From assembly GCA_018304465.1 (NCBI GenBank), contig JAGVWC010000010.1, forward strand, positions 160,001 to 224,000: a DNA stretch of 64,000 bases, given 5' to 3'. The number at the start of each line of letters is the position of its first letter. Positions within the stretch are counted from its first letter, which is position 1. The notes beneath the pieces were generated by a model that worked only from the letters and a program-made list of their open reading frames with translations, did not search any database and was not told the DNA's origin. Below, in pieces: positions 1 through 64,000 of the stretch. Source of the stretch: Candidatus Iainarchaeum sp. (GTDB lineage Archaea; Iainarchaeota; Iainarchaeia; Iainarchaeales; JAGVWC01). The translations under genes and the position numbers were made by a program.

Positions 1-555
1 TTGTCCCGCCCAAGCAAAGGCGAAGTCCTCATTAACGGAGACCCGATTTCGCAAATGACCGATTCCGAACTCGCCTTGGTCCGCGGCAAAACCATCGGAT
101 TCGTTTTTCAAAGCTTTAACCTGATTCCCCGACTCACCGCCCTAGAAAACGTCATGTTACCGCTATGGTTTCAGGGAATCGCGCCGAAAGAACGGATCGA
201 ACGCGGTGAAAAAATCCTTTCCGAAGTCGGACTGGAAGAACGCATGCACCACAAACCCAACGAGCTCTCCGGAGGACAACGCCAACGCGTCGCCATTGCC
301 CGCGCGCTTGCAGTCGACCCCGACATCATCGTCGCCGACGAACCCACAGGAAACCTCGATTCGAATTCCGGCGCGCTCATATTGTCTTTAATCGACGAAC
401 TGCATCAGAAACGCGGAAAAACAATTCTTATGGTCACGCACGAACGCTACGTCGCCGAACGCGCCGAACGCATCATTCATATTAAAGACGGAAAAATCGA
501 ACAAAGCGAAGCCGTCAAGAAAAAAACCCAAGAAATTCGGAGGAACTACAAATGA
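1..555 (+). CDS. ABC transporter ATP-binding protein (LolD/MacB-type), 5'-truncated at window edge
   Basis: GFVFQSFNL Q-loop, LSGGQRQR signature, ADEPTGNLD Walker B/D-loop, VTHE H-loop; Walker A lies outside the window. Confidence 0.93.
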   Translation: MSRPSKGEVLINGDPISQMTDSELALVRGKTIGFVFQSFNLIPRLTALENVMLPLWFQGIAPKERIERGEKILSEVGLEERMHHKPNELSGGQRQRVAIARALAVDPDIIVADEPTGNLDSNSGALILSLIDELHQKRGKTILMVTHERYVAERAERIIHIKDGKIEQSEAVKKKTQEIRRNYK

Positions 556-1775
556 ACCAAAAACCCATCGCCATACTTGCGATCCTGCTGCTTTTAACCG
601 TCAATGCCGCGGCAGGCGCAGTCCAGATCAGCACCGTTACCTACACTCCTGCACCCGCGGCACCCGGACAACTCATCACGGTATGGGTCACCCTCAAAAA
701 TAATTCCCAAAACATCGCGCAACAAGTCACGGTCGAACCCCAGCCAGCCTACCCGTTTACGTTAAGCGCGACCGGAAACAACATGCTTTCATTTGACGCC
801 ATCGCTCCGTTCCAAACCGTTACCGGCAAACTCGAAATCGAAATCGACAAACAAGCCTTGAACGGAACATACCCGCTTGAAATCCGAGCTGCGGAAACCG
901 GCGGAATGGGAGGCGTTTCCTCCGTATTACAAATCCGAGTTATTTCATACAAACCCCAGATTGAACTGATCACCGCGGACTTGCCCAGCGTGGAAGCCGG
1001 ACAAACCGTCAACACCATGATCACCATCAAAAACATCGGCAGCTCCGGCGCCATCAACGTATTGGTCGGAACATTCGACAACGCCGCAAGCACCACCACC
1101 AGCACGTTTCCGATCAAAAACATCGGACCCACCTTGATCTACGTGGACGCGCTGGGACCCAACGAAACCAAACAAATCCCGATGATGTTTGGCGTTGACC
1201 CTACGGCCGAACAAAAAACCCATTTGGTTCCCATTACCATCAAATACCAGGACGAAAACCGCTCCGACTTTTCGGTCACCCGATACCTCGGAATGCGCGT
1301 GCAATCGGACGCCGAACTCGACGCATACCTCACGTACGAAGACACCGCCAAACCGACTCCCGGCGCAACGACCGAAATCACCGTCAATCTCTTTAACCGC
1401 GGAGCCGCCACGGCCCGAAACATCGTGGTGCAAGTGGAAGACAGCCCTTCCATCGACATTTTGTCCGAATCCAAAGTCTTCATCGGAACACTCGACCCGG
1501 ACGACTTCGATTCCTTCAAACTCAACGCGCATATCAAAAACGATTTGGCACCGGGAAAAACCTATCCGATTCGACTGCGGTTTGAATTCAAAAACCAGGA
1601 CAACCAAACCCAAGTCATCCAAAAAGACCTCAACCTAAACGTATTCGACGCCAATCTCGCCAACGGCGGCACCCAAACCGGATTCCCATGGGATCTTGTG
1701 GTGATCGTCATCGTACTGGCCGTGATCGGATATTTCGGATACAAACGGTTCTTTGGAAAAAAAACCGGCAAATAA
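552..1775 (+). CDS. COG1361-type S-layer-domain protein (signal peptide, Ig-like repeats, C-terminal TM anchor)
   Basis: N-terminal signal, repeated NxG...A.NI beta modules, IGTLDPDDFDS motif, C-terminal TM plus basic tail; lies between ABC ATPase and permease. Confidence 0.8.
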   Translation: MNQKPIAILAILLLLTVNAAAGAVQISTVTYTPAPAAPGQLITVWVTLKNNSQNIAQQVTVEPQPAYPFTLSATGNNMLSFDAIAPFQTVTGKLEIEIDKQALNGTYPLEIRAAETGGMGGVSSVLQIRVISYKPQIELITADLPSVEAGQTVNTMITIKNIGSSGAINVLVGTFDNAASTTTSTFPIKNIGPTLIYVDALGPNETKQIPMMFGVDPTAEQKTHLVPITIKYQDENRSDFSVTRYLGMRVQSDAELDAYLTYEDTAKPTPGATTEITVNLFNRGAATARNIVVQVEDSPSIDILSESKVFIGTLDPDDFDSFKLNAHIKNDLAPGKTYPIRLRFEFKNQDNQTQVIQKDLNLNVFDANLANGGTQTGFPWDLVVIVIVLAVIGYFGYKRFFGKKTGK

Positions 1776-1796
1776 AATAAAAACGGAAAATCCATT

Positions 1797-3008
1797 ATGG
1801 ATCTCGAAATCCTAAGCGTCGCCATCAATAACCTGCGGCACCAAGGCCTGCGAAGCTACCTGACACTCCTTGGCGTAATCATCGGAATCGCCTCGATTTT
1901 CGCCTTGGTGTCGATCGGCGACGGACTCAACGCGTCCGTTACCGAACAATTCGAAAAACTCGGAAGCAACACGATTTTCATCGCTCCAGGCGGCACGTTT
2001 TCAAGCGGCAGCGGAAGCCCCACCGCCACGGTGACGTTCAAAGACAGCGACATTGCACGCCTTGAAAGTTATCCCGAAGTCAAAAACGTCATTCCTTTTT
2101 TTGCCACAAGCACGGTCGGAAAACACGGAAGCGACCAAACCACCATCAGCATTTTTTCGTACGATCCCGACAAATCCGAATCCCTTGAAGAAACCGGAAC
2201 CATCGAAGTCCAGGAAGGACGCTTGTTCAACAACCAAGACGTGTTCGCCGCCATGGTCGGAGAACAATTCGCCGAAAAAGCGTTTTCGCGCGAAATCGGA
2301 CTCAAAAACATCATTGAAATCAACGGAAAAAAATACAAAATCGTCGGAATCCTAAAACCCTCCAGCCAAAACATCGGCGGCGGAGGCCCCGAAACCAACA
2401 ACACCGTGTGGATACCTGAAAAAGGCGCCCGACAAACATTTCCGAATTACGCGTCCAACTTCATGTTCGCCCAAACCTTCAACAAAGACCAAGTCGCGTC
2501 CGCCAAAGACAAAATCCAGCGCTACTTTGACCGCGTTTACGGAAAAGACCAAACCACCGTGCAAACCAGCGAACAATTACTGGACCAAATCAAACAATTC
2601 CTCGCGATCATCTCCGGCACCCTCATCGTGATCGCGCTCATCTCCCTGATTGTGGGCGGCATCGGCATCATGAACGCCATGGTCATGACGGTCCTGGAAC
2701 GCACCAAAGAAATCGGCACCATGAAAGCGCTTGGCGCCACCAACACCCGCATCATGACCTTATTCTTGCTGGAAGCAGGCCTCATCGGACTCGTCGGCGG
2801 ATTACTCGGAAGCCTGCTTGGATTTCTCATCGGCCAAGGCATGTCCATTGCGGGTCAAGCCGCCGGCATCAATCTCCAAGCCGTGGCCACCCCGGAATTA
2901 TTCCTGTTCGTGCTCGCGTTTTCAATTATTATCGGAATGATTTCCGGTGCCTACCCCGCCTGGCGCGCCTCCAAAATGGATCCCGTCGTCGCGTTGCGAT
3001 ACGAATAA
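1797..3008 (+). CDS. ABC transporter permease (MacB/FtsX family)
   Basis: RSYLTLLGVIIG, GGIGIMNAM..V.ERTKEIG.MKALGA, PAWRASKMDPVVALRYE. Confidence 0.93.
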   Translation: MDLEILSVAINNLRHQGLRSYLTLLGVIIGIASIFALVSIGDGLNASVTEQFEKLGSNTIFIAPGGTFSSGSGSPTATVTFKDSDIARLESYPEVKNVIPFFATSTVGKHGSDQTTISIFSYDPDKSESLEETGTIEVQEGRLFNNQDVFAAMVGEQFAEKAFSREIGLKNIIEINGKKYKIVGILKPSSQNIGGGGPETNNTVWIPEKGARQTFPNYASNFMFAQTFNKDQVASAKDKIQRYFDRVYGKDQTTVQTSEQLLDQIKQFLAIISGTLIVIALISLIVGGIGIMNAMVMTVLERTKEIGTMKALGATNTRIMTLFLLEAGLIGLVGGLLGSLLGFLIGQGMSIAGQAAGINLQAVATPELFLFVLAFSIIIGMISGAYPAWRASKMDPVVALRYE

Positions 3009-3030
3009 CTTTTTAAAACCCGAAGAACCA

Positions 3031-3516
3031 ATGCATACACTCATGGCTTCCACACCGCTTCGAAAAATAAAATTCGGCGATCTTCCGCTTTCCGTTCAAC
3101 ACCAGATTACTCCGATTCTGCAGCACCGCAAAGACACCCGAATCACCACCGCTGCTTTTGCGTTCATCAACACTGCCGCGCTTGGCCGCGCGTTTCTTCC
3201 CAGCACGCCCAAACCCGACGTGGTAGCGCACGTACTCGCCGAAGCCGTCGTATTAGGCGCAAGCCTCAAAGCCTTGCACCATCACAACGAACCCTTCGAA
3301 CTCGAAAAAAAAGGAGTTTTTCACGCGCTTCGAACCACGGACGATCCGAACATCAAAACCCTACTGACCCAATTTCCATTCGTGATCGTTGCCCGAAACG
3401 GCGACTTGATCGGAAAACGATTCAATCCCCGCATCGGATTCGTTCCCATCGGCCGGCGACGCATTCCAACCCGAGAACGCCCCGCCAAAACCCTTCGCCG
3501 AAAACTAAGAAAATAA
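3031..3516 (+). CDS. hypothetical basic protein, tandem paralog 1
   Basis: ATG at 3031; shares FP.IIV....DL.GKRF.PRIGF.PIGRRRIPTR with next ORF. Confidence 0.7.
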   Translation: MHTLMASTPLRKIKFGDLPLSVQHQITPILQHRKDTRITTAAFAFINTAALGRAFLPSTPKPDVVAHVLAEAVVLGASLKALHHHNEPFELEKKGVFHALRTTDDPNIKTLLTQFPFVIVARNGDLIGKRFNPRIGFVPIGRRRIPTRERPAKTLRRKLRK

Positions 3517-3544
3517 ATAGAACAAAGACCCACAGGTTTCAATC

Positions 3545-4066
3545 ATGAAAAAACCGAACAAGCTCTACTTCGAGGACCTGCCGCAGGACATCCGACAATC
3601 CATCCGAGAAATCGTTTCCCACCGGAACCGAATCCGACACTTTACAGACGATTTTTTAGTTATCAGCGGAGTGGCCGGCGGCTTGCTGTACCTCAGCACC
3701 CGTTCGTTTCAAAACGGACATCCCACAACAGGAATCATTACCGGTATTGCCGCGTCAATTCCGGCTAAAATAGTCGGAACCGCCCTTGCGGACCATGAAC
3801 AGGAACATTACCGCGAAGCATTATCGCTCCAGCACCGATTAACTAATTCCACAGACCCGAACGTCCAAGCCTTGTGTCAGCGCTTCCCTTATATCATCGT
3901 GACCAATAGCTTTGATCTGGTCGGAAAACGATTCGCTCCACGCATCGGATTCATCCCCATTGGAAGACGCCGGATTCCGACTCGAAAACCAGTGCCAAAA
4001 CCGAGGCTGCCCTTTCCACGAACAAGACGAAGAATCCGAAAACGGATCCAGAAACGATTCCATTGA
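3545..4066 (+). CDS. hypothetical basic protein, tandem paralog 2
   Basis: Paralog of 3031..3516; two hydrophobic segments and an Arg-rich C-terminus. Confidence 0.75.
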   Translation: MKKPNKLYFEDLPQDIRQSIREIVSHRNRIRHFTDDFLVISGVAGGLLYLSTRSFQNGHPTTGIITGIAASIPAKIVGTALADHEQEHYREALSLQHRLTNSTDPNVQALCQRFPYIIVTNSFDLVGKRFAPRIGFIPIGRRRIPTRKPVPKPRLPFPRTRRRIRKRIQKRFH

Positions 4067-4090
4067 TAAAAAAAAAACAGTAAAAAAAAG

Positions 4091-4168
4091 TGCGGGCCCT
4101 CAGAGTTGAGTTATTTCGTCATCTTCCTTTCGGAATCCAAAGGTGTTAACGTCCGCATTCGGCCCGCA
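4091..4168 (-). ncRNA. candidate box C/D guide sRNA
   Basis: Minus strand: 8-bp terminal stem UGCGGGCC/GGCCCGCA, C-like AUGCGGA, 12-nt guide, D' UGGA, UUCC-GAAA-GGAA hairpin, C' AUGACGA, 12-nt guide, D CUGA; TTAAAAA about 25 nt upstream and U-tracts downstream. Confidence 0.65.
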
Positions 4169-4256
4169 TACAAATTCCCCCCAAACAGGTTTTTAACTGC
4201 ATGCAAAGCCGCATTTTGAATATTCATACAATGCCAAGGAAAAGCGAAAAGGAACA

Positions 4257-4859
4257 TCAGTTTTCTTTTTTTTCGCTTGGAATCGCGACCGAAACCGACA
4301 CCGGCACCTTGGGTGGTTTTCGGATTCCGAGCGTAATTTCGGTTTCTTTGGGATTTATTTTTTTCTTCCGGGCTTTTTTTCTGCGCTTGGGCTTTTTCTT
4401 CAACTGGTCTTTTGGAACGAATTCCAACAAGGTTCCATCCGGAATATCCAAACCGATTTTGGCCACGATCTCGACGCTTCCACGGCTACCGGACGACAAG
4501 CGCTGGGCTTTCTGCAAGCCTTCCTGAATCGCCTTGATCGAAATCAATTCTCCGTTATAGACCGCCACCATGCCTTTTTGCAAGACCCCGGACAAAACCT
4601 TGCCGTTTACCACAAACAAAGGCAAGAGCTTAAACGACGTTGAAACCAAAAAACGGTTTTTTTGACCCGCCAGTGGAACCAACTGTTTTTTTTTCCGTTT
4701 TTGATCCGACGAAACCGCGGTATTCAAATCCGATTCTTCAATCGCTTCTTCCAAAGGGGTTTTTTCGCCTTTTAACACCAAGGATTGCCTGATCTTTTCC
4801 TCGACTTCTTCCGGTGTATACCGATACTTAGGCCGTTTTAAAAAATCCAATAACCCCAT
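4257..4859 (-). CDS. hypothetical protein with translation-factor domain II-like beta-barrel and basic tail
   Basis: VVNGKVLSGVLQKGM...IKAIQ...A..LSSGSRGSV resembles the EF-Tu domain II pattern; start MGLLDFLK. Confidence 0.5.
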   Translation of the reverse strand: MGLLDFLKRPKYRYTPEEVEEKIRQSLVLKGEKTPLEEAIEESDLNTAVSSDQKRKKKQLVPLAGQKNRFLVSTSFKLLPLFVVNGKVLSGVLQKGMVAVYNGELISIKAIQEGLQKAQRLSSGSRGSVEIVAKIGLDIPDGTLLEFVPKDQLKKKPKRRKKARKKKINPKETEITLGIRKPPKVPVSVSVAIPSEKKEN

Positions 4860-5018
4860 CGAAGACCCATACAAAAAACAGTTCCGATCTATATAAACCA
4901 AACGGATCGAAGCGGAAAACGCCTTCCAAAACCCAAAAAAACCCAAAAAAACCGTTAAACCCCGTTTTTTTGAGAATCAAAGATCGAAATCGCAAAAAAA
5001 AGAGGTTCCGAGAACGAC

Positions 5019-5717
5019 TCATTTTCGGGCAAAAACGCATTTTTTTCTCAAAAAACAGGGTTCACACGCCGGCGTGACCCGGCAAAATTCTTTGGCATGA
5101 CGAACAATCAACGCGTGAAAATCCGAAAAAATTTCGGAGTCCGTCGGAACACCTTTCATCAAAAAGGATTGACACGCATCATAATCCATTGTTTTTCCGA
5201 ACACCCGCTGCACCAACCGCCGCGAATACGCATCCACCACGAGCACGGAATGCCCCCCCGCGTACAACAGCATGGAATCCGCGGTTTCAGGACCGATGCC
5301 ATGCAACGAAAGCAATTCTTTTCGAACGATTAACAACGGTCGCGACAACAAGCGTTCCACGGACCCGTGGTTTTTTTTGACGTGACCACAAAACCGTTTC
5401 AAGCGATCCGCTTTCTGATTGAAAAAACCCGCGGAACGAATCAAACCCCCTAATTTTTTCGAATTCATTGCCGACAACGCATCCAGATCCAACACCCGGC
5501 GACGCTTGAGATTGGCCAAAGCTTTTTCGGCATTCGACCACGCGGCATTCTGGGTCAACATCGCCCCGACACAGATTTCAAGGCGCTGCGCCTCGGTCAA
5601 CTCCAGCCGTTTCTTGTACGATGCCGGACCCAAGGGTTCATCCGAAACCGGCCACCAGCCTTGAGCACTAAACCGATGTTGCAGCAAACCAAACAAGGCA
5701 AACGAATCCAAAGACAT
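5019..5717 (-). CDS. HhH-GPD endonuclease III-related DNA glycosylase
   Basis: GAMLTQN, LLSLHGIGPETAD HhH motif, VVDAY, C-terminal C-x6-C-x2-C-x5-C FeS motif. Confidence 0.88.
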   Translation of the reverse strand: MSLDSFALFGLLQHRFSAQGWWPVSDEPLGPASYKKRLELTEAQRLEICVGAMLTQNAAWSNAEKALANLKRRRVLDLDALSAMNSKKLGGLIRSAGFFNQKADRLKRFCGHVKKNHGSVERLLSRPLLIVRKELLSLHGIGPETADSMLLYAGGHSVLVVDAYSRRLVQRVFGKTMDYDACQSFLMKGVPTDSEIFSDFHALIVRHAKEFCRVTPACEPCFLRKKCVFARK

Positions 5718-5751
5718 GCAAAAAAAAGAGTCGAAAAAAATAAATGACAAT

Positions 5752-6489
5752 CTATTCGAGCCGGATGCCGGTTTCCGTGATTTCAAACGGGTGCGCGAAC
5801 AAATCGATTTTGGTCAAACGCATCTTCAAAATCGCAAGCGTTCTGCGAACCGCGGTTCCGACACTGCCGATTCGAAGCAACAAAATACCGTCGCACAAAA
5901 ACTCGCTGATGGTATCCCGCGTCAACCCGCCTTGATTTCCCGGGCTTTCCACGCGCTCGCTGGTCAAGAGAATCGTGGAATTCGATTGGCCCAAGGCCTT
6001 GAAAATGCTTTTCAAACGCAAACGGTTCATGTTCAACGGATCCATCGCAAATACCTTGGACTCTTCCTTAAACGAAAGATTCGACGGCGACACGGGATTA
6101 GAAGTAATCGAATCCAAGGAATCCAAACACACCACATCGTACTGTGAATTCTTCAGTTCCAAAAGCAAAAAATTCACGAGATTCGGATCATCCGCATCCA
6201 GGGACAAAAGCTTTAGGTTCTTGGCTTTTTTGGGATCCCAGCCAAACTGAATCATCTGGCTTTCGATCCGCGAACTATTCTGCTCCAGATTCAAATACAA
6301 GCATTTTTTTCCTTCCATCGCGTTAAAATACAGAATCTGGGAACACAAAATCGATTTTCCCACTCCCGGCGTACCCGCAACCAAAATCACGTGGCCTTTG
6401 GGAAAACCGCCTTGAATCAATTTGTCCATTCCAGGAACAAACGTTTTGACACGCTCAAAAGCATCCGGCACAAAAGCAACCCGTACCAT
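5752..6489 (-). CDS. KaiC/RAD55-family RecA-superfamily ATPase
   Basis: GMDKLIQGGFP, Walker A GTPGVGKS, Walker B VVCLDS, KMR.T C-terminal motif. Confidence 0.88.
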   Translation of the reverse strand: MVRVAFVPDAFERVKTFVPGMDKLIQGGFPKGHVILVAGTPGVGKSILCSQILYFNAMEGKKCLYLNLEQNSSRIESQMIQFGWDPKKAKNLKLLSLDADDPNLVNFLLLELKNSQYDVVCLDSLDSITSNPVSPSNLSFKEESKVFAMDPLNMNRLRLKSIFKALGQSNSTILLTSERVESPGNQGGLTRDTISEFLCDGILLLRIGSVGTAVRRTLAILKMRLTKIDLFAHPFEITETGIRLE

Positions 6490-6533
6490 ACCTAACGCAA
6501 AACGCATATATAAACAATGAGGTTGTTTGTTTC

Positions 6534-6547
6534 ACCGGCAATGCACT
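6534..6547 (+). promoter_or_regulatory. ACCGGCAAnnCAC box (copy in divergent promoter region)
   Basis: ACCGGCAATGCACT, about 20 nt upstream of TTAAAC; matches copies at 8407, 8429 and 10829. Confidence 0.4.
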
Positions 6548-6602
6548 CACTGCGGCGATGGATTAAACAGCTTCTTTTTCCCCAACTATTCCAGGGATAC
6601 GG

Positions 6603-6842
6603 ATGGAGGAAAAAGAAAACATCATCACGCTGGTTTTGATGTCGATTCAAAAACTGGTTTTTCGCGACAAATTGGCAAGCACGTTCGTATTCACTGGCGT
6701 CATCCTGTTGCTAGGCGCGTTTTTTCTGGCGCGATCCGAAATCGGACAAAACATCGGCGCCACGTACATGATGATCACCGGATTGATGCTTGCATTGCTC
6801 GGCTTATACAGCCAACACCCAACCAAGAAAAACAAACGATAA
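6603..6842 (+). CDS. small membrane protein
   Basis: Two TM helices, plausible start. Confidence 0.6.
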   Translation: MEEKENIITLVLMSIQKLVFRDKLASTFVFTGVILLLGAFFLARSEIGQNIGATYMMITGLMLALLGLYSQHPTKKNKR

Positions 6843-6861
6843 AAAAAAGAGATGAATCGAC

Positions 6862-7080
6862 TTAGGAACACGAAACCACAATGTCGCTAAATCGCGATCC
6901 GTCGGGACACCCCTGCGGAAGATCGCAATACTCGATATTGACGGTGCCCCACGGCTTGTCGGAGTCCCGGCAAATTCGAACCGCGGGATTTTCCTGCGTC
7001 GAATACACGTATCCGAAGAAGCCGCCCAACACCAAACCGATCAGCAGCACCAAAACCAACAAAAAACGCACATCCATCAT
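6862..7080 (-). CDS. small membrane-anchored Cys-containing protein
   Basis: N-terminal TM helix followed by a Cys-containing domain. Confidence 0.5.
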   Translation of the reverse strand: MMDVRFLLVLVLLIGLVLGGFFGYVYSTQENPAVRICRDSDKPWGTVNIEYCDLPQGCPDGSRFSDIVVSCS

Positions 7081-7171
7081 GTTGAAAAAAAGCATCTTTA
7101 GGCTTTTAATCGTATCGATGGAAAACAGCCACAAAAAACCATTTAAAATTGTTCGAATCCGAATATGAGCC

Positions 7172-7855
7172 ATGAACAATGCGGAATTAAACAAAAAAAT
7201 GGTCCGCCACAGCCGAACCCTTACGTACATTCTGGCCGCCTTTTTGCTGGTCGCGTTGTTTTTGAAGAATTCTGTTTCAAAAACCACGGATTATTCAAAC
7301 CTTGCCAGTGAACTTGGAATCCTGTCGTTTATCTTCATCAGCCTGGCTTTAAGCGTCACCCCCATCCGAACCTTGTTTCCCGCGTTTGTGTTTAACGGCA
7401 CGATTTTTTTTGCCCGACGCGCGATTGGAGTCTCAAGCTTTGCTTTTGCAGCCCTGCATTTTTCCCTGCAATTCGTTTTTTTCTTCGGAAGCAGTCTTGA
7501 CGCCTTGTTTTTGTTTAACCAAAACGCGTCGAACGCGATTTTTTTCGGAATCGTTTCGGCCTTGATTTTGTTTTTCATGACGATTACGTCCACGGACTGG
7601 GCGGTTGCAAAACTCGGCAAAAACTGGTTTTTGCTTCACCGATTCGTTTACCTTGCGTACCCCCTGATCATTCTCCACGCGGTTCTCATCGGATCCGATT
7701 TCACACGGCTTTCATTTCTCTCAGGAGTGTTCCTGTTGGCGGCCGCGCTTACCATTATTTTGGAAGCCGCGCGACTGAACAAAACTCTTCGGCAAAAAAC
7801 CATTTCCATCAACCCAAAACCCGAACCGGAAAAACCCCCAAAACGAAACCCATAA
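7172..7855 (+). CDS. ferric reductase-like transmembrane protein (MsrQ/YedZ family)
   Basis: LSVTP, RRAIG...A.LH, TS.D...KLG.NW..LHRFVYL....H heme-ligand pattern. Confidence 0.85.
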   Translation: MNNAELNKKMVRHSRTLTYILAAFLLVALFLKNSVSKTTDYSNLASELGILSFIFISLALSVTPIRTLFPAFVFNGTIFFARRAIGVSSFAFAALHFSLQFVFFFGSSLDALFLFNQNASNAIFFGIVSALILFFMTITSTDWAVAKLGKNWFLLHRFVYLAYPLIILHAVLIGSDFTRLSFLSGVFLLAAALTIILEAARLNKTLRQKTISINPKPEPEKPPKRNP

Positions 7856-7868
7856 TAATCCGAAATAC

Positions 7869-8393
7869 GTGATCGATAGAATGACCAAAGCGAATTTTCA
7901 AATCGAGCGCGAACCCATCTGGGCTGGATGGTGCCCTATTCACAGCGGCGTTCCACCCGCGTTTGACGCCGGCGGATACGTGTGCACCAAATGCCGAAAA
8001 ACGGTTTGCGCCGCCTGCATTTACACTACGAACATCGGCATCATCTGCCAAAACTGCGTTCGCACTTCCAAACACGCCGTCACCGAAGCCACGTCGCTTT
8101 ATCCCCAACAAAAAATTTCCGACAAAGACCGCGTCGGAATCGCGCGAATCGAAATCCTGTTGTTTTTGGCCTTGACTGTGGTCGCGGCGGCTATTTCGGT
8201 GCTGAGCGTTTTTAACGAACCCAATCATTTTTTCGTAATACCCATTCTGTACGGCGCCATTGTGACACTCGTGATCGCGTACGCCGCGATGTTCATCAAA
8301 AATTACCTGGATAAAACCAGGGCCAAGGAAATTTCGCTTACGTCGGACGAAAAAAAAGAACTCGAACGCTTGTCCAATCCGAAAAAGAAATGA
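7869..8393 (+). CDS. B-box-type zinc finger membrane protein
   Basis: CPIH...C..C...VC..C.......IC..C, then two TM helices. Confidence 0.7.
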   Translation: MIDRMTKANFQIEREPIWAGWCPIHSGVPPAFDAGGYVCTKCRKTVCAACIYTTNIGIICQNCVRTSKHAVTEATSLYPQQKISDKDRVGIARIEILLFLALTVVAAAISVLSVFNEPNHFFVIPILYGAIVTLVIAYAAMFIKNYLDKTRAKEISLTSDEKKELERLSNPKKK

Positions 8394-8406
8394 TTTTCCG
8401 AAACTG

Positions 8407-8442
8407 ACCGGCAAATCACCCCCGTTTTACCGGCAACACACC
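8407..8442 (+). promoter_or_regulatory. tandem ACCGGCAAnnCACC boxes upstream of the RadA-like/arCOG07300-like operon
   Basis: ACCGGCAAATCACC (8407) and ACCGGCAACACACC (8429), 22-bp period, followed by TTAAAA at 8454. Confidence 0.5.
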
Positions 8443-8494
8443 GCTTCCAAACCTTAAAAGCAACTCGCCGCGTTATCCCTATCCGGGGAAAACA

Positions 8495-9007
8495 ATGGAC
8501 GAAAAAGAACTGATTATTTATTCGAATCCAACGAACGCGAACGCCGCGCACTTCGCATTGATCAAAGCCATCGAAGACGCGCACCACGGATGCGTGTTGT
8601 TTGTCGACTGCATTAACGGGTTTGATCCGTACCAAGTGCTTAAACTCTGCGCAAACCCGCCGCAAGCGCGCCAGATTCTTCACAACGTGCTCGTGTCACG
8701 CCCGTTCACGTTTCATCAGTTCAAACGATTGCTTGACACCGAACTCGCATCCACGTTCGACCGGCACCAGGGACGCGCCGTCATTATTTTGGGTTACACC
8801 AATTTGTTTTTGGATTCCGATGTCGCGGAAGAAGAACGCCTCGCGGTGCTTGGCACCGCCACCAAAAAACTCCACAGCCTCGTGATCGAACACCCGTTGC
8901 CCGTCCAAGTCATGCTCTCCGAAAACGCGTATTCCGAACTCGTACGGGGGTGGCTGGATGGGGCGGACCGTACCGTCGTTTCGACAAGTCGTGGGAAACG
9001 AATATAG
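8495..9007 (+). CDS. degenerate RecA/RadA-like protein of the PolB2 module
   Basis: LFVDC.NGFDPY, VLVSRPFT.HQ, LFLD.DV; no Walker A; context with polB2. Confidence 0.7.
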   Translation: MDEKELIIYSNPTNANAAHFALIKAIEDAHHGCVLFVDCINGFDPYQVLKLCANPPQARQILHNVLVSRPFTFHQFKRLLDTELASTFDRHQGRAVIILGYTNLFLDSDVAEEERLAVLGTATKKLHSLVIEHPLPVQVMLSENAYSELVRGWLDGADRTVVSTSRGKRI

Positions 9008-9197
9008 CACACTGGAAAAATACTGTAAAGCGCTGCGAAAACAAGACGGAGAACTACTTCGCGAATTGATTCTATCCGCACGCATGCACACGCACGCCGC
9101 CGGATACGCGGGCTTTCTGGATCCCATGCAAGCAATACTTCTCGGAATGCTGCTTGAACAAGAGAAAAAAATAAAAGAAATCGAAAAACGGAAATGA
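8958..9197 (+). CDS. small helical PolB2-associated protein (arCOG07300-like)
   Basis: MGRTVPSFR N-terminus, ALRK.D, AR.H..A, P..AILLG.LLEQEK. Confidence 0.75.
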   Translation: MGRTVPSFRQVVGNEYSTLEKYCKALRKQDGELLRELILSARMHTHAAGYAGFLDPMQAILLGMLLEQEKKIKEIEKRK

Positions 9198-9553
9198 TTC
9201 AAGTGAACATCGTTATTCACCGGAAACAAACCCGCTTAGATGGAAGCGCACACGATTTTTTGTTTACGACCGTATATGTCGATGTTTCGGAAAGAAATCC
9301 GCGCCTGGTGGACTTTAGCGTGTCCCAATTCCTTTTTCTTGACCAAAAACACGCGGTGATCCGCTTCGATTGTGCACACGGGTATCTGAATGTCCATCGT
9401 TTTTTTGAATCAAAAACGAATCGCACGGATTACCAGGACCAAGTTCCAAGCGCCGAACTGTATGAGCAATGCAAAAAAGATATTCATTCAAATTGGACGG
9501 AATACCGGGAAAAATACCTAAAAAAATGGAAAACAAAACACCACTTTATATAA
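9194..9553 (+). CDS. putative toxin (RxDxAHG motif; DUF7718/DUF6516-like)
   Basis: VIRFDCAHGYLNVHRF; directly upstream of an HTH partner. Confidence 0.55.
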   Translation: MIQVNIVIHRKQTRLDGSAHDFLFTTVYVDVSERNPRLVDFSVSQFLFLDQKHAVIRFDCAHGYLNVHRFFESKTNRTDYQDQVPSAELYEQCKKDIHSNWTEYREKYLKKWKTKHHFI

Positions 9554-9584
9554 CATTAGGAGTTATATTATGTGCGGGCTTGAA

Positions 9585-9944
9585 ATGAAAAAAAAACTGA
9601 CCATCAAAATCGGCGGCGACATGGACGCGGACGACCGCGAACTATTAACCAATATCAAGAAAGCCCGCCGACCCTCGCACACCCTTTACCTGGACTCGAT
9701 CGAGCAACTGCACGCGCTTTTATCCCCCAAAAAAATCCATATTCTCAAAAGCCTGCTCGAAAACGATGACAATCCAACGGTTTCAGAACTCGCCAAAAAA
9801 ACAAACCGAAAACAAGAAGCCATCAGCCGCGACATCCACGACCTTTGCGACCGCAACCTGGTTCGCCTGGAAAAAAAAGGGCAGCGCGTGCATGCAAAAA
9901 CAAATTACGACAAAATCGTGATCGAAATCCCGCTTGCCCGCTAA
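9585..9944 (+). CDS. wHTH regulator / putative antitoxin (HVO_A0114/COG4190-like)
   Basis: SIEQLHALLSPKK..IL, TVSELAKKTNRKQEAISRDI..L...NLV. Confidence 0.75.
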   Translation: MKKKLTIKIGGDMDADDRELLTNIKKARRPSHTLYLDSIEQLHALLSPKKIHILKSLLENDDNPTVSELAKKTNRKQEAISRDIHDLCDRNLVRLEKKGQRVHAKTNYDKIVIEIPLAR

Positions 9945-9979
9945 ACCGATTTAAAAACTCTTGTTGGGAATATCACGGT

Positions 9980-10816
9980 ATGCCAAAAGTCCTTATTACA
10001 GGGGCCAGCAGTTATGTCGGAGCCCGCTTGTATGCCGATCTTCGGAAAAAATTCGACGTCACCGGAACGTACCATTCGACCCCGCTGTTTCCAGAGCTTG
10101 TCAAACTGGATGTCACCAATTCCGGCGAAGTCCAGGAAACGGTTTTCAGGCTAAAACCGGATTTTGTCGTGCATGTTGCCGCGAATCCTTCCGCAAAATG
10201 GTGCGAAGAAAACCCGACACTTGCCAAAAAACTCAACGAAGACGGAACCCAGAACGTGGTCGATGCGGCAAATCGAATCCACGCGAAAGTCATTTACATG
10301 TCTTCGGTTGCCGCCAAAAAGCCGTCCAGCCTATATGGAAAAACAAAAGGCGAAGGCGAAAAAATCGCTGTCCAAACCAAAGCAGGATACGTTATTCTGC
10401 GCCCATCGCTTATCATCGGATTCAGCCCGAACACGGTAAACGACCGCGCATACAACCGCTTGCTCAAAAACATCATGGAAAAAACCCCCGCAGTTTACGA
10501 CACGTCGTGGAAATTCCGGCCCACTTGGATCGGACACATTTCCGAGATCATCGAAAAAGTGATCGACCGCAACATCACCGGTGAAACGATTCCCATTCTG
10601 GTTCCGACATTAAAATCTCGGTTCGACATCGCAAAAGACCTTCTTACGGCGTTTGGCATTCAGGCAGCCCCAAAAGACCTTAACGACACAACTCCAGCCG
10701 ACTCCGAAGATCTGGACAAGCTCCGCCAATTGGATCTTCCCCAGTATACGTACCCAGAGATCCTTGAAAAGATAATCCGCGAAACAAAAGACTATCTCCA
10801 AAGTATCCGATCGTAA
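9980..10816 (+). CDS. extended SDR, RmlD/dTDP-4-dehydrorhamnose reductase-like
   Basis: VLITGASSYVG, KPDFVVHVAA, YGKTK (YxxxK), ILRPS. Confidence 0.85.
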   Translation: MPKVLITGASSYVGARLYADLRKKFDVTGTYHSTPLFPELVKLDVTNSGEVQETVFRLKPDFVVHVAANPSAKWCEENPTLAKKLNEDGTQNVVDAANRIHAKVIYMSSVAAKKPSSLYGKTKGEGEKIAVQTKAGYVILRPSLIIGFSPNTVNDRAYNRLLKNIMEKTPAVYDTSWKFRPTWIGHISEIIEKVIDRNITGETIPILVPTLKSRFDIAKDLLTAFGIQAAPKDLNDTTPADSEDLDKLRQLDLPQYTYPEILEKIIRETKDYLQSIRS

Positions 10817-10828
10817 CGAATACATTTC

Positions 10829-10842
10829 ACCGGCAATCCACC
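10829..10842 (+). promoter_or_regulatory. ACCGGCAAnnCACC box upstream of polB2
   Basis: ACCGGCAATCCACC, then TTAAA at 10852 and ATG at 10889. Confidence 0.5.
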
Positions 10843-10888
10843 CTCTTTTCGTTAAAGAACCCCCGCTAACCTTTTCGTACGGAATCCC

Positions 10889-13138
10889 ATGCACGGCACT
10901 TTAATCGATGTTTTTTCGGACAAAAACGAACTCGTCCTCTGGATCCGGTACGGAACCCAGAATCTGTTCCTGAGGGACGCCTACAAACCCGTTTTTTTCA
11001 TCCAAAGCCGCGAACACGACTTGATTTCGATCGCCGACACCATTTCAACCGAATTTCCAGGCGACGACTATGTCATCCGGCTCGTGAAAAAACGGGATTT
11101 TGACACGAACCGATTGCAAGACGCCTTGCAAGTGCAAGTCAAAGATTTTCGAAAACGAAGCAAACTCGTTCGGTTTTTGAACACCGAATACCAATTCGAA
11201 TCCAATCTGTTTCATGCCGACCTATCCGTGGAACAACTATACTTGTTCGAAAAAAACCTCCGGCCATTGCAAGACGTGGAATTCGGCGTGCAAGGCAAAC
11301 GAATATGGTTTTTGCAGCCCTTAAAATTCCAGGCATTCACCGACGAGTTTCCCGCTTTTACCCACGTAACCGTGGAAGCGATTCCGAAAGGCGACGTACG
11401 GCAAACCAACGAAATCGCGCTTGAAGCGATGCGTTTAGACGAACAATTTTTCCGCGGAAGCGAAGACGAAATTCTTTTGCAATTCAAGAATGCGTACGAA
11501 AAAAAAGATCCTGACATCGTGCTGTCTGTTTCCGGAAACAAATGGATGCTCGAATATGTCAAACAACGCTTTCTTTTTCACCGGATTCCGTTCGAATGGG
11601 GCCGGTTTTCCGACAAAGCCGGCGGAAAACCCAGTTCGTATTTTTCCTACGGACAAATCATTCGCCGGGACCTCAGCCATTTTTTGTGCGGACGACTGCA
11701 CATCGACACCAGCGGTTTTCATTTCAAGGAATGCGGACTCGACGGCGTGCTCGAAATGGCGTACACCACGGCGATGCCCGTGCAAAAAGCCGGCTTCAAA
11801 AGCTCCGGTTCGTGCATTTCGAATTTGCAGTTGTTTTACGCCTACCAGCAAGGATACCTGATTCCCGACCGGAAAAACCAGGTGGAAAAATTCGACTCGG
11901 GCTGGCACTTGTTTGAAGTCGACAAAGGCGGCATGGTATTCGAACCCAGAATCGGATTGCACGAAAACGTCGTCGAGCTCGATTTTTCCAGTTTGTATCC
12001 CTCGATCATGGTCGAACACAATATTTCACCCGAAACCGTGTTATGCCATTGCTGCGACAACGACGTGGTGCCCGAATGTCATTACAACATCTGCGAAAAA
12101 CGCCGCGGACTGATTCCGATCGTACTCAAACCCGTGCTGGAAAGACGATTGTACTTCAAGCGCATGAAAAGCATGACGAAAGGAAAAGAACGCGAAACCT
12201 ACAAACAAAAAGCCAACGCCCTCAAATGGCTGCTCGTAACATCGTTTGGCTATACGGGATACAAAAACGCGCGTTTTGGACGCATCGAATGCCACGAAGC
12301 CATTTGCGCGTATTCGCGCGAAAAACTCCTTTCCGCCGCCCGAATATGCGAAGACGCCGGTTTTGAAGTACTGCACGCCATCGTGGATTCCGTCTACATA
12401 ACCAAGCCCGGATTTTCGCTTGACGACCTCTCCGCACTGATCAACACCATCACCGAAAAAACCCGGGTCGAAATCGTTCTTGAAGGAATATTCAATTGGA
12501 TCGTGTTCGTTCCGTCTCGACGCGATCACCGCATCGCCACCCCCACCCGTTTTTACGGAGTATACCAAAACGGGGAAGCCAAGCTCCGCGGACTCGAAAT
12601 CCGGCGACGCGATTCCCCCACCGCCATTAAAAAAATGCAATCCGAACAAATCGCGATTCTTTCCAAAGCGACCGACAAAACCTTGTTTGAAAAACAAATT
12701 CCCAAAGTCAAGCGCAAAATGAAAGAATGGATCCAAAAACTCCACAACGGCTTGATCCCCTTCGAAGAACTCGTGATCACCAAACGCGTGTCAAAACCGC
12801 TTTCGAAATACCGCGGCACCAACGCCCAAAAAACCGTGTTGACGCAACTGGCCCGCCGCGGAATCGAAATACACCCCGGGGAAAAAATACGTTTTCTTTA
12901 TACCAAAACCGATTCGTCACAACCCGAAAAACGCGTCACGGCGTATTCAAACCAAACGCCGCCGGTTACGGTCGATCACAAAAAATACGAAGAATTATTC
13001 GTCAACGCGACGTGGGAATTACTGCATTTTAACGGAACCAAAAAAGAAGAATTATTCGAAACGCTTTTTGACCAACAACAGACAAAACTCAACGCGTTTT
13101 CAGAAACGAAACCCGCGAAAATGAGCCGACATGGATAA
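10889..13138 (+). CDS. polB2: family B DNA polymerase, PolB2 (Dpo2) group
   Basis: DFSSLYPSIM..HNISPET (motif A), KWLLVTSFGY.GY (variant motif B), HAIVDS (variant motif C), degenerate exonuclease motifs. Confidence 0.9.
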   Translation: MHGTLIDVFSDKNELVLWIRYGTQNLFLRDAYKPVFFIQSREHDLISIADTISTEFPGDDYVIRLVKKRDFDTNRLQDALQVQVKDFRKRSKLVRFLNTEYQFESNLFHADLSVEQLYLFEKNLRPLQDVEFGVQGKRIWFLQPLKFQAFTDEFPAFTHVTVEAIPKGDVRQTNEIALEAMRLDEQFFRGSEDEILLQFKNAYEKKDPDIVLSVSGNKWMLEYVKQRFLFHRIPFEWGRFSDKAGGKPSSYFSYGQIIRRDLSHFLCGRLHIDTSGFHFKECGLDGVLEMAYTTAMPVQKAGFKSSGSCISNLQLFYAYQQGYLIPDRKNQVEKFDSGWHLFEVDKGGMVFEPRIGLHENVVELDFSSLYPSIMVEHNISPETVLCHCCDNDVVPECHYNICEKRRGLIPIVLKPVLERRLYFKRMKSMTKGKERETYKQKANALKWLLVTSFGYTGYKNARFGRIECHEAICAYSREKLLSAARICEDAGFEVLHAIVDSVYITKPGFSLDDLSALINTITEKTRVEIVLEGIFNWIVFVPSRRDHRIATPTRFYGVYQNGEAKLRGLEIRRRDSPTAIKKMQSEQIAILSKATDKTLFEKQIPKVKRKMKEWIQKLHNGLIPFEELVITKRVSKPLSKYRGTNAQKTVLTQLARRGIEIHPGEKIRFLYTKTDSSQPEKRVTAYSNQTPPVTVDHKKYEELFVNATWELLHFNGTKKEELFETLFDQQQTKLNAFSETKPAKMSRHG

Positions 13139-13458
13139 CGGTCGGTTTCCACAAAGCCCCAACAATTCGCTCATTTTTTTCACCCATCACCGGTTACCAA
13201 CAATAGGAAATGAACCCCCTACTATTTGTTTTGGAATGCGTTTTTGGAGGGGAAAAAAAACCAAAAACAAGCACCGAAAACATTTAAAAAACAATTATAA
13301 GTTAATTATAGTTCTGGTGAAGTGCTTGAAAAACGACTCTTCGCGCATCGAACTATATTTTTTCATCACATTGGTCGCCATGCTCATCGTCGCCTTTTCC
13401 GCGCAATCCAAAACCCAAAACGGCTCCTTTAAAGAAAATATCGAATCCAATTCACTCC

Positions 13459-14739
13459 ATGAACCACTGGTGGGAAATTCCGAAACACCAAACCAGCCGC
13501 AACAACCAATTGTGGATTGCGAACCAAAAAGCGACGCGACTCGCGAAACAATTCCAAACACCGTTATTTGTCTACAACGCAAATCGAATCCGTGAAAATT
13601 ACCGGCGTCTCTGCGAAGCGTTTGACGCCACTGGGGCGCCGTATTCCATTCATTACGCCATGAAAGCGAACCCGCATCCCGCGATTCTTGCGCTTCTTCG
13701 AAAACTCGGCGCAAGAATCGACGCGGTTTCCCCAAACGAAGTGCGACTGGCCAAACAAACCGGGTTTTCACCCGAAAAAATTTTTTTCACCGGAACCAGC
13801 GTCAGCAACGACGACTTGACCGAATTAATCGCATCCGGCGTCCTGATCAATATCGATTCGTTTTCTCAGATGCGTCGCCTGACCGAAAAAAAATTCGACG
13901 GAAACGCGTCGATTCGATGGAACCCCGGAACTGGCGCGGGAATCCACGACCACACCATCACCGGAGGAAAATTCATCAAATTCGGAATCCCCGAAAAATT
14001 CATCCTCAAAGCGTTTCAAACCGCGCGAACAAACGGCCTTTGTGTCGTGGGCCTTCATCAGCACATCGGCTCCGGTTGGCTTGGAAACGACGTTCAAAAA
14101 TTCCTTAAAACCGTCGAAAAAACGATTTCGGTCGGGAAAAAAGCCGAAAAAATCCTTTCAAAACCCCTTGAATTTATCGACTTTGGCGGCGGCCCCGGCA
14201 TCCGGTACCAAGAAAAACAAACCGATTTCCCCATTGAAAAATACGCGCAAGGCATCGCAAACGCCATGAAAAAAAACAGCTTGAATTGCCCCGTCGTGAT
14301 CGAACCCGGACGATTCATCGTTGGCGACGCCGGAATTCTGCTGACCGAAGTCAACACAGTGGAAACCAAAAACATTCCCGTGATCGGAGTCAACGCGGGA
14401 TTCAACGCATTGATTCGTCCGGCGTTTTACGGCGCGTACCACGAAATCGTCAACGCGAACCGCCTGCACACCCCCGTTAAAGTGGCCAGTATGGTGGCAG
14501 GAAACCTCTGTGAAAGCGGAGACGTCTTTAACACCGACAAGTATTCTCTTCGAAAACTCCCCAAAACCCGCGAAGGCGACATCTTAGCCATCTTAAACGC
14601 CGGCGCCTACGGGCGGGCCATGGCCTCCAATTACAACCTGCGCGAACGCCCCGCAGAAATCCTGATCGACGAAAAAAAAACCCGCGTGATCACGCGCAAA
14701 GAAACATTCCGACAACTCATTCAAAACCAAAAACCCTAA
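13459..14739 (+). CDS. lysA: diaminopimelate decarboxylase
   Basis: TPLFVY, YAMKAN (PLP lysine), KFGI, HQHIGS, DFGGG, EPGR, CESGD, GAYG..M.SNYN. Confidence 0.93.
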   Translation: MNHWWEIPKHQTSRNNQLWIANQKATRLAKQFQTPLFVYNANRIRENYRRLCEAFDATGAPYSIHYAMKANPHPAILALLRKLGARIDAVSPNEVRLAKQTGFSPEKIFFTGTSVSNDDLTELIASGVLINIDSFSQMRRLTEKKFDGNASIRWNPGTGAGIHDHTITGGKFIKFGIPEKFILKAFQTARTNGLCVVGLHQHIGSGWLGNDVQKFLKTVEKTISVGKKAEKILSKPLEFIDFGGGPGIRYQEKQTDFPIEKYAQGIANAMKKNSLNCPVVIEPGRFIVGDAGILLTEVNTVETKNIPVIGVNAGFNALIRPAFYGAYHEIVNANRLHTPVKVASMVAGNLCESGDVFNTDKYSLRKLPKTREGDILAILNAGAYGRAMASNYNLRERPAEILIDEKKTRVITRKETFRQLIQNQKP

Positions 14740-14771
14740 AAGCGAACTTTTTTATTACGAAACCGCGTGTA

Positions 14772-15494
14772 ATGGATATGCAACGATTTTTGGCGCTCAT
14801 ATTATTTGGAACGCTGTTATTTGGCTGCGTTTCCAACTCGTCGCTTTCCGCCCCCGACCAGTCTCCGCCCACGCTACGCGCGATTTTACGCAACACGCTA
14901 AATGTCACGGATTATTCCATGCTACCCGAACACGCCGTAAACGAGACTGTGCAAATCAACGAAATTGAAATCAAACCGTTGCGCATTGAAACGTTTTTTT
15001 CAGAGGAATCCCAGATCACAACCGCAGTCGAAAACAAACCCGAAACAGAATCCAGTGAAATGCGACTCGTGCTGGTCGTCCTCAAACTCACCAATCATTC
15101 GAACACGGTTTATTCCTTTGACCCCGCATCATGGGTGGTCACACCCAACGCATTTTCGTTTGAATCCAATGAAGCACCCGAAAACCGGTTTTTGGAATCA
15201 AAAGGACCGATACGCCCAAACGAAACCAAAAAATTCGTTTTTTTCATCCGACAACCCACCGCGGGTCCGGCGAACATCGTTTTTTCATTGAACCCCACGG
15301 CTTCGAACCCTTCCCCCGAACCGACAATTGTCAAATACGGCTTTTGGCTTCCGACCGAATACACGTTTCTTTCGGTTGAAAAACTATTCGAAGAAAGCTG
15401 CAAAAAAAACGCGGAAAACACCCGCGGATGCCAGGTATTCAAAAACACGTTTGGAAACGAATGCGCGGACGGACAAATCCGACGCGCCTGCTGA
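14772..15494 (+). CDS. lipoprotein with DUF4352-like Ig fold
   Basis: LLFGC lipobox; V.LKLTN.S..., I.PNETK..V.F pattern. Confidence 0.6.
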   Translation: MDMQRFLALILFGTLLFGCVSNSSLSAPDQSPPTLRAILRNTLNVTDYSMLPEHAVNETVQINEIEIKPLRIETFFSEESQITTAVENKPETESSEMRLVLVVLKLTNHSNTVYSFDPASWVVTPNAFSFESNEAPENRFLESKGPIRPNETKKFVFFIRQPTAGPANIVFSLNPTASNPSPEPTIVKYGFWLPTEYTFLSVEKLFEESCKKNAENTRGCQVFKNTFGNECADGQIRRAC

Positions 15495-15543
15495 ATTTTC
15501 GCCACCTCAAGCTTTTTTAATCCCCGTTTCCTTTTATTAGCAC

Positions 15544-16020
15544 ATGCCCAAATTGCGCGTCGGAATATTTTCGTTTACCGGAGACGAAGGCTGCGTCATT
15601 ACTTTTTTGGAAATACTAAACACCAAGTTTTTCGAATGGATCGAAAAAGTAGATTTCGTCAATGTCCGCGTCCTCCAAAAAAAAGTCTCGATGGAAAACA
15701 TTGACGTTGCGTTCGTGGAAGGCGCGATTTCAACCGAAAAAGAAGTCGCCAAACTCAAGGAAATCCGCCAAAACAGCAAAAAAGTCGTGGCGATCGGAAG
15801 TTGCGCCATCAGCGGAGCCCCCAGCAACCACCGCAACCTATTTGACGAAAAAACCCGGCTTGAAATCCTTCCGATTCTCGAGCGATTTCATCACCGCGAA
15901 AAAGTCGTTCCGCTTTCAAACCTCATCCTTGTCGACGACCAGGTTCCGGGGTGTCCGATCATCGAGGAAAAATTCATCGAAGTCATGGAAAAATACGTCA
16001 AAGAAATGGGAGGAAACTAA
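15544..16020 (+). CDS. [NiFe]-hydrogenase small subunit (short, proximal-cluster domain only)
   Basis: GDEGC (CxxC variant), DVAFVEGAI, VAIGSCA..G, VPGCP. Confidence 0.88.
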   Translation: MPKLRVGIFSFTGDEGCVITFLEILNTKFFEWIEKVDFVNVRVLQKKVSMENIDVAFVEGAISTEKEVAKLKEIRQNSKKVVAIGSCAISGAPSNHRNLFDEKTRLEILPILERFHHREKVVPLSNLILVDDQVPGCPIIEEKFIEVMEKYVKEMGGN

Positions 16021-17322
16021 ATGTCCCACACGCACGATTTAGACATCACGATTGACCAAATATCCAAAATCGAAGGACACGCCGAAATCTCGGTTACGGT
16101 CCGAAACGGCGAAGTCACCGACGTCAAACTCAAAATCAACGAAAACAAACGATTTTACACGCAAGCCGTCCGCGGAAAACCCTTCGTTTCCGTTCCCCAA
16201 CTCGTCAGCCGCATTTGCGGCACGTGTTCGGTTGCCCACCTCAACGGTTCCATCATGGCGCTCGAAAACGGACTTGGACTTTCGCCTTCTCCGCAAGACC
16301 AACTGCTTCGCGAACTCTCCATGCACGGCCTCATGGTCCGCGATCACGCCATGCACCTGTATTTTTTCTGCCTGCCAGATGAAATGAACGCCGATTCCGT
16401 CATGGAACTCGCCAAAACCAATCACGACCTCGTGCACGAAGCGTTTCACGTCAAAGGCGCCGGAAACGCGCTTTCCCGCCTGGTGCTTGGACGCGCGGTC
16501 CACGGATTATTCGCCCAAGTCGGCTACTACTCCCAAACTCCAAGCAAAGAACAGATTAACGAAGTGATCAAAGAACTCAAAGAAAACCGAGACGCCGCCT
16601 TGCGATTATGCGAAATATTTTATAATTCCAAATTCGAATTCGAACGCACCACCAATTTCGTTTCCTTGGTCGGAGAACGCTTTGATTACCTCACAGGAGA
16701 AATCCATTCGAGTTTGGGACTCTGCATTTCGCCTCAAATGTACCGAAAACACCTTGATCACGTCGTCAAGCCGTATTCCCAAGCGTCCGCGTACGCACTG
16801 GAAGGAAAAGACTACATGACCGGCGCGTTACCGCGACTCAACATGATCAAAGACAAACTGCATCCCGACACCCAAAAATCCTGCCACGAATACCTTAAGG
16901 TATTCCCCTCCAAAAACATTTTCCACAACAACCTGGCGCAAGCCATCGAAATCGTTCATGGCATCGACCGATCCGTCGAAATACTCGAAACCAACGAATT
17001 CAAAGCCGATACCAAACCCGCATTGATACCCAAAAAATCCGACGGCATCGGATTGTTGGAAGCCCCCCGCGGAAACCTGTATTACTTGTTGTCCACCGAC
17101 GAACAAGGACACGTCACGTTTGCCGACATCATCACCCCCAGTTCCCAAAACCAAATCAACATGGAAAACGACTTGCGCAAACTCATCAGAGGAAACCTCG
17201 ACAAAAGCCGCGAAGAAATCGAATTCGAAATGGAAAAACTCATCCGCGCATACGATCCCTGTTTTTCCTGCGCGAGCCACTTTCTGAAAGTCAAATGGAA
17301 CGGACAAAAACCGGCGAAATAA
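16021..17322 (+). CDS. [NiFe]-hydrogenase large subunit (group 3b-like)
   Basis: KIEGH, L1 RICGTCSVAH, EAPRG, L2 RAYDPCFSCASH plus cleavable C-terminal extension. Confidence 0.93.
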   Translation: MSHTHDLDITIDQISKIEGHAEISVTVRNGEVTDVKLKINENKRFYTQAVRGKPFVSVPQLVSRICGTCSVAHLNGSIMALENGLGLSPSPQDQLLRELSMHGLMVRDHAMHLYFFCLPDEMNADSVMELAKTNHDLVHEAFHVKGAGNALSRLVLGRAVHGLFAQVGYYSQTPSKEQINEVIKELKENRDAALRLCEIFYNSKFEFERTTNFVSLVGERFDYLTGEIHSSLGLCISPQMYRKHLDHVVKPYSQASAYALEGKDYMTGALPRLNMIKDKLHPDTQKSCHEYLKVFPSKNIFHNNLAQAIEIVHGIDRSVEILETNEFKADTKPALIPKKSDGIGLLEAPRGNLYYLLSTDEQGHVTFADIITPSSQNQINMENDLRKLIRGNLDKSREEIEFEMEKLIRAYDPCFSCASHFLKVKWNGQKPAK

Positions 17323-17340
17323 ATGTCCAATCCGGGGACG

Positions 17341-17733
17341 TTAAGCCCGTTCCATCGCTTCAATCACCGGAACGATTTCGGAAAACGCTTTTTTGGCGGG
17401 GTATGTCATCGGGATCCCGATGATGTTAACGGTTTTCAACAACCCCATCGCTTTCAATAGTTTCAAACTCTGACCCAAATCAAAATCGTGCATGGAAAAC
17501 CGTTTCGTGTTCTCGAACGAATCGATATCCGTCAACACCGATACTTTTTCAATTCCTTCCACAGCGTCCAGAATCGTCAAATCCGAGCCTTCTTTTTCGA
17601 GGTCTTCGACCGCGTCAAACTCGACAAACGCGATTGTTGGAAACCGTTTTCGAAGAAGCGGCAAAATTTTCAAAGCAATTGAATCTTCCGCGACCAACGG
17701 GTTTCCAAACACCAAAATCCGCACTGTTCCCAC
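17341..17733 (-). CDS. hydrogenase maturation protease
   Basis: VFGNPL..EDS, ILDAV, SMHD motif. Confidence 0.85.
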   Translation of the reverse strand: MGTVRILVFGNPLVAEDSIALKILPLLRKRFPTIAFVEFDAVEDLEKEGSDLTILDAVEGIEKVSVLTDIDSFENTKRFSMHDFDLGQSLKLLKAMGLLKTVNIIGIPMTYPAKKAFSEIVPVIEAMERA

Positions 17734-17787
17734 TGAAAGGGATTACGCGGCATCGGTTTAAAAAACAAACGAGCTTTTTTCTATCGA

Positions 17788-18711
17788 ATGGCCGGACCCA
17801 ATCCCCGACTAGGCACCCTCCTTGTTTTGATTACCGCGTTATCCAGCGGAATCGCGATTTTTCTCAACAAATACTCGATCGCAAGCTTTGACAACGCCTT
17901 CGTGTTCACGTTCCTCAAAAACGCATTGGTCGCCGCCGTACTGCTGGGATTTATTTTTCTTTTCCATAAACGAAAAACCCTCGAATCAATGCGGCTCAAA
18001 GAATGGGGCGCGTTGATTTTAATCGGGTTGATCGGAGGCGCCGCCGCGTTCGCGATTTATTTTTACGCGCTCAAAACCGCCAATGGTCTTGCCGCGGGAC
18101 TTTTGCACAAAACCCTTTTCGTTTGGGCAGGCGCACTCGCCGTGATCGCGCTCAAGGAAAAAATCGACAAACGATTCCTCGTTGCCGCCGGACTCATCGT
18201 TACTGGCAACCTGTTGCTTTTTAGCGGAAACCTGTCATTTGGATTATCCGAAGGATTGATACTCGTCGCGGTATTGCTTTGGGCCGTTGAAAACATGCTG
18301 GCCAAACGACTCCTCAATCAAAATCAACACCTGGACGGTTTAACAGTGGGCTTTGGACGCATGTTTTTCGGAGCCTTGTTTTTGTTTGGATTACTGGTTT
18401 TTACCGGTGACGTTTCCGGAATCGGTTCGCTTTCCTTTGACCACTGGCAATGGATCGCCCTCACCGGCCTTTTTTTGGTGGTCTACGTGGCCACGTATTA
18501 CGTGGGACTCGAACACATTCCATTGCATCAAGCCGCCGCGTTATTGGCGTTCGGACAACCCGTGACCGCAGTACTCACGTTTTTTTTCGTGGGAAAAACG
18601 CCGCTCCTGCCTGAAGCCGTCGGATTATTGCTTTTAGTGCTGGGCACGCTTTTTATCGCATTGGCTTCTTTTTGGAACCAATCCCACTCCCAACCGGTGC
18701 TGGCCGGGTGA
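17788..18711 (+). CDS. DMT/EamA family transporter
   Basis: About 10 TM helices in two EamA-like repeats, LKEKI motif. Confidence 0.85.
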   Translation: MAGPNPRLGTLLVLITALSSGIAIFLNKYSIASFDNAFVFTFLKNALVAAVLLGFIFLFHKRKTLESMRLKEWGALILIGLIGGAAAFAIYFYALKTANGLAAGLLHKTLFVWAGALAVIALKEKIDKRFLVAAGLIVTGNLLLFSGNLSFGLSEGLILVAVLLWAVENMLAKRLLNQNQHLDGLTVGFGRMFFGALFLFGLLVFTGDVSGIGSLSFDHWQWIALTGLFLVVYVATYYVGLEHIPLHQAAALLAFGQPVTAVLTFFFVGKTPLLPEAVGLLLLVLGTLFIALASFWNQSHSQPVLAG

Positions 18712-18715
18712 GCCG

Positions 18716-19441
18716 TTGCAGGGAATCGAATTACTGGTTCGCCATTCGTTTGCCCCTAACCGGTTGCATTATTGCGGAGACGACGATTATTCAAGCCGCA
18801 TCCAGCAGTTTATCCAAAGCCGCGATCCCACGCTTGGACAAACCCTCAAAAAAGAGTACACGACGTTTCGAGCCGCTTTCGGATACGTTAAAACCATTGC
18901 CGAATCGGTTCAAAAAAACCCGTTTGATTTCGAAGTCGCGGAAGCCTACTGGATCGGAAACGCGTTACTGGACCACGTTTCCTCCGACATCCTTTCGAAA
19001 TTGTTCTTAACCCGTTTTTCAGCGGGAGAATACCTGGGAAGCGAACTTGCCGCGGAAATGGCCGCCCAACTTCCAGCCAAAATCTATCCGCATCATTCGT
19101 TTCACGTGCTATACCTGCATTTTTTGAGCGGCAAAGTCCCCGTCACACTGCCCAACATCAACCATTGCCTGATTTTGCCCGCAAAAGTGCTGGATGTATC
19201 CCCCGGAAAACTGACGGTGGAAAAAAAGCCATTTGAAATTCATAACGGCGATTTTCGGATTGGAAAACCCGTTCACCAGGAAATAGACCGGTTTTTTTCC
19301 GATCCCATACAAACCGGGGATTGGGTTTCGGTCCACTGGAACACGTATTGCATGACGCTTACCCCCCTTCAAAAAGAAAACTTGGAAAAATACACCGCGG
19401 CCAATTTGGCTTTGCTTAACGCCGCTTCGATTTTTTCTTAA
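18716..19441 (+). CDS. DUF6390-family hydrogenase-associated protein
   Basis: PNRLHYCG, EAYWIGN.LL, PHHSFHV, GDWVSVHW. Confidence 0.75.
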   Translation: MQGIELLVRHSFAPNRLHYCGDDDYSSRIQQFIQSRDPTLGQTLKKEYTTFRAAFGYVKTIAESVQKNPFDFEVAEAYWIGNALLDHVSSDILSKLFLTRFSAGEYLGSELAAEMAAQLPAKIYPHHSFHVLYLHFLSGKVPVTLPNINHCLILPAKVLDVSPGKLTVEKKPFEIHNGDFRIGKPVHQEIDRFFSDPIQTGDWVSVHWNTYCMTLTPLQKENLEKYTAANLALLNAASIFS

Positions 19442-19640
19442 TTCGCCCCGACAAAATCGTCGCCATTTCTTTTGCCGCTTTTTCTTCCAATCGCTCGACC
19501 ACGCTGTTCTGCCACACCAGGACAAAATCGCCTTTCTTGGCTGCCACCGTGTTCAGTACTTTTCGACGCACCCGGCCGATTCGAACCACGGCAAAAACGT
19601 CGTCCAGTTCCTCGATTTTTCCCGGAATCCCAAGGCACAT
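19416..19640 (-). CDS. hypC: HypC/HybG hydrogenase maturation chaperone
   Basis: MCLGIPGKI N-terminus, GDFVLV. Confidence 0.85.
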   Translation of the reverse strand: MCLGIPGKIEELDDVFAVVRIGRVRRKVLNTVAAKKGDFVLVWQNSVVERLEEKAAKEMATILSGRIKKKSKRR

Positions 19641-19923
19641 GCACACACAACAACCACGATAGAGAATAAAAAATCGGCGCACCAAAGCGAAAAAAAGCGC
19701 ATAGGTTTAAAATGAGTTTTTATAATTCAATTATAGATTACGTTTTTTTCACCGAAGGAACCCAATATGCAGACCAAAAACACGAACCACAAAGTCGTTC
19801 ACTTGCGTCTCGAACCGTTTTTTTTTCAATTCACCAGTATCCCGGGGGAAATCACCAAACAAACGACCGTTGGCCAAAAAGCCGAACGAAACAAAACAAA
19901 CACAAAGGAGGAGGAAAAAACGA

Positions 19924-21546
19924 ATGAATCAAACTCATTTACCCACTAAAATCAATGTTCGGATCGCCATCCTGTTCATGGTGTTCATCACCATTGCCGG
20001 AGCCACCCACGCCGCCGGCACCTCGATGCAGATCACCACGTTCAACGAAGGAACTGAAGAAAACGGCTGGATCCAAATACAGGGACCGGCAGACGGCATT
20101 TCGGTCGACACACACCCAGCCCACGTCGACGACGGAAGCGGGATCAAACTGGCTTCAAGCAACGAAACCCCCACCCGCGCCGTCAAAACGCTTTCAACAC
20201 CGCTTGATTTAAGCAATTATCAGTCGCTTTATCTGGAATTCTACGCGGACAAAAACGAAAATCAGGTTCAAAAAGTCGGAGTCCAATTCGTCGACACCAT
20301 CCACGGACACGCTTTTTTCCACTGCGTTTACCTCACAAGCCCCGTTAATCCAGGAAACACGCGGATGAAGCAAACCGTCATGAAAGAAGACTGTTCAAGC
20401 ATCGTTCAAAACGGAGAAAGCCCCAACTGGAACAGCATCACCCAAATCCGTGTTCTTGCCACCGCGCGGCAAGGACAAAGCGTCCACGTGACATTCGATC
20501 GCTTGTCGGCTTACAAAAATCTCTTGACCCGCGGAAAAATCCTGCTGTCCTTTGACGACGGATACAAAAGCCATAACACCGCAGCACTACCCATCCTGAA
20601 CAAAAACAACCTGAAAGGAACCTCATACGTCATCATGCACGGATCCTCGTCGATTGGAACCGGAAAAAACTACATGACGACAGAACAAGTCCAGGAACTG
20701 TACGACGCGGGATGGGACATCGGAAGCCACGCGTCGCCGTCGCTTACCCGACTGGATCCGGATGCAGCCGCGGAACTGGTCAAAGAAACCGTCGAACGCA
20801 TTGACGCCAATGGTTGGACCCGCGCCTCAGAGCACTTTGCGTATCCGCGCGGAGAATACTCGCAAGACCTGATCGACCGGTTAAAACCCTATATCTCCAC
20901 AGGCAGAACCGTTGAAGACGATCCAAACCCGGCGTCGTTCCCAAACCCTTACGCGATCAACGCGTGGTCCATCGACTCCACCGACAGCGTGGACTCGCTC
21001 AAGCAATGGGTTGACCGCTGCGCCGCGAACAAAGACGCCTGTATCCTGACGTTTCACAACCTCGTGGACACACCGGGAAACATCAAGGAATACAACAAAG
21101 CGGATTTCGAAAAATTCGCGGAATACGTGGCGTTGCTGGACCAGGAAAACACGGCGGATATCGTAACGATCTCGCAATTATACCAAACCCACCACGCATT
21201 AACCACGGTGGACCCGACCGTCCAGTATGAAGGAAGCAAATGGGGAAAAGTCATGCGAAACAACGGCCGGCCCATGCGCGTCGAAAGCCGCGTATACCGG
21301 TTCAACCAAAACCGTATCATCCTCGCGAACTATGAAGCCGCCACGTTCAACGGAAACGTAACGTTATACCATTCCCGGTTCGACTGCGGAACGCTTCGGG
21401 AACTGCGATACACGAGCCAAACCGGAAAATACCAGAAAACCTACGGAGTAGGCGAGTTTTCGTGTAACGCGGAACAAGGCAAACTCGTATTTCAAGTGAA
21501 CGGAATTGAACCCGGCGAAAACAATCTGGTTTACCTGGTCCGGTAA
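19924..21546 (+). CDS. exported polysaccharide deacetylase (NodB/CE4) with N-terminal CBM-like domain
   Basis: Signal peptide, SFDDG, GWDIGSH, FAYPRG, ILTFH; GGAGGAGG RBS. Confidence 0.85.
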   Translation: MNQTHLPTKINVRIAILFMVFITIAGATHAAGTSMQITTFNEGTEENGWIQIQGPADGISVDTHPAHVDDGSGIKLASSNETPTRAVKTLSTPLDLSNYQSLYLEFYADKNENQVQKVGVQFVDTIHGHAFFHCVYLTSPVNPGNTRMKQTVMKEDCSSIVQNGESPNWNSITQIRVLATARQGQSVHVTFDRLSAYKNLLTRGKILLSFDDGYKSHNTAALPILNKNNLKGTSYVIMHGSSSIGTGKNYMTTEQVQELYDAGWDIGSHASPSLTRLDPDAAAELVKETVERIDANGWTRASEHFAYPRGEYSQDLIDRLKPYISTGRTVEDDPNPASFPNPYAINAWSIDSTDSVDSLKQWVDRCAANKDACILTFHNLVDTPGNIKEYNKADFEKFAEYVALLDQENTADIVTISQLYQTHHALTTVDPTVQYEGSKWGKVMRNNGRPMRVESRVYRFNQNRIILANYEAATFNGNVTLYHSRFDCGTLRELRYTSQTGKYQKTYGVGEFSCNAEQGKLVFQVNGIEPGENNLVYLVR

Positions 21547-21644
21547 CGGAAAAAAAACCCTTTCGGGGGAACTATTTCTTTTTTTAACGAAAGTCAAATC
21601 CGAGCATACCTATAAATTCGGATTTTCTCTTTTTTTTATCCGTT

Positions 21645-22660
21645 ATGATCGAATGGAAAGACGAAATCCAAAACGCGAATTGGATCAAACAGTTTTCCGG
21701 CCACTGGAGCATCCTGTCCTGCCATTATTTCACGGAAGCCTACGCCCTTGCTAACCTTCACCGCTTTGGCGTGAATATTCCGCGGTTTTTGTGCATGGTA
21801 AAACAAGGAAACGCCACGGGTTACATTGACAAAAACGATCTGGACTACTTTGGCCAGGCGCTTAGTCATCGCATCGAACACAACCCGCATGAATCCGAAG
21901 AATGGAGCAAAGAACTCCGGCAACACACCGACCAACTCAATTCTTTTTTTTCTCAATTCGAGACAAAAAAAATAACTCCCGCCGACTACTTTGAATTGTG
22001 GACCCGCGCCTACCCGTTCATAGCGTTAAATTCCGCCATCAAACGAACCCAAGACTACCTGCCGCAGCCCCTAAGCGAAAAAATACTGCCGTTTTTTTCC
22101 GAGACCCGAAAATATTCCCAAACGATTTACACCAACATCGAGTTTTTTCTGGAAAAATGGGCGCAGCAAGAAAGCAAACCCTCGCATTACCCGGCAGAAT
22201 TGCTTTTATGCATGTCCAAATTCGAAGCCGAAGAATACCTGCATCACCACGCCTTGCCCCAGCTACCGCTTTTAAAAGAACGCGCCAAAGCCTGCGCCGT
22301 ACTGTACACCAAACACGAACACACCGCCATCGAGTATCCCGAATTATGGGAAGTCGAAAAAAAACTGGCACCGCCGCATTTGGAAGAATCTTTTTCGGGC
22401 CAAATCGCCCAACCCGGAAAAGTCACGGGAAACGCAAAAATAAGCCTGGATCCCCACGCCAAAAACGATTTTTCAACCGGCGACATTCTCGTGACGCAAA
22501 TGACCCGTCCCGAATACATGCCTTTCATCCGAAAAGCAAGCGCCATTGTCACGGACGGGAACACGCGACCAGCACACTCAAAACAGGCGACCGGATCGAA
22601 GTGGACGCCGATGCCGGGATCATCCGACGACTGTCTGTTGACCGAACCAAAAAAAACTAG
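21645..22660 (+). pseudogene. PEP-utilizer mobile (phospho-His) domain protein with deletion/frameshift at the His loop
   Basis: GDILVTQMTRPEY..IRKASAIVTDG in one frame, ATSTLKTGDRIEVDADAG in another; the GG..SHAAI..RE segment is absent. Confidence 0.75.
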
Positions 22661-23406
22661 ATGCTCGTGCGGTCAAACAAGGTTCCCGCGATTCCGAACA
22701 TGATGACCAATCCCACCAAAAGCACCGCGAAATTCAACGCCAAGGAATTAACCCCGACCCCGATAATCAATCCCCTTAATGCGTCCACGGCATAACTCAC
22801 CGGATTAAACAAACTGAGGGTTTGAAGCCAACCCGGCATTTTATCCAGCGGAAACAAGGCATTGGAAAGAAAAAACAGGGGAAAAATAACCAGGTTCACG
22901 ATCAACTGGAACGTCTCGACTTCCGTAATCACGGACGCCAAACCGATTCCGATCGAAACAATCAACGCCGAAAAAACAATCATGACCAGCAACGCAAGAA
23001 AAATCTCGAACAAACCCGGAGACGCAAGCCCCAACAGCACCCCGATGATCAGAATCACGAACCCCTGCAACACCGAAGTCGTGGCGCCGCCCAACGCCCG
23101 GCCGATCACGATCGAAAAACGGCTGGTTGGAGCCACCAACAGTTCTTTCAGGTATCCCAATTCGCGATCCCAAATAATCGAAACCCCTGAAAAAACCGAA
23201 TTGAACAAAATCGTCATTCCGATGATTCCGGGAAGAATAAAAGACTGGTAATCAAACTCAGGAACCAACCCTCCGATTCCCGCGCCAAGCGCAAACAAGA
23301 AAAACAAGGGCATGGCGAGGCTTCCGATAATCCGCGACTTCGAATTCGTAAACCGCTTGGTTTCCCGCAACCACACCGCATAAATTTTTCCCGCTTCAAT
23401 GGCCAT
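22657..23406 (-). CDS. ABC-2 type permease (DrrB-like)
   Basis: PGIIGM, DRE.G.LKELLVAP, NPVSYAVDALR. Confidence 0.9.
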   Translation of the reverse strand: MAIEAGKIYAVWLRETKRFTNSKSRIIGSLAMPLFFLFALGAGIGGLVPEFDYQSFILPGIIGMTILFNSVFSGVSIIWDRELGYLKELLVAPTSRFSIVIGRALGGATTSVLQGFVILIIGVLLGLASPGLFEIFLALLVMIVFSALIVSIGIGLASVITEVETFQLIVNLVIFPLFFLSNALFPLDKMPGWLQTLSLFNPVSYAVDALRGLIIGVGVNSLALNFAVLLVGLVIMFGIAGTLFDRTSI

Positions 23407-24379
23407 GGTTCATCCTCCGCTGAAATTCATTCGGCCCGGGTCGCTCGTCCCGAATCTGCTCGCCTGTTAGTTTCAAGAAAACATCTTCAAGACTCGGCGT
23501 GTGAAGCTCGATGTTTTCGATCACGACCCCGCTTTTTTCGGCCAAAGAAACGACTTTGGCAATCAACGTGCTTCCGTTTTGGACTTCGACCAAAACCGCA
23601 CGGTCCAAAATCCTTCCGTGCGAGCCGATTTTTTGTTTTTCAAGAATCGAAAGCATTTTTTTCGAATCCGAAGTCTTAAGCGAAAGCACCTGGCCGCCGA
23701 TAAGGGATTTAAGTTTTTGCGGAGTATCCAACGCCACGATTTTTCCACGGTCGATAATCGCGATCCGGTCACATAACGCGTCCGCTTCTTCCAGATAATG
23801 GGTCGACAACACGATCGTGATCCGCTGTTCCCGCAGCTTTTCGATGTATTTCCACATGTGCCGCCGGGTCTGGGCGTCAAGACCCAACGTGGGTTCGTCC
23901 AAAAAAAGAATCTGCGGCTGATGCATCAATCCCCGCGCGATTTCAAGTCTTCGCCGCATTCCCCCTGAAAACGTCTTCACCAATTTTTGTTCCCAGTCCG
24001 CCAACTCCACCAACTGCAAGACTTCCTTTATTTTTTGTTTTCGATCTCCGGACGACATGCCGTACAACCGGCCGTGAATGTCCAGATTATCATACGCCGT
24101 CAAGCGGTTATCCAATGTCTGGTCCTGAAAAACAATCCCGATGCTTTTACGCACTTTTTCCGAGTCCGTGATAATGTCAAACCCGTTAATAATCGCGGTT
24201 CCCGACGTCGGCGGAAGAATCGTCGTCAACATGAAATCCGTCGTGCTTTTTCCAGCGCCGTTAGGACCAAGAAAACCGAATAATTCCCCTTTTTTAACCG
24301 AAAAATTAATGTGATCCACGGCCGTGAAATTCCCGAATTTTTTGGTCAAATCCTTGACCACAATCGCGTCATCCGTCAC
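23396..24379 (-). CDS. ABC-2 ATP-binding protein (DrrA-like)
   Basis: GPNGAGKS, FSGGMRRR, LDEPTLGLD, PSLEDVF. Confidence 0.93.
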   Translation of the reverse strand: MTDDAIVVKDLTKKFGNFTAVDHINFSVKKGELFGFLGPNGAGKSTTDFMLTTILPPTSGTAIINGFDIITDSEKVRKSIGIVFQDQTLDNRLTAYDNLDIHGRLYGMSSGDRKQKIKEVLQLVELADWEQKLVKTFSGGMRRRLEIARGLMHQPQILFLDEPTLGLDAQTRRHMWKYIEKLREQRITIVLSTHYLEEADALCDRIAIIDRGKIVALDTPQKLKSLIGGQVLSLKTSDSKKMLSILEKQKIGSHGRILDRAVLVEVQNGSTLIAKVVSLAEKSGVVIENIELHTPSLEDVFLKLTGEQIRDERPGPNEFQRRMNHGH

Positions 24380-24893
24380 GATTTTCCCTTCCGTTTTTTT
24401 CTTTTTTTTCCTGTAACGCCATTCGAATGTTGTCCCCGATAAACGGGTTTCGCGACATGTAAAGCGCCATTTCTTCCAATAAAGACGCCAACTGTTCCGT
24501 TTTTTCTTCCCCCAATTTTCCGAGGCTTACCACCAGCAAATCCTTCGCATCCACAAACGGAATTTTCTTGTTCAGTCTTTTGCCTTTCGGAGTCAAGGAC
24601 AACGGAGCTCTTCGACGATCCGATGGATCCGCGTTCCGCTTCACCAAACCGCTTTTCTCAAGCGAATCCACCACTGGAATGAGAGTGGCAGACGCAAGCA
24701 TCAAATGATGCCCCAGATCCGACAAGGTCATTTGATGATGCGAAAGAATCTGCACCACCACGGCGCCAAGCGGAGTAACGCCCAGTTTTCCGTCGTTTAA
24801 GCGCTTTTCAAAATCCCTGCGGGCCAGTTTGATTAAAACCGCCGAAAGCGCTTTGATGCGATACGCCTGATCCTCAAACGAACTGGAAGCCAT
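24369..24893 (-). CDS. MarR family transcriptional regulator
   Basis: VDSLEKSGLVKR..DPSDRR...LSLTPKG. Confidence 0.88.
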   Translation of the reverse strand: MASSSFEDQAYRIKALSAVLIKLARRDFEKRLNDGKLGVTPLGAVVVQILSHHQMTLSDLGHHLMLASATLIPVVDSLEKSGLVKRNADPSDRRRAPLSLTPKGKRLNKKIPFVDAKDLLVVSLGKLGEEKTEQLASLLEEMALYMSRNPFIGDNIRMALQEKKEKNGRENRDG

Positions 24894-24965
24894 ACAAATC
24901 AAATGATTAGGATACTAATCATTAGGCACCAAACACTATTAAAATCCCTCTTCGAAACGAAAAAA

Positions 24966-25535
24966 CTATTCAAAAACTTCTTTTTTCAGAATAATTTTGT
25001 TAGTCAAGCCGTATTTGTGTTTTTCGAGCACACCTTTCGCTGCCAACTTGTTCACCGTACGATGAATTTGAACCTTAGATAACCCAGTATCCTTCGCCAG
25101 ACGCGATTGGGTTGATTCAAACCCGGATTGCTTTAGCGTCTGGATAACAGACCGTTCATCCGGAAGTAGAAGATTATCGGTTGTTTCTTCCCTAATTTTT
25201 TTGATTTCTTTTTCCCTTGTGATTTTCCAAATCGTCAAACCCGCGGCAAACGCAACAATTCCTCCGATTAACTGGAAAAGGGGAGAAGGAGAAAAGATTT
25301 CAACATCCAGATCACGCGGCGGTCTAAAGCCCGCGGAAATTCCGATTTGAATCAGCCGGTTCGCGTCACTGTTCAGGTCACGAACAAACATCGTTGGCCG
25401 AAAATCGGAACGCCAAACCGAACGAGAAACATGATCCGCGAACAAAAATAAGGAATATCCTGAAAAAAGAAAACACGCCAGCATAACCAGTACATACGTT
25501 TTCTGCCAAGACCAGAGCGTTTTCGGCACAGTCAT
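24966..25535 (-). CDS. membrane-bound wHTH regulator (COG2512/DUF7343-like)
   Basis: Two TM helices, then L.PDE..VI..L...TQSRL...TGLSKVQIHR...L..KG...K.KYG.TNKI. Confidence 0.8.
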   Translation of the reverse strand: MTVPKTLWSWQKTYVLVMLACFLFSGYSLFLFADHVSRSVWRSDFRPTMFVRDLNSDANRLIQIGISAGFRPPRDLDVEIFSPSPLFQLIGGIVAFAAGLTIWKITREKEIKKIREETTDNLLLPDERSVIQTLKQSGFESTQSRLAKDTGLSKVQIHRTVNKLAAKGVLEKHKYGLTNKIILKKEVFE

Positions 25536-25626
25536 ATTACAATTAGTTTCATGAACATAATAAAAAGGTTTCAAGTCGTTTCAAACAGAGTTAATAATGG
25601 TTTCATCGCATTCTTTTCGAAACCAA

Positions 25627-26352
25627 ATGGACACCGAAAATATGACCCGCTGTATCTTGCAACTTGAAAAAGTATCTAAAACATACCAAATGGACGAAGT
25701 CCAAGTCCAAGCCCTAAAAAAAATAGATTTAACTGTCAACGAAGGAGAGTTCGTCGCGATTATCGGCGCGTCCGGATCCGGAAAATCCACTTTACTCAAC
25801 ATGATCGGAATACTCGATTCCCCGACCTCAGGAACGATCCGAATCGACGGAAGAGATATTACTCATTTGGACGAATCTCATGTCGCCCGCATCCGAGGAA
25901 AAAAAATTGGATTCGTATTCCAGGCATTCAACTTGTCTCCCACCCTTAACGTATTCGAAAACATCGCGCTTCCGATGCGCATACACGAGTTTTCCGAACA
26001 AGACATTCGCCAAAAAGTAAACCAATTGATTCAACTCGTCGGATTGGATTCGCGAAAAAACCATCTCCCCACCCAATTGTCCGGCGGAGAACGCCAACGC
26101 GTCGCCATTGCCCGTGCATTGTCCACGGAACCAGCACTTGTTTTAGCGGACGAACCCACAGGAAACCTAGACACCAAAACAAGCAAGGAAATCATCGCAT
26201 TATTTGAAACCTTAAACCAAAGCCAAGGAAAAACAATCGTTCTTGTAACTCATGAACCCAACATTGCCCAACACTGCCACCGCATCGTGACCGTCAGGGA
26301 CGGAACAATTATTTCAGACAAAACCAATCGACAAAGGAGGAAAACAAAATGA
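25627..26352 (+). CDS. ABC transporter ATP-binding protein (LolD-type)
   Basis: GASGSGKS, LSGGERQR, ADEPTGNLD. Confidence 0.93.
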   Translation: MDTENMTRCILQLEKVSKTYQMDEVQVQALKKIDLTVNEGEFVAIIGASGSGKSTLLNMIGILDSPTSGTIRIDGRDITHLDESHVARIRGKKIGFVFQAFNLSPTLNVFENIALPMRIHEFSEQDIRQKVNQLIQLVGLDSRKNHLPTQLSGGERQRVAIARALSTEPALVLADEPTGNLDTKTSKEIIALFETLNQSQGKTIVLVTHEPNIAQHCHRIVTVRDGTIISDKTNRQRRKTK

Positions 26353-27818
26353 ATCAAACAAAACTATTCCTGGTCCTGGGAACACTGTACCTGCTTGTAG
26401 CCGTGTTTCCAACCGTCATCGCACAAAGCACCGCGCGAGACGTCGTTTACCTGGGCAACGTGACCGGAACAAGTTTTCTTCCGTCCACGATTTACGCAGG
26501 GGACATTGTCAGCATCGCCGTCAACATCCAAAACCGCGGACTTGTCGTTTCAATCCGAGATCTAAACGCAAGCATCGGAATCGGAAACCAATTCGAGCCC
26601 ATTCAACTCGTTGACACGGCCCAAGAAATCCAACCGCAAGCCACTCAAACCGTGGTATTCAAATTCCGAGTCAAACCCGAGACTGTTCCCGGATACTACC
26701 CTATTCAACTCAATCTCGCTTACCATCGAAACGACCAAAGCGATCAAACCACGACTCAAACCCAAACACTCCAAGTTCCGGTTTCAAAAACCGGAAAAAA
26801 CATCGAAATTAGCGTGCAACCCAGCGTCATAAACCCCGCAAGCCAAACCCAACTCAATTTTTACATCAAAAATGCCGGAAGCACACCCATTTCAAATATT
26901 TCCCTTGCATGGACCGAAGCAAACAGTTTGATTCTACCCATCGGAACGGACAATATCAAATACCTCGAGATGCTAGACAGCCAAGCAACCGAAACGATTT
27001 CATTCCTGGTGACCGCCGACCCCAACATCACCACCGGCGTCTACCCGCTTGAAATCACGCTCACCTACACTGACACCAATGGAACCAAAACCCAAACATC
27101 CCAAGTAGGCATTATCATCGGAGGCGGAACCGACTTCGAAGTCAGTGCCGACACACTCTCCAGCGGAACGCTTTCAGTAAGCGTCGCCAATATCGGAAGC
27201 AATAATGCCAGCGCCGTGGTCGTCAAAATTCCGCATCAACCCAATATTTTCGTAAGCGGAAGCAATACTTCAATCCTCGGAAACCTCAACAAAGGAGACT
27301 ACACCATCGCGAATTTTACGGTTTCCACCACCGGACTCGATCAAAACCGGGCCAGTAGCAGAGTCCAAACAAGCGGCCAACCCATCATCCGAACGGGACA
27401 AACGAATTCCGTGGAACCAACTCGTGTCCGAGATTTGAACGCAAACCAAAGGCAAATCATAATCCAAATCGATTACACCGACACGACAGGCACCCGCCAA
27501 ACCGTTGAAAAAACCGTGCTTTTGTTCCAAACAACGACCAGTGGAACCGGCGACATCCAAATCCAACGTCAAAACCCCCTTGGACTGATATCATGGGCGA
27601 TAGCGATTATTTTGGCCGGCGGCACCTTGGTGTTCTGGAGATTTAAAGCATCCCAAATCCCCTTCCAAAAACTCATTGTCCCGCTCGGCATCATCACCCT
27701 CATGTTTTTGGTCATCATCTTCGGGTTTAACGCCAGCGTGGAATACAGTATCGGAGCCGGAGCAGTTTCCCTTGCCGGACTCGCCTGGTTCTTTAACAAA
27801 AACCGGGGAAAACCATGA
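26349..27818 (+). CDS. COG1361-type S-layer-domain protein
   Basis: Signal peptide, Ig-like repeats, ILGNLNKGDYT, C-terminal TMs; between ATPase and permease. Confidence 0.8.
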   Translation: MNQTKLFLVLGTLYLLVAVFPTVIAQSTARDVVYLGNVTGTSFLPSTIYAGDIVSIAVNIQNRGLVVSIRDLNASIGIGNQFEPIQLVDTAQEIQPQATQTVVFKFRVKPETVPGYYPIQLNLAYHRNDQSDQTTTQTQTLQVPVSKTGKNIEISVQPSVINPASQTQLNFYIKNAGSTPISNISLAWTEANSLILPIGTDNIKYLEMLDSQATETISFLVTADPNITTGVYPLEITLTYTDTNGTKTQTSQVGIIIGGGTDFEVSADTLSSGTLSVSVANIGSNNASAVVVKIPHQPNIFVSGSNTSILGNLNKGDYTIANFTVSTTGLDQNRASSRVQTSGQPIIRTGQTNSVEPTRVRDLNANQRQIIIQIDYTDTTGTRQTVEKTVLLFQTTTSGTGDIQIQRQNPLGLISWAIAIILAGGTLVFWRFKASQIPFQKLIVPLGIITLMFLVIIFGFNASVEYSIGAGAVSLAGLAWFFNKNRGKP

Positions 27819-29113
27819 AACTGCGAGACTCTTTCAAGCTTTCGGTCAACAGCATTCTGCATCGAAAACTCAGATCCTGGCTCACGTTGCTCGGGATCAT
27901 CATCGGAGTCGCGGCCGTGGTTTCGATTGTTTCAATTGGAGACGGCGCTCAAGCCCAAGTCAATGAACGACTCTCCGGATTCGGCGCTGACATTCTGACG
28001 GTAAGCGCAGGATCCACCCGAACCCAAGGATTCGGAGGAATTGTCCGCGGCGGAGGACCTGGAAGTGGAGGCGAAATCATCATCCGATCGAGAACGGAGA
28101 CCGGAAGCCAAACCGAAAAGGAACCAGTTCTTACCCTTGTTGATGTTCGAATGCTCCGGGGAAATTCCAACGTTCTTGCCGTCAACCCGATTGTTTCCGG
28201 CCGAGAAGAACTCGCTTTCCTAGCCGAAAAAACAAACACCAGCATCCAAGGCGTTAACCCCAACGCGTGGAAAACCACCTCCAATATTGAACTTGCTTCC
28301 GGACGGCTACTTACTTCAAGCGATTCGAGCGCGATCGTTATCAGCGACCGACTCGCAAATTCCACTTTCAAACAACCGTTAACGCTCGGACGCACCGTGA
28401 CCATCAACGAAAAATCGTTCACGATCGTGGGAATACTCAAAGCCACCAGCAGCGGAAGCGCATTCGGAGGCAGCGGAGACTCGACCGCATACATGAATTA
28501 CACCAGCGCATGGGACGTTACCGATGTCAACCGGGATACGTTTTCCTCCATCCAAGTAAAAGTATCCGATCCAAACCAAATCGATCAAATTGTCGCTGAA
28601 CTCACTCAAACCCTCCAGTTATCCCGCAAAGTCACGGAGCGAAACCAAGATTTTAGCATCACCTCCGCCAAAGCGATCCAAGAACAAATCTCAAGCGTTA
28701 CCCAAACCCTAACATTATTTCTGGGCGCGATTGCCATGGTTTCTTTATTAGTTGGCGCGATTGGAATCGCCAACAGTATGTTCACGTCCGTACTCGAAAA
28801 AACCAGGGAAATCGGGATCATGAAAGCACTGGGCGCCACCAACAATGAAATCTTACGCCTGTTTTTAATCGAGTCAGGATTATTCGGCTTCGTTGGCGGT
28901 ACCATCGGCGCCATCGTGGGGACAATCGTTTCGCTTGGATTCAATATGCTTGGCGCACGATTACTTGGGATGGGAACCACGGTCACAATGATCACGCCGC
29001 AATTAATCTTTGCAGCAATTGTGTTATCCACTTTCATCGGAGTCGTTTCCGGCCTCATGCCTGCGCGAGCGGCTTCAAAATTAAGACCGATCGAAGCACT
29101 TCGATACGAATAA
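27815..29113 (+). CDS. ABC transporter permease (MacB/FtsX family)
   Basis: RSWLTLLGIIIG, GIANSMFTSVLEKTREIG, RPIEALRYE. Confidence 0.93.
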   Translation: MKLRDSFKLSVNSILHRKLRSWLTLLGIIIGVAAVVSIVSIGDGAQAQVNERLSGFGADILTVSAGSTRTQGFGGIVRGGGPGSGGEIIIRSRTETGSQTEKEPVLTLVDVRMLRGNSNVLAVNPIVSGREELAFLAEKTNTSIQGVNPNAWKTTSNIELASGRLLTSSDSSAIVISDRLANSTFKQPLTLGRTVTINEKSFTIVGILKATSSGSAFGGSGDSTAYMNYTSAWDVTDVNRDTFSSIQVKVSDPNQIDQIVAELTQTLQLSRKVTERNQDFSITSAKAIQEQISSVTQTLTLFLGAIAMVSLLVGAIGIANSMFTSVLEKTREIGIMKALGATNNEILRLFLIESGLFGFVGGTIGAIVGTIVSLGFNMLGARLLGMGTTVTMITPQLIFAAIVLSTFIGVVSGLMPARAASKLRPIEALRYE

Positions 29114-29175
29114 ATCGAAGCGACCGGTAAACCAATAGCTTTATATTCGGTTAAACGTTATTATTTTCGATTAAA

Positions 29176-29526
29176 ATGGGCCGAAGAACACTTGCAGTCG
29201 GGAAACAAATCAGTCGACGCGTACCGTTTGGAAGAGCGCCGGCAACACCAAAGCCTTCAAAAGGAAAACTAATTTCAGAAAACAGCGGGGTAAAAACCAA
29301 TATCCCGTCCCAAGTGACCAGGGAAATCAACGCATTGTATGCCAGTTCCGGAAAATGGTCCCATCCGGCGTCAATTGTCGCGGACCGACTCATTGCGATC
29401 TGCGTCACTCACGGCGTTCCGCTTGAAACAATCAAAACGCATTTTCTCCGGCGCGTCAGCGATGCCGCGGTCCTCACTGCGCTCACCAAAAGAATCCAAG
29501 CGCTTGAACGAACCAAAAAGAAATGA
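29176..29526 (+). CDS. hypothetical basic protein
   Basis: TTTATA about 30 nt upstream; Arg/Lys-rich termini. Confidence 0.55.
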   Translation: MGRRTLAVGKQISRRVPFGRAPATPKPSKGKLISENSGVKTNIPSQVTREINALYASSGKWSHPASIVADRLIAICVTHGVPLETIKTHFLRRVSDAAVLTALTKRIQALERTKKK

Positions 29527-29770
29527 AATTTCCCCTTTCATTTCGATCCCCCCACCCCGACGAATTGCACTTCAAATTTTTCACTCCCCGCAAACGATGC
29601 GCCTTAGCGTTTAACCACGGGCATTTTGATCATTGAATCATTATTTTCGCTGCCGCCGGCAAAAAAATAAAGAAAACACAAAAAAAAAGCAGCGGACACG
29701 GAGCGGCAAAAGCAAACCGGTTTTTGTAAACCCAAACCTTTTTATTCTACCACTTCCGAATAAAATTGAA

Positions 29771-30616
29771 ATGAATCGGGAAACTATCTTTTTCGCGTTG
29801 ATTTTTTCAGCTGCCTTGCTTTTTGGTTGCGTTACCCTCAATGACGGGTTTCCAAGGAGCGGGTTTGGCGACTTAAACGCGCCTCCGATGTACATTGACC
29901 CCGTCATGTTCGATCCCAACCGCGATCCCCAGTTGAACGCGCCGAATCCAAACCTCGGTGGCCTCCCAAGCTGCGATACGATCATGAGCGCGCAAGACCG
30001 CGAAGTATGCTACAGAAATTACGCCAAAGAACACAACCAACCCGAATTATGCGAACAATTATGGGAACAATACAACGACTGTTACACCGGCATGGCGTTT
30101 TCCACGTACGACCGAAAATACTGCGACAAAATCAAGTACAATCAGGATTACAAGGACATGTGCTATCTGGGAATGGCCAAGCACGCCAAAGACCTTTCCC
30201 TGTGTGCCAGTATCCAGACGCCGTCCATCAAACAACAATGCGGAAACGACAATACGCCACCCGAAATTCCAACCGACGCGAATCCAAATCCCACCTTACC
30301 GGCTTCGGATCAATGCAGTGTCCTAAGCGATTCCCTGCTCCATGACATGTGCTATGTTGGAATGGCCAGCGATACCAAAAACCCGTTGCTATGCGAAAAA
30401 ATCTTCTTATCCGAAAACAAAGACACCTGCTACGGCGCAATCGCATCCGCAAAACAAAACGCCTCCTACTGCACATATGTTCAAAATTTACAAAAAAGAC
30501 CGTACTGTTATACCCAAGTTGCCATTGAAACCAACGACCCCGGCGTCTGTAACGGGATTCAAGGATATCCGGACATGATCGACCTCTGCAAAGACGCTGT
30601 CGCACAAAACCAATAA
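29771..30616 (+). CDS. Cys-rich repeat lipoprotein
   Basis: LLFGC lipobox; repeated C..I......D.CY...A......C units; paralog of 49084..49926. Confidence 0.8.
   Translation: MNRETIFFALIFSAALLFGCVTLNDGFPRSGFGDLNAPPMYIDPVMFDPNRDPQLNAPNPNLGGLPSCDTIMSAQDREVCYRNYAKEHNQPELCEQLWEQYNDCYTGMAFSTYDRKYCDKIKYNQDYKDMCYLGMAKHAKDLSLCASIQTPSIKQQCGNDNTPPEIPTDANPNPTLPASDQCSVLSDSLLHDMCYVGMASDTKNPLLCEKIFLSENKDTCYGAIASAKQNASYCTYVQNLQKRPYCYTQVAIETNDPGVCNGIQGYPDMIDLCKDAVAQNQ
29905..30005 (+). repeat. 101-bp near-identical repeat, copy 1 (copy 2 at 49209..49309)
   Basis: 97/101 identical by manual alignment; the four differences are synonymous. Confidence 0.9.
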
Positions 30617-30743
30617 AAAAGTTAAGAAGCACGCCACTAGTGCATCAGACTGATTTCAGTAAAAAAAAATGAAACAAGTAAAAACCGATTAATCAGGACA
30701 CGCCCTACAGAAACGAGTATAGACTATCTGTTTTTCGTCAATC

Positions 30744-30926
30744 CTAGTCTTTCTCGGTTTCTTCGGTCGTGGTTATTTTTGAGACTGTACGCCCATCCGA
30801 ATCTTTTTCCGTAGTGGTTTCTTTTCTTGTCAGCTTGTGTTTTCCGAATTCGGTTTCACTACTGGTTTCGGCCGTTTCTCTCGTCGTCCACGTTTTTCTT
30901 CCGAAAATAGTTCCAAGGAATCCCAT
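30744..30926 (-). CDS. small Thr/Glu-rich protein
   Basis: MGFLGTIFG start with TTAAAC about 35 nt upstream. Confidence 0.5.
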   Translation of the reverse strand: MGFLGTIFGRKTWTTRETAETSSETEFGKHKLTRKETTTEKDSDGRTVSKITTTEETEKD

Positions 30927-31086
30927 GCCATCACTTCCGAAATATTTATGCACGCGAGGGTTTAACCACAGATGTTTAGACCCCGTTTGAAAACACTAAA
31001 TAAGTCATATAATGATATATTTTATATTATCGAGATATACGGTGTGTTATTATAGTGTTCCGCATACAATACTACTGGATAAAGGT

Positions 31087-31347
31087 ATGGCAGCAGAATT
31101 ATTCGTCGGACCGGCATTGACTCTTCTTTCCGTCGCCTTATTGATCATCGTGGCGTGGAAACTTGGAAAAGGACTGGTTTTGCTGTTAATCAACAGCGTC
31201 GTGGGAATGATCATTCTCATTTTGCTCAACTATTTGCCGTTCGTCAAGATTACGATTAACATTTGGAGCATTCTGATCGTGGCGATCGGCGGGATTCCTG
31301 GAATCGCGCTTGTGGTCTTACTGAGCCATTTCGGGATCGCGTTCTAG
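31087..31347 (+). CDS. BofA-family (pro-sigmaK processing inhibitor-like) membrane protein
   Basis: LLINSVVG..IL..LN.......IN......V..GGIPG...L. Confidence 0.75.
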   Translation: MAAELFVGPALTLLSVALLIIVAWKLGKGLVLLLINSVVGMIILILLNYLPFVKITINIWSILIVAIGGIPGIALVVLLSHFGIAF

Positions 31348-31476
31348 CGGACATCGAAAAAGAAAACTACGGGGGAAATAAAATGGAAACATATTCGGCG
31401 CTTTTGTTGATCGCTGCAGTCGTTGTGATTATAGACCTTTTAAAAAATCAATATACAAACCCGGAGGACTGGTAAA

Positions 31477-31638
31477 ATGGATTTGATATGGACTATTGTA
31501 GTCATTTTAGTCATTCTATGGATACTCGGATTAATCGGATCAATTGGCGGAGGACTCATCCACATACTGTTAGTCATCGCCGCAATCATCGTAGTGTACC
31601 GACTGGCGCAAGGCAGAAACATGCTCACTGGAAAGTGA
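31477..31638 (+). CDS. lmo0937/DUF5670-family small membrane protein (53 aa; not in ORF track)
   Basis: MDLIWTIVVILVILWILGLIGSIGGGLIHILLVIAAIIVVYRL...; GGAGG RBS. Confidence 0.8.
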   Translation: MDLIWTIVVILVILWILGLIGSIGGGLIHILLVIAAIIVVYRLAQGRNMLTGK

Positions 31639-31680
31639 ATCCCGTCCAGTAAATTAATCAAAGAAAAGGAGGAAATCGAA

Positions 31681-31818
31681 ATGGCGAAGAAAAGCAGAGG
31701 CGGCAGAATGACTGCTGCTAAAACACGCGCAAAACGCGGAGCCAAAACAGGCGGACGTCCGGGGGGAAAAGGACCCATCAACCAGCGTCCGGCTGGCAAA
31801 AAAATCATGAAAACCTAA
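31681..31818 (+). CDS. 45-aa Lys/Arg/Gly-rich basic peptide (not in ORF track)
   Basis: MAKKSRGGRMTAAKTRAKRGAKTGGRPGGKGPINQRPAGKKIMKT; GGAGG RBS. Confidence 0.6.
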   Translation: MAKKSRGGRMTAAKTRAKRGAKTGGRPGGKGPINQRPAGKKIMKT

Positions 31819-31856
31819 GAATATCGTAAATTTATCCAAAGAATGGGGGATGAAAC

Positions 31857-32081
31857 ATGAATCAAAAACGAGCAATCACAGGATTAATTGTAATTGCAAT
31901 CGCGGGAATATTTCTACTCAGCGGCTGTACTTCAATCGCATTAACATGTGAAGACCAATCGCGGCAAACATTGGACAAATGCAACGAGGACTGCGGGGAA
32001 GGAGTCCTAAACGCGATCTGCAAAACCGGTTGCACCGGCGAACACAACCAGCGACTGGAACAATGTCAGGCAAACCGATAA
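31857..32081 (+). CDS. small Cys-rich lipoprotein
   Basis: LLSGC lipobox, six further Cys including CxxxC pairs. Confidence 0.7.
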   Translation: MNQKRAITGLIVIAIAGIFLLSGCTSIALTCEDQSRQTLDKCNEDCGEGVLNAICKTGCTGEHNQRLEQCQANR

Positions 32082-32145
32082 TGGATTGTTGGGATTGGCC
32101 GCAATACGGGTCAACCCATTTTGTTTATCATGAGGTGATAAGATT

Positions 32146-32631
32146 ATGCAAGAAATTAGAGCAATAACGCGGGAAAAAGATGCGGGAATCAAGGCAAATG
32201 ACTTGAAGGGAACAAAAGTTCGTGCGGCCAACGGAAAGGAAATCGGCCACGTCATAGGTGTCCGGTTAGATGTCAATACCTTTAATCTGGATGGAATTGA
32301 AGTGGACCGCGGTTTTTTTGGAAAAGACACGTTCATCGGGCGAAAATACATCACGTCTCTTTCCAAAGAAGGAGCTGTTTTGAACATGAGCCCCGTATCC
32401 GACTACAAGGGCCTCAAAGTCTTTGACTCGTCAGGAAAAGAAATCGGAACCGTGAAAGAAGTCAGGACCAACGAACAAACCAACGACATTTCCGCCATCG
32501 TGGTTGGAACCGGTTTTCTCAAAAACGACGCGGTTTTTTCCAAGTCAGACGTTGAAGAAGTGGGCGAAAGCATCATGCTAAACGTTCTGGTGGATGCCAA
32601 TGCCGTCAAAGTAGGCGGACGCGCAGAATAA
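32146..32631 (+). CDS. tandem PRC-barrel domain protein
   Basis: Two repeats of L.G.KV....GKEIG.V..V; GAGGTGA RBS. Confidence 0.85.
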   Translation: MQEIRAITREKDAGIKANDLKGTKVRAANGKEIGHVIGVRLDVNTFNLDGIEVDRGFFGKDTFIGRKYITSLSKEGAVLNMSPVSDYKGLKVFDSSGKEIGTVKEVRTNEQTNDISAIVVGTGFLKNDAVFSKSDVEEVGESIMLNVLVDANAVKVGGRAE

Positions 32632-32645
32632 ACGCAATGCAACCG

Positions 32646-32676
32646 CCCTGACAGGGCTTTACACCCCTTGTCAGGG
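32646..32676. terminator. 11-bp GC-rich hairpin between convergent genes
   Basis: CCCTGACAGGG / CCTTGTCAGGG with a 9-nt loop. Confidence 0.35.
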
Positions 32677-32762
32677 GAATGTTGAATTAAAACCGCGCTA
32701 ATATCGCTACAAACGGCGATAACAACATCTTCGCAGCTAAAAAATATTTTCCAAAATCAGAT

Positions 32763-32942
32763 CTATTTGTTTTTCGGTTTAAAGTATTCTTTTTTCGGCA
32801 ACTTTTCAGGTTCGATGCGTGCCTTGAAAAACTTCACCATCAGTTTAATCGCTTCTTCTTTTGTTCGAAGGTCATGAGCCAGCTTGTAAATTTCGACAAT
32901 CGTATCCTCTTCATGAGACAAGTCAATCTGAATTTTTACCAT
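32763..32942 (-). CDS. RHH-type antitoxin-like protein (DUF2683-like, 59 aa; not in ORF track)
   Basis: MVKIQIDLSHEEDTIVEIYKLAHDLRTKEEAIKLMV. Confidence 0.6.
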   Translation of the reverse strand: MVKIQIDLSHEEDTIVEIYKLAHDLRTKEEAIKLMVKFFKARIEPEKLPKKEYFKPKNK

Positions 32943-33129
32943 ATATTACCACAATATACAATGTACTTGCATCACTGCTTAAACAGATGTTTTACAGTCC
33001 AACTAAAAGTTCAATCACCGAAACGTAATTAAAAGAGACGGTGCACTATCCGGAAAACGAAAAAAGGCGACCAACCTCAACCCGTAACGAATCCACCACC
33101 GCAGCCAAATAGAGATTAGATTTATTAAA

Positions 33130-33618
33130 ATGCGTGCCCTAATTCTTTCAATGAAAAATATTCCAAGTGCTCGGTCTGTGATCGAGTTTCGTTTCATCGC
33201 CCAAGTCCCACCAACACTTGTCGACAAATTTATGAAAGACACCTACGCACCACTCAAATACCACACCCTAATCAAGAACTCGGACAGAGTTTTGGGCGCT
33301 TTTCACAACGAGCAAATGATCGGATTTATTAGCGCAAATGGACACCAAGTCACCGCATTGTACGTCGAACCGCAATATCGCAGGTTAAAAATCGGGTCAC
33401 GGTTAATCCGAAGATTAGGAACAACCTTGAGGAAAAACGGCTTTGATGGGTTTCATCTCGCTGAAATGACCGGCTATGCGCAAGTGACCGTAAAAAAAGA
33501 AAGTGAGCGATTAGCAATGAGAAAAAAAATGGGAACAGGAAAAGAAATCAGAATTTATCCCTCGGGCATCGGGTTTCGAGGAGACATTCGCTTTCCGCGA
33601 AAAACCCCCCGAAAATAG
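33130..33618 (+). CDS. GNAT family N-acetyltransferase
   Basis: ALYVEPQYRRLKIGSRLI acetyl-CoA motif A. Confidence 0.8.
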   Translation: MRALILSMKNIPSARSVIEFRFIAQVPPTLVDKFMKDTYAPLKYHTLIKNSDRVLGAFHNEQMIGFISANGHQVTALYVEPQYRRLKIGSRLIRRLGTTLRKNGFDGFHLAEMTGYAQVTVKKESERLAMRKKMGTGKEIRIYPSGIGFRGDIRFPRKTPRK

Positions 33619-33755
33619 CCTGGGTGTGAACTGATTAATTGAACGCAAAGGGGGTACTTTGTACCTGAAGTTCAAAACAAACCCCAAAGTTTCGGTTGCT
33701 TTGCTTACTGAATACATTATGCAGAAACTTGCATAAACGGTTTTCAGCATTTCGA

Positions 33756-34613
33756 CTATTTTTTTGCCCTTAAATATTCTTTTGCGATTGCGATTCCGAG
33801 TTGATAAGTGAGCCTGCGCACTAAGGCGCTTTTTTTGTTTGCTTCTTTGGGGCTCATGCGCAGTTCTGCTGGAGGATTATATTTGATTTCACTCGGGTGC
33901 TTTTGTGCGTATCGCTGGGCGTGGCCGAGCGGCATGGCTTTTGTTCCAGAGCGAGTCTTTACCCATCCAAGATTAGCGGATTGGATTATATCGGGGCGAT
34001 CAAGGTTGGAGTAATATTTTGTATAAAATAAGCGATTGTTCGTATTCGCAAAATGTGCCATGCTGTAAAGTACCATGGGGGACATAGGCCAGCTATGCAA
34101 CTCCCCTGTTTCCGGGTCTCGCCAAGGTAGGCTTACAGCCCCGTCTTCTTCAGGTTTGATGCTTTGAATTACTTTACGTTCATCTGCAACTGCAAACGCT
34201 TTCTTAATCCGTTTAAGTGTTTTCAGCCTATCGAACATATCCACTATTCGAACATGATGACTTTCAGGTGTAAGCGCTTTCGAAACGTGACGAACGAGCG
34301 TTGGAAATTCTTCATTGGTTCCTCCTTGAAAGGGAGTTACGAGAAATGTCACTCTGGCTTCGGGGGCAACCACGTGTAAGATTCCTTTAATTAATTCGCC
34401 TGAAGAGGCGGCCGTTGTGAGCGGAAAAAAGAAATGGTATCCGCTTCCATCCGAACTTCTTACCATCTTTTTGACACGTTCAACGGATTGCAATCCTCTT
34501 TTCATGTCTTCGGGTCGAGGAGCATAATCTGGACGAAAAAGGTGCTTGCGGTTCCGTTCAAAGAAGTCCGCATAGTTTTTTGGTTCCCTACGAAAACGCT
34601 TGCCTCGCGCCAT
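33756..34613 (-). CDS. hypothetical basic protein
   Basis: 285-aa ORF with TTTATATA upstream; basic termini. Confidence 0.7.
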   Translation of the reverse strand: MARGKRFRREPKNYADFFERNRKHLFRPDYAPRPEDMKRGLQSVERVKKMVRSSDGSGYHFFFPLTTAASSGELIKGILHVVAPEARVTFLVTPFQGGTNEEFPTLVRHVSKALTPESHHVRIVDMFDRLKTLKRIKKAFAVADERKVIQSIKPEEDGAVSLPWRDPETGELHSWPMSPMVLYSMAHFANTNNRLFYTKYYSNLDRPDIIQSANLGWVKTRSGTKAMPLGHAQRYAQKHPSEIKYNPPAELRMSPKEANKKSALVRRLTYQLGIAIAKEYLRAKK

Positions 34614-34817
34614 GAAATACTATCTAAATTTTAGCTATATAAAGCCATTGTTCAAGAAACTTCGGGTTTTTGATTATCCAAATGACTCCCCTCCCAGGGG
34701 GTTGTTTAACCACGGCAGATTGTTATTGGCGGCGATTGATTGTTAGATCAATTGGTAATTACACCAATTTAGCCCTACAAAAATCGCACACACCAAAAAT
34801 TGTGGGAATAATTCGTT

Positions 34818-35228
34818 TCAAAGCAAATTAGTGATTTCATCCAGAAAATTTTTCGGCGTCACAATCCGAATCCTGTTGTATTCACCGATTTTGAGCAGGT
34901 GCTTGTCACCAGTGACAATAAAATCGGCATGTGCTTCGAGAGCGGCTTCGATGATCTTGTTGTCCGCCGGATCGTCTTTCACGATTTCCAGACGACGCCC
35001 GGGATTGACTACTTCGTGAAAAGAGAGAACTTTGCTTACCTTTGCTTCGATCTCGGATTTTGTTTGCTTGAAATCACGATCCAGAATAAACGAATACTCA
35101 TCCATTATTTCCGGAGAAGTAAAGCACCGGATTTTTTGTTCAATGGCAAGCAAAGTAATGTGATTGGAAGCACCGGGCCAGAACGTAGCCGAAATTAACA
35201 CGTTCGTATCAAGAACAACTGCCATCAT
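34818..35228 (-). CDS. PIN-domain toxin (VapC-like)
   Basis: VVLDTNVLISA, DDPADNKIIEAA....ADFIVTGDKHLL. Confidence 0.9.
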   Translation of the reverse strand: MMAVVLDTNVLISATFWPGASNHITLLAIEQKIRCFTSPEIMDEYSFILDRDFKQTKSEIEAKVSKVLSFHEVVNPGRRLEIVKDDPADNKIIEAALEAHADFIVTGDKHLLKIGEYNRIRIVTPKNFLDEITNLL

Positions 35229-35503
35229 TCTTTTATTCCTCGGCCCTTGTGAATCATCCGAACGACATCTTTTTGCTTGATTCCCAATTTCTTGACTTGC
35301 TTGTTTCCTTCGGTCACGGTTTTTTTCCAATCTGCCAAAATCTCTTCCCGCGAAGGCGCTTTCACTCGCTTTAGCAACAACGTATCGCCGGTCCGAACCA
35401 CGGCAAAGGTTTCTCCTTCCTGCAAGTTCATTTCATCCCGCAAATCCTGCGGAATAACTACCTGGCCACGAGAACTCATCTTGGTCAATTCAACATCCGC
35501 CAT
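35225..35503 (-). CDS. AbrB/MazE/SpoVT antitoxin
   Basis: TKMSSRGQVVIPQDLRDEMNL.EG; GGAGGTGA RBS; overlaps the toxin start. Confidence 0.9.
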   Translation of the reverse strand: MADVELTKMSSRGQVVIPQDLRDEMNLQEGETFAVVRTGDTLLLKRVKAPSREEILADWKKTVTEGNKQVKKLGIKQKDVVRMIHKGRGIKE

Positions 35504-35573
35504 TTCATTCACCTCCAATAAACTACCGTCACAAACACTTAATAAAATTATCTTATTGTAAGAAAGTAAGATT

Positions 35574-35658
35574 CGCAGAGGGGGAGATTTGAACTCCCGT
35601 GGGGTTTCCCCCAAGAGGTTAGCAACCTCTCGCCGTAACCAGGCTGGGCCACCTCTGC
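35574..35658 (-). tRNA. tRNA-Ser(GCT)
   Basis: Cloverleaf GCAGAGG/CCTCTGC, anticodon arm AGAGG-TTGCTAA-CCTCT, long variable arm, TTCAAAT loop. Confidence 0.95.
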
Positions 35659-35762
35659 AGCAAACAAAATTCAATCAGAAAATGCCATATAAATCAGCAT
35701 TGCCAAGGTTAAAAAAACCATTCGGATAATTCAACAGAAAAAAGACTATTCGGACGCTGTTT

Positions 35763-36056
35763 CTACGACCTCAACCCATTTCGACACCGTTCAAGCGTCA
35801 GAACACGCACCAGCAACACACGTTCTAAAGTACGAAAAAGACGCTTCCAAGCAAATCGGAAGTTTTCACTGCAAGTAAACAGAACCGATCGTTCAACGAA
35901 ATCACCCGGCGTCAATTCGCCAATCGCGTTTGGAGCACTTGGATCCGAAATACCGTCCGGACACGTAATCACGGGAACCGTTTTATCCGAAGGTTCCTCG
36001 CCAGCGGGAACAATACAACCCGGCCACCAGCCCTTGCCAATAAGCTGGATTCCCAT
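35763..36056 (-). CDS. hypothetical protein
   Basis: ORF only; no recognisable motif. Confidence 0.35.
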   Translation of the reverse strand: MGIQLIGKGWWPGCIVPAGEEPSDKTVPVITCPDGISDPSAPNAIGELTPGDFVERSVLFTCSENFRFAWKRLFRTLERVLLVRVLTLERCRNGLRS

Positions 36057-36353
36057 GCAACGATTGTAAAAAATCGAAGCGTTGGAATCATTGAACGCCT
36101 TCATTTCAATCGTTCAACGACAGTATAAACGGATTTGGTGGTTTCGATTCGAACGTCATCGAAAGGCACCACCGGCGCGAGAGAAGAATCCGAAACACAA
36201 CCCGCCAACACAAAAACGAGAACCAATAATCCAATCCCCTTTGAATCCCTGCACAACAAAAGCAAACACGCTATAATAAACTATTCTAAAACAGATCACC
36301 GGCAATCACGGGCGCCTGCAAAGCAACTTATATTCAGTGAATATGGTCTTAGC

Positions 36354-36662
36354 ATGTGGAAGGAAAAGCAAAAATTTGTAGATTATGTCCGTGAACGACG
36401 ACGCCGATATAAACGCCAACTCCTTGAATTAAAAGGAGGAAAATGTGAAAAATGTGGTTATTCAAACTGCGAAGCAGCTTTAGAATTCCACCATATCGAT
36501 GAAAAAGAAGACCGTATTTCAAGATTATATAACCGTGGATGGAAACGATTGGTTGGCGAGATTGACAAAACGATTTTGTTATGCGCGAATTGTCATCGAG
36601 AACAACATGCAAAAGAACAGGATATTGGTAAAAAAGCAGTTTATCCAATTGAAACGCAATAG
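36354..36662 (+). CDS. HNH endonuclease-like protein
   Basis: GGKCEKCGY....ALEFHH......LLCANCHREQH. Confidence 0.85.
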   Translation: MWKEKQKFVDYVRERRRRYKRQLLELKGGKCEKCGYSNCEAALEFHHIDEKEDRISRLYNRGWKRLVGEIDKTILLCANCHREQHAKEQDIGKKAVYPIETQ

Positions 36663-36730
36663 ATTCAAGATGATGTTTAAATACCTTATCTTGCCCAAAT
36701 TTAGAAACAGCAAACCAAATTTTCACATTA

Positions 36731-36860
36731 GCCCGAGTAGCTCAGACAGAATTCGGTTCTGAAATTGGTTCCGAGTCTGGGGCCACAGGTAGAGTGATCG
36801 GCTGTTACGACAATTGTCGTAGATACCGATTGGTCGAAGGTTCAAGTCCTTCCTCGGGCG
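36731..36860 (+). tRNA. tRNA-Asn(GTT) with two introns (15/16: 36746..36785; 37/38: 36808..36824)
   Basis: GCCCGAG/CTCGGGC acceptor, ATCGG-CTGTTA|A-CCGAT anticodon arm; removing both inserts gives a 73-nt canonical cloverleaf. Confidence 0.88.
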
Positions 36861-36921
36861 TTTCTTCTTTTTTTGGCCACCGATACTATTTATTAGCCCC
36901 AAAAGCCTTTGTTGTGTCCAT

Positions 36922-37551
36922 ATGCGATCCAAAAGCGTTTTCATTGTTTTCGAAGGAATCGACGGCACGGGAAAAACCGAAGCCCTTTCCAAACTGATTC
37001 CCCACCTGGTGACCCGCCATAAGGAGTTTTCCAGTATTGTGCTCACCAAAGAACCCACTTGTGGAAGCACTGGAAACAAAATCCGAAAACTGCATCGCGC
37101 CGACATCAAAGACCCTGAATTGTTTTTTCGCTTGTTTTGCCTGGACCGATCCGAACACATCGAACGCACCATCAAACCCGCACTCAAAACGAATTCCCTG
37201 ATTATTTCGGACCGATACGCCTATTCGACGCTTGCATACCAATCGGTCCAAGGAATCCCCAAAAAAACGCTGCAACACTATTCCTTTCTCAAACCCAATT
37301 TGGTAATCTTGTTTGACGCGCCCGCCAAAACCGTCATGAAACGCATTTACCGACGAAAAAAAGCTCCGGAAGTATTCGAACACACCCGGTTTCTTGAAAA
37401 CGCACGTCAAGAATTCTTAAAAATCGCGAAAAAAACAAAAAAACCCCGTTTTGTCGTGATTGACGCCAGCAAAAACCGAAAAACCGTGGCGTTATCGGTT
37501 CAAAAAGCTGTTGAAAAATTCCTTTTTGATTCCTCAAGAAACCGATTTTAA
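36922..37551 (+). CDS. tmk: thymidylate kinase
   Basis: FIVFEGIDGTGKT, TKEP, SDRY..ST.AYQ. Confidence 0.93.
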   Translation: MRSKSVFIVFEGIDGTGKTEALSKLIPHLVTRHKEFSSIVLTKEPTCGSTGNKIRKLHRADIKDPELFFRLFCLDRSEHIERTIKPALKTNSLIISDRYAYSTLAYQSVQGIPKKTLQHYSFLKPNLVILFDAPAKTVMKRIYRRKKAPEVFEHTRFLENARQEFLKIAKKTKKPRFVVIDASKNRKTVALSVQKAVEKFLFDSSRNRF

Positions 37552-37679
37552 TTGTTCGATCTTTTTTCTTACAGGAGACTGCTTTCGATTGCGATGGGAA
37601 ACGTTGGCCACCCAAAAAACACCCAAATAAAAATAAAAAGCCCTTGGAACATGGGTAGTGCAATCCCGATTGTGATTTT

Positions 37680-39239
37680 GTGAAAAAAATAATTCTGATA
37701 GTATTGGACGGATGGGGCATCGCGCCTGACGGACCCGGAAACTGCATTTCGCAAGCCCACATTCCGTTTTACAATTCCTTACTTGAAAAATACCCTCATT
37801 GCCAGTTGCACGCCCACGGAAACGCCGTGGGACTACGCGAAGACGCCATGGGAACCAGCGAAGTCGGACACCTGCACATGGGCGCGGGACGAATCGTCTG
37901 GCAACCCATCGCTCAAATCGACCGTGACATCAAAAACGGAGAATTCTTCAAGAACAAAAAACTTGTGTCCGCCATGGAAACCGTTCGAAAACGAAAAACC
38001 CGATTGCACTTTATGGGTATCTGTTCGGACGGCGGCGTCCACTCCTCCATCGAACACTTGGACGCGCTCCTAAAACTCGCCAAACAACAAAAAGTCCCCA
38101 AAGTATACATTCATTTTTTCAGCGACGGACGCGACGTACCTGAAAAAAGCGCGCTCACATACGTGAAACAAGTGGAAAAACAGATTCAAAAAAACGGAAT
38201 CGGAAAAATCGCAAGCGTCATTGGCCGGTATTACGCCGGAGACCGCGACAACAACTGGGACCGAACCCAAAAAGCATTCGATTGCCTCGTGAACGGAAAA
38301 GGATTCACCGCAAAAAACGCGTCCGACGCGGTACAACAAGCGTATGCACGCGGCGACTTGACGGATTACTATATCCAACCCACAATCATATCTGAAAAAA
38401 ACAAACCCCTCGCCACGATTTCGGATGGCGACGTCGCGATTTTTTTTAACATTCGCACCGACCGGATTCGACAACTCATCAAAAGCATCGTATTACCCAA
38501 TTTTAAGGGATTCAAACGCCCCAAAACCCCCAAAGTCGATTTTTATTCTTTCGTTCAAACCGAAACCGCGATTCCCGCTAACAAATGCGTTCCAATATTC
38601 AACCCCATCCGCATCAAAAACAACCTCGGAAACCAAATTGCCCGACAAGGCTACAAACAATTACGCGTCGCGGAAACCGACAAATACGCGCACGTCACCT
38701 ATTTTTTCAATTCGCAAGTAGACGAACCCAATCCAGGCGAAGACCGCATCATGGTGCCAAGCCCCAAAGTCCCGGTATACGACCAAAAACCCGAAATGTC
38801 CGCCCGAGAAATCACTGAAAAAGTCACGGAACAAATCAAAACCGGAAAATACGATTTTATCCTGATGAACTACGCCAACGCCGATCTTGTGGGACACTCC
38901 GCCAATATCCCCGCGATTATCATCGGTGTGCAAACCATCGACCAATGCTTACAACACGTCATCGAAAACGCGCTTGCCAAAAACTATTCGATCATGGTCA
39001 CCGCAGACCACGGAAACGCCGAAGAAAAACTTTCTCCGACCGGAGAACGCATTGCCAGCCACTCATGCAACCCCGTTCCGTTCATTTTGGTGTCCAACGA
39101 ACCCGAACTCCAAAAAACGTTTCTTCGCTCCAACGGACAACTCATTGACATCGCGCCCACCATCTTGGAACTGATGAACCTTTCCATTCCAAAAGAAATG
39201 ACCGGAAAAAGCCTGATTCTAAAAAACCAGAAAAAGTGA
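37680..39239 (+). CDS. gpmI: 2,3-bisphosphoglycerate-independent phosphoglycerate mutase
   Basis: LDGWG, MGTSEVGH, SDGGVHS, DGRD, NADLVGH, TADHGNAE. Confidence 0.96.
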   Translation: MKKIILIVLDGWGIAPDGPGNCISQAHIPFYNSLLEKYPHCQLHAHGNAVGLREDAMGTSEVGHLHMGAGRIVWQPIAQIDRDIKNGEFFKNKKLVSAMETVRKRKTRLHFMGICSDGGVHSSIEHLDALLKLAKQQKVPKVYIHFFSDGRDVPEKSALTYVKQVEKQIQKNGIGKIASVIGRYYAGDRDNNWDRTQKAFDCLVNGKGFTAKNASDAVQQAYARGDLTDYYIQPTIISEKNKPLATISDGDVAIFFNIRTDRIRQLIKSIVLPNFKGFKRPKTPKVDFYSFVQTETAIPANKCVPIFNPIRIKNNLGNQIARQGYKQLRVAETDKYAHVTYFFNSQVDEPNPGEDRIMVPSPKVPVYDQKPEMSAREITEKVTEQIKTGKYDFILMNYANADLVGHSANIPAIIIGVQTIDQCLQHVIENALAKNYSIMVTADHGNAEEKLSPTGERIASHSCNPVPFILVSNEPELQKTFLRSNGQLIDIAPTILELMNLSIPKEMTGKSLILKNQKK

Positions 39240-39287
39240 CGCCTAACCATTAAATAATCCTTTTTCCTAAAAAAGCCAAAGGGTAAA

Positions 39288-40337
39288 ATGAAACCACGGG
39301 TAAAAAAAGAAGCGGTTGCCTACGCAAAACGAATCGAAGAAAAATACGGAGTCACCACCAGCGTCATCGCCCAAACCAACCAAGGCCTTCCGTGGGTCAC
39401 CTCGGGTGACGGAATCACGATTTTTGTCATCGAACCCCGAAAAGACAATTTTAAAATCCTCAAACAACTCGCCGCTGATCTGGAAGTATCCTCCTTTGGC
39501 CAGCCGCGCCATTTGGTTCAGGGAATGCATCCCGTCTCCGAAATGGTTGCAATCACCCGCGAAAACCCCAGTCTCCTCCGAAGCGGCCTTGGCGCCGCCG
39601 GTTTTTTAGTCCCGTTCCTAACCCACACCGAAATATTCGGAAAGTACCAGGACGAATTCCGCCGCGCGTTCCAGACCGCCTTCGGACCCGCGCTTGTAAA
39701 CGAACTCCGCGAACGCAAAGAACGGTTAAAAAAATTCCAACAACAAAGGCTTCAACGCGTCAGAATGGCGAGGACGGCCGAACAAAAACAACTGCTGGAC
39801 CAATTTGAAGCACTCGCCCAACGCGTCCACGCCGAACAACCAACCGTATTAATCGCCCTGGACCGGTCCGGTCGACCCGTCGGAACAACGGTTCAACAAA
39901 TACTCAAAGAAGCCTACGGAGAACGCATTCCCCTGTTTTTCATCAATCCCGAAATGCTTCGGAATACAACGCTTCCAAAACAAACGCTTCGAAAACTTCT
40001 CGAAACCCAGCACCCGCACCTATGCCGACACCTTCCAGACGCCACAGTGATGATTCTCGACGATCAAATCGCCACCGGGAAAGCGGCAGGAGCCGTCGGA
40101 GAACTGCTCAACCAATTCCACCCCAAAAAAGTAAAAACAGAGGTCTTATCCGAGTATCCCAAAACCCATCCCCCCAGCTGGTGGTACCAAAAACCGTTTC
40201 TTATTCAAAGCGCGAAAGGTCGCCTGATCTCAAAACGCATCCGGGCAAATCAAAAACTCCGCCGAAAATCCGCGACTATCCGAAAAAAGTTCGGTAAAAT
40301 CGCACGCACCCTCACGATCCGTCTTCGGAAAAAATAA
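39288..40337 (+). CDS. hypothetical protein with phosphoribosyltransferase-like domain
   Basis: LIALDRSGRP and VMILDDQIATGKA (PRPP-binding-like); Arg/Lys-rich C-terminus. Confidence 0.6.
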   Translation: MKPRVKKEAVAYAKRIEEKYGVTTSVIAQTNQGLPWVTSGDGITIFVIEPRKDNFKILKQLAADLEVSSFGQPRHLVQGMHPVSEMVAITRENPSLLRSGLGAAGFLVPFLTHTEIFGKYQDEFRRAFQTAFGPALVNELRERKERLKKFQQQRLQRVRMARTAEQKQLLDQFEALAQRVHAEQPTVLIALDRSGRPVGTTVQQILKEAYGERIPLFFINPEMLRNTTLPKQTLRKLLETQHPHLCRHLPDATVMILDDQIATGKAAGAVGELLNQFHPKKVKTEVLSEYPKTHPPSWWYQKPFLIQSAKGRLISKRIRANQKLRRKSATIRKKFGKIARTLTIRLRKK

Positions 40338-40682
40338 TTACCGTTTTTGCGTCGCGTCTTCGCGCATCAGCCATTTCACGATCAAAAACACCACCAACGC
40401 GATGATTAAAAAATCGATCAAATTTCCCGCGAAGTCGCCGATGAGAAATTTCACGGGCCCGACCTGCAACACCGCCTGGCGCCACTCTCCGTTTGGGACC
40501 AACACACCCACAATCGGCATAACCACGTCGTTTACCAGCGCGGTCACGAGTTTGGTGGAGGCCGCACCGATAATAAACGCGACCGCAAGCCCGATGACCT
40601 GATATTTTTTCAAAAAGTCCAGAAACTCCCCCGAAAACCCTTTTCCGATGTTCGCCGCTGCCTTAATTTTCTCCACCTTCAA
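40338..40682 (-). CDS. mscL: large-conductance mechanosensitive channel
   Basis: EF..FL....VIGLAVAFIIG.A....V.ALV.DVVMP; IDFLIIA.VVF. Confidence 0.9.
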   Translation of the reverse strand: MKVEKIKAAANIGKGFSGEFLDFLKKYQVIGLAVAFIIGAASTKLVTALVNDVVMPIVGVLVPNGEWRQAVLQVGPVKFLIGDFAGNLIDFLIIALVVFLIVKWLMREDATQKR

Positions 40683-40722
40683 AAAAAAGCCTCCTTGATC
40701 AACCCAAACGCCAAAAAATTTT

Positions 40723-41190
40723 TTAACACACCGCGTGCTTGTTTTTTTCCAAATACCGCTGATGGTATTCTTCCGCTTTCCAGAAATCGCCCGCGGGAAG
40801 GATTTCCGTCACGATGGGTTTTGAAAAACGACCCGACTTGTTCAATGCGGCTTTCGATTCCTTCGCAATTCTTTTTTGTTCCGGCGAAAAATAAAAAATA
40901 ACGGAGCGATACTGATGCCCCACGTCAGGACCTTGGCGGTTCAATTGCGTGGGGTCATGAAGCGCCCAAAACAAATCCAGGATCTTTTGAAACGAAACGC
41001 GTTTCGGATCGAATTCCACCAGCACCGTTTCGGCGTGACCCGTGGATCCGGAACACACGTCTTCATACGACGGGTTTTTTTTCCATCCACCCGCATACCC
41101 CGACGTCGCTTCAATCACGCCGTCCAAATTACGAAATGCGGCTTCTACACCCCAAAAACAACCCGCGCCCACCAACGCTTTTTCGGCCAT
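40723..41190 (-). CDS. msrA: peptide methionine sulfoxide reductase A
   Basis: GCFWG, TGHAE, RQGPDVG.QYRS, AEEYHQ.Y. Confidence 0.96.
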   Translation of the reverse strand: MAEKALVGAGCFWGVEAAFRNLDGVIEATSGYAGGWKKNPSYEDVCSGSTGHAETVLVEFDPKRVSFQKILDLFWALHDPTQLNRQGPDVGHQYRSVIFYFSPEQKRIAKESKAALNKSGRFSKPIVTEILPAGDFWKAEEYHQRYLEKNKHAVC

Positions 41191-41233
41191 ACGAACAATA
41201 AGACGGAATATAACTTAATAATATACTGACGGT

Positions 41234-43807
41234 CTAGGCGCGATCTTTGGAATAATACCAATCCATCATTTCTTTTGACGCGTCTTCGTCGAGGTTTTCC
41301 GACCCAATGGCTTTTGCGGCCAAAAAACCGCGTTCAATCCGATCCGCGACCCATTTTTCATTTGACCGCACAAACGACCAATACTCGTCAAAATCCCGCA
41401 CAAACGAGTCGCCGGACAAAATCCGGCCTGTTGCGACATCCACCACGACGTGCTGGGCTTGACCGGATACCCACGCCGTAAACGAATCCTTCGAACGATC
41501 GTTTTTGTTTTGCACCAGAACGATTTCAACGTTTCGCACCGCCAGATTCCTTTTTTGTTCCATCTGGTTTTTGGACGCAAGTTCCGAAACCTTTTCGGAA
41601 ACTTTTCCGAACAAATCCGACGAAACAAAATCTTTTGCCGTGGACAAATTACGGGTTTCGATTCCCGTGTTCAAAAGCACAAATCCAAGGCGCGCCTGTT
41701 CGCGCATGAAATCCTCGTTCCACATCGCATCGGTTTGGCTTAAAAAATTCAGCAATCGATGCACTTTTCCCCCTTTGGATTTGATATCCGCGATTCCGAC
41801 GGCTTCAAACCCCGTTTGTTCGCGCGTTTCCGAAATCGAGACATCCATTTTTGCGGATTTTCCGGATTTTTCGTATATCCGTTTCAACATGTCCGGCGTC
41901 GCGTTTTCCACCACGTTTTCTTTTGAAACAAACGACGCGCCTTCTTCCGGCTGATCAATCGCGTTCAATAGCCACTGGTCCGACACCCGGATGAACGTCC
42001 AGAATTCCTCGAACCGGCCGATCCCCATATCCCCACGGATTTTTTTTCCGGTTCGATCGTCGACAATCGTATCGCGGCACTCGGCTTGCACCCACACCGT
42101 GAACTGGTCCGAAAAACGCTTGCCGGCATCACCCATTGAACTCTTCAGGCTTTTCACCCACACGATTTTTTGATCCAGCAACCGCAATTCTTCCAAACGG
42201 TTGATTTCATGCCGCACTTTCATGGCTTCCAACTGCGACACGTGCGAAACAAACAACGACTGCGACAACAACGGGCGCATTTCGGAATAATCGCGTTTTT
42301 CCCAGCATTCCTGAAGCTTCAAAAAAACCGTTTTCGAACGGTTAACCATTTCGGATTCGTTCCACACCGTCGAAACAGACGCCAGATACGAAAGCAACGC
42401 GGATACCTTCGCGGCCTTGGCATTGATCTTGGGTTTTGAAAGCGCGATCGTGGAGCTCCATTCGCCCAAAAAACCCGAAAACGCGTTTCGGTCGCCGGAC
42501 AAAAAACGAAAACCGCTTTTAACGATTGCCGAAAAAACCATGATGATCACGATGCCCCAGACTCCAAAGAAAAACACCAAAAAGAAACCCATCAACAACA
42601 ATTCGCCAAGCGACATGGGGCATTCGGGGATGCTGGCTTTGTTCGAAAACGCCGCGTCATTGGTGCAATAACACGAATCAACGATAATGTTCGGATTTTC
42701 GGAATCCGAAGAAACCACTTGTCCGCCGGAAATACAACTGCAAAACGGATACTCGGGCGTTGGAATCACCGACGAAGCCGTCAGAAAAGGAAGATACGAA
42801 CCGGATTTTTTTTCACAGCACGTCTTGTTTTGATCGGATTTTTTGCAGTCAAAATACGCCATATTGTCCGGTGGACCGCTAGAGCGGCTCGAACCGCCGG
42901 ACGACCCTCCGCCGCCACCCTTGTTGTGCACCGCAAAACCGTTCGCCAAAAACGTGTTCGGTTCGTTTACGCTCAAATTGTACGCGATGACGGACGCGGG
43001 AACAACATCGATTCGAGTCAGTCGCACGGGCAAAAGATCCCCGTTATCCGAAAACACGATCACTTCATCGCCCACCGCCAATGACTCGGCAACGCGATAT
43101 CCGGCCAACGTCCAGAACGGGTGTTCAGGAGTGACATCCACCCAAAAATCCCCCGCTTCCAAATGCAAAAAACGGTCGCGCACCACCCGATACACGTCCG
43201 TGACCGAGGAAGACACCAGAGAACCGTTTTCGTCAAACGAAACCACTTCATCACCGACTTTGATGTCCGCAATCGACTTCAAACCAAACGAAGTTTTCAC
43301 GGTTGTTTGACCCAAAAAACATCCGCCGCCACCGCCTTTGTTATGCACGACAAAGTGGTTCGCGACAAAAAGATGGTTTTGGGAAACCTCCAGATTAAAC
43401 GCCTTGACTTTTTTTTGATACTTTTCCACGGATTCGATTTTTTTTGAAACCAACCGATTGTTTTCAAGCATCATCACATTGTCGTCAGGAGAAAACGACC
43501 GGGCTTCGCGAAACAATCCGTTGGCGACCAAAAACGGATGCTCACCAGTCACGAGAACGGAACCCAGGCCGGTTTTAATCGAAAAAAAAGCGTCTCTTTC
43601 CACGGAAAAAACGTTTTGAACCTGCACCCATTGCGCACCGTTTTGATCGAAACCCAACACCGTGTCTCCGACCAAAAGGGATTCAATCGGAACGGGTCCT
43701 TGCGGCGTATCGATCCAAGTGCCTTCCAAAAAACACCCGCCACCGCCCCGCGAAAACGCGCTTGAAAAAAGCAGCAGGAAAAAAACCGCTGCAAAAAAAC
43801 GGCGCAT
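41234..43807 (-). CDS. exported membrane protein: two tandem Hint (BIL/intein-like) domains, Cys-rich linker, TM helix, two Tim44-like domains
   Basis: Hint1 43735..43340 (C...TGEHPF...VVHN), Hint2 43321..42923 (C...TPEHPF...AVHN); Tim44-like EEFWTF.R and DEYWSF.R repeats. Confidence 0.85.
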   Translation of the reverse strand: MRRFFAAVFFLLLFSSAFSRGGGGCFLEGTWIDTPQGPVPIESLLVGDTVLGFDQNGAQWVQVQNVFSVERDAFFSIKTGLGSVLVTGEHPFLVANGLFREARSFSPDDNVMMLENNRLVSKKIESVEKYQKKVKAFNLEVSQNHLFVANHFVVHNKGGGGGCFLGQTTVKTSFGLKSIADIKVGDEVVSFDENGSLVSSSVTDVYRVVRDRFLHLEAGDFWVDVTPEHPFWTLAGYRVAESLAVGDEVIVFSDNGDLLPVRLTRIDVVPASVIAYNLSVNEPNTFLANGFAVHNKGGGGGSSGGSSRSSGPPDNMAYFDCKKSDQNKTCCEKKSGSYLPFLTASSVIPTPEYPFCSCISGGQVVSSDSENPNIIVDSCYCTNDAAFSNKASIPECPMSLGELLLMGFFLVFFFGVWGIVIIMVFSAIVKSGFRFLSGDRNAFSGFLGEWSSTIALSKPKINAKAAKVSALLSYLASVSTVWNESEMVNRSKTVFLKLQECWEKRDYSEMRPLLSQSLFVSHVSQLEAMKVRHEINRLEELRLLDQKIVWVKSLKSSMGDAGKRFSDQFTVWVQAECRDTIVDDRTGKKIRGDMGIGRFEEFWTFIRVSDQWLLNAIDQPEEGASFVSKENVVENATPDMLKRIYEKSGKSAKMDVSISETREQTGFEAVGIADIKSKGGKVHRLLNFLSQTDAMWNEDFMREQARLGFVLLNTGIETRNLSTAKDFVSSDLFGKVSEKVSELASKNQMEQKRNLAVRNVEIVLVQNKNDRSKDSFTAWVSGQAQHVVVDVATGRILSGDSFVRDFDEYWSFVRSNEKWVADRIERGFLAAKAIGSENLDEDASKEMMDWYYSKDRA

Positions 43808-43811
43808 GTTT

Positions 43812-44075
43812 TTACCAACCGTGAATACCCGAAATAATCGCCGCCGCGATGATCAGGGCAAAACCGATTAACACGCCTTGGACAATGGCACCGTAATAAT
43901 GCGCGACCGCCATGTTACCGCGCGCGATTTCTTTTTCCTCGTCTATTTTCGGGGAAAGCGCGTACAAAATCCGCGGTACCACGAGCACCGCAAGCAACAA
44001 CAACAAAAGCCCCAGCACGCCGCCAAGCAACGTGTAAACGACCGCACCGATCACGTCATCAATCAGAATTGGCAT
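43812..44075 (-). CDS. DUF350-family membrane protein
   Basis: P.IDEEKEIARGN.AVA, then a TM helix; 4 nt upstream of the Hint gene. Confidence 0.75.
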   Translation of the reverse strand: MPILIDDVIGAVVYTLLGGVLGLLLLLLAVLVVPRILYALSPKIDEEKEIARGNMAVAHYYGAIVQGVLIGFALIIAAAIISGIHGW

Positions 44076-44152
44076 TCAAACCCCCCTTTTTTTGGGAAAA
44101 AATCCCGAAAGAAAATAGAACAAAACCACAATATAAAGATGGCGGTTACACT

Positions 44153-44572
44153 TCAGCCGGGTTTTGAGACAGGAATTTTTTTGCGAAAATCCAAAGAAAC
44201 CGAATTGATGCAAAACCGCTTTCCCGTGTCCGTGGGACCGTCGTCAAACAAATGCCCCAAATGCCCTCCGCAATTCCGGCACACGACTTCAATCCGATTC
44301 ATGCCCAGGCTTTTGTCTTCCTTTAACTCCACGTTTCCTTCGTTTGCGATCCGGTCAAAACTCGGCCAACCGCAATTCGAATCGAATTTGGCGTCCGACG
44401 AAAACAAATCCAGTCCGCACGCCGCGCACACGTACATCCCCGTTTCCTTGTTTTTGAGCCACTTGCCCGTGAACGGAATCTCCGTTCCTTTTTCGAACAA
44501 CACGCGAAACTGTTCCGCTGAAAGCGATTTAGAGACTTTTTGGGATCGAATCACACCAAAAATTCCAAACAT
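44153..44572 (-). CDS. msrB: peptide methionine sulfoxide reductase B
   Basis: GTE.PFTG, CAAC, KFDS.CGWPSF, C..CGGHLGH.F.DGP...G.RFCINS. Confidence 0.96.
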   Translation of the reverse strand: MFGIFGVIRSQKVSKSLSAEQFRVLFEKGTEIPFTGKWLKNKETGMYVCAACGLDLFSSDAKFDSNCGWPSFDRIANEGNVELKEDKSLGMNRIEVVCRNCGGHLGHLFDDGPTDTGKRFCINSVSLDFRKKIPVSKPG

Positions 44573-44693
44573 ATAATTTAATTATAATAACGGTTGTTAA
44601 TAAATAATACGGTCAACCCCCAAAAAAACCATTGTTCGAACGGATAACCCACGCCAAACGATTAAAAAAAAATCGCACTGCAAGTAAGTACAC

Positions 44694-45512
44694 ATGTCGT
44701 ATTCGAAACGCCCCGGCAACGGGAAAAAAAAACAGCCACCCATCATGACGCTAAGTCAAGACCAACTCTTTTCGCTGGGCGTGACATTTCTTGTGGTGCT
44801 CGTGTTCTTTGCCGGTTTGCTTTTGCCCAAAAACCACGCGACATTGGTTTTCAACGGAGAAGACACCCAGGTCACGATTTTCCATCAACCGGAATACAGC
44901 ACCCCCACCACAGGAGAACTCACGGTATCCGCGTGGATGCGCCCCGAAACGCTTGAATTTTCGAAAAGCGAAGGTAGCGGATATGTGTATTGGCTGGGCA
45001 AAGGCGAAAAAGACGATTTCGAATGGACGTTTCGCATGTACTCCCAATCAAACACCGAATTACGCGACAACCGAATATCGTTTTACGTGTTCAACAAATC
45101 CGGCGGACTAGGGGTTGGCGCGTATTTCCAGGAACCCGTCACTCCAAACGAATGGATCCACGTGGTGGCCACCGTGGACCGGTCCAACGTCAGCATTTAC
45201 AAAAACGGGCTTTGGAAAAACACCCAAGACCACACCCAAAACGTGGTCCTTGAAACGGGTGCAAGCCCGGTTCGAATCGGAACACGCAACGAACGCAGTT
45301 TTTTCAAAGGAAACATCAAAGACGTCGCGATATACAACCGAAAACTGCGAAGCGACGAAGTCATGCGATTGTTCCAGCAACCCGAAAACATTCCCCAGAA
45401 CGGCCTCGTCGGTTATTGGCGTTTAAACGAAGGCATCGGATTCATCGCCAACGATTCCGGATCACCCCAAAACAGCGGAACCATCACGAACCCCACCTGG
45501 ATCGAACCATAA
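44694..45512 (+). CDS. LamG-like jellyroll domain protein, membrane anchored
   Basis: TVSAW, W.HVVAT, IYKNG, FKG.I.DVAIYNR.L, LVGYWRLNEG.G. Confidence 0.85.
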   Translation: MSYSKRPGNGKKKQPPIMTLSQDQLFSLGVTFLVVLVFFAGLLLPKNHATLVFNGEDTQVTIFHQPEYSTPTTGELTVSAWMRPETLEFSKSEGSGYVYWLGKGEKDDFEWTFRMYSQSNTELRDNRISFYVFNKSGGLGVGAYFQEPVTPNEWIHVVATVDRSNVSIYKNGLWKNTQDHTQNVVLETGASPVRIGTRNERSFFKGNIKDVAIYNRKLRSDEVMRLFQQPENIPQNGLVGYWRLNEGIGFIANDSGSPQNSGTITNPTWIEP

Positions 45513-45515
45513 CCC

Positions 45516-45884
45516 TCAAGACAAGGGGGCGGGACCATACCGCTTCACGGCCGGATCGATCGCGCTCCATTCCCAGATGCTACCCGAAAAATTCCGCACA
45601 TCAAACCCTTTTCGCTTTGCAAGCCCCGTGGCAAACAAGCTGCGGTTTCCAGTGCGACAATAAAACACGACGGTTTTTCCCGCCGGTTTTTCGAACCTGA
45701 AGCGATTCAAAAAATCTTTTTCAGGCAAATCCAACGCATCGGACAATTCTTTCAACGGAATGTTTTTTGCACCCGGCAACAATCCGTGAGAGAGCTCTGA
45801 CGGCGAACGCACATCGATCAAAATGAAGTCACGCTTGGAATCCATCCACTGTTTTAATTCCTTCAACGAAATAACATCCGACAT
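45516..45884 (-). CDS. rhodanese-like domain protein
   Basis: LIDVR...E...G.LPGA.NIP, YCRTGNRS. Confidence 0.9.
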   Translation of the reverse strand: MSDVISLKELKQWMDSKRDFILIDVRSPSELSHGLLPGAKNIPLKELSDALDLPEKDFLNRFRFEKPAGKTVVFYCRTGNRSLFATGLAKRKGFDVRNFSGSIWEWSAIDPAVKRYGPAPLS

Positions 45885-46374
45885 TCGCCACCGTACCCAT
45901 AACAAGAAACACCCAATCCTTTAAAACGCAAACACCGGCCAAACCGCCAGGAAAACGCGAAAATAAGAGTAAGTTTAAAAGCATTTTACAGTTAAATTAT
46001 AACTCAGTTATCTAAAATTGTTTGGACAACGGGTGAAAAAGATTTCTCTGAAAGCGGAAACCGAAACAACAACCATCATTCCGGTGCCACGACGCCCGAA
46101 AAAAACGAATCCGACTGGATCGCAACCACACCCGTCACCCAAGTCTTACCGCTTAAAGACAACAGCACGGTCGACGTCGCGATCGTCGGCGACAAGGGGG
46201 CACAAAACCCGACAATTCGACGAAACCGAAAAACTATTCAACTGTCCCGTCACAACAGCCATTTTACCGCCATCGGCAAAGTCGTCAACGGACCGGCAAA
46301 CGAGGATCTTTTCCACATTGACTTAGAAAAAAACCCACCTCATCACAGAGGGACCAAAGGAGGATGAAAAAAAT

Positions 46375-46587
46375 ATGCCATCTCGCACCAGCAGTAGACA
46401 AGGAAGCCGAAACAAAACCAGCGCAAGCCGTACCGGCGGAAGCAGAAGCTCCACCGCGCGCGGAGGCGCGCAATCCAAATCCCGAACCAGCCGAAGCGGA
46501 CTAACCCGAAGCAAAGTCGGAAGCTCCCGCACCGGAGCACGCGCACGCTCCGCCCGTTCACGTTCTGCCGGACGAAGCATAAGGTAA
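46375..46587 (+). CDS. Arg/Ser-rich protamine-like small protein
   Basis: GGAGG RBS; 70 aa dominated by R/S/G/T with no acidic residues. Confidence 0.65.
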   Translation: MPSRTSSRQGSRNKTSASRTGGSRSSTARGGAQSKSRTSRSGLTRSKVGSSRTGARARSARSRSAGRSIR

Positions 46588-46652
46588 ACCCAAGTGTCCC
46601 AAAAAACATGGAAAAAACCCAGACGGAAAAAAACTTCCGCTGGGCGCTTTTT

Positions 46653-46859
46653 TTATTCCAACCCGTCCGGAAAATCCTCAAAAGGAGTCGCATCAGGGGA
46701 AATGACGGAATTGAAATCCGAAGGCGGCTTCGAGCCCTTTAGCGCTTTGGAAGGGAAATCGTCCCGGGCAAAATCCTTAGGAGTATCTTTTTCCGCCTGC
46801 GAAAGACACCCGAAAAGCAGCAGCCCCATGATCAGCAAGACAAACAAAGTTTTGGACAC
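46653..46859 (-). CDS. small lipoprotein
   Basis: LLFGC lipobox. Confidence 0.55.
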   Translation of the reverse strand: MSKTLFVLLIMGLLLFGCLSQAEKDTPKDFARDDFPSKALKGSKPPSDFNSVISPDATPFEDFPDGLE

Positions 46860-46904
46860 GGGGATATTATAAACGAAAAATAATTTAAACGGTTGTTTTC
46901 AAGA

Positions 46905-47330
46905 TCACTTTTTGGAAAAAACCGAAACTAGCACTTGGCGGGTTCTCGGACCGTCGAACTCCGCGAAAAAAATTCCTTGCCAAGTACCCAACACCAACCG
47001 GTTTTGTTCAATTAGCACCATCACGCTCGAACCGATCAAAGAAGACTTGAGGTGCGCGTCCGAATTGCCTTCGGCGTGACGAAACTTTGAATCTTTTGGC
47101 ACCAGTTTCGATAACGCCGACAGCAAATCAAAAGAAACATCCGGATCCGCGTTTTCGTTAATCGTCACGCCGGCGGTCGAATGCGGAACGAAAACAACGA
47201 CAAAACCCGATTCGACTTTCGATTTCGAAACGGTTTCTTGAACCAGATCCGAAATATCCACCAGTTGATTCCGATCGGTTGTTTTTTGTTCGAGTTCGAA
47301 AAACACCGGATCACTTCTTTTTGACGGCAA
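46905..47330 (-). CDS. yjbQ: YjbQ family (secondary thiamine-phosphate synthase-like)
   Basis: PHSTAG.TINEN.DP.V, H.EGN.DAH.KS, LGTWQGIFF.EFDGPR. Confidence 0.92.
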   Translation of the reverse strand: MPSKRSDPVFFELEQKTTDRNQLVDISDLVQETVSKSKVESGFVVVFVPHSTAGVTINENADPDVSFDLLSALSKLVPKDSKFRHAEGNSDAHLKSSLIGSSVMVLIEQNRLVLGTWQGIFFAEFDGPRTRQVLVSVFSKK

Positions 47331-48012
47331 CCGCTTCGGTCATCGACGGTACCGATTCCACCGAGATATCCGTCACCTTGGGCGGCAACGGCGCAAACAA
47401 CACCCGAAGAAAAACAACCAGCGCCCTCAAAAAACGCAGCCCCCATTCCAAAGCCACCACGAAAAGAATGAACTGAAACGTCTGGCGCAAAAAAGCAGGC
47501 AGTTCCAGCAAACGCGACGCGCTGTCATTTAACACCACGACCGACGGATTCGCGAGAAACACCGACAACACCACGAGCGGAAACAACTTCGACAGTTCGC
47601 GCGCCAAGTCCTCGTTGTAATACGACGAGATTCGAATCGAGGAAACCAGGGAAATCGACGTGACCAGCACCAAATCCAAACGCGTGCCCGATGACAAAAA
47701 CAACAACATGACGGCAAAAACCACGAAAAAAACAAAAACCAACAGCGGATAAACGACCGCGTATTCGACAAAATACCAGAACGCGTCTTTTAGCTTTCCG
47801 ACAAAACCTTCATACCGAAACTTCGTGGTGTTAAACCGAAAAAAATCCCGCCGAGAGACAAACCGATAAAAATTCCAGATCAGCACCGCGTACAACGTGA
47901 TGAAAACAATGAAACTGAACACCGGAAGCAAGTTGTCGAAAAAACCTTCTGAAATCCACTCGGAAACACCAGAATTCGCGACCGTCGACAAGGAATCCAA
48001 CGACAAATCCAT
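47311..48012 (-). CDS. conserved-looking archaeal membrane protein
   Basis: Several TM helices; RISSYYNEDLAREL.K.FP. Confidence 0.7.
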   Translation of the reverse strand: MDLSLDSLSTVANSGVSEWISEGFFDNLLPVFSFIVFITLYAVLIWNFYRFVSRRDFFRFNTTKFRYEGFVGKLKDAFWYFVEYAVVYPLLVFVFFVVFAVMLLFLSSGTRLDLVLVTSISLVSSIRISSYYNEDLARELSKLFPLVVLSVFLANPSVVVLNDSASRLLELPAFLRQTFQFILFVVALEWGLRFLRALVVFLRVLFAPLPPKVTDISVESVPSMTEAVAVKKK

Positions 48013-48052
48013 TGCAATATTTATCGCAAAACGGGGATATAAAGGTTTTGAT

Positions 48053-48682
48053 CTACACGAGCAAACCCGAAAGCTGTAACCCGTTGATCACAAACTGCAC
48101 TGAAAGCGCCATTAACAACATCCCCATGATCCGGGTAATGACCTTTAAGCCCGTGACTCCAAGCCAGCGGGAAATCTTTTCGGATTGAAGCAACAGAAAA
48201 TAGCTTAACAAAAAAGCGATGATAATCGCGACAAAAAACAACATATAATCAAAAATTCCCGTAGCCCGCGAAAACAACACGATTCCCGTCGTAATCGCAC
48301 CCGGACCCGTAATCAGCGGAATTGCCAGCGGCGTAATCGTCACGTTTTCGCGTTCTTCCGCTTCTTCCTGCTCGCCTTGCGTGATCTCGGTTCGCGTCTT
48401 GTATCCGAACAACATTTCAAGCGAAATCAAAAAAAGCAAAATTCCGCCCGCAATCTTAAACGAGGAAAACTCGATGTTAAGATACGTGAAAAGAAAATTT
48501 CCGAACAAACAAAAAAAAACAAACGCGACAAAACCGATGATGTGCGCTTTTCGAGCCGTTTTGATTCTGTTTTTATGCGAAAAATTACGCGTAAACGACA
48601 AAAACAACGGAATGTTGGCAAACGGATCCAAAATGAAAAAAACCGAAGTCAGCACCAAAACGAAAAAAGACAAGTCCGCCAT
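48053..48682 (-). CDS. marC: MarC family membrane protein
   Basis: ILDPFANIP.F, F.IAGGILLF, PLAIPLITGPGAI, TRIMG. Confidence 0.92.
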   Translation of the reverse strand: MADLSFFVLVLTSVFFILDPFANIPLFLSFTRNFSHKNRIKTARKAHIIGFVAFVFFCLFGNFLFTYLNIEFSSFKIAGGILLFLISLEMLFGYKTRTEITQGEQEEAEERENVTITPLAIPLITGPGAITTGIVLFSRATGIFDYMLFFVAIIIAFLLSYFLLLQSEKISRWLGVTGLKVITRIMGMLLMALSVQFVINGLQLSGLLV

Positions 48683-48726
48683 ACGACACCAAAAAGGCAA
48701 AAAGAATATTTAAAACCATGGTAAAC

Positions 48727-48891
48727 CTAGCCGTTGATGCTTTCGCTTCCATTCGGATGCAACACAGGTCCCCGGATATACGACGAATCGCTTGAGACCA
48801 AAAACACAACACACGACGCGATTTCAAACGACTGTCCCGCACGACTCAACGACGAACCCGAACCAAACGACTCGACTTTTTCTTTCGGCAA
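48727..48891 (-). pseudogene. C-terminal remnant of a classical SDR oxidoreductase (YdaD/YhdF-like; not in ORF track)
   Basis: LPKEKVESFGSGSSLSRAGQSFEIASCVVFLVSSDSSYIRGPVLHPNGSESING*; no Rossmann N-terminus or YxxxK. Confidence 0.7.
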
Positions 48892-49083
48892 TTTTTCACC
48901 CTCCGCCTTTTTTCAGACGGGAAGAAAAAGTACAAAAGAAAAGGCTATTGAAAAAAAAAGCAAATCCGAAAACAACCGCGTTATACAAATCGCTCTTCAC
49001 ACCCCCCGCCCGGCAAAAAACACCCAAAAAAAACCCCGAATTCCCGGAAAAGTATAAAAACAAGCGAGTAGAATTATTTGCAT

Positions 49084-49926
49084 ATGAGAAAAATTCTCGT
49101 TCTGGCGGGATTAACGCTCCTTGTTCTTTTCGGTTGCGTTCAACCCCCCGTAGCGGGTCCCAATGACAACAGCGGATTAAACGACTCCCCCGCATACATC
49201 GATCCGACCATGTTCGACCCCAACCGCGATCCCCAGTTGAACGCGCCGAATCCCAACCTCGGGGGTCTCCCAAGCTGCGATACGATCATGAGCGCGCAAG
49301 ACCGCGAAGCCTGTTACGTACGGTTTGCCATGGACAATCTCGAACCCCAATGGTGCCAAAACCTCTGGCAACAAATCAATGATTGCTATTCCGGTGTCGC
49401 CTACCTGAAAAAAGACATTTCTCTATGCGCTCACGTCAAAAACAGCGTGGACGCCAAAGACATGTGCATTTTCGGAGTCGCAGACCAACTCCAAAACCCG
49501 TCGTTATGCGACTCCGTTCAAACTGAATCCATTAAGCGCGAATGCGTTTCCCAAAGCGCACCCCAAGCCGATCCGATCGCGCCCGAATCCCCAAGCCCCG
49601 TAACCGATCCAAACGATTGCCCCGCCAAACCCACGCAATTGGAAAAAGACACGTGCTATTGGGGACAAGGCCTACAAAATCCGGATCTTTCCACGTGCGA
49701 AAAAATCGTGAACCAAGATCTTCGAGAAGGATGCTATCTTGCAACCGCGGTTGCCCTAAAAGACGAAACGATTTGCGACAAAATGACCACCGAACGAGAC
49801 CGCTGGGGAAAAAGTCAATGCTATTTCGACGTGGCGATAGCCAAACAAGACCCCTCAGTCTGCGCACTGGCACCCACCACGCCCGACGCGATCGAAACCT
49901 GCCAAGTATTCGCAAACCCGCAATGA
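49084..49926 (+). CDS. Cys-rich repeat lipoprotein (paralog of 29771..30616)
   Basis: VLFGC lipobox; D.CY...A...C repeats. Confidence 0.8.
   Translation: MRKILVLAGLTLLVLFGCVQPPVAGPNDNSGLNDSPAYIDPTMFDPNRDPQLNAPNPNLGGLPSCDTIMSAQDREACYVRFAMDNLEPQWCQNLWQQINDCYSGVAYLKKDISLCAHVKNSVDAKDMCIFGVADQLQNPSLCDSVQTESIKRECVSQSAPQADPIAPESPSPVTDPNDCPAKPTQLEKDTCYWGQGLQNPDLSTCEKIVNQDLREGCYLATAVALKDETICDKMTTERDRWGKSQCYFDVAIAKQDPSVCALAPTTPDAIETCQVFANPQ
49209..49309 (+). repeat. 101-bp near-identical repeat, copy 2
   Basis: 97/101 identical to 29905..30005. Confidence 0.9.
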
Positions 49927-49927
49927 A

Positions 49928-50761
49928 TCACGCCAACGGATCCAACACGGCCGCATGATAGTAATCGCGAAACAACTTCTGCACCCGTTTTGTTTTTTCG
50001 AACGGACCTGCGAAAACCACGTCATCCACCTGCCGAACCGGCAACGCATTAAACAACGTGCTAGAAATAAAAACCTCGTCAAAACACCCGATTTTTTTCA
50101 AAGGCAAATCCCGCGCCACCAGTTCGAAATGCGGTGCGCACACTTTAAGCAAAATTTTTTTCGTGACCCCTTCCAACACTTTTTCTTTTGGCGGAAAAAA
50201 CAATTTGTTTCCCTTAAAAGCAAACACGTTGCTTCGAGTTCCCTCGCGCACGTTTCCATCCGCATCGACCAATAACGCTTCCAACGCCCCGGCTTTTGTT
50301 GCCGCGCGCAACGCCACAAAACCCAGCAACAAATCCTTGGTTTTCGCGTTCGGAAAAAGCCGCTCGCCGGAAAAAGAAATCGTTTTCACGCCTTGCGAAT
50401 AAAACTTCTTCGGATAAAACGTCACTCCCGCCAACGGAAACACGAACAACTTCGGATCCTTGTTGGCGTCGGCGTCGCCGATCAAAAGCACGCGCAAAAA
50501 AGCGTCGATTAAGGAATTCGCTTCCACCACTTTTTCGATCCACGAAACGACCGCGGCTTTGGAAAACGAATGACCCAATCCAATGACTTTGGCGGAATCA
50601 AACAACCGGTCCACGTGATACTCGGAAAAAAACACTTTTCCCGACACCACTTTAAGCGACTCGTACACGCAAAAATCGAAAAAATATGCCTTGTCCGAAA
50701 CCGGCAACACCGCTTCGGATTCCGCAATCAAACGACCGTTTAGAAGAACCTTCATATCCAT
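49928..50761 (-). CDS. aminotransferase class IV (BCAT/D-amino acid/PabC-like)
   Basis: VYESLK, HVDRL..SA, AKT (PLP Lys), EGTRSNVF, LEGVT. Confidence 0.88.
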   Translation of the reverse strand: MDMKVLLNGRLIAESEAVLPVSDKAYFFDFCVYESLKVVSGKVFFSEYHVDRLFDSAKVIGLGHSFSKAAVVSWIEKVVEANSLIDAFLRVLLIGDADANKDPKLFVFPLAGVTFYPKKFYSQGVKTISFSGERLFPNAKTKDLLLGFVALRAATKAGALEALLVDADGNVREGTRSNVFAFKGNKLFFPPKEKVLEGVTKKILLKVCAPHFELVARDLPLKKIGCFDEVFISSTLFNALPVRQVDDVVFAGPFEKTKRVQKLFRDYYHAAVLDPLA

Positions 50762-50802
50762 TCACTTAAACTCGAACAGAATAAAAGAAAACCGTGGACC
50801 CC

Positions 50803-51663
50803 TCAGTTATTGGTGGGAAAACGCGTTTTCCGAACCTGGACCGGCGCGGGAACAACCCATTTTTCGCGGATACGACGCACGGATTCACGGCGAAAACGCG
50901 GTTCGGCTCCATGCCGGTCACGAAACTGGTCAATAATCCAAATCCGCGTGATCCGATCCCCCTTCACGTTCGCGATAATATTAGAGGGAATAAAATCAGG
51001 CGTCGGATATTCCAGCCCCGCTTGCGTGAACAAATGAATCCACTGGTTACTGCCAAGCGAAATCTGCCGGCCTAACGCCGAAATCGCAACCTTAACCGCC
51101 TCGAAGTGAGAAGGCGTCAACTTGTCCGCGACCACGAGGCGTTCACCCGACAAATCGCGCATCACCAAAAAAGGACCTTTGATCGTGATGGCTTCCGGAA
51201 TCCGAATTTCAAAATCCGCTTTGGGAAGACGACCCGTACTGGACAAGTATTTCATCATCAAATTAAGGCTATACAAAGTACGCGCCTGGTTTTGCGGATT
51301 GCTTCGAGCGCCTTTCTTGAATTTTTTCACGGCAAGCGAATTCCATTTGATTCCGCTGGAAGAAACAAACGGTTCTTTTGGAACAAATCTTCGCACTTCT
51401 CCTTCCCCGCGACCGCCAAGTCGCGGTAAACGGGAAAAAAATCGAGTCGTAAAAAAACCAGGAAAATCTTGCTCTAATGTTTGCCGGTTCTTGACCCAAC
51501 GCGCTTCCCGGCCCACCCAATCCGCCGCCGGAACAGGCGCCAAACCCCGACCCAATCGAGAACCCAAACCTTTCGGACGCCGGTTTTGGATTGCCGCACG
51601 CACTTCTTTTGGTCGACGATGCCACGGCGCCGGCTTTGCATGGGAATCGTATCGTTTACGCAT
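50803..51663 (-). CDS. protein kinase-like fold protein with basic termini
   Basis: LGGRGEGEV Gly loop, LAVKKF, DFIPSNI catalytic-loop-like, WIIDQ DFG-like. Confidence 0.55.
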   Translation of the reverse strand: MRKRYDSHAKPAPWHRRPKEVRAAIQNRRPKGLGSRLGRGLAPVPAADWVGREARWVKNRQTLEQDFPGFFTTRFFSRLPRLGGRGEGEVRRFVPKEPFVSSSGIKWNSLAVKKFKKGARSNPQNQARTLYSLNLMMKYLSSTGRLPKADFEIRIPEAITIKGPFLVMRDLSGERLVVADKLTPSHFEAVKVAISALGRQISLGSNQWIHLFTQAGLEYPTPDFIPSNIIANVKGDRITRIWIIDQFRDRHGAEPRFRRESVRRIREKWVVPAPVQVRKTRFPTNN

Positions 51664-52234
51664 GTTCCAACGCCTTCCGCTGTTCGTCCAAAATCATGTC
51701 CAACGCATCCAAAAGTTTCAGAATCTGGTCGCGTCGGTTGATTGCGGTTTCAAAATCAAGATCCAATTCCAGTTTCTTGTTCACGTGCACGATCAGGTTT
51801 CGAAGCGAACTGGCCGCCTTCAAATCCTCCTTGAAATCGCTTCGCGAGGAATACAACGATTGAAGCGAAAACAACACGGGGTCATCGACTAAAACGCGGA
51901 TATAATCATTCAAGTGTTTTTCGTTCAGTTCCCTCACCGGGTTATGCGACCATTCCTGCACCCGATACAACCGGGATTCAAGTTCGGTTAACAACACGAA
52001 AAAAATAATGCGCAGCGGGCGCTTTAATACCATATGGCGCTTCACGATTCTTGCATCCGGCAACACTAAACAATCCGAATCCGAAAACAAGGTCAGCGCG
52101 TCCCACACGGGAAGCGAATCCGGCACGTTCATGCATCGGTCTTTGGGATGCGAATGACCCGGTTTTGCGACCAACGACACGGGAAGAACCGAAGACATAT
52201 TGCTTAAAAAAACCTTGAACTCGGGTCCGCGCAT
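51656..52234 (-). CDS. hypothetical protein
   Basis: ORF overlapping the next gene's start; LRN.IVH could be a HEPN-like RxxxxH motif. Confidence 0.55.
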   Translation of the reverse strand: MRGPEFKVFLSNMSSVLPVSLVAKPGHSHPKDRCMNVPDSLPVWDALTLFSDSDCLVLPDARIVKRHMVLKRPLRIIFFVLLTELESRLYRVQEWSHNPVRELNEKHLNDYIRVLVDDPVLFSLQSLYSSRSDFKEDLKAASSLRNLIVHVNKKLELDLDFETAINRRDQILKLLDALDMILDEQRKALEHA

Positions 52235-52380
52235 GAAACATACCAGTGAACCAAAACACGTAAAAAAACCACCTAACCCTAAAAAAAGGAAAAACGACCC
52301 GGGCCCCACAGGCAAATACAGCGCTGACGAAAAAAACATCTTTTTTTAAAGGTATGAATTTCATACTTATATGTGGTTCA

Positions 52381-52638
52381 GTGAGTGAAGTAGCAATTAC
52401 AACCATTTCAGAACGCGGACAAGTCGTCATACCCAAAGAAATCCGAGATGAACTGGGCCTGACTAAAAATTCAGGAGTTGCAATGAAAACCGTGGACGGA
52501 AAGCTGGTGGTGACAAAAATAAAACTTTCAGACAAAGATTTCGAACTAAAAGAATCTTTCATTAAAAAAATGAAGAAACGAGAAAAAACAAAAGGAATTC
52601 CGATAGATAGCTTCGCCAAACGCTATGGACTTGAATAA
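52381..52638 (+). CDS. AbrB/MazE family antitoxin
   Basis: TISERGQVVIPKEIRDELGL. Confidence 0.88.
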   Translation: MSEVAITTISERGQVVIPKEIRDELGLTKNSGVAMKTVDGKLVVTKIKLSDKDFELKESFIKKMKKREKTKGIPIDSFAKRYGLE

Positions 52639-52911
52639 ATGTATCGCCTCATTGTTTTACCCGTAGTTGATCGAATATTTAAAAAACTGGCAAAAAAAGA
52701 CCCCAATCAGCTTCGTGCAGTCGACAAAAAAATAAAACAAATATTACAAAACCCACCGCTTGGAAAGCCGCTTCACTTTCCGTTACAAAACATGCGCCGG
52801 GCCCATATTCAAAAGTCATTTGTTTTACTTTACGATATTCAAGAAAAAGAAAAAACAATCACGATTCGAGATTATGACCATCACGATAACGTGTATAAAA
52901 ATAAGAATTAG
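52639..52911 (+). CDS. RelE/ParE (YafQ-like) toxin
   Basis: NP..GKPL...LQNMRR.HI.KSFVLLY, DYDHHD.VY. Confidence 0.88.
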   Translation: MYRLIVLPVVDRIFKKLAKKDPNQLRAVDKKIKQILQNPPLGKPLHFPLQNMRRAHIQKSFVLLYDIQEKEKTITIRDYDHHDNVYKNKN

Positions 52912-52981
52912 CCTCCGGTGGGATTTGAACCCACGACCCCATGCTTACGAAGCACGTATTCTGCCGCTGAACTACGGAGGC
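52910..52981 (-). tRNA. tRNA-Thr(CGT)
   Basis: GCCTCCG/CGGAGGC acceptor, CGTGC-TTCGTAA-GCATG anticodon arm, GTGGG-TTCAAAT-CCCAC T arm. Confidence 0.95.
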
Positions 52982-53075
52982 CGAAAAAAGCTGTTTTTAC
53001 CATTTAAACGATTACGTTTGTAACAAAACTGCACGCTAAATCGTTAAAAAAACCACCGGTTTTAACGAATCGATT

Positions 53076-54041
53076 TTATCGCAAAAACCGCCGAAAACGC
53101 CCAAAATCCTTGGGATACTCTTCGCACAATTTTTGCAATTCCCGGTCCCGCACAAAAACAAAGGGTTTGTCCTTGTAAAAATTCCAATAATCCGAAAGCA
53201 GTCCTTTGCGCCCAAGGTAATGCAACGTCAAGCCCTGCGCAATGTCATGCGAAAACATTTCCCCTACTTCGTGCTCGGCAATCGCCCGCCGAAACCGCGC
53301 TGGAAGCACAGCCGGATCCGAATTCAGCCACAATACCCCGTGAATATACTTTCCCAACGCCGGCAGCTTGGCGCCTTCTTTTGGCGGAAGCGATTTCGAA
53401 TCCACCAAATACACCGGCACTCCCCGATGCAAAAAAACCTGGCGACCCGCGTTTCGGTTTTTTTCGATTTCCGAAATCGGAACCGGCTCCGGACTCGATT
53501 CAAGATAAAAAAGCTCCGGACGCGTCACCCGCTTTGCGTTCTCGGGAAAAAACCGATCCAACAAACCCGCCAGGTAACGAAACCCTTTTCGCTTGACGAG
53601 TTCGACCGCGGCGGCTTCGCGCACACTGCGATGCGAATCAAACACCGCGTGCTCAATCGTCCGAAGTGGAACACGCGTGGGTGAACGCGTCAAATACCGG
53701 ATCAGTTCAAAACGGTTTTGATGAACATCGTCGGTTCGAACCCGCTCGGATAACAATTTGGAATAACCCCGCGGACGCACCAAGGACAACACATCATAGG
53801 CGTGAGATCGCCAATCCGAATCCGGACTATTCGCGGCCCGAAACAACGCCCGTGTCACATCGTTTCTCCGCGCGATTTTCAAATAACGGGCGGTCGAAGC
53901 CTCGGACAAATAACGGTCAAAAAAAAGTTTTTTCAACGCGACCCGTTGCCGGACGTTTCGGATTCCCCCAAAAATATCCGAATGATCCGAAAACACCTGT
54001 TTGGCGGAAGGTTTTCGAAAATGCCAATGAAGCTGCGCCAT
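53076..54041 (-). CDS. hypothetical protein, HEAT-like repeats plus zincin-like HExxE..H segment
   Basis: SPDSDWRSHA..VL, DSHRSVREAAAVEL; AEHEVGEMFSH. Confidence 0.55.
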   Translation of the reverse strand: MAQLHWHFRKPSAKQVFSDHSDIFGGIRNVRQRVALKKLFFDRYLSEASTARYLKIARRNDVTRALFRAANSPDSDWRSHAYDVLSLVRPRGYSKLLSERVRTDDVHQNRFELIRYLTRSPTRVPLRTIEHAVFDSHRSVREAAAVELVKRKGFRYLAGLLDRFFPENAKRVTRPELFYLESSPEPVPISEIEKNRNAGRQVFLHRGVPVYLVDSKSLPPKEGAKLPALGKYIHGVLWLNSDPAVLPARFRRAIAEHEVGEMFSHDIAQGLTLHYLGRKGLLSDYWNFYKDKPFVFVRDRELQKLCEEYPKDFGRFRRFLR

Positions 54042-54122
54042 TCCAAAAAAAGGGTTTTCCATTGTATTTAAAGCCTTACTTTGCACAAAAATCATTAGTA
54101 TAACAAAAAAAATGGGTCCGGA

Positions 54123-55619
54123 ATGAAACCAACCAAAAACGATTTTTCCCTTGAACTAGCCGCATACTTGTCCGAAAAAGACTTTGTCTACGGACCCGAA
54201 CCCGAATTATACGGCGGCATCGCGGGATTTTATACCTACGGACCGCTTGGAAAACGATTGAAAAACAACATTGAAACCGTCATTCGCAAAGCGTTTAACG
54301 TCAACGGTTTTTTTGAAATCGAATACCCCTTAATTGCGCCCGCCGCGGTGTGGAAAGCCTCGGGTCATTTGGCCAATTTTTCGGACCCGACCATCGAATG
54401 CTCCAAATGCAACTCCAGTTTTCGCGCGGACAAACTCGTCGAAGAAGCCACGGGAACCAGCGACGCGGGCCACTTGACCGACGAACAACTCGTCAACCAG
54501 ATCCGCGAACACGACCTCAAATGCTTAAACTGCAAAGGACGCTTTAACCTCGAAATCAAACGATACTCCTTGATGCTCAAAACCACGATCGGATCCGACA
54601 TCGAAGCGTATAACCGACCCGAAACCGCGACCACGACCTACTTGCCGTTCAAACATTACCTGAATTTTTTCCGAAACCGTTTGCCCTTCACGGTGTTCCA
54701 AATCGGAAAAGCGTTTCGAAACGAAATTTCTCCGCGCCAACACTTGCTTCGCATGCGCGAATTCACCCAAGCCGAAAGCCAATTCTTTATCGCGCCCGAA
54801 TCCAAACACACGTGGGAAAAATTCTCCAAAATCGAAAACGAAACACTACCGTTTTGGACCGAAGACGCCCAAAAAAAAGGTCAACCCCTTCAAATAATCA
54901 AACTCAAAGACGCGTTGGCCAAAAAAATCCTCAAAAACAAGGCCTACGCGTGGAACCTGTGGTTATCGTATCACATTTTCACGGAAATGGGAATACCCGT
55001 CCAAAAAATCCGGTTACGCCAGCATTATTCGGATGAACGCGCGTTTTACTCCGACGACACCTGGGACCTGGAAGTCGAACTCAACGCGTTTGGCTGGACC
55101 GAACTTGCCGGAATATCCGACCGAACCGATTACGACCTCAAACAACACGCCAAACACTCCAACCAAAAACTCGTGGCACGCTCGCCTGAAAACGTGGAAT
55201 TCGTTCCGCACGTCATCGAAATCGCGTTCGGAGTCGACCGACCCGTATTCGCGTTATGCGACTTGTTTTATTCCAAACGCGAACAAGACGAAAAAAGAAC
55301 CATTCTCGCGTTTCCACCCAAAATGGCTCCGATTCAAGTCGCGGTTTTTCCCCTGGTGAAGAAAGACGGTTTGGATGACAAAGCCGAACAACTCTACCGA
55401 TCGCTTGAAAACCAGTTCCTATGCTATTTTGATGATTCCGGAAGCATCGGAAAACGATACTCCCGCATGGACGCCGTTGGAACCCCGTACTGCATTACCA
55501 TCGACTACGATTCCATGCAACACCAGGACGTTACGGTCCGCGAACGCGATTCCATGAAACAAGAACGCGTCAAACTATCCGAACTCGAAAAATACTTATT
55601 TCAAAGGCTGCAAAAATGA
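54123..55619 (+). CDS. glyS: glycine--tRNA ligase (archaeal/eukaryal alpha2 type)
   Basis: YGPLG, WKASGH..F.DP, RPETA, FRNEISPRQ..LRMREF.QAE, GSIGKRY.R.D..GTP. Confidence 0.96.
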   Translation: MKPTKNDFSLELAAYLSEKDFVYGPEPELYGGIAGFYTYGPLGKRLKNNIETVIRKAFNVNGFFEIEYPLIAPAAVWKASGHLANFSDPTIECSKCNSSFRADKLVEEATGTSDAGHLTDEQLVNQIREHDLKCLNCKGRFNLEIKRYSLMLKTTIGSDIEAYNRPETATTTYLPFKHYLNFFRNRLPFTVFQIGKAFRNEISPRQHLLRMREFTQAESQFFIAPESKHTWEKFSKIENETLPFWTEDAQKKGQPLQIIKLKDALAKKILKNKAYAWNLWLSYHIFTEMGIPVQKIRLRQHYSDERAFYSDDTWDLEVELNAFGWTELAGISDRTDYDLKQHAKHSNQKLVARSPENVEFVPHVIEIAFGVDRPVFALCDLFYSKREQDEKRTILAFPPKMAPIQVAVFPLVKKDGLDDKAEQLYRSLENQFLCYFDDSGSIGKRYSRMDAVGTPYCITIDYDSMQHQDVTVRERDSMKQERVKLSELEKYLFQRLQK

Positions 55620-56995
55620 CGGACTTTTTAGAACTGAGAAAAAAACTCCTCGAACGCACCAAAAAACAAGTGCAAATCGAATTCGGAGAAAACGAAATCC
55701 ACTTGATCCGCGCCAGCAACGCGTTATCCGATCTGGAAGCCGTATACAACCTGCTGTACGAACACACCAAAGAATGGTATCACTATCACTTTCCCGAACT
55801 CGAAGGCCTTTTGGACGATCCTGCGTTGTACCTAAAACTCGTGTACGAACTCGGTGAACGATCGAAAATGACCGACGACGCGGTCGCCAAAATCGAAACC
55901 GACATTGAAAAAGCCAAAACCATCGCCCAAAAAGCGGTTTTTTCCATCGGAGCCGACATTCCCGACGAAACACTCGCCGAAATCCGGCTCATCGCGCTCA
56001 ACGCATTAAATATCAAACAAGAAATGGACGCATTGGAAAAACTCCTTGAAAAACAACTCAAACAAATCGCCCCCAACTTCTCGATCATCGCCGGCACCCA
56101 AATCGCGGGCCGCATGATCAGCCACACCGGAAGCATCCAAAAACTCGCGATGCTACCCGCGTCCTCCATTCAAGTGCTTGGCGCCGAAAAAGCCTTGTTT
56201 CGATTCTTAAAAAACCGAAAAAACCTTCCGCCCAAACACGGTTACTTGTTCGCCCACGGATTCGTCCGACAATTACCCGCCGAAAAACGCGGTCGCATGG
56301 CGCGCACGCTTGCAAGCAAACTCTCGATCGCGATTCGAACCGATTACTACAACAAAAACGAAAACGTCGCCGGAAAAATCCAAGAACAACTCGCTCGCCG
56401 CGTCGAAGAACTCAAAAACGCGAAAACCAAAAACAAACCCATCCGAAAATTCGACGCGCCACGACCAATGTTCCAGCGACCCGAACGATTCCAACCCCGC
56501 GATTCGAATGAACGAAAAGAAAGATACCCACCCAAAAGCGATTATCGTCCCAAAGGCAATTATCCGCCGAAAAGAGACTACAAACCCCGCGAAAATTACA
56601 GACCCGCAGGCGAATACAAACCCAGAGACAATTTCACCCCAAACACCGATTACAAACCCCGCGGAAATTTTTCACCCAACACGGATTACAAACCCAAAGG
56701 AGACTACAAACCCAAAAGCGACTACAAACCGCGGAACAAACCATTCCAAAAAGACCGATTTCGACCCCAACGCTCGGGTCGACGCGAAGAAAAACGGGAT
56801 TTCGGAACACAACCCGTCGAAAAAAAGTTTTCCTCGTTTACCGTAGAAAAATCCACGTTCCAACCCTTGCCACCCGGACAAGCCCCCAAATTCCGAAAAT
56901 TTAACCAGCCGCGCAGCAAATTCTCAACCCGAAACCGATCCGAAGCCGGGTCGCAAGGACGCCCCAACAAATTCAGAAAGAGAAAATCCAGATGA
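55616..56995 (+). CDS. nop5: Nop5/Nop56/58 box C/D RNP protein with long repetitive C-terminal tail
   Basis: EWY..HFPEL, APN, PASSIQVLGAEKALF, PKHG, R.LA.K..IA.R.D. Confidence 0.92.
   Translation: MTDFLELRKKLLERTKKQVQIEFGENEIHLIRASNALSDLEAVYNLLYEHTKEWYHYHFPELEGLLDDPALYLKLVYELGERSKMTDDAVAKIETDIEKAKTIAQKAVFSIGADIPDETLAEIRLIALNALNIKQEMDALEKLLEKQLKQIAPNFSIIAGTQIAGRMISHTGSIQKLAMLPASSIQVLGAEKALFRFLKNRKNLPPKHGYLFAHGFVRQLPAEKRGRMARTLASKLSIAIRTDYYNKNENVAGKIQEQLARRVEELKNAKTKNKPIRKFDAPRPMFQRPERFQPRDSNERKERYPPKSDYRPKGNYPPKRDYKPRENYRPAGEYKPRDNFTPNTDYKPRGNFSPNTDYKPKGDYKPKSDYKPRNKPFQKDRFRPQRSGRREEKRDFGTQPVEKKFSSFTVEKSTFQPLPPGQAPKFRKFNQPRSKFSTRNRSEAGSQGRPNKFRKRKSR
56521..56733 (+). repeat. about 18-nt degenerate tandem repeats encoding [DNE]-[YF]-x-P-x-x hexapeptides in the Nop5 tail
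   Basis: RYPPKS DYRPKG NYPPKR DYKPRE NYRPAG EYKPRD NFTPNT DYKPRG NFSPNT DYKPKG DYKPKS DYKPR. Confidence 0.8.
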
Positions 56996-57651
56996 AAACG
57001 CTTTTTCCAGGGGTGTTTGAACACCAACGAAAACTCTGGACCCAAAACCTGGTTCCCGGCAAACAAGTCTACGGCGAAGAACTCCAAACCATCGACGGCA
57101 ACGAATACCGCAACTGGACTCCGATGAAAAGCAAACTCGCCGCCGCCATCAAAAACGGCTTGACGACGTTTCCATTCGCCCCCAAAACCCACGTGCTGTA
57201 TCTGGGCAGCGCCGAAGGCACGACCTTATCCCATTTGTCCGACATACTCCAAGGCACCGGCGTCCTCATCGGAATCGACGTATCCGCACGCACCGTTCCC
57301 AAACTCATCCAGATATCCGAACAACGCCCCCACTTAATCCCCATTCTTGCGGACGCCGAACACCCGGCCGAATACCCCGCTGAAATCCGCGAAATCACGT
57401 TTGACGTGTTGTTTCAGGACATCGCGCAAAAAAACCAAACCGAAATATTTCTCGCCAATGTACCCTTGCTCAAAACCAACGGCTATGGACTCCTGGTGAT
57501 CAAAGCCCCCAGTATTGACAGCCAACAACCCACGGAAACCGTCATCCAAGAACAAGTCCAAAAACTCGAAAAACACGTAAAAGTCCTCCAAATCGTGTCT
57601 TTGGAACCATTTGAGAAAAAACACGCGTTAATTCTCTGCCAAAAAAATTAA
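56992..57651 (+). CDS. flpA: fibrillarin-like rRNA/tRNA 2'-O-methyltransferase
   Basis: NLVPG..VYGE, EYR.W.P.KSKLAA, VLYLGSA.GTT.SH.SD, FQDIAQ. Confidence 0.95.
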   Translation: MKTLFPGVFEHQRKLWTQNLVPGKQVYGEELQTIDGNEYRNWTPMKSKLAAAIKNGLTTFPFAPKTHVLYLGSAEGTTLSHLSDILQGTGVLIGIDVSARTVPKLIQISEQRPHLIPILADAEHPAEYPAEIREITFDVLFQDIAQKNQTEIFLANVPLLKTNGYGLLVIKAPSIDSQQPTETVIQEQVQKLEKHVKVLQIVSLEPFEKKHALILCQKN

Positions 57652-57672
57652 AAACCACCAAACCCTACAATA

Positions 57673-58266
57673 ATGCACCACAGGGAAAAAAACATGCGAA
57701 AAGAAATTCACCGGCAATTCATTCACTTCGTAGGCGGAAACCTCGCGATCGGAGTCCTCTCCGCTACCCTGTTGCTAGGCATTGAAAAATGGATCCTGGT
57801 CGCCGTGCTCATTGCCGCCTTCATGATCGGATACCTGCTGGCCAAACGCGTTCAAAAAGGCCACAAAGTCACGATCATCCATGACCTCATCAAACACGTC
57901 GAACGCGAAGAAGAAAAAAAAGATTTTCCCGCAAAACCCGCTTTTTTGCTTTTGGCCGGAATCATCTTCACCATCGCGTTATTTGACCCGCTTCCCGCCA
58001 TCATCGGAATCGTAGTGCTCACATACGGAGACACCGTCGCGACACTCATCGGAAAATACAGCGGAAAAATCGAACTCATTTCCAACCGCACGCTCGAAGG
58101 AACCGTCGCCGGCATCATCGCCGCAACCATTCCCTTATTGTTTTTGCTTGATCCCTCCAAAGCCATCGGAATCGCCATCGTCGGAATGCTCGCCGAATAC
58201 CTTCCCATAGACGACAACATCGGAATCCCGCTGGTCGGAGCACTCGCTGCCAAACTATTAATCTAA
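57673..58266 (+). CDS. dolichol/phytol kinase family membrane protein
   Basis: RQFIH, GD..A..IGK..G, RTLEG..AG, IDDN..IP. Confidence 0.88.
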   Translation: MHHREKNMRKEIHRQFIHFVGGNLAIGVLSATLLLGIEKWILVAVLIAAFMIGYLLAKRVQKGHKVTIIHDLIKHVEREEEKKDFPAKPAFLLLAGIIFTIALFDPLPAIIGIVVLTYGDTVATLIGKYSGKIELISNRTLEGTVAGIIAATIPLLFLLDPSKAIGIAIVGMLAEYLPIDDNIGIPLVGALAAKLLI

Positions 58267-58268
58267 AA

Positions 58269-58766
58269 ATGATTTTCATGACATCCGAACAACTCTATAC
58301 GGATCAGCTGGGGCACGAACACCCGATTCCCGACTACCTCACTCCGAAAAAAAGGGTTTCCTGCTACGCCGCCATCATCTCGAACAACAAACTCTTGCTG
58401 GTTCGCCAGCAATGGGATCACAAACTCGTGTTTCCCGGCGGAAAAATAGACGACGAAGAAACCGTAAAAGACGCGCTTTTCCGCGAAGTCCGCGAAGAAG
58501 CCGGACACGAACTCGCTTCGTTTTCCACCATCCCGTTCTATGTCAAAAACAACCATTTCTTCGAACTCGACCACAAAGACTATTTCGAATCCACCATGCA
58601 ATACTACTTCGGCCAAATCACCCACGCCAAAAACGCGACCCCAAAAGACGTAAACGAAATCGAATCTATCGAATGGAAACCGATCGAAGAAATCAAAGAA
58701 GAACAAATCAGCCAAAGCCAACGCGAAGCCTACGTGGCCCTCAAACAGCATTTAAAAAACAAATAA
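58269..58766 (+). CDS. NUDIX hydrolase
   Basis: Nudix box PGGKIDDEETVKDALFREVREEAG. Confidence 0.92.
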   Translation: MIFMTSEQLYTDQLGHEHPIPDYLTPKKRVSCYAAIISNNKLLLVRQQWDHKLVFPGGKIDDEETVKDALFREVREEAGHELASFSTIPFYVKNNHFFELDHKDYFESTMQYYFGQITHAKNATPKDVNEIESIEWKPIEEIKEEQISQSQREAYVALKQHLKNK

Positions 58767-58781
58767 GCAACGAATTCTTAC

Positions 58782-58908
58782 GGACCCGTAGCGAAGAGGA
58801 TATCGCAGCGCTCTCCTACAGCTTTTTGTCTTGGGACAAAAACCTGGGAAAAAAAATCCCGGAATTGGAGTCAGGCGCAGGTCGTGGGTTCAAATCCCAC
58901 CGGGTCCG
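58782..58908 (+). tRNA. tRNA-Arg(CCT) with 54-nt intron at 37/38 (58819..58872)
   Basis: GGACCCG/CGGGTCC acceptor; GCGCT-CTCCTA|A-GGCGC; BHB central helix CTCC/GGAG. Confidence 0.92.
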
Positions 58909-59012
58909 AAACAACCTCCCTCGTGACAACAGGGATTGCACAGGAAATCGCCGTTTAGAGGCACTGAATAAGCTTTAATTCTTGAGAATGCCAAGGCCTA
59001 TGGAGAAAGAAA

Positions 59013-59756
59013 ATGTCAAGGAACGCACGACGAATCCGCAGACAAAAAGCGCTTGAAGCACGCGGTTCTTTTAACGCAAACAAACCAGTCAGGAGTGTTA
59101 CTCCGAAAGAAGCCGCTCTTCGTGCCTTGAACGAAAGCAACTTGGATTTTGAAAAAGCGATTGAAAAAATCGCCAAAAAAAGGGCTGTCCGTCGCAAGCA
59201 GCTTTCGCGAGTCCCAGCAACGGCCATAAGCAAATTCAGGGACGTTATCGAGTACGAGCGCGCTACGATCGCATTGGAACAGCAAGCGATCTGGGAGCTT
59301 GAACGGCTAAGGAAAATGGCCCCGGATTCGTGGATCAGAAGCGCAAGACAATTGTACAACCGCGATTTAATCAAATCAGTGCAGATTGATGAATCCCCGT
59401 TGGAAACCGCGGCTGTCCTGTTAACTATTTCAGCCGTTTCCCGCAAAGGAGATGCGAATAGCCTGACTAGCGGCTTACGAGCAAGCCGGTTACCCCCAAG
59501 CGCAACAACAAGTCTAAAGAATGCGATCGCCCTTGCAAGAGCAGGACCCTCATTAATCCGAACAAAAATTGCGGACGCGCAAAAAAAGCGCGCGAACAAA
59601 AAAGACCTTGAAGTTCTTGAGCGCTTATTGCAACACGCTGAAAGGACAGCAAAAATACTCGAAGAAATCGACTCAAAACCACCCGCAGAAAAAGAACGAC
59701 GAGTAACTGAACTCTTGAAAAAATTCAATCGGTGGGTTATGCCGAATCCAAAATAG
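59013..59756 (+). CDS. hypothetical basic helical protein
   Basis: 247-aa ORF with Arg-rich N-terminus. Confidence 0.7.
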   Translation: MSRNARRIRRQKALEARGSFNANKPVRSVTPKEAALRALNESNLDFEKAIEKIAKKRAVRRKQLSRVPATAISKFRDVIEYERATIALEQQAIWELERLRKMAPDSWIRSARQLYNRDLIKSVQIDESPLETAAVLLTISAVSRKGDANSLTSGLRASRLPPSATTSLKNAIALARAGPSLIRTKIADAQKKRANKKDLEVLERLLQHAERTAKILEEIDSKPPAEKERRVTELLKKFNRWVMPNPK

Positions 59757-59786
59757 TGCGCACAACGCCAAAAGCCAGCAAACGGT

Positions 59787-60140
59787 TCAGCTTCGCTTGT
59801 ACCCGAATTTCCGTTCGTAATCCTTGTGCGGGACCCATTCGAGCAGGATGGAAATTATTTCAATTTCGTTTCCTTTAATGGTGTAGAGCAGCCGCCAGCC
59901 GTTAGGCAAATCGTATTTGCGAAGATTATCGATGCGATACTTCCGGATGTACTCTTTTGGCCATTGGTTTGATGGCACCCGAATTCCGCACAAGGGGTTT
60001 TGCGTGAGATCCGCAACGGCTCTTTTCAAAAACGCGCCCAATTGTTGCTCTTCGGACTTTCCTTTTTCAAGCCCGTCAAAAGCCGCCTTCAAGGAAGGAT
60101 CGACAAAAGCCACGCGCTTTATCCGCTCTTTTGGAGTCAC
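59787..60140 (-). CDS. RelE-like putative toxin
   Basis: NP..G..V....WPKEY, NL.KYDLP.GWRLLYTI, H.DYER.F.Y. Confidence 0.7.
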   Translation of the reverse strand: MTPKERIKRVAFVDPSLKAAFDGLEKGKSEEQQLGAFLKRAVADLTQNPLCGIRVPSNQWPKEYIRKYRIDNLRKYDLPNGWRLLYTIKGNEIEIISILLEWVPHKDYERKFGYKRS

Positions 60141-60421
60141 TTGACCACAAGCCCTTTTTTCTTAAGCCGTTCGACATCTCTTGGCGCCCAAATCCAAATC
60201 GGATGCTTTTCTTCATCAATCAGGATTTTTCCGCTGTATTCCAGATAATCCAAAGCCGCCAGGAACGTTTGCCACATCACCTGTTTTGGAAGTTTCTGCC
60301 AAAGTTTTCTAACGGTAAAATCTCCCTTCGCATCCAGTATGGCCTTTTCAATCATCAAAACAGTGTCCAAGCGGGGAAACCGTAAAACTTCGCCCCTAAA
60401 AATCTGCATCTGATCCGACAT
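60137..60421 (-). CDS. wHTH putative antitoxin partner
   Basis: PRLDTVLMIE, LWQKLPKQVMWQT....LDYLEYSGKI; overlaps the toxin start. Confidence 0.65.
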   Translation of the reverse strand: MSDQMQIFRGEVLRFPRLDTVLMIEKAILDAKGDFTVRKLWQKLPKQVMWQTFLAALDYLEYSGKILIDEEKHPIWIWAPRDVERLKKKGLVVK

Positions 60422-61052
60422 ACAACCACAATATATCAATTGATATACAACATTATTTAAGCATTTGCCCGCGGGAATGAAACAGCCCCAGCGATCCGAC
60501 AAAACACCCACGCCTCAATCCGCAACCCGACAGCAATCGTTCGTTTTCTGGGTGTTTACCCCCCAGCCAAACACATAAATGGACAACCACCGAAAAAATA
60601 ATCATGAAATTTGACAAAAAAAATAGGAGCCCCATGGCAAAAAAAGTAGCGGGATAAAGTTCCCTCGATCCGAACATTATTTTTTCTTTTGTTTGGGATT
60701 GGATCCGTTTTGAATTTTTTCCCAGCGCTCAGCCAGGTTTTTTCGCAGGCGTCCCAGGCGATATCCGGCATGAAGACGCAACGCGGGCCGCTCGGCATCC
60801 AAAAAATCCGCTGACACCCATTCAAAACGGGTTCCCACCGTTGCGGCTGGATAAAACGACCGTTTTTTTGGGCTCGAACCGAAACAGCCATCCAACCGAT
60901 GCGCCGCGAAAGTACTTGCAGGATTCCAAACGACTGTTTTTCCAACGAAAAAAGCTTTTTTCATAAACCCGCATTGCAAAGTCGGAAAAGAATTTATTAG
61001 TCTTAAAAGAATAAATTGAAACTATTATATTCTTTTTTGAATTAAGTTCTTC

Positions 61053-61412
61053 ATGGCCGGAAAAATAAAACACGGAATCATTGCCACCATCGGGTTCTTG
61101 CTTTCCCCGCTTTCATGGTGGAACGATTTGATCATTAACATTCCCATCGCGTACGCCATCGGAACCGCGGTCGCCGTAATTGACAAAACGCTTTTTTTTC
61201 CCGCCGTGATTTTGGGGTACTGGGCCACCAACATCGCGGGAATGCTGTTGCTTTCCCACGGACTTGCCGGACTTGGGGAAAAAAGGCCTCGCCCGTTATT
61301 GGAACAACTAAAAGAACAACTGGTTTGGACCTTGCTCTACACCGCCTTCATCGCGGTTTTGATTTGGGCGGGAATCCTTCGGTTTCCCACGGAATATTTC
61401 CAAACGAACTAA
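61053..61412 (+). CDS. membrane protein
   Basis: GFLLSPLSWWND..INIP.AY; 3-4 TM helices. Confidence 0.75.
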   Translation: MAGKIKHGIIATIGFLLSPLSWWNDLIINIPIAYAIGTAVAVIDKTLFFPAVILGYWATNIAGMLLLSHGLAGLGEKRPRPLLEQLKEQLVWTLLYTAFIAVLIWAGILRFPTEYFQTN

Positions 61413-61419
61413 ACCCAAC

Positions 61420-62844
61420 TCAGTAACCGAGTTTTCGAACTTCGCCTTTTTGACCGTCCACCAAAAGAACGTCCCCTTCTTTGATTCCGTCAATTCCTTT
61501 TACTTGCGTTACGCACGGAAGATCATATTCGCGCGCCACAATGGCCGCATGAGACAAGTTTCCGCCCGCGCCACTCACCACGCCTTTAACCTGGCTGTAC
61601 AGCATCACCAAGTCCGGAAACAACGCATCGCACACCACAATTCCGTCTTTTACGGGTTTTTTCAAATCTTTCGAAGAACGAATCCACACCGCGCGCCCTT
61701 GCACCTGCTTTTTTCCGCCTGCCGAAAGACCCGTCAAGGTAAACGACGATCCCGCATGATCCGAAAACGACGGCTCTTGGGGTTTTACGGGTTTTGTTTC
61801 CACGTGCCACGTCGAATCAAACCAAACCGGCGACGACACGTCAAACAGCGAAAACGATTGATACCGCCCTTTTCGGCTTTGAACCAATTTTTGCATCGAA
61901 GAAACATCACCGGAATCCAATTCTTCAAGCCGCAAGAAAAAAACGTCTTCGCCCAGACCCGTGGAAGCCCCCAACGCCAAAAACGCTTTTCGAACCACAT
62001 CCAGATACAATCCCGACACCAACTTGCATTCTTCGCGAAACCGAACCCGCGGATCCCGCGAAAAAACCAGTCCTTTCGGAGTTTTGCGCGACTCGGACAC
62101 GCGCGGAGACGTCAAATCATACGGATTCAGGGAAAAAAAACCAAACTGCTCAAAAAACGCTTTTCTGGGCAACTCTGTTCGAGCCGAACTTGCTTCCAGC
62201 CAATCCACCCAAACCGTCGCGTTTTGGGGCACCACCACGGGAATACGCAGCGAATACGCCAAAGACGCCAAAAACGAAAACCGCATCACGGAAACGGCAT
62301 TCGCCAACGCGATTTGACCGATTTCAAGCGGATTTTCCGCCACGGAATTTTTTTTCCAAAATTCAAACGCTTTTTCCCGCTCCGCCTCGAAATCCGGCAC
62401 GGATTCCGAAAACAAAAACGCCAGTTTCACCTGACTCATCGCCTGCGAAAAAAAATCACGCGGAAAAGACGCGATGCAAAGCAACGAAGCGGGATTTATC
62501 ACCCGTTTTGAAACCACGCGGCCGTTTTGCACGACCAATTCGCGATCCAAACCCGGAGAAATCAAAAAACGCGTCTCGAAATTCTTGACAAAAAACAGTC
62601 TTCCCGCGACAAACACGCCACATTGTCCTTTCGACGGCCGCACGCCAAAACCGGTTTCTTCCATCACGGACCAATACGGCCCATCAGTGGAAAACACGCG
62701 TTCGAAAAAAACCTCGCTTGCGGGATTTGAAAATGAAAGCAAATCCGAGTTCTCGTTTTTTTCCAACACGAACGTCGAAGACTTGAAAACCAAGTTACGA
62801 TTTTTCGCCCGGTTCAATTCCTCGGCCAAAAAATCCGGATTCAT
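61420..62844 (-). CDS. PEP-utilizer mobile (phospho-His) domain protein, rifampin-phosphotransferase-like middle region
   Basis: GGNLSHAAIVAREYDLPCV, GD...VDG.KG.V; FFEQFG......YDL..PR.SE. Confidence 0.8.
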   Translation of the reverse strand: MNPDFLAEELNRAKNRNLVFKSSTFVLEKNENSDLLSFSNPASEVFFERVFSTDGPYWSVMEETGFGVRPSKGQCGVFVAGRLFFVKNFETRFLISPGLDRELVVQNGRVVSKRVINPASLLCIASFPRDFFSQAMSQVKLAFLFSESVPDFEAEREKAFEFWKKNSVAENPLEIGQIALANAVSVMRFSFLASLAYSLRIPVVVPQNATVWVDWLEASSARTELPRKAFFEQFGFFSLNPYDLTSPRVSESRKTPKGLVFSRDPRVRFREECKLVSGLYLDVVRKAFLALGASTGLGEDVFFLRLEELDSGDVSSMQKLVQSRKGRYQSFSLFDVSSPVWFDSTWHVETKPVKPQEPSFSDHAGSSFTLTGLSAGGKKQVQGRAVWIRSSKDLKKPVKDGIVVCDALFPDLVMLYSQVKGVVSGAGGNLSHAAIVAREYDLPCVTQVKGIDGIKEGDVLLVDGQKGEVRKLGY

Positions 62845-63689
62845 TAATTTCCCTCCGGATCGAACAGACGACAAGCGCCCGAAACAGTTACATCCGCAAG
62901 CGCGTTCGAATGGAGTTCAAACGGACAAAAAACCCGGACCGAAACATTGTTTTCAATGGCCACACACGAAAAAACCGCTTCGATTCGAATCGATTGGATA
63001 CCATCCGAAACAACGCAGCCTTTTTCATCCAACGGCTGCACCCAAATCGAAGAACGGCCGGTCACATCCGGCGACTCCGCCGCTTTTCGGACCTCCGAAT
63101 CCCCCCGGTTGGAAGGGCTTGGAGAACCCATCGAAGGCAAAATCGAATTCAATCCTTTGGAAGCGTCCGAATCGCTTTGACCCGGGGCATTCGAAGTCGA
63201 AACCGCCCGAAGTTCAATGGCTCCATACACGGAGACGCCCACCAGAAGTCCGATCACCAAGGACCGGAGGAAAAAAGAACCCAACCGCGAAAAACGCGCG
63301 TCTTCTTGCTGCACCCGCCAGCGCTTGTAATCCAACAGAAAAAACAACACAAAACTCGCCGCCACCACGATTCCGGCGGCAAACAAAATTTCCGTCCACA
63401 CAAGCGGCGAAACGAAAACCAATCCTACGACCGCGGCTGCGAGTCCCACGAAAAGCGTTTTTGCGCCATCCGCCGCAAAATCCAGCAAGGCGGAAACCCG
63501 GCGGTTAAACACGCGTTTTTGGGCGATTCCCTGCAACGCAAGCCACACGCCAAACCCCACCAGCAAATTCGCGGCAAAAGTCAACGCCGAAAAAGTCGCC
63601 ACGTAAATCAAAGGCGGAATAATCACCACGCCAAAAACCGACACCGCAAAAAAAAACAAAAAAAACAACAGCAACCGCTTCATTTCCAA
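62844..63689 (-). CDS. multi-pass membrane protein
   Basis: About 5 TM helices; TAATG stop/start coupling to the downstream gene. Confidence 0.7.
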   Translation of the reverse strand: MEMKRLLLFFLFFFAVSVFGVVIIPPLIYVATFSALTFAANLLVGFGVWLALQGIAQKRVFNRRVSALLDFAADGAKTLFVGLAAAVVGLVFVSPLVWTEILFAAGIVVAASFVLFFLLDYKRWRVQQEDARFSRLGSFFLRSLVIGLLVGVSVYGAIELRAVSTSNAPGQSDSDASKGLNSILPSMGSPSPSNRGDSEVRKAAESPDVTGRSSIWVQPLDEKGCVVSDGIQSIRIEAVFSCVAIENNVSVRVFCPFELHSNALADVTVSGACRLFDPEGN

Positions 63690-64000
63690 TCCCCGTACAA
63701 CTGAAGGAACAACCGCTTCGCGCCGGAATTAACGCAAAAAAAATCAAGGGACTCCCGCGCTCCTTTGGACACGATCATGGAACCATGGGTCAAACTCGCG
63801 GGACAATCCACGGCAGCGGGATCGGAAAAAAAGTCATCCGAAACCGAATCGAACACCTTGGCCACCTTGACGGGATCGTTTCCCACCCTGGCCGAAAGAA
63901 TCTCGCCGTTTCCAAACCCAAATTCCGACCGGACAAAGGTTCCGTCCGGAAAAAAATGGTAATCCACGAACCGGCCGCCGTTTTCCTGAAAAACAAACTG
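63680..64000 (-). CDS. hypothetical protein, 5'-truncated at window edge
   Basis: Reading frame open to the window end; overlaps the start of 62844..63689. Confidence 0.5.
   Translation of the reverse strand, partial: QFVFQENGGRFVDYHFFPDGTFVRSEFGFGNGEILSARVGNDPVKVAKVFDSVSDDFFSDPAAVDCPASLTHGSMIVSKGARESLDFFCVNSGAKRLFLQLYGDWK

Follow-up and report, generated by a model that had tools for sequence, protein, structure and literature searches.

The closest described systems are the BILs, a kind of self-processing Hint domain. According to the relevant sections of PMC4031507, a type A BIL forms a thioester and undergoes Asn cyclization, after which ligation is brought about by the amine freed on C-cleavage; the C-terminal His-Asn, as in intein block G, is part of the definition of the type. 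BILs yield mostly N- and C-cleavage products and less ligation (PMC4031507, PMC7664689), and the sections of these two papers that deal with self-processing give no cellular role for bacterial BILs. For BUBL BIL2, section 2.4 of PMC8616854 describes an isopeptide bond between a Lys ε-amine and a C terminus that is formed without a need for ATP, and the same source describes conjugation of the BIL's own N-extein to lysines of other proteins. Our literature search found no publication on the Hint/Tim44 family described here.

The window, the whole stretch of 64,000 nucleotides that was analysed, comprises positions 160,001 to 224,000 of contig JAGVWC010000010.1 (GCA_018304465.1) of Candidatus Iainarchaeum sp. 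Two of its genes, both on the minus strand, concern us here, with the following features (all coordinates are window positions; a slash in motifs marks a junction).

43812..44075, minus strand: DUF350 small membrane protein, 87 aa (Pfam PF03994)
41234..43807, minus strand: Hint-array/Tim44 protein, 857 aa (ORF call)
43751..43807, minus strand: predicted Sec signal peptide, residues 1-19 (MRR, hydrophobic core, ..SSAFS; read from the sequence)
43736..43750, minus strand: RGGGG, residues 20-24, N-extein of Hint1 (sequence)
43340..43735, minus strand: Hint1, residues 25-156, with Cys25, block B Thr87..His90 (TGEH), and VVHN ending in His155-Asn156 (Pfam; Hint HMM, 126.1 bits; AlphaFold2 HINT fold)
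43322..43339, minus strand: KGGGGG linker, residues 157-162; Lys157 is +1 of Hint1 and Gly162 is -1 of Hint2
42923..43321, minus strand: Hint2, residues 163-295, with Cys163, Thr226..His229 (TPEH), and AVHN ending in His294-Asn295 (PT-HINT best stretch 170-297; Hint HMM, 111.2 bits)
42887..42922, minus strand: KGGGGGSSGGSS, residues 296-307; Lys296 is +1 of Hint2, followed by a Gly/Ser tail (KGGGGGSS..)
42602..42886, minus strand: 8-Cys linker of the predicted ectodomain (Cys 321, 330, 331, 356, 358, 379, 381, 396)
42521..42601, minus strand: transmembrane (TM) helix, residues 403-429 (hydropathy, sequence; modelled helix 400-437)
41954..42436, minus strand: Tim44-like domain 1, about residues 458-618 (Pfam PF04280; NCBIfam stretch 460-609; pLDDT mostly >90)
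41333..41794, minus strand: Tim44-like domain 2, about residues 672-825 (Pfam PF04280 best stretch 699-815; pLDDT mostly >90)

This architecture and its coordinates are real and far beyond chance. The original prediction had listed the elements from signal peptide to two Tim44 repeats, and all of them are present at these positions; likewise, the DUF350-like gene does end 4 nt before the start codon, with nucleotides 43808-43811 separating its TAA from the ATG of the Hint/Tim44 gene. The signal peptide would probably be cleaved after AFS. Acidic residues precede the TM helix and Lys/Arg follow it, so that the Hints are predicted to lie outside and the Tim44 domains inside the membrane.

The proposed search with Hint/PT-HINT, Tim44, and DUF350 models returned all three above their Pfam cut-offs. 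Tim44 scored 82.8 bits (cut-off, 29.6) and PT-HINT, the best-scoring Hint model in Pfam, 64.0 bits (cut-off, 27.7), each in two stretches of the Hint/Tim44 protein, while DUF350 (PF03994) scored 33.8 bits (cut-off, 26) for the 87-aa ORF. Hint_2 (49.1 bits), Intein_splicing (46.6 bits), and the Hedgehog Hint model (PF01079, 36.7 bits) each exceeded the curated Pfam cut-off, and both NCBIfam intein models passed (intein_Cterm, 32.8 against 15.6; intein_Nterm, 28.6 against 24.5). Tim44_TimA_adap (NF033779) remained at 38.6 bits, under its NCBIfam cut-off of 80, which does not place the protein in the adaptor subfamily. AlphaFold2 modelled Hint1 with its flanks as a HINT fold (pLDDT, 91.7; pTM, 0.86) that matched mini-inteins and BILs in Foldseek with query-normalised TM scores of 0.80 to 0.83. 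For the full-length model, the best 50 Foldseek ranks were Hint matches throughout, two BILs ranking first with BUBL BIL2 at the top; the Tim44 half gave no phmmer match in the PDB below E 0.59. The two Hints share about 36% identity. Between them, the KGGGGG linker is disordered in the full-length model (residues 158-160, pLDDT <50), and model confidence is low for the 8-Cys linker (pLDDT, 45 to 76).

That the Hints are type A BIL-like, as originally proposed, is supported by a HINT fold, Cys or Ser at position 1 with block B TxxH, a C-terminal HN, a +1 residue other than Cys/Ser/Thr, and a sequence nearer to BILs than to inteins or Hedgehog. The best match in a PDB profile search was the Clostridium BIL 2lwy (88.6 bits, E 5e-24), all other chains scoring at most 58.3 bits (BUBL BIL2 6tmm/6y75, 58; canonical mini-inteins, at most 57; Hedgehog, about 36). 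This BIL, from Clostridium thermocellum, is the closest solved relative (TM 0.82/0.87, rmsd 1.8, ~135 aa) and shares Cys1, TxxH, and His-Asn as well as the absence of a +1 Cys/Ser/Thr and of an endonuclease. In contrast to type A BILs, however, the Hint/Tim44 family has an invariant +1 Lys, with Gly(-1) and Gly(+2) equally invariant, and its units form arrays of 1 to 6 with positional orthologs. These arrays follow the signal peptide of a Tim44-like membrane protein that is partnered by DUF350, and the family is found in both archaea and bacteria. BUBL BIL2 of Tetrahymena thermophila (6y75, 6tmm) is the second-best solved relative by sequence, and its joining through a Lys ε-amine, as described in part of PMC8616854, is the chemistry that the invariant Lys would suggest by analogy. 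BUBL is eukaryotic and cytoplasmic and its BIL lies between ubiquitin-like domains, whereas the present Hints have as exteins just oligo-Gly and K-Gn linkers of a putatively exported membrane protein; Pfam detected no ubiquitin-like domain in the window protein, which sets it apart from a BUBL-type module.

Class 1 mini-inteins (Npu/Ssp DnaB, Mtu RecA) share the fold (TM 0.80-0.83), Cys1, TxxH, and HN, but the host of the present Hints is not a conserved cytoplasmic housekeeping protein. A class 1 intein needs Cys, Ser, or Thr at +1 for its branched intermediate. We rejected a canonical class 1 intein on the grounds of a +1 Lys in 594/594 units and the lack of sporadic presence and absence among close orthologs. 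In Hedgehog/Hog proteins, a Hint without C-terminal Asn cleavage is followed by a sterol-recognition region. The likeness to the present family extends to a Gly/Cys-Phe cleavage site, the PF01079 match, and predicted export, but the PDB profile match ends at query position 121 of 148 and no sterol-recognition extension lies behind the Hints; this candidate was discarded since the terminal HN is invariant and is followed at once by K-Gn or a further Hint. Polymorphic toxins with PT-HINT, the top Pfam Hint model here, release a variable C-terminal toxin by means of the Hint and have an adjacent immunity gene. They, too, were rejected, as two Tim44 domains behind a TM helix make up the C-terminal part, the gene conserved alongside is DUF350, and there is no toxin or immunity gene; plasmid PT-HINT proteins also differ in having Thr or Ala at +1.

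Across the family, an HMM built without the junction residues found 618 Hint units in 207 proteins, 594 of which were complete with both flanks. Gly(-1), His-Asn, Lys(+1), and Gly(+2) were present in every one of these 594 units. Residue 1 was Cys in 592 and Ser in 2, and the block B Thr and His were kept in 591 and 592, respectively. Of the GGG-C and HN-KGGG flanks that had been anticipated, G/C and HN/KG are invariant in 594/594 units. Both Hints of the window protein have Cys1, block B TxxH, the terminal His-Asn, and Lys at +1, and they lack a homing endonuclease, all as first described; none was found within the Hint units of the family either, which measure 128 to 166 aa (median, 132). 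As controls we used 14 Hint junctions, from canonical inteins of this archaeon and relatives and from plasmid PT-HINT proteins. Their +1 residue was Ser (8), Cys (2), Thr (2), or Ala (2), never Lys; the inteins had Ser or Cys and the plasmid proteins Thr or Ala. Judged against these 14 controls, Lys at +1 is specific to the Hint/Tim44 family. The invariance of the junction residues, Lys included, suggests that cutting and re-joining of the protein outside the membrane are built in.

A word-index search gave 897 matches to the family of the window protein, with relatives in 176 species genomes from Micrarchaeota and many bacterial phyla. Copy number varies, as expected in the original prediction, with arrays of 1 to 6 Hints, and 165 complete proteins show at least 45 changes in it. 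Of 583 Hint units, 558 had their nearest neighbour in a different protein, usually at the corresponding rank, and this clustering by array position implies that the arrays are old. The borders of the array are also well kept: [AGSP]-R-[GA]-GGG follows the hydrophobic N terminus in 113 of 120 homologs, and the tail behind the last Hint starts with K-G in 120/120 and with K-G-G in 118/120. The 8-Cys linker, in contrast, stands for the window protein but not for the family as a whole. It is a clade-specific insert: of the 20 closest proteins, 14 show a similar 7-8 Cys pattern, which other members rarely have.

The Hints are retained despite an easy route of loss. Gly-codon direct repeats of 11 to 12 nt lie on both sides of each Hint and the tail is flexible, so clean or even sloppy deletion should be tolerated. 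Nevertheless, with the Tim44 half as the query, Hints were present in 116/120 proteins among the matches listed, the other 4 being N-truncated fragments, and they occurred in all 78 genome loci with N-terminal coverage, plus the window. Hint-free alleles scattered among close relatives had been named as a finding that would speak against a functional unit, and only fragments or singletons starting at the TM helix came to light. Six such short forms (P0213, P0214, P0215, P0333, P0349, P0354), whose starting Met lies at the TM helix or shortly ahead of it, are singletons nested in Hint-bearing clades and represent truncated gene calls or true losses; no intact zero-Hint form was found within these clades. 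Clade-wide retention, positional orthologs, and the lack of a sporadic pattern favour the earlier view of a functional repeat over a parasitic intein. Intact Hint-free double-Tim44 relatives do exist (7 of 282 sequences covering both Tim44 domains), implying that the Tim44 module can work without Hints. They are distant from the window protein, at 126 bits or less, with about 40 to 50 bits for single-domain forms of about 319 aa. These bacterial proteins, for which JGI has the name "predicted lipid-binding transport protein (Tim44 family)," resemble the Hint-bearing ones in their signal peptide, A/R[AGV]GG or A/RxGGG motif, Gly/Ser-rich stretch, TM helix, and Tim44 domain(s). The Gly-rich start that had been ascribed to Tim44-like envelope proteins is evident in them directly after the signal peptide, and the RGGGG of the window protein matches their native A/RxGGG motif.

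The linkage to DUF350, foreseen from the window, is strict: in each of the 72 loci that could be assessed, a DUF350 gene lies upstream on the same strand, and in 71 of them the distance is no more than 500 nt. Archaeal and bacterial copies align with 51% mean column identity and share an invariant loop, P..IDE.KE..RGN.A.A.Y.G. Three orthologs scanned against PF03994 (cut-off, 26) scored 33.6, 25.5, and 24.9 bits, two of them just below. The DUF350 and Hint/Tim44 genes form a conserved two-gene membrane module. No DUF350 was found in the 3 kb of DNA upstream of one Hint-free relative, L099 (n = 1).

How might such a protein work? Our best explanation, to which we give about an even chance of being right, is that exported BIL-type Hints excise themselves while the amine of the invariant Lys captures the Gly thioester. 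From sequence, conservation, and homology, we infer that the protein is exported and how it lies in the membrane, as well as every chemical step, the part played by the Lys, and what the module does in the cell. The protein would be a Sec-exported single-pass protein with an extracytoplasmic, N-terminal array of type A BIL-like Hints, set inside the native Gly-rich tail (A/RGGGG..GGSS) of a double Tim44-like protein. After export, the Gly(-1)-Cys1 peptide bond would be converted to a thioester by Cys1 and the block B Thr/His, whereupon cyclization of the terminal Asn, assisted by the penultimate His, would cut the C terminus of the Hint. The +1 Lys would then capture the Gly thioester with its ε-amine, as described in part for BUBL BIL2, or with the freed α-amine, as described for type A BILs. 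The Hints would leave, and the tail, re-joined by Gly-Lys (iso)peptide bonds, would remain as the Lys/Gly-rich N terminus of a mature Tim44 membrane protein. Conceivably, excision would in this way restore the native tail, as in Hint-free Tim44-like proteins. If splicing does no more than restore a plain tail, the gain from 1 to 6 Hints is left without explanation.

Excision with re-joining has to be weighed against cutting that is followed by no re-joining, which we regard as unlikely, albeit worth serious thought. The array would be a self-removing N-terminal pro-piece, exposing a new Lys-Gly N terminus and shedding into the periplasm (or pseudo-periplasm) free Hints along with short peptides of the K-Gn type. 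Published BILs, as far as the passages in PMC4031507 and PMC7664689 go, indeed give mainly cleavage products, and ligation may be minor in the Hint/Tim44 family too. The catalytic residues for both cleavages are invariant, and the linkers are disordered in the model. However, simple cleavage needs no specific +1 residue, leaving 594/594 Lys and Gly(+2) unexplained, and the strict Gly(-1) would have no reason if the N-terminal thioester were merely hydrolysed. It could also be that the invariance of K(+1) and G(+2) reflects a need of the mature N terminus or of Asn cyclization rather than nucleophilic attack. The same invariant Lys, being the more economical acceptor at the active site, is why we rank capture in cis above the transfer to S-layer, host, or other amines envisaged in the original prediction, a proposal that we hold to be decidedly unlikely. 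The oligo-Gly thioesters would be captured by amines of other molecules (further copies, envelope or S-layer proteins, amine lipids), giving ATP-independent, BUBL-like attachment outside the membrane. BUBL BIL2, the runner-up among solved relatives, reportedly joins its N-extein to lysines of other proteins; the Gly-ending N-exteins resemble the ubiquitin C terminus, and more Hints would mean more reactive ends, in keeping with the variable copy number. Yet once the signal peptide is removed, Hint1 has only RGGGG to transfer, and the spread of the family over archaea and diderm bacteria, with unrelated envelopes, makes a common external acceptor unlikely.

It seems quite improbable to us that the Hints have no added function, being remnants of an endonuclease-free BIL that invaded the Gly-rich tail once, was duplicated by unequal crossing-over, and persists since each copy must splice to spare the host protein. 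In favour of this, excision would yield a tail resembling the one seen in relatives that lack Hints, copy number drifts, distant lineages have a Hint-free Tim44 module, and selection against non-splicing copies would also preserve the catalytic residues. Deletion of such remnants should nonetheless be tolerated, given the Gly-codon repeats and the flexible tail, whereas no intact zero-Hint form was found inside Hint-bearing clades; moreover, the units are positional orthologs kept across phyla, and DUF350 adjoins Hint-bearing genes throughout the 72 loci but was absent from the 3 kb upstream of the Hint-free L099 (n = 1). Finally, the Hints might stay attached as non-catalytic binding or spacer domains, since compact tandem beta-domains on a membrane stalk, as modelled here, would resemble many surface repeats. 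Relics of this kind should lose Cys1, TxxH, and HN, which are kept in 591 to 594 of 594 units, and we give this reading hardly any credence.

Excision with capture by the +1 Lys may be part of something larger, although we think it improbable that the whole of the following holds. The Gly/Cys..His-Asn/Lys-Gly unit would be a prokaryotic, extracytoplasmic, ATP-independent ligation module in which the +1 Lys ε-amine captures the oligo-Gly thioester, and the arrays would, on the outer side of a DUF350/Tim44 membrane complex, assemble K-Gn chains with isopeptide branches or link adjacent copies to each other. If so, archaea and bacteria would have an equivalent of BUBL ubiquitin-like conjugation in which the number of Hints determines how many branches are made, and Lys would act as a splice-junction nucleophile outside the intein classes described in the portions of the BIL and intein literature drawn on here. 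A unit that ligates would also be a candidate tool for protein engineering. The family is a defined and widespread system, with Hints as obligate domains of a two-gene module, fixed junctions, and Lys where inteins need a nucleophile, and it provides a first way into what Tim44-like and DUF350 proteins do in prokaryotes. It raises the questions of whether Lys can serve as a junction nucleophile in protein splicing and whether ATP-free ligation by way of Hint thioesters is used by prokaryotes on the outside of the membrane.

As to annotation and gene context, some members carry the NCBI name "polymorphic toxin-type HINT domain-containing protein," and LemA is sometimes a further neighbour of Hint/Tim44 genes.

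The 857-residue Hint-Tim44 protein and its DUF350 partner lie in neighboring reverse-strand reading frames, and the larger protein divides from its N terminus as follows.

43812..44075, minus strand: DUF350 ORF, 87 aa, its TAA stop 4 nt before the ATG of the 857-aa ORF
41234..43807, minus strand: Hint-Tim44 ORF, 857 aa, read from the sequence
Residues 1-19: predicted signal peptide
Residues 20-24: RGGGG
Residues 25-156: Hint1
Residues 157-162: KGGGGG linker
Residues 163-295: Hint2
Residues 296-307, after Hint2: KGGGGGSSGGSS
Residues 321-396: linker bearing eight Cys
Residues 403-429: hydrophobic helix
C-terminal half: two Tim44 matches

The original prediction had described tandem Hint domains on a Gly-rich, exported Tim44-like protein; that architecture is real and was accurately drawn, every element listed having its place in the residue map. 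All relevant Pfam matches exceeded their curated cut-offs, namely, Tim44 (82.8 bits, two stretches), PT-HINT (64.0, two stretches), Hint_2 (49.1), Intein_splicing (46.6), and Hedgehog Hint (36.7) for the large protein and DUF350 (33.8 bits) for the 87-aa ORF. In the full-length model (pLDDT 84.1), both Hints are folded and the Gly linkers disordered; the Cys-rich region is ill defined, residues 400-437 form a long helix, and two alpha+beta domains are modeled with confidence. Hint1 plus flanking residues was also modeled by itself with AlphaFold2 from an alignment of 121 units; this model reached a pLDDT of 91.7 and superimposed on mini-inteins and BIL (bacterial intein-like) domains with TM scores of 0.80 to 0.83. 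Acidic residues precede the transmembrane helix and Lys/Arg follow it, and we infer from this that the Hints are extracytoplasmic and the Tim44 domains intracellular. Of the 20 closest proteins, 14 have the eight-Cys linker; outside this group the linker is short (median, 23 aa), with any Cys in 11 of 165 other proteins. In the four-Hint homologs P0081 and P0082, one of which carries an Aenigmarchaeota name at NCBI, a Cys-free insert of about 210 aa replaces the Cys module between the last Hint and the transmembrane helix, such that the gap between array and membrane can house different ectodomains.

The earlier assignment of these domains to the BILs holds. Among solved structures, the unit profile matched the Clostridium thermocellum BIL 2lwy best (88.6 bits), followed by BIL2 of the Tetrahymena BUBL protein (58 bits), mini-inteins (at most 57 bits), and Hedgehog (about 36 bits). 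According to PMC4031507, type A BILs retain His-Asn at the C terminus and are without a +1 nucleophile; they mostly cleave, but ligation can follow if the N-terminal thioester is attacked by the amine that Asn cyclization frees. BUBL BIL2, as described in section 2.4 of PMC8616854, needs no ATP to link the C terminus of its N-extein to a Lys epsilon-amine by an isopeptide bond. The Hint-Tim44 family has BIL domains with an invariant Lys at +1, set in conserved, predicted-exported arrays on a Tim44/DUF350 module. In the literature searches, no paper was found that joins Tim44 to a Hint domain or intein; for Tim44 with LemA nothing related, and for DUF350 nothing relevant, appeared among the matches listed (the word-start query also catches DUF3504 and similar names), and Hint domain, isopeptide, lysine, and thioester together returned a chemistry review only.

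The junctions of the Hint units, each counted from residue 1 to its final His-Asn, were read with a Hint-core HMM from which three residues at the N-terminal end and four at the C-terminal end had been left out. This HMM recovered 618 units in 207 proteins, 594 of them complete with both flanks, and every one of these 594 has Gly at -1, His-Asn at its end, Lys at +1, and Gly at +2. The conserved Gly/Lys flanks that had been predicted are therefore without exception in this set. At residue 1, Cys is found 592 times and Ser twice, and block B is kept as well (Thr in 591/594, His in 592/594). One of the two Ser-first units (KG/SFLPDT) lies in the homolog P0067; Ser is still a nucleophile and would give an oxyester. 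Units are separated by Lys plus one to nine Gly, and in the first 120 proteins KGGG (125) and KG (102) were the commonest linkers counted, followed by KGG (50) and KGGGGG (21). In the control set of 14 other Hint junctions, taken from canonical inteins of the window archaeon and its relatives and from three plasmid PT-HINT proteins, Lys was never found at +1 (Ser, 8; Cys, 2; Thr, 2; Ala, 2). One of these controls is a canonical, endonuclease-sized intein in a P-loop protein encoded elsewhere in the same genome (locus L002, contig C15:46081-49383; GKRGGGK/C to HN/S), which occupies the same site in at least seven relatives (L006, L008-L013).

The arrays are old and maintained. In a phylogeny of the 594 units, 558 of 583 have their nearest neighbor in a different protein, mostly at the same array rank, and Hint1 and Hint2 of the window protein share about 36% identity. 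Copy number does vary as predicted, from one to six Hints per protein with a mode of four, and at least 45 changes are required on a tree of 165 complete proteins, a set that is uninformative on zero-Hint forms because an N-terminal R[AG]GGG[CS] was required. The window protein's own clade (15 members; support, 0.999) spans one to four copies. Given the direct repeats of Gly codons (11 to 12 nt) on both sides of each window Hint, units should be readily lost in frame.

A query with the Tim44 half found Hints in 116 of the 120 matches listed, the remaining four being N-truncated fragments, and 78 of 80 genome loci carry Hints, the other two ending at a contig edge before the N terminus. There is also a shorter length class, strong matches of 331 to 421 aa that all start in or just past the transmembrane helix. 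With residues 440-857 as query, phmmer was run exhaustively against 1.84 billion representatives; 928 matches passed E<=1e-3, and 58 of these reached E<=1e-30. Among the 282 collected sequences that span both Tim44 domains, 243 bear Hints. The others comprise 12 fragments lacking a start Met, 20 Met-started sequences whose N terminus is short, and 7 intact Hint-free proteins with a signal peptide followed by A/RGG and a Gly/Ser-rich stretch. The short Met-started forms are singletons inside Hint-bearing clades and may be either truncated gene calls or rare losses of the whole ectodomain, while the intact Hint-free proteins form long, separate branches. Distant single-Tim44 proteins of about 319 aa likewise have a signal peptide followed by A/R[AV]GGSRSSGS. 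The Hint array therefore occupies a Gly-rich motif that Tim44-like proteins have of their own at the N terminus, and Hint excision would restore a tail like theirs.

We propose that, after export, each Hint would form a Gly thioester at its own N-terminal junction and cut its C-terminal junction through Asn cyclization, and that the amine of the invariant Lys would then resolve the thioester. The Hint would thereby be excised and the Lys/Gly-rich tail re-joined on the mature, DUF350-associated Tim44 membrane protein. We give this sequence-based reading about an even chance of being right. Strict conservation of Lys favors a role for its side chain, since the alpha-amine route would take any residue at +1. 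Simple cleavage with no re-joining would be the customary behavior of type A BILs and would leave the invariant Lys to be accounted for; we consider it unlikely.

It is improbable, in our judgment, that the Hints are functionless, self-maintaining intein-like remnants: the units keep their rank in the arrays across phyla. Ligation in trans to other molecules seems quite improbable; the cross-linking idea of the original prediction has its published analogue in BUBL BIL2, and such a function of the array is speculative. That the repeats are non-catalytic we regard as highly improbable, residue 1, block B, and the terminal His-Asn being retained as counted here. Excision with re-joining is the reading that we prefer.

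By word index, 897 proteins matched at E<=1e-3 (7,997 candidates scored), and Hint-type Pfam families occurred together with PF04280 in 120/120 of the matches listed. Relatives are encoded in 176 species-representative genomes. The 80 loci kept for study all derive from metagenome-assembled genomes, with record titles naming Micrarchaeota, Planctomycetota, Verrucomicrobiota/Opitutaceae, Nitrospirota, Lentisphaerae, delta proteobacteria (Syntrophales, Desulfarculales, Desulfobacteraceae), Kiritimatiellaeota, Myxococcota, Auribacterota, and Anaerolineales. The best non-self matches to the window protein share only 41 to 47% identity with it and carry Micrarchaeota names. Its own genome (assembly, 1.25 Mb) is archaeal, encodes a Nop5/56-type protein, and has a single copy of the gene. 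The gene is patchy across genomes: a full-length match was absent from all 40 relatives searched within its family or order, 14 of which gave weak matches to the Hint part only. No plasmid or phage record searched contained the full architecture; single-Hint matches occurred in six plasmid records and one phage record.

The predicted linkage to DUF350 was borne out wherever the upstream DNA was long enough to assess, in 72 of 72 sources (71 loci and the window). In 71 of them, no more than 500 nt separate the first Hint from a DUF350 gene upstream on the same strand; in the remaining one, locus L055, the DUF350 match ends 661 nt upstream of the first Hint. Archaeal and bacterial DUF350 proteins share 51% mean column identity. 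The one readable Hint-free locus, L099, has no DUF350 in the 3 kb upstream (n = 1, upstream DNA only). A locus search with the Hint-free homolog P0367 returned its own locus, cut after 58 codons, and one further Hint-bearing locus; P0377, also Hint-free, found no locus as sole query, and eight aligned Hint-free proteins proved too divergent to serve as one. Complex prediction for DUF350 with residues 385-640 (transmembrane helix and first Tim44 domain) returned no verdict for or against (score, 0.00; mark, 0.32). Its Tim44 and DUF350 components suggest that the module acts in association with a membrane.

LemA was rejected as a universal partner: of 66 loci, 38 have its gene (PF04011, 196 to 204 bits) ahead of DUF350, most of them with delta proteobacterium, Syntrophales, or Desulfarculales in the record title, and in the window LemA does not adjoin the module. 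The window genome has a single LemA gene (212.5 bits; locus L094, contig C13:9539-12985); it sits on a different contig from Hint-Tim44, and a gene for an M48 (HtpX-like) peptidase follows it directly in the same orientation. In four Verrucomicrobia loci (L028, L073, L086, and L090), a gene for a conserved multi-pass membrane protein of about 185 aa directly follows Hint-Tim44; the L028 copy, when scanned, had no Pfam match. In the window (40338-44572, minus strand), msrB, DUF350, Hint-Tim44, msrA, and mscL share one strand with gaps of 4 to 77 nt, so that the two-gene module lies between both methionine sulfoxide reductase genes. Among the neighbors of 76 loci, Msr genes form no recurring cluster; we therefore discarded an Msr linkage of the module and take this flanking to be local to the window.

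Two further genes of the window were noted.

39288-40337, plus strand: 349-aa protein with a phosphoribosyltransferase domain (41.1 bits)
55616-56995: Nop5/56-type protein

The 349-aa protein scored 24.0 against the StiP tellurite-resistance-like protease family, below the threshold of 28.7. Strand asymmetry is strong and uniform over the entire window (1-64000): of its 32 bins of 2 kb, 31 have negative GC skew (as low as -0.27) and 30 have positive AT skew.
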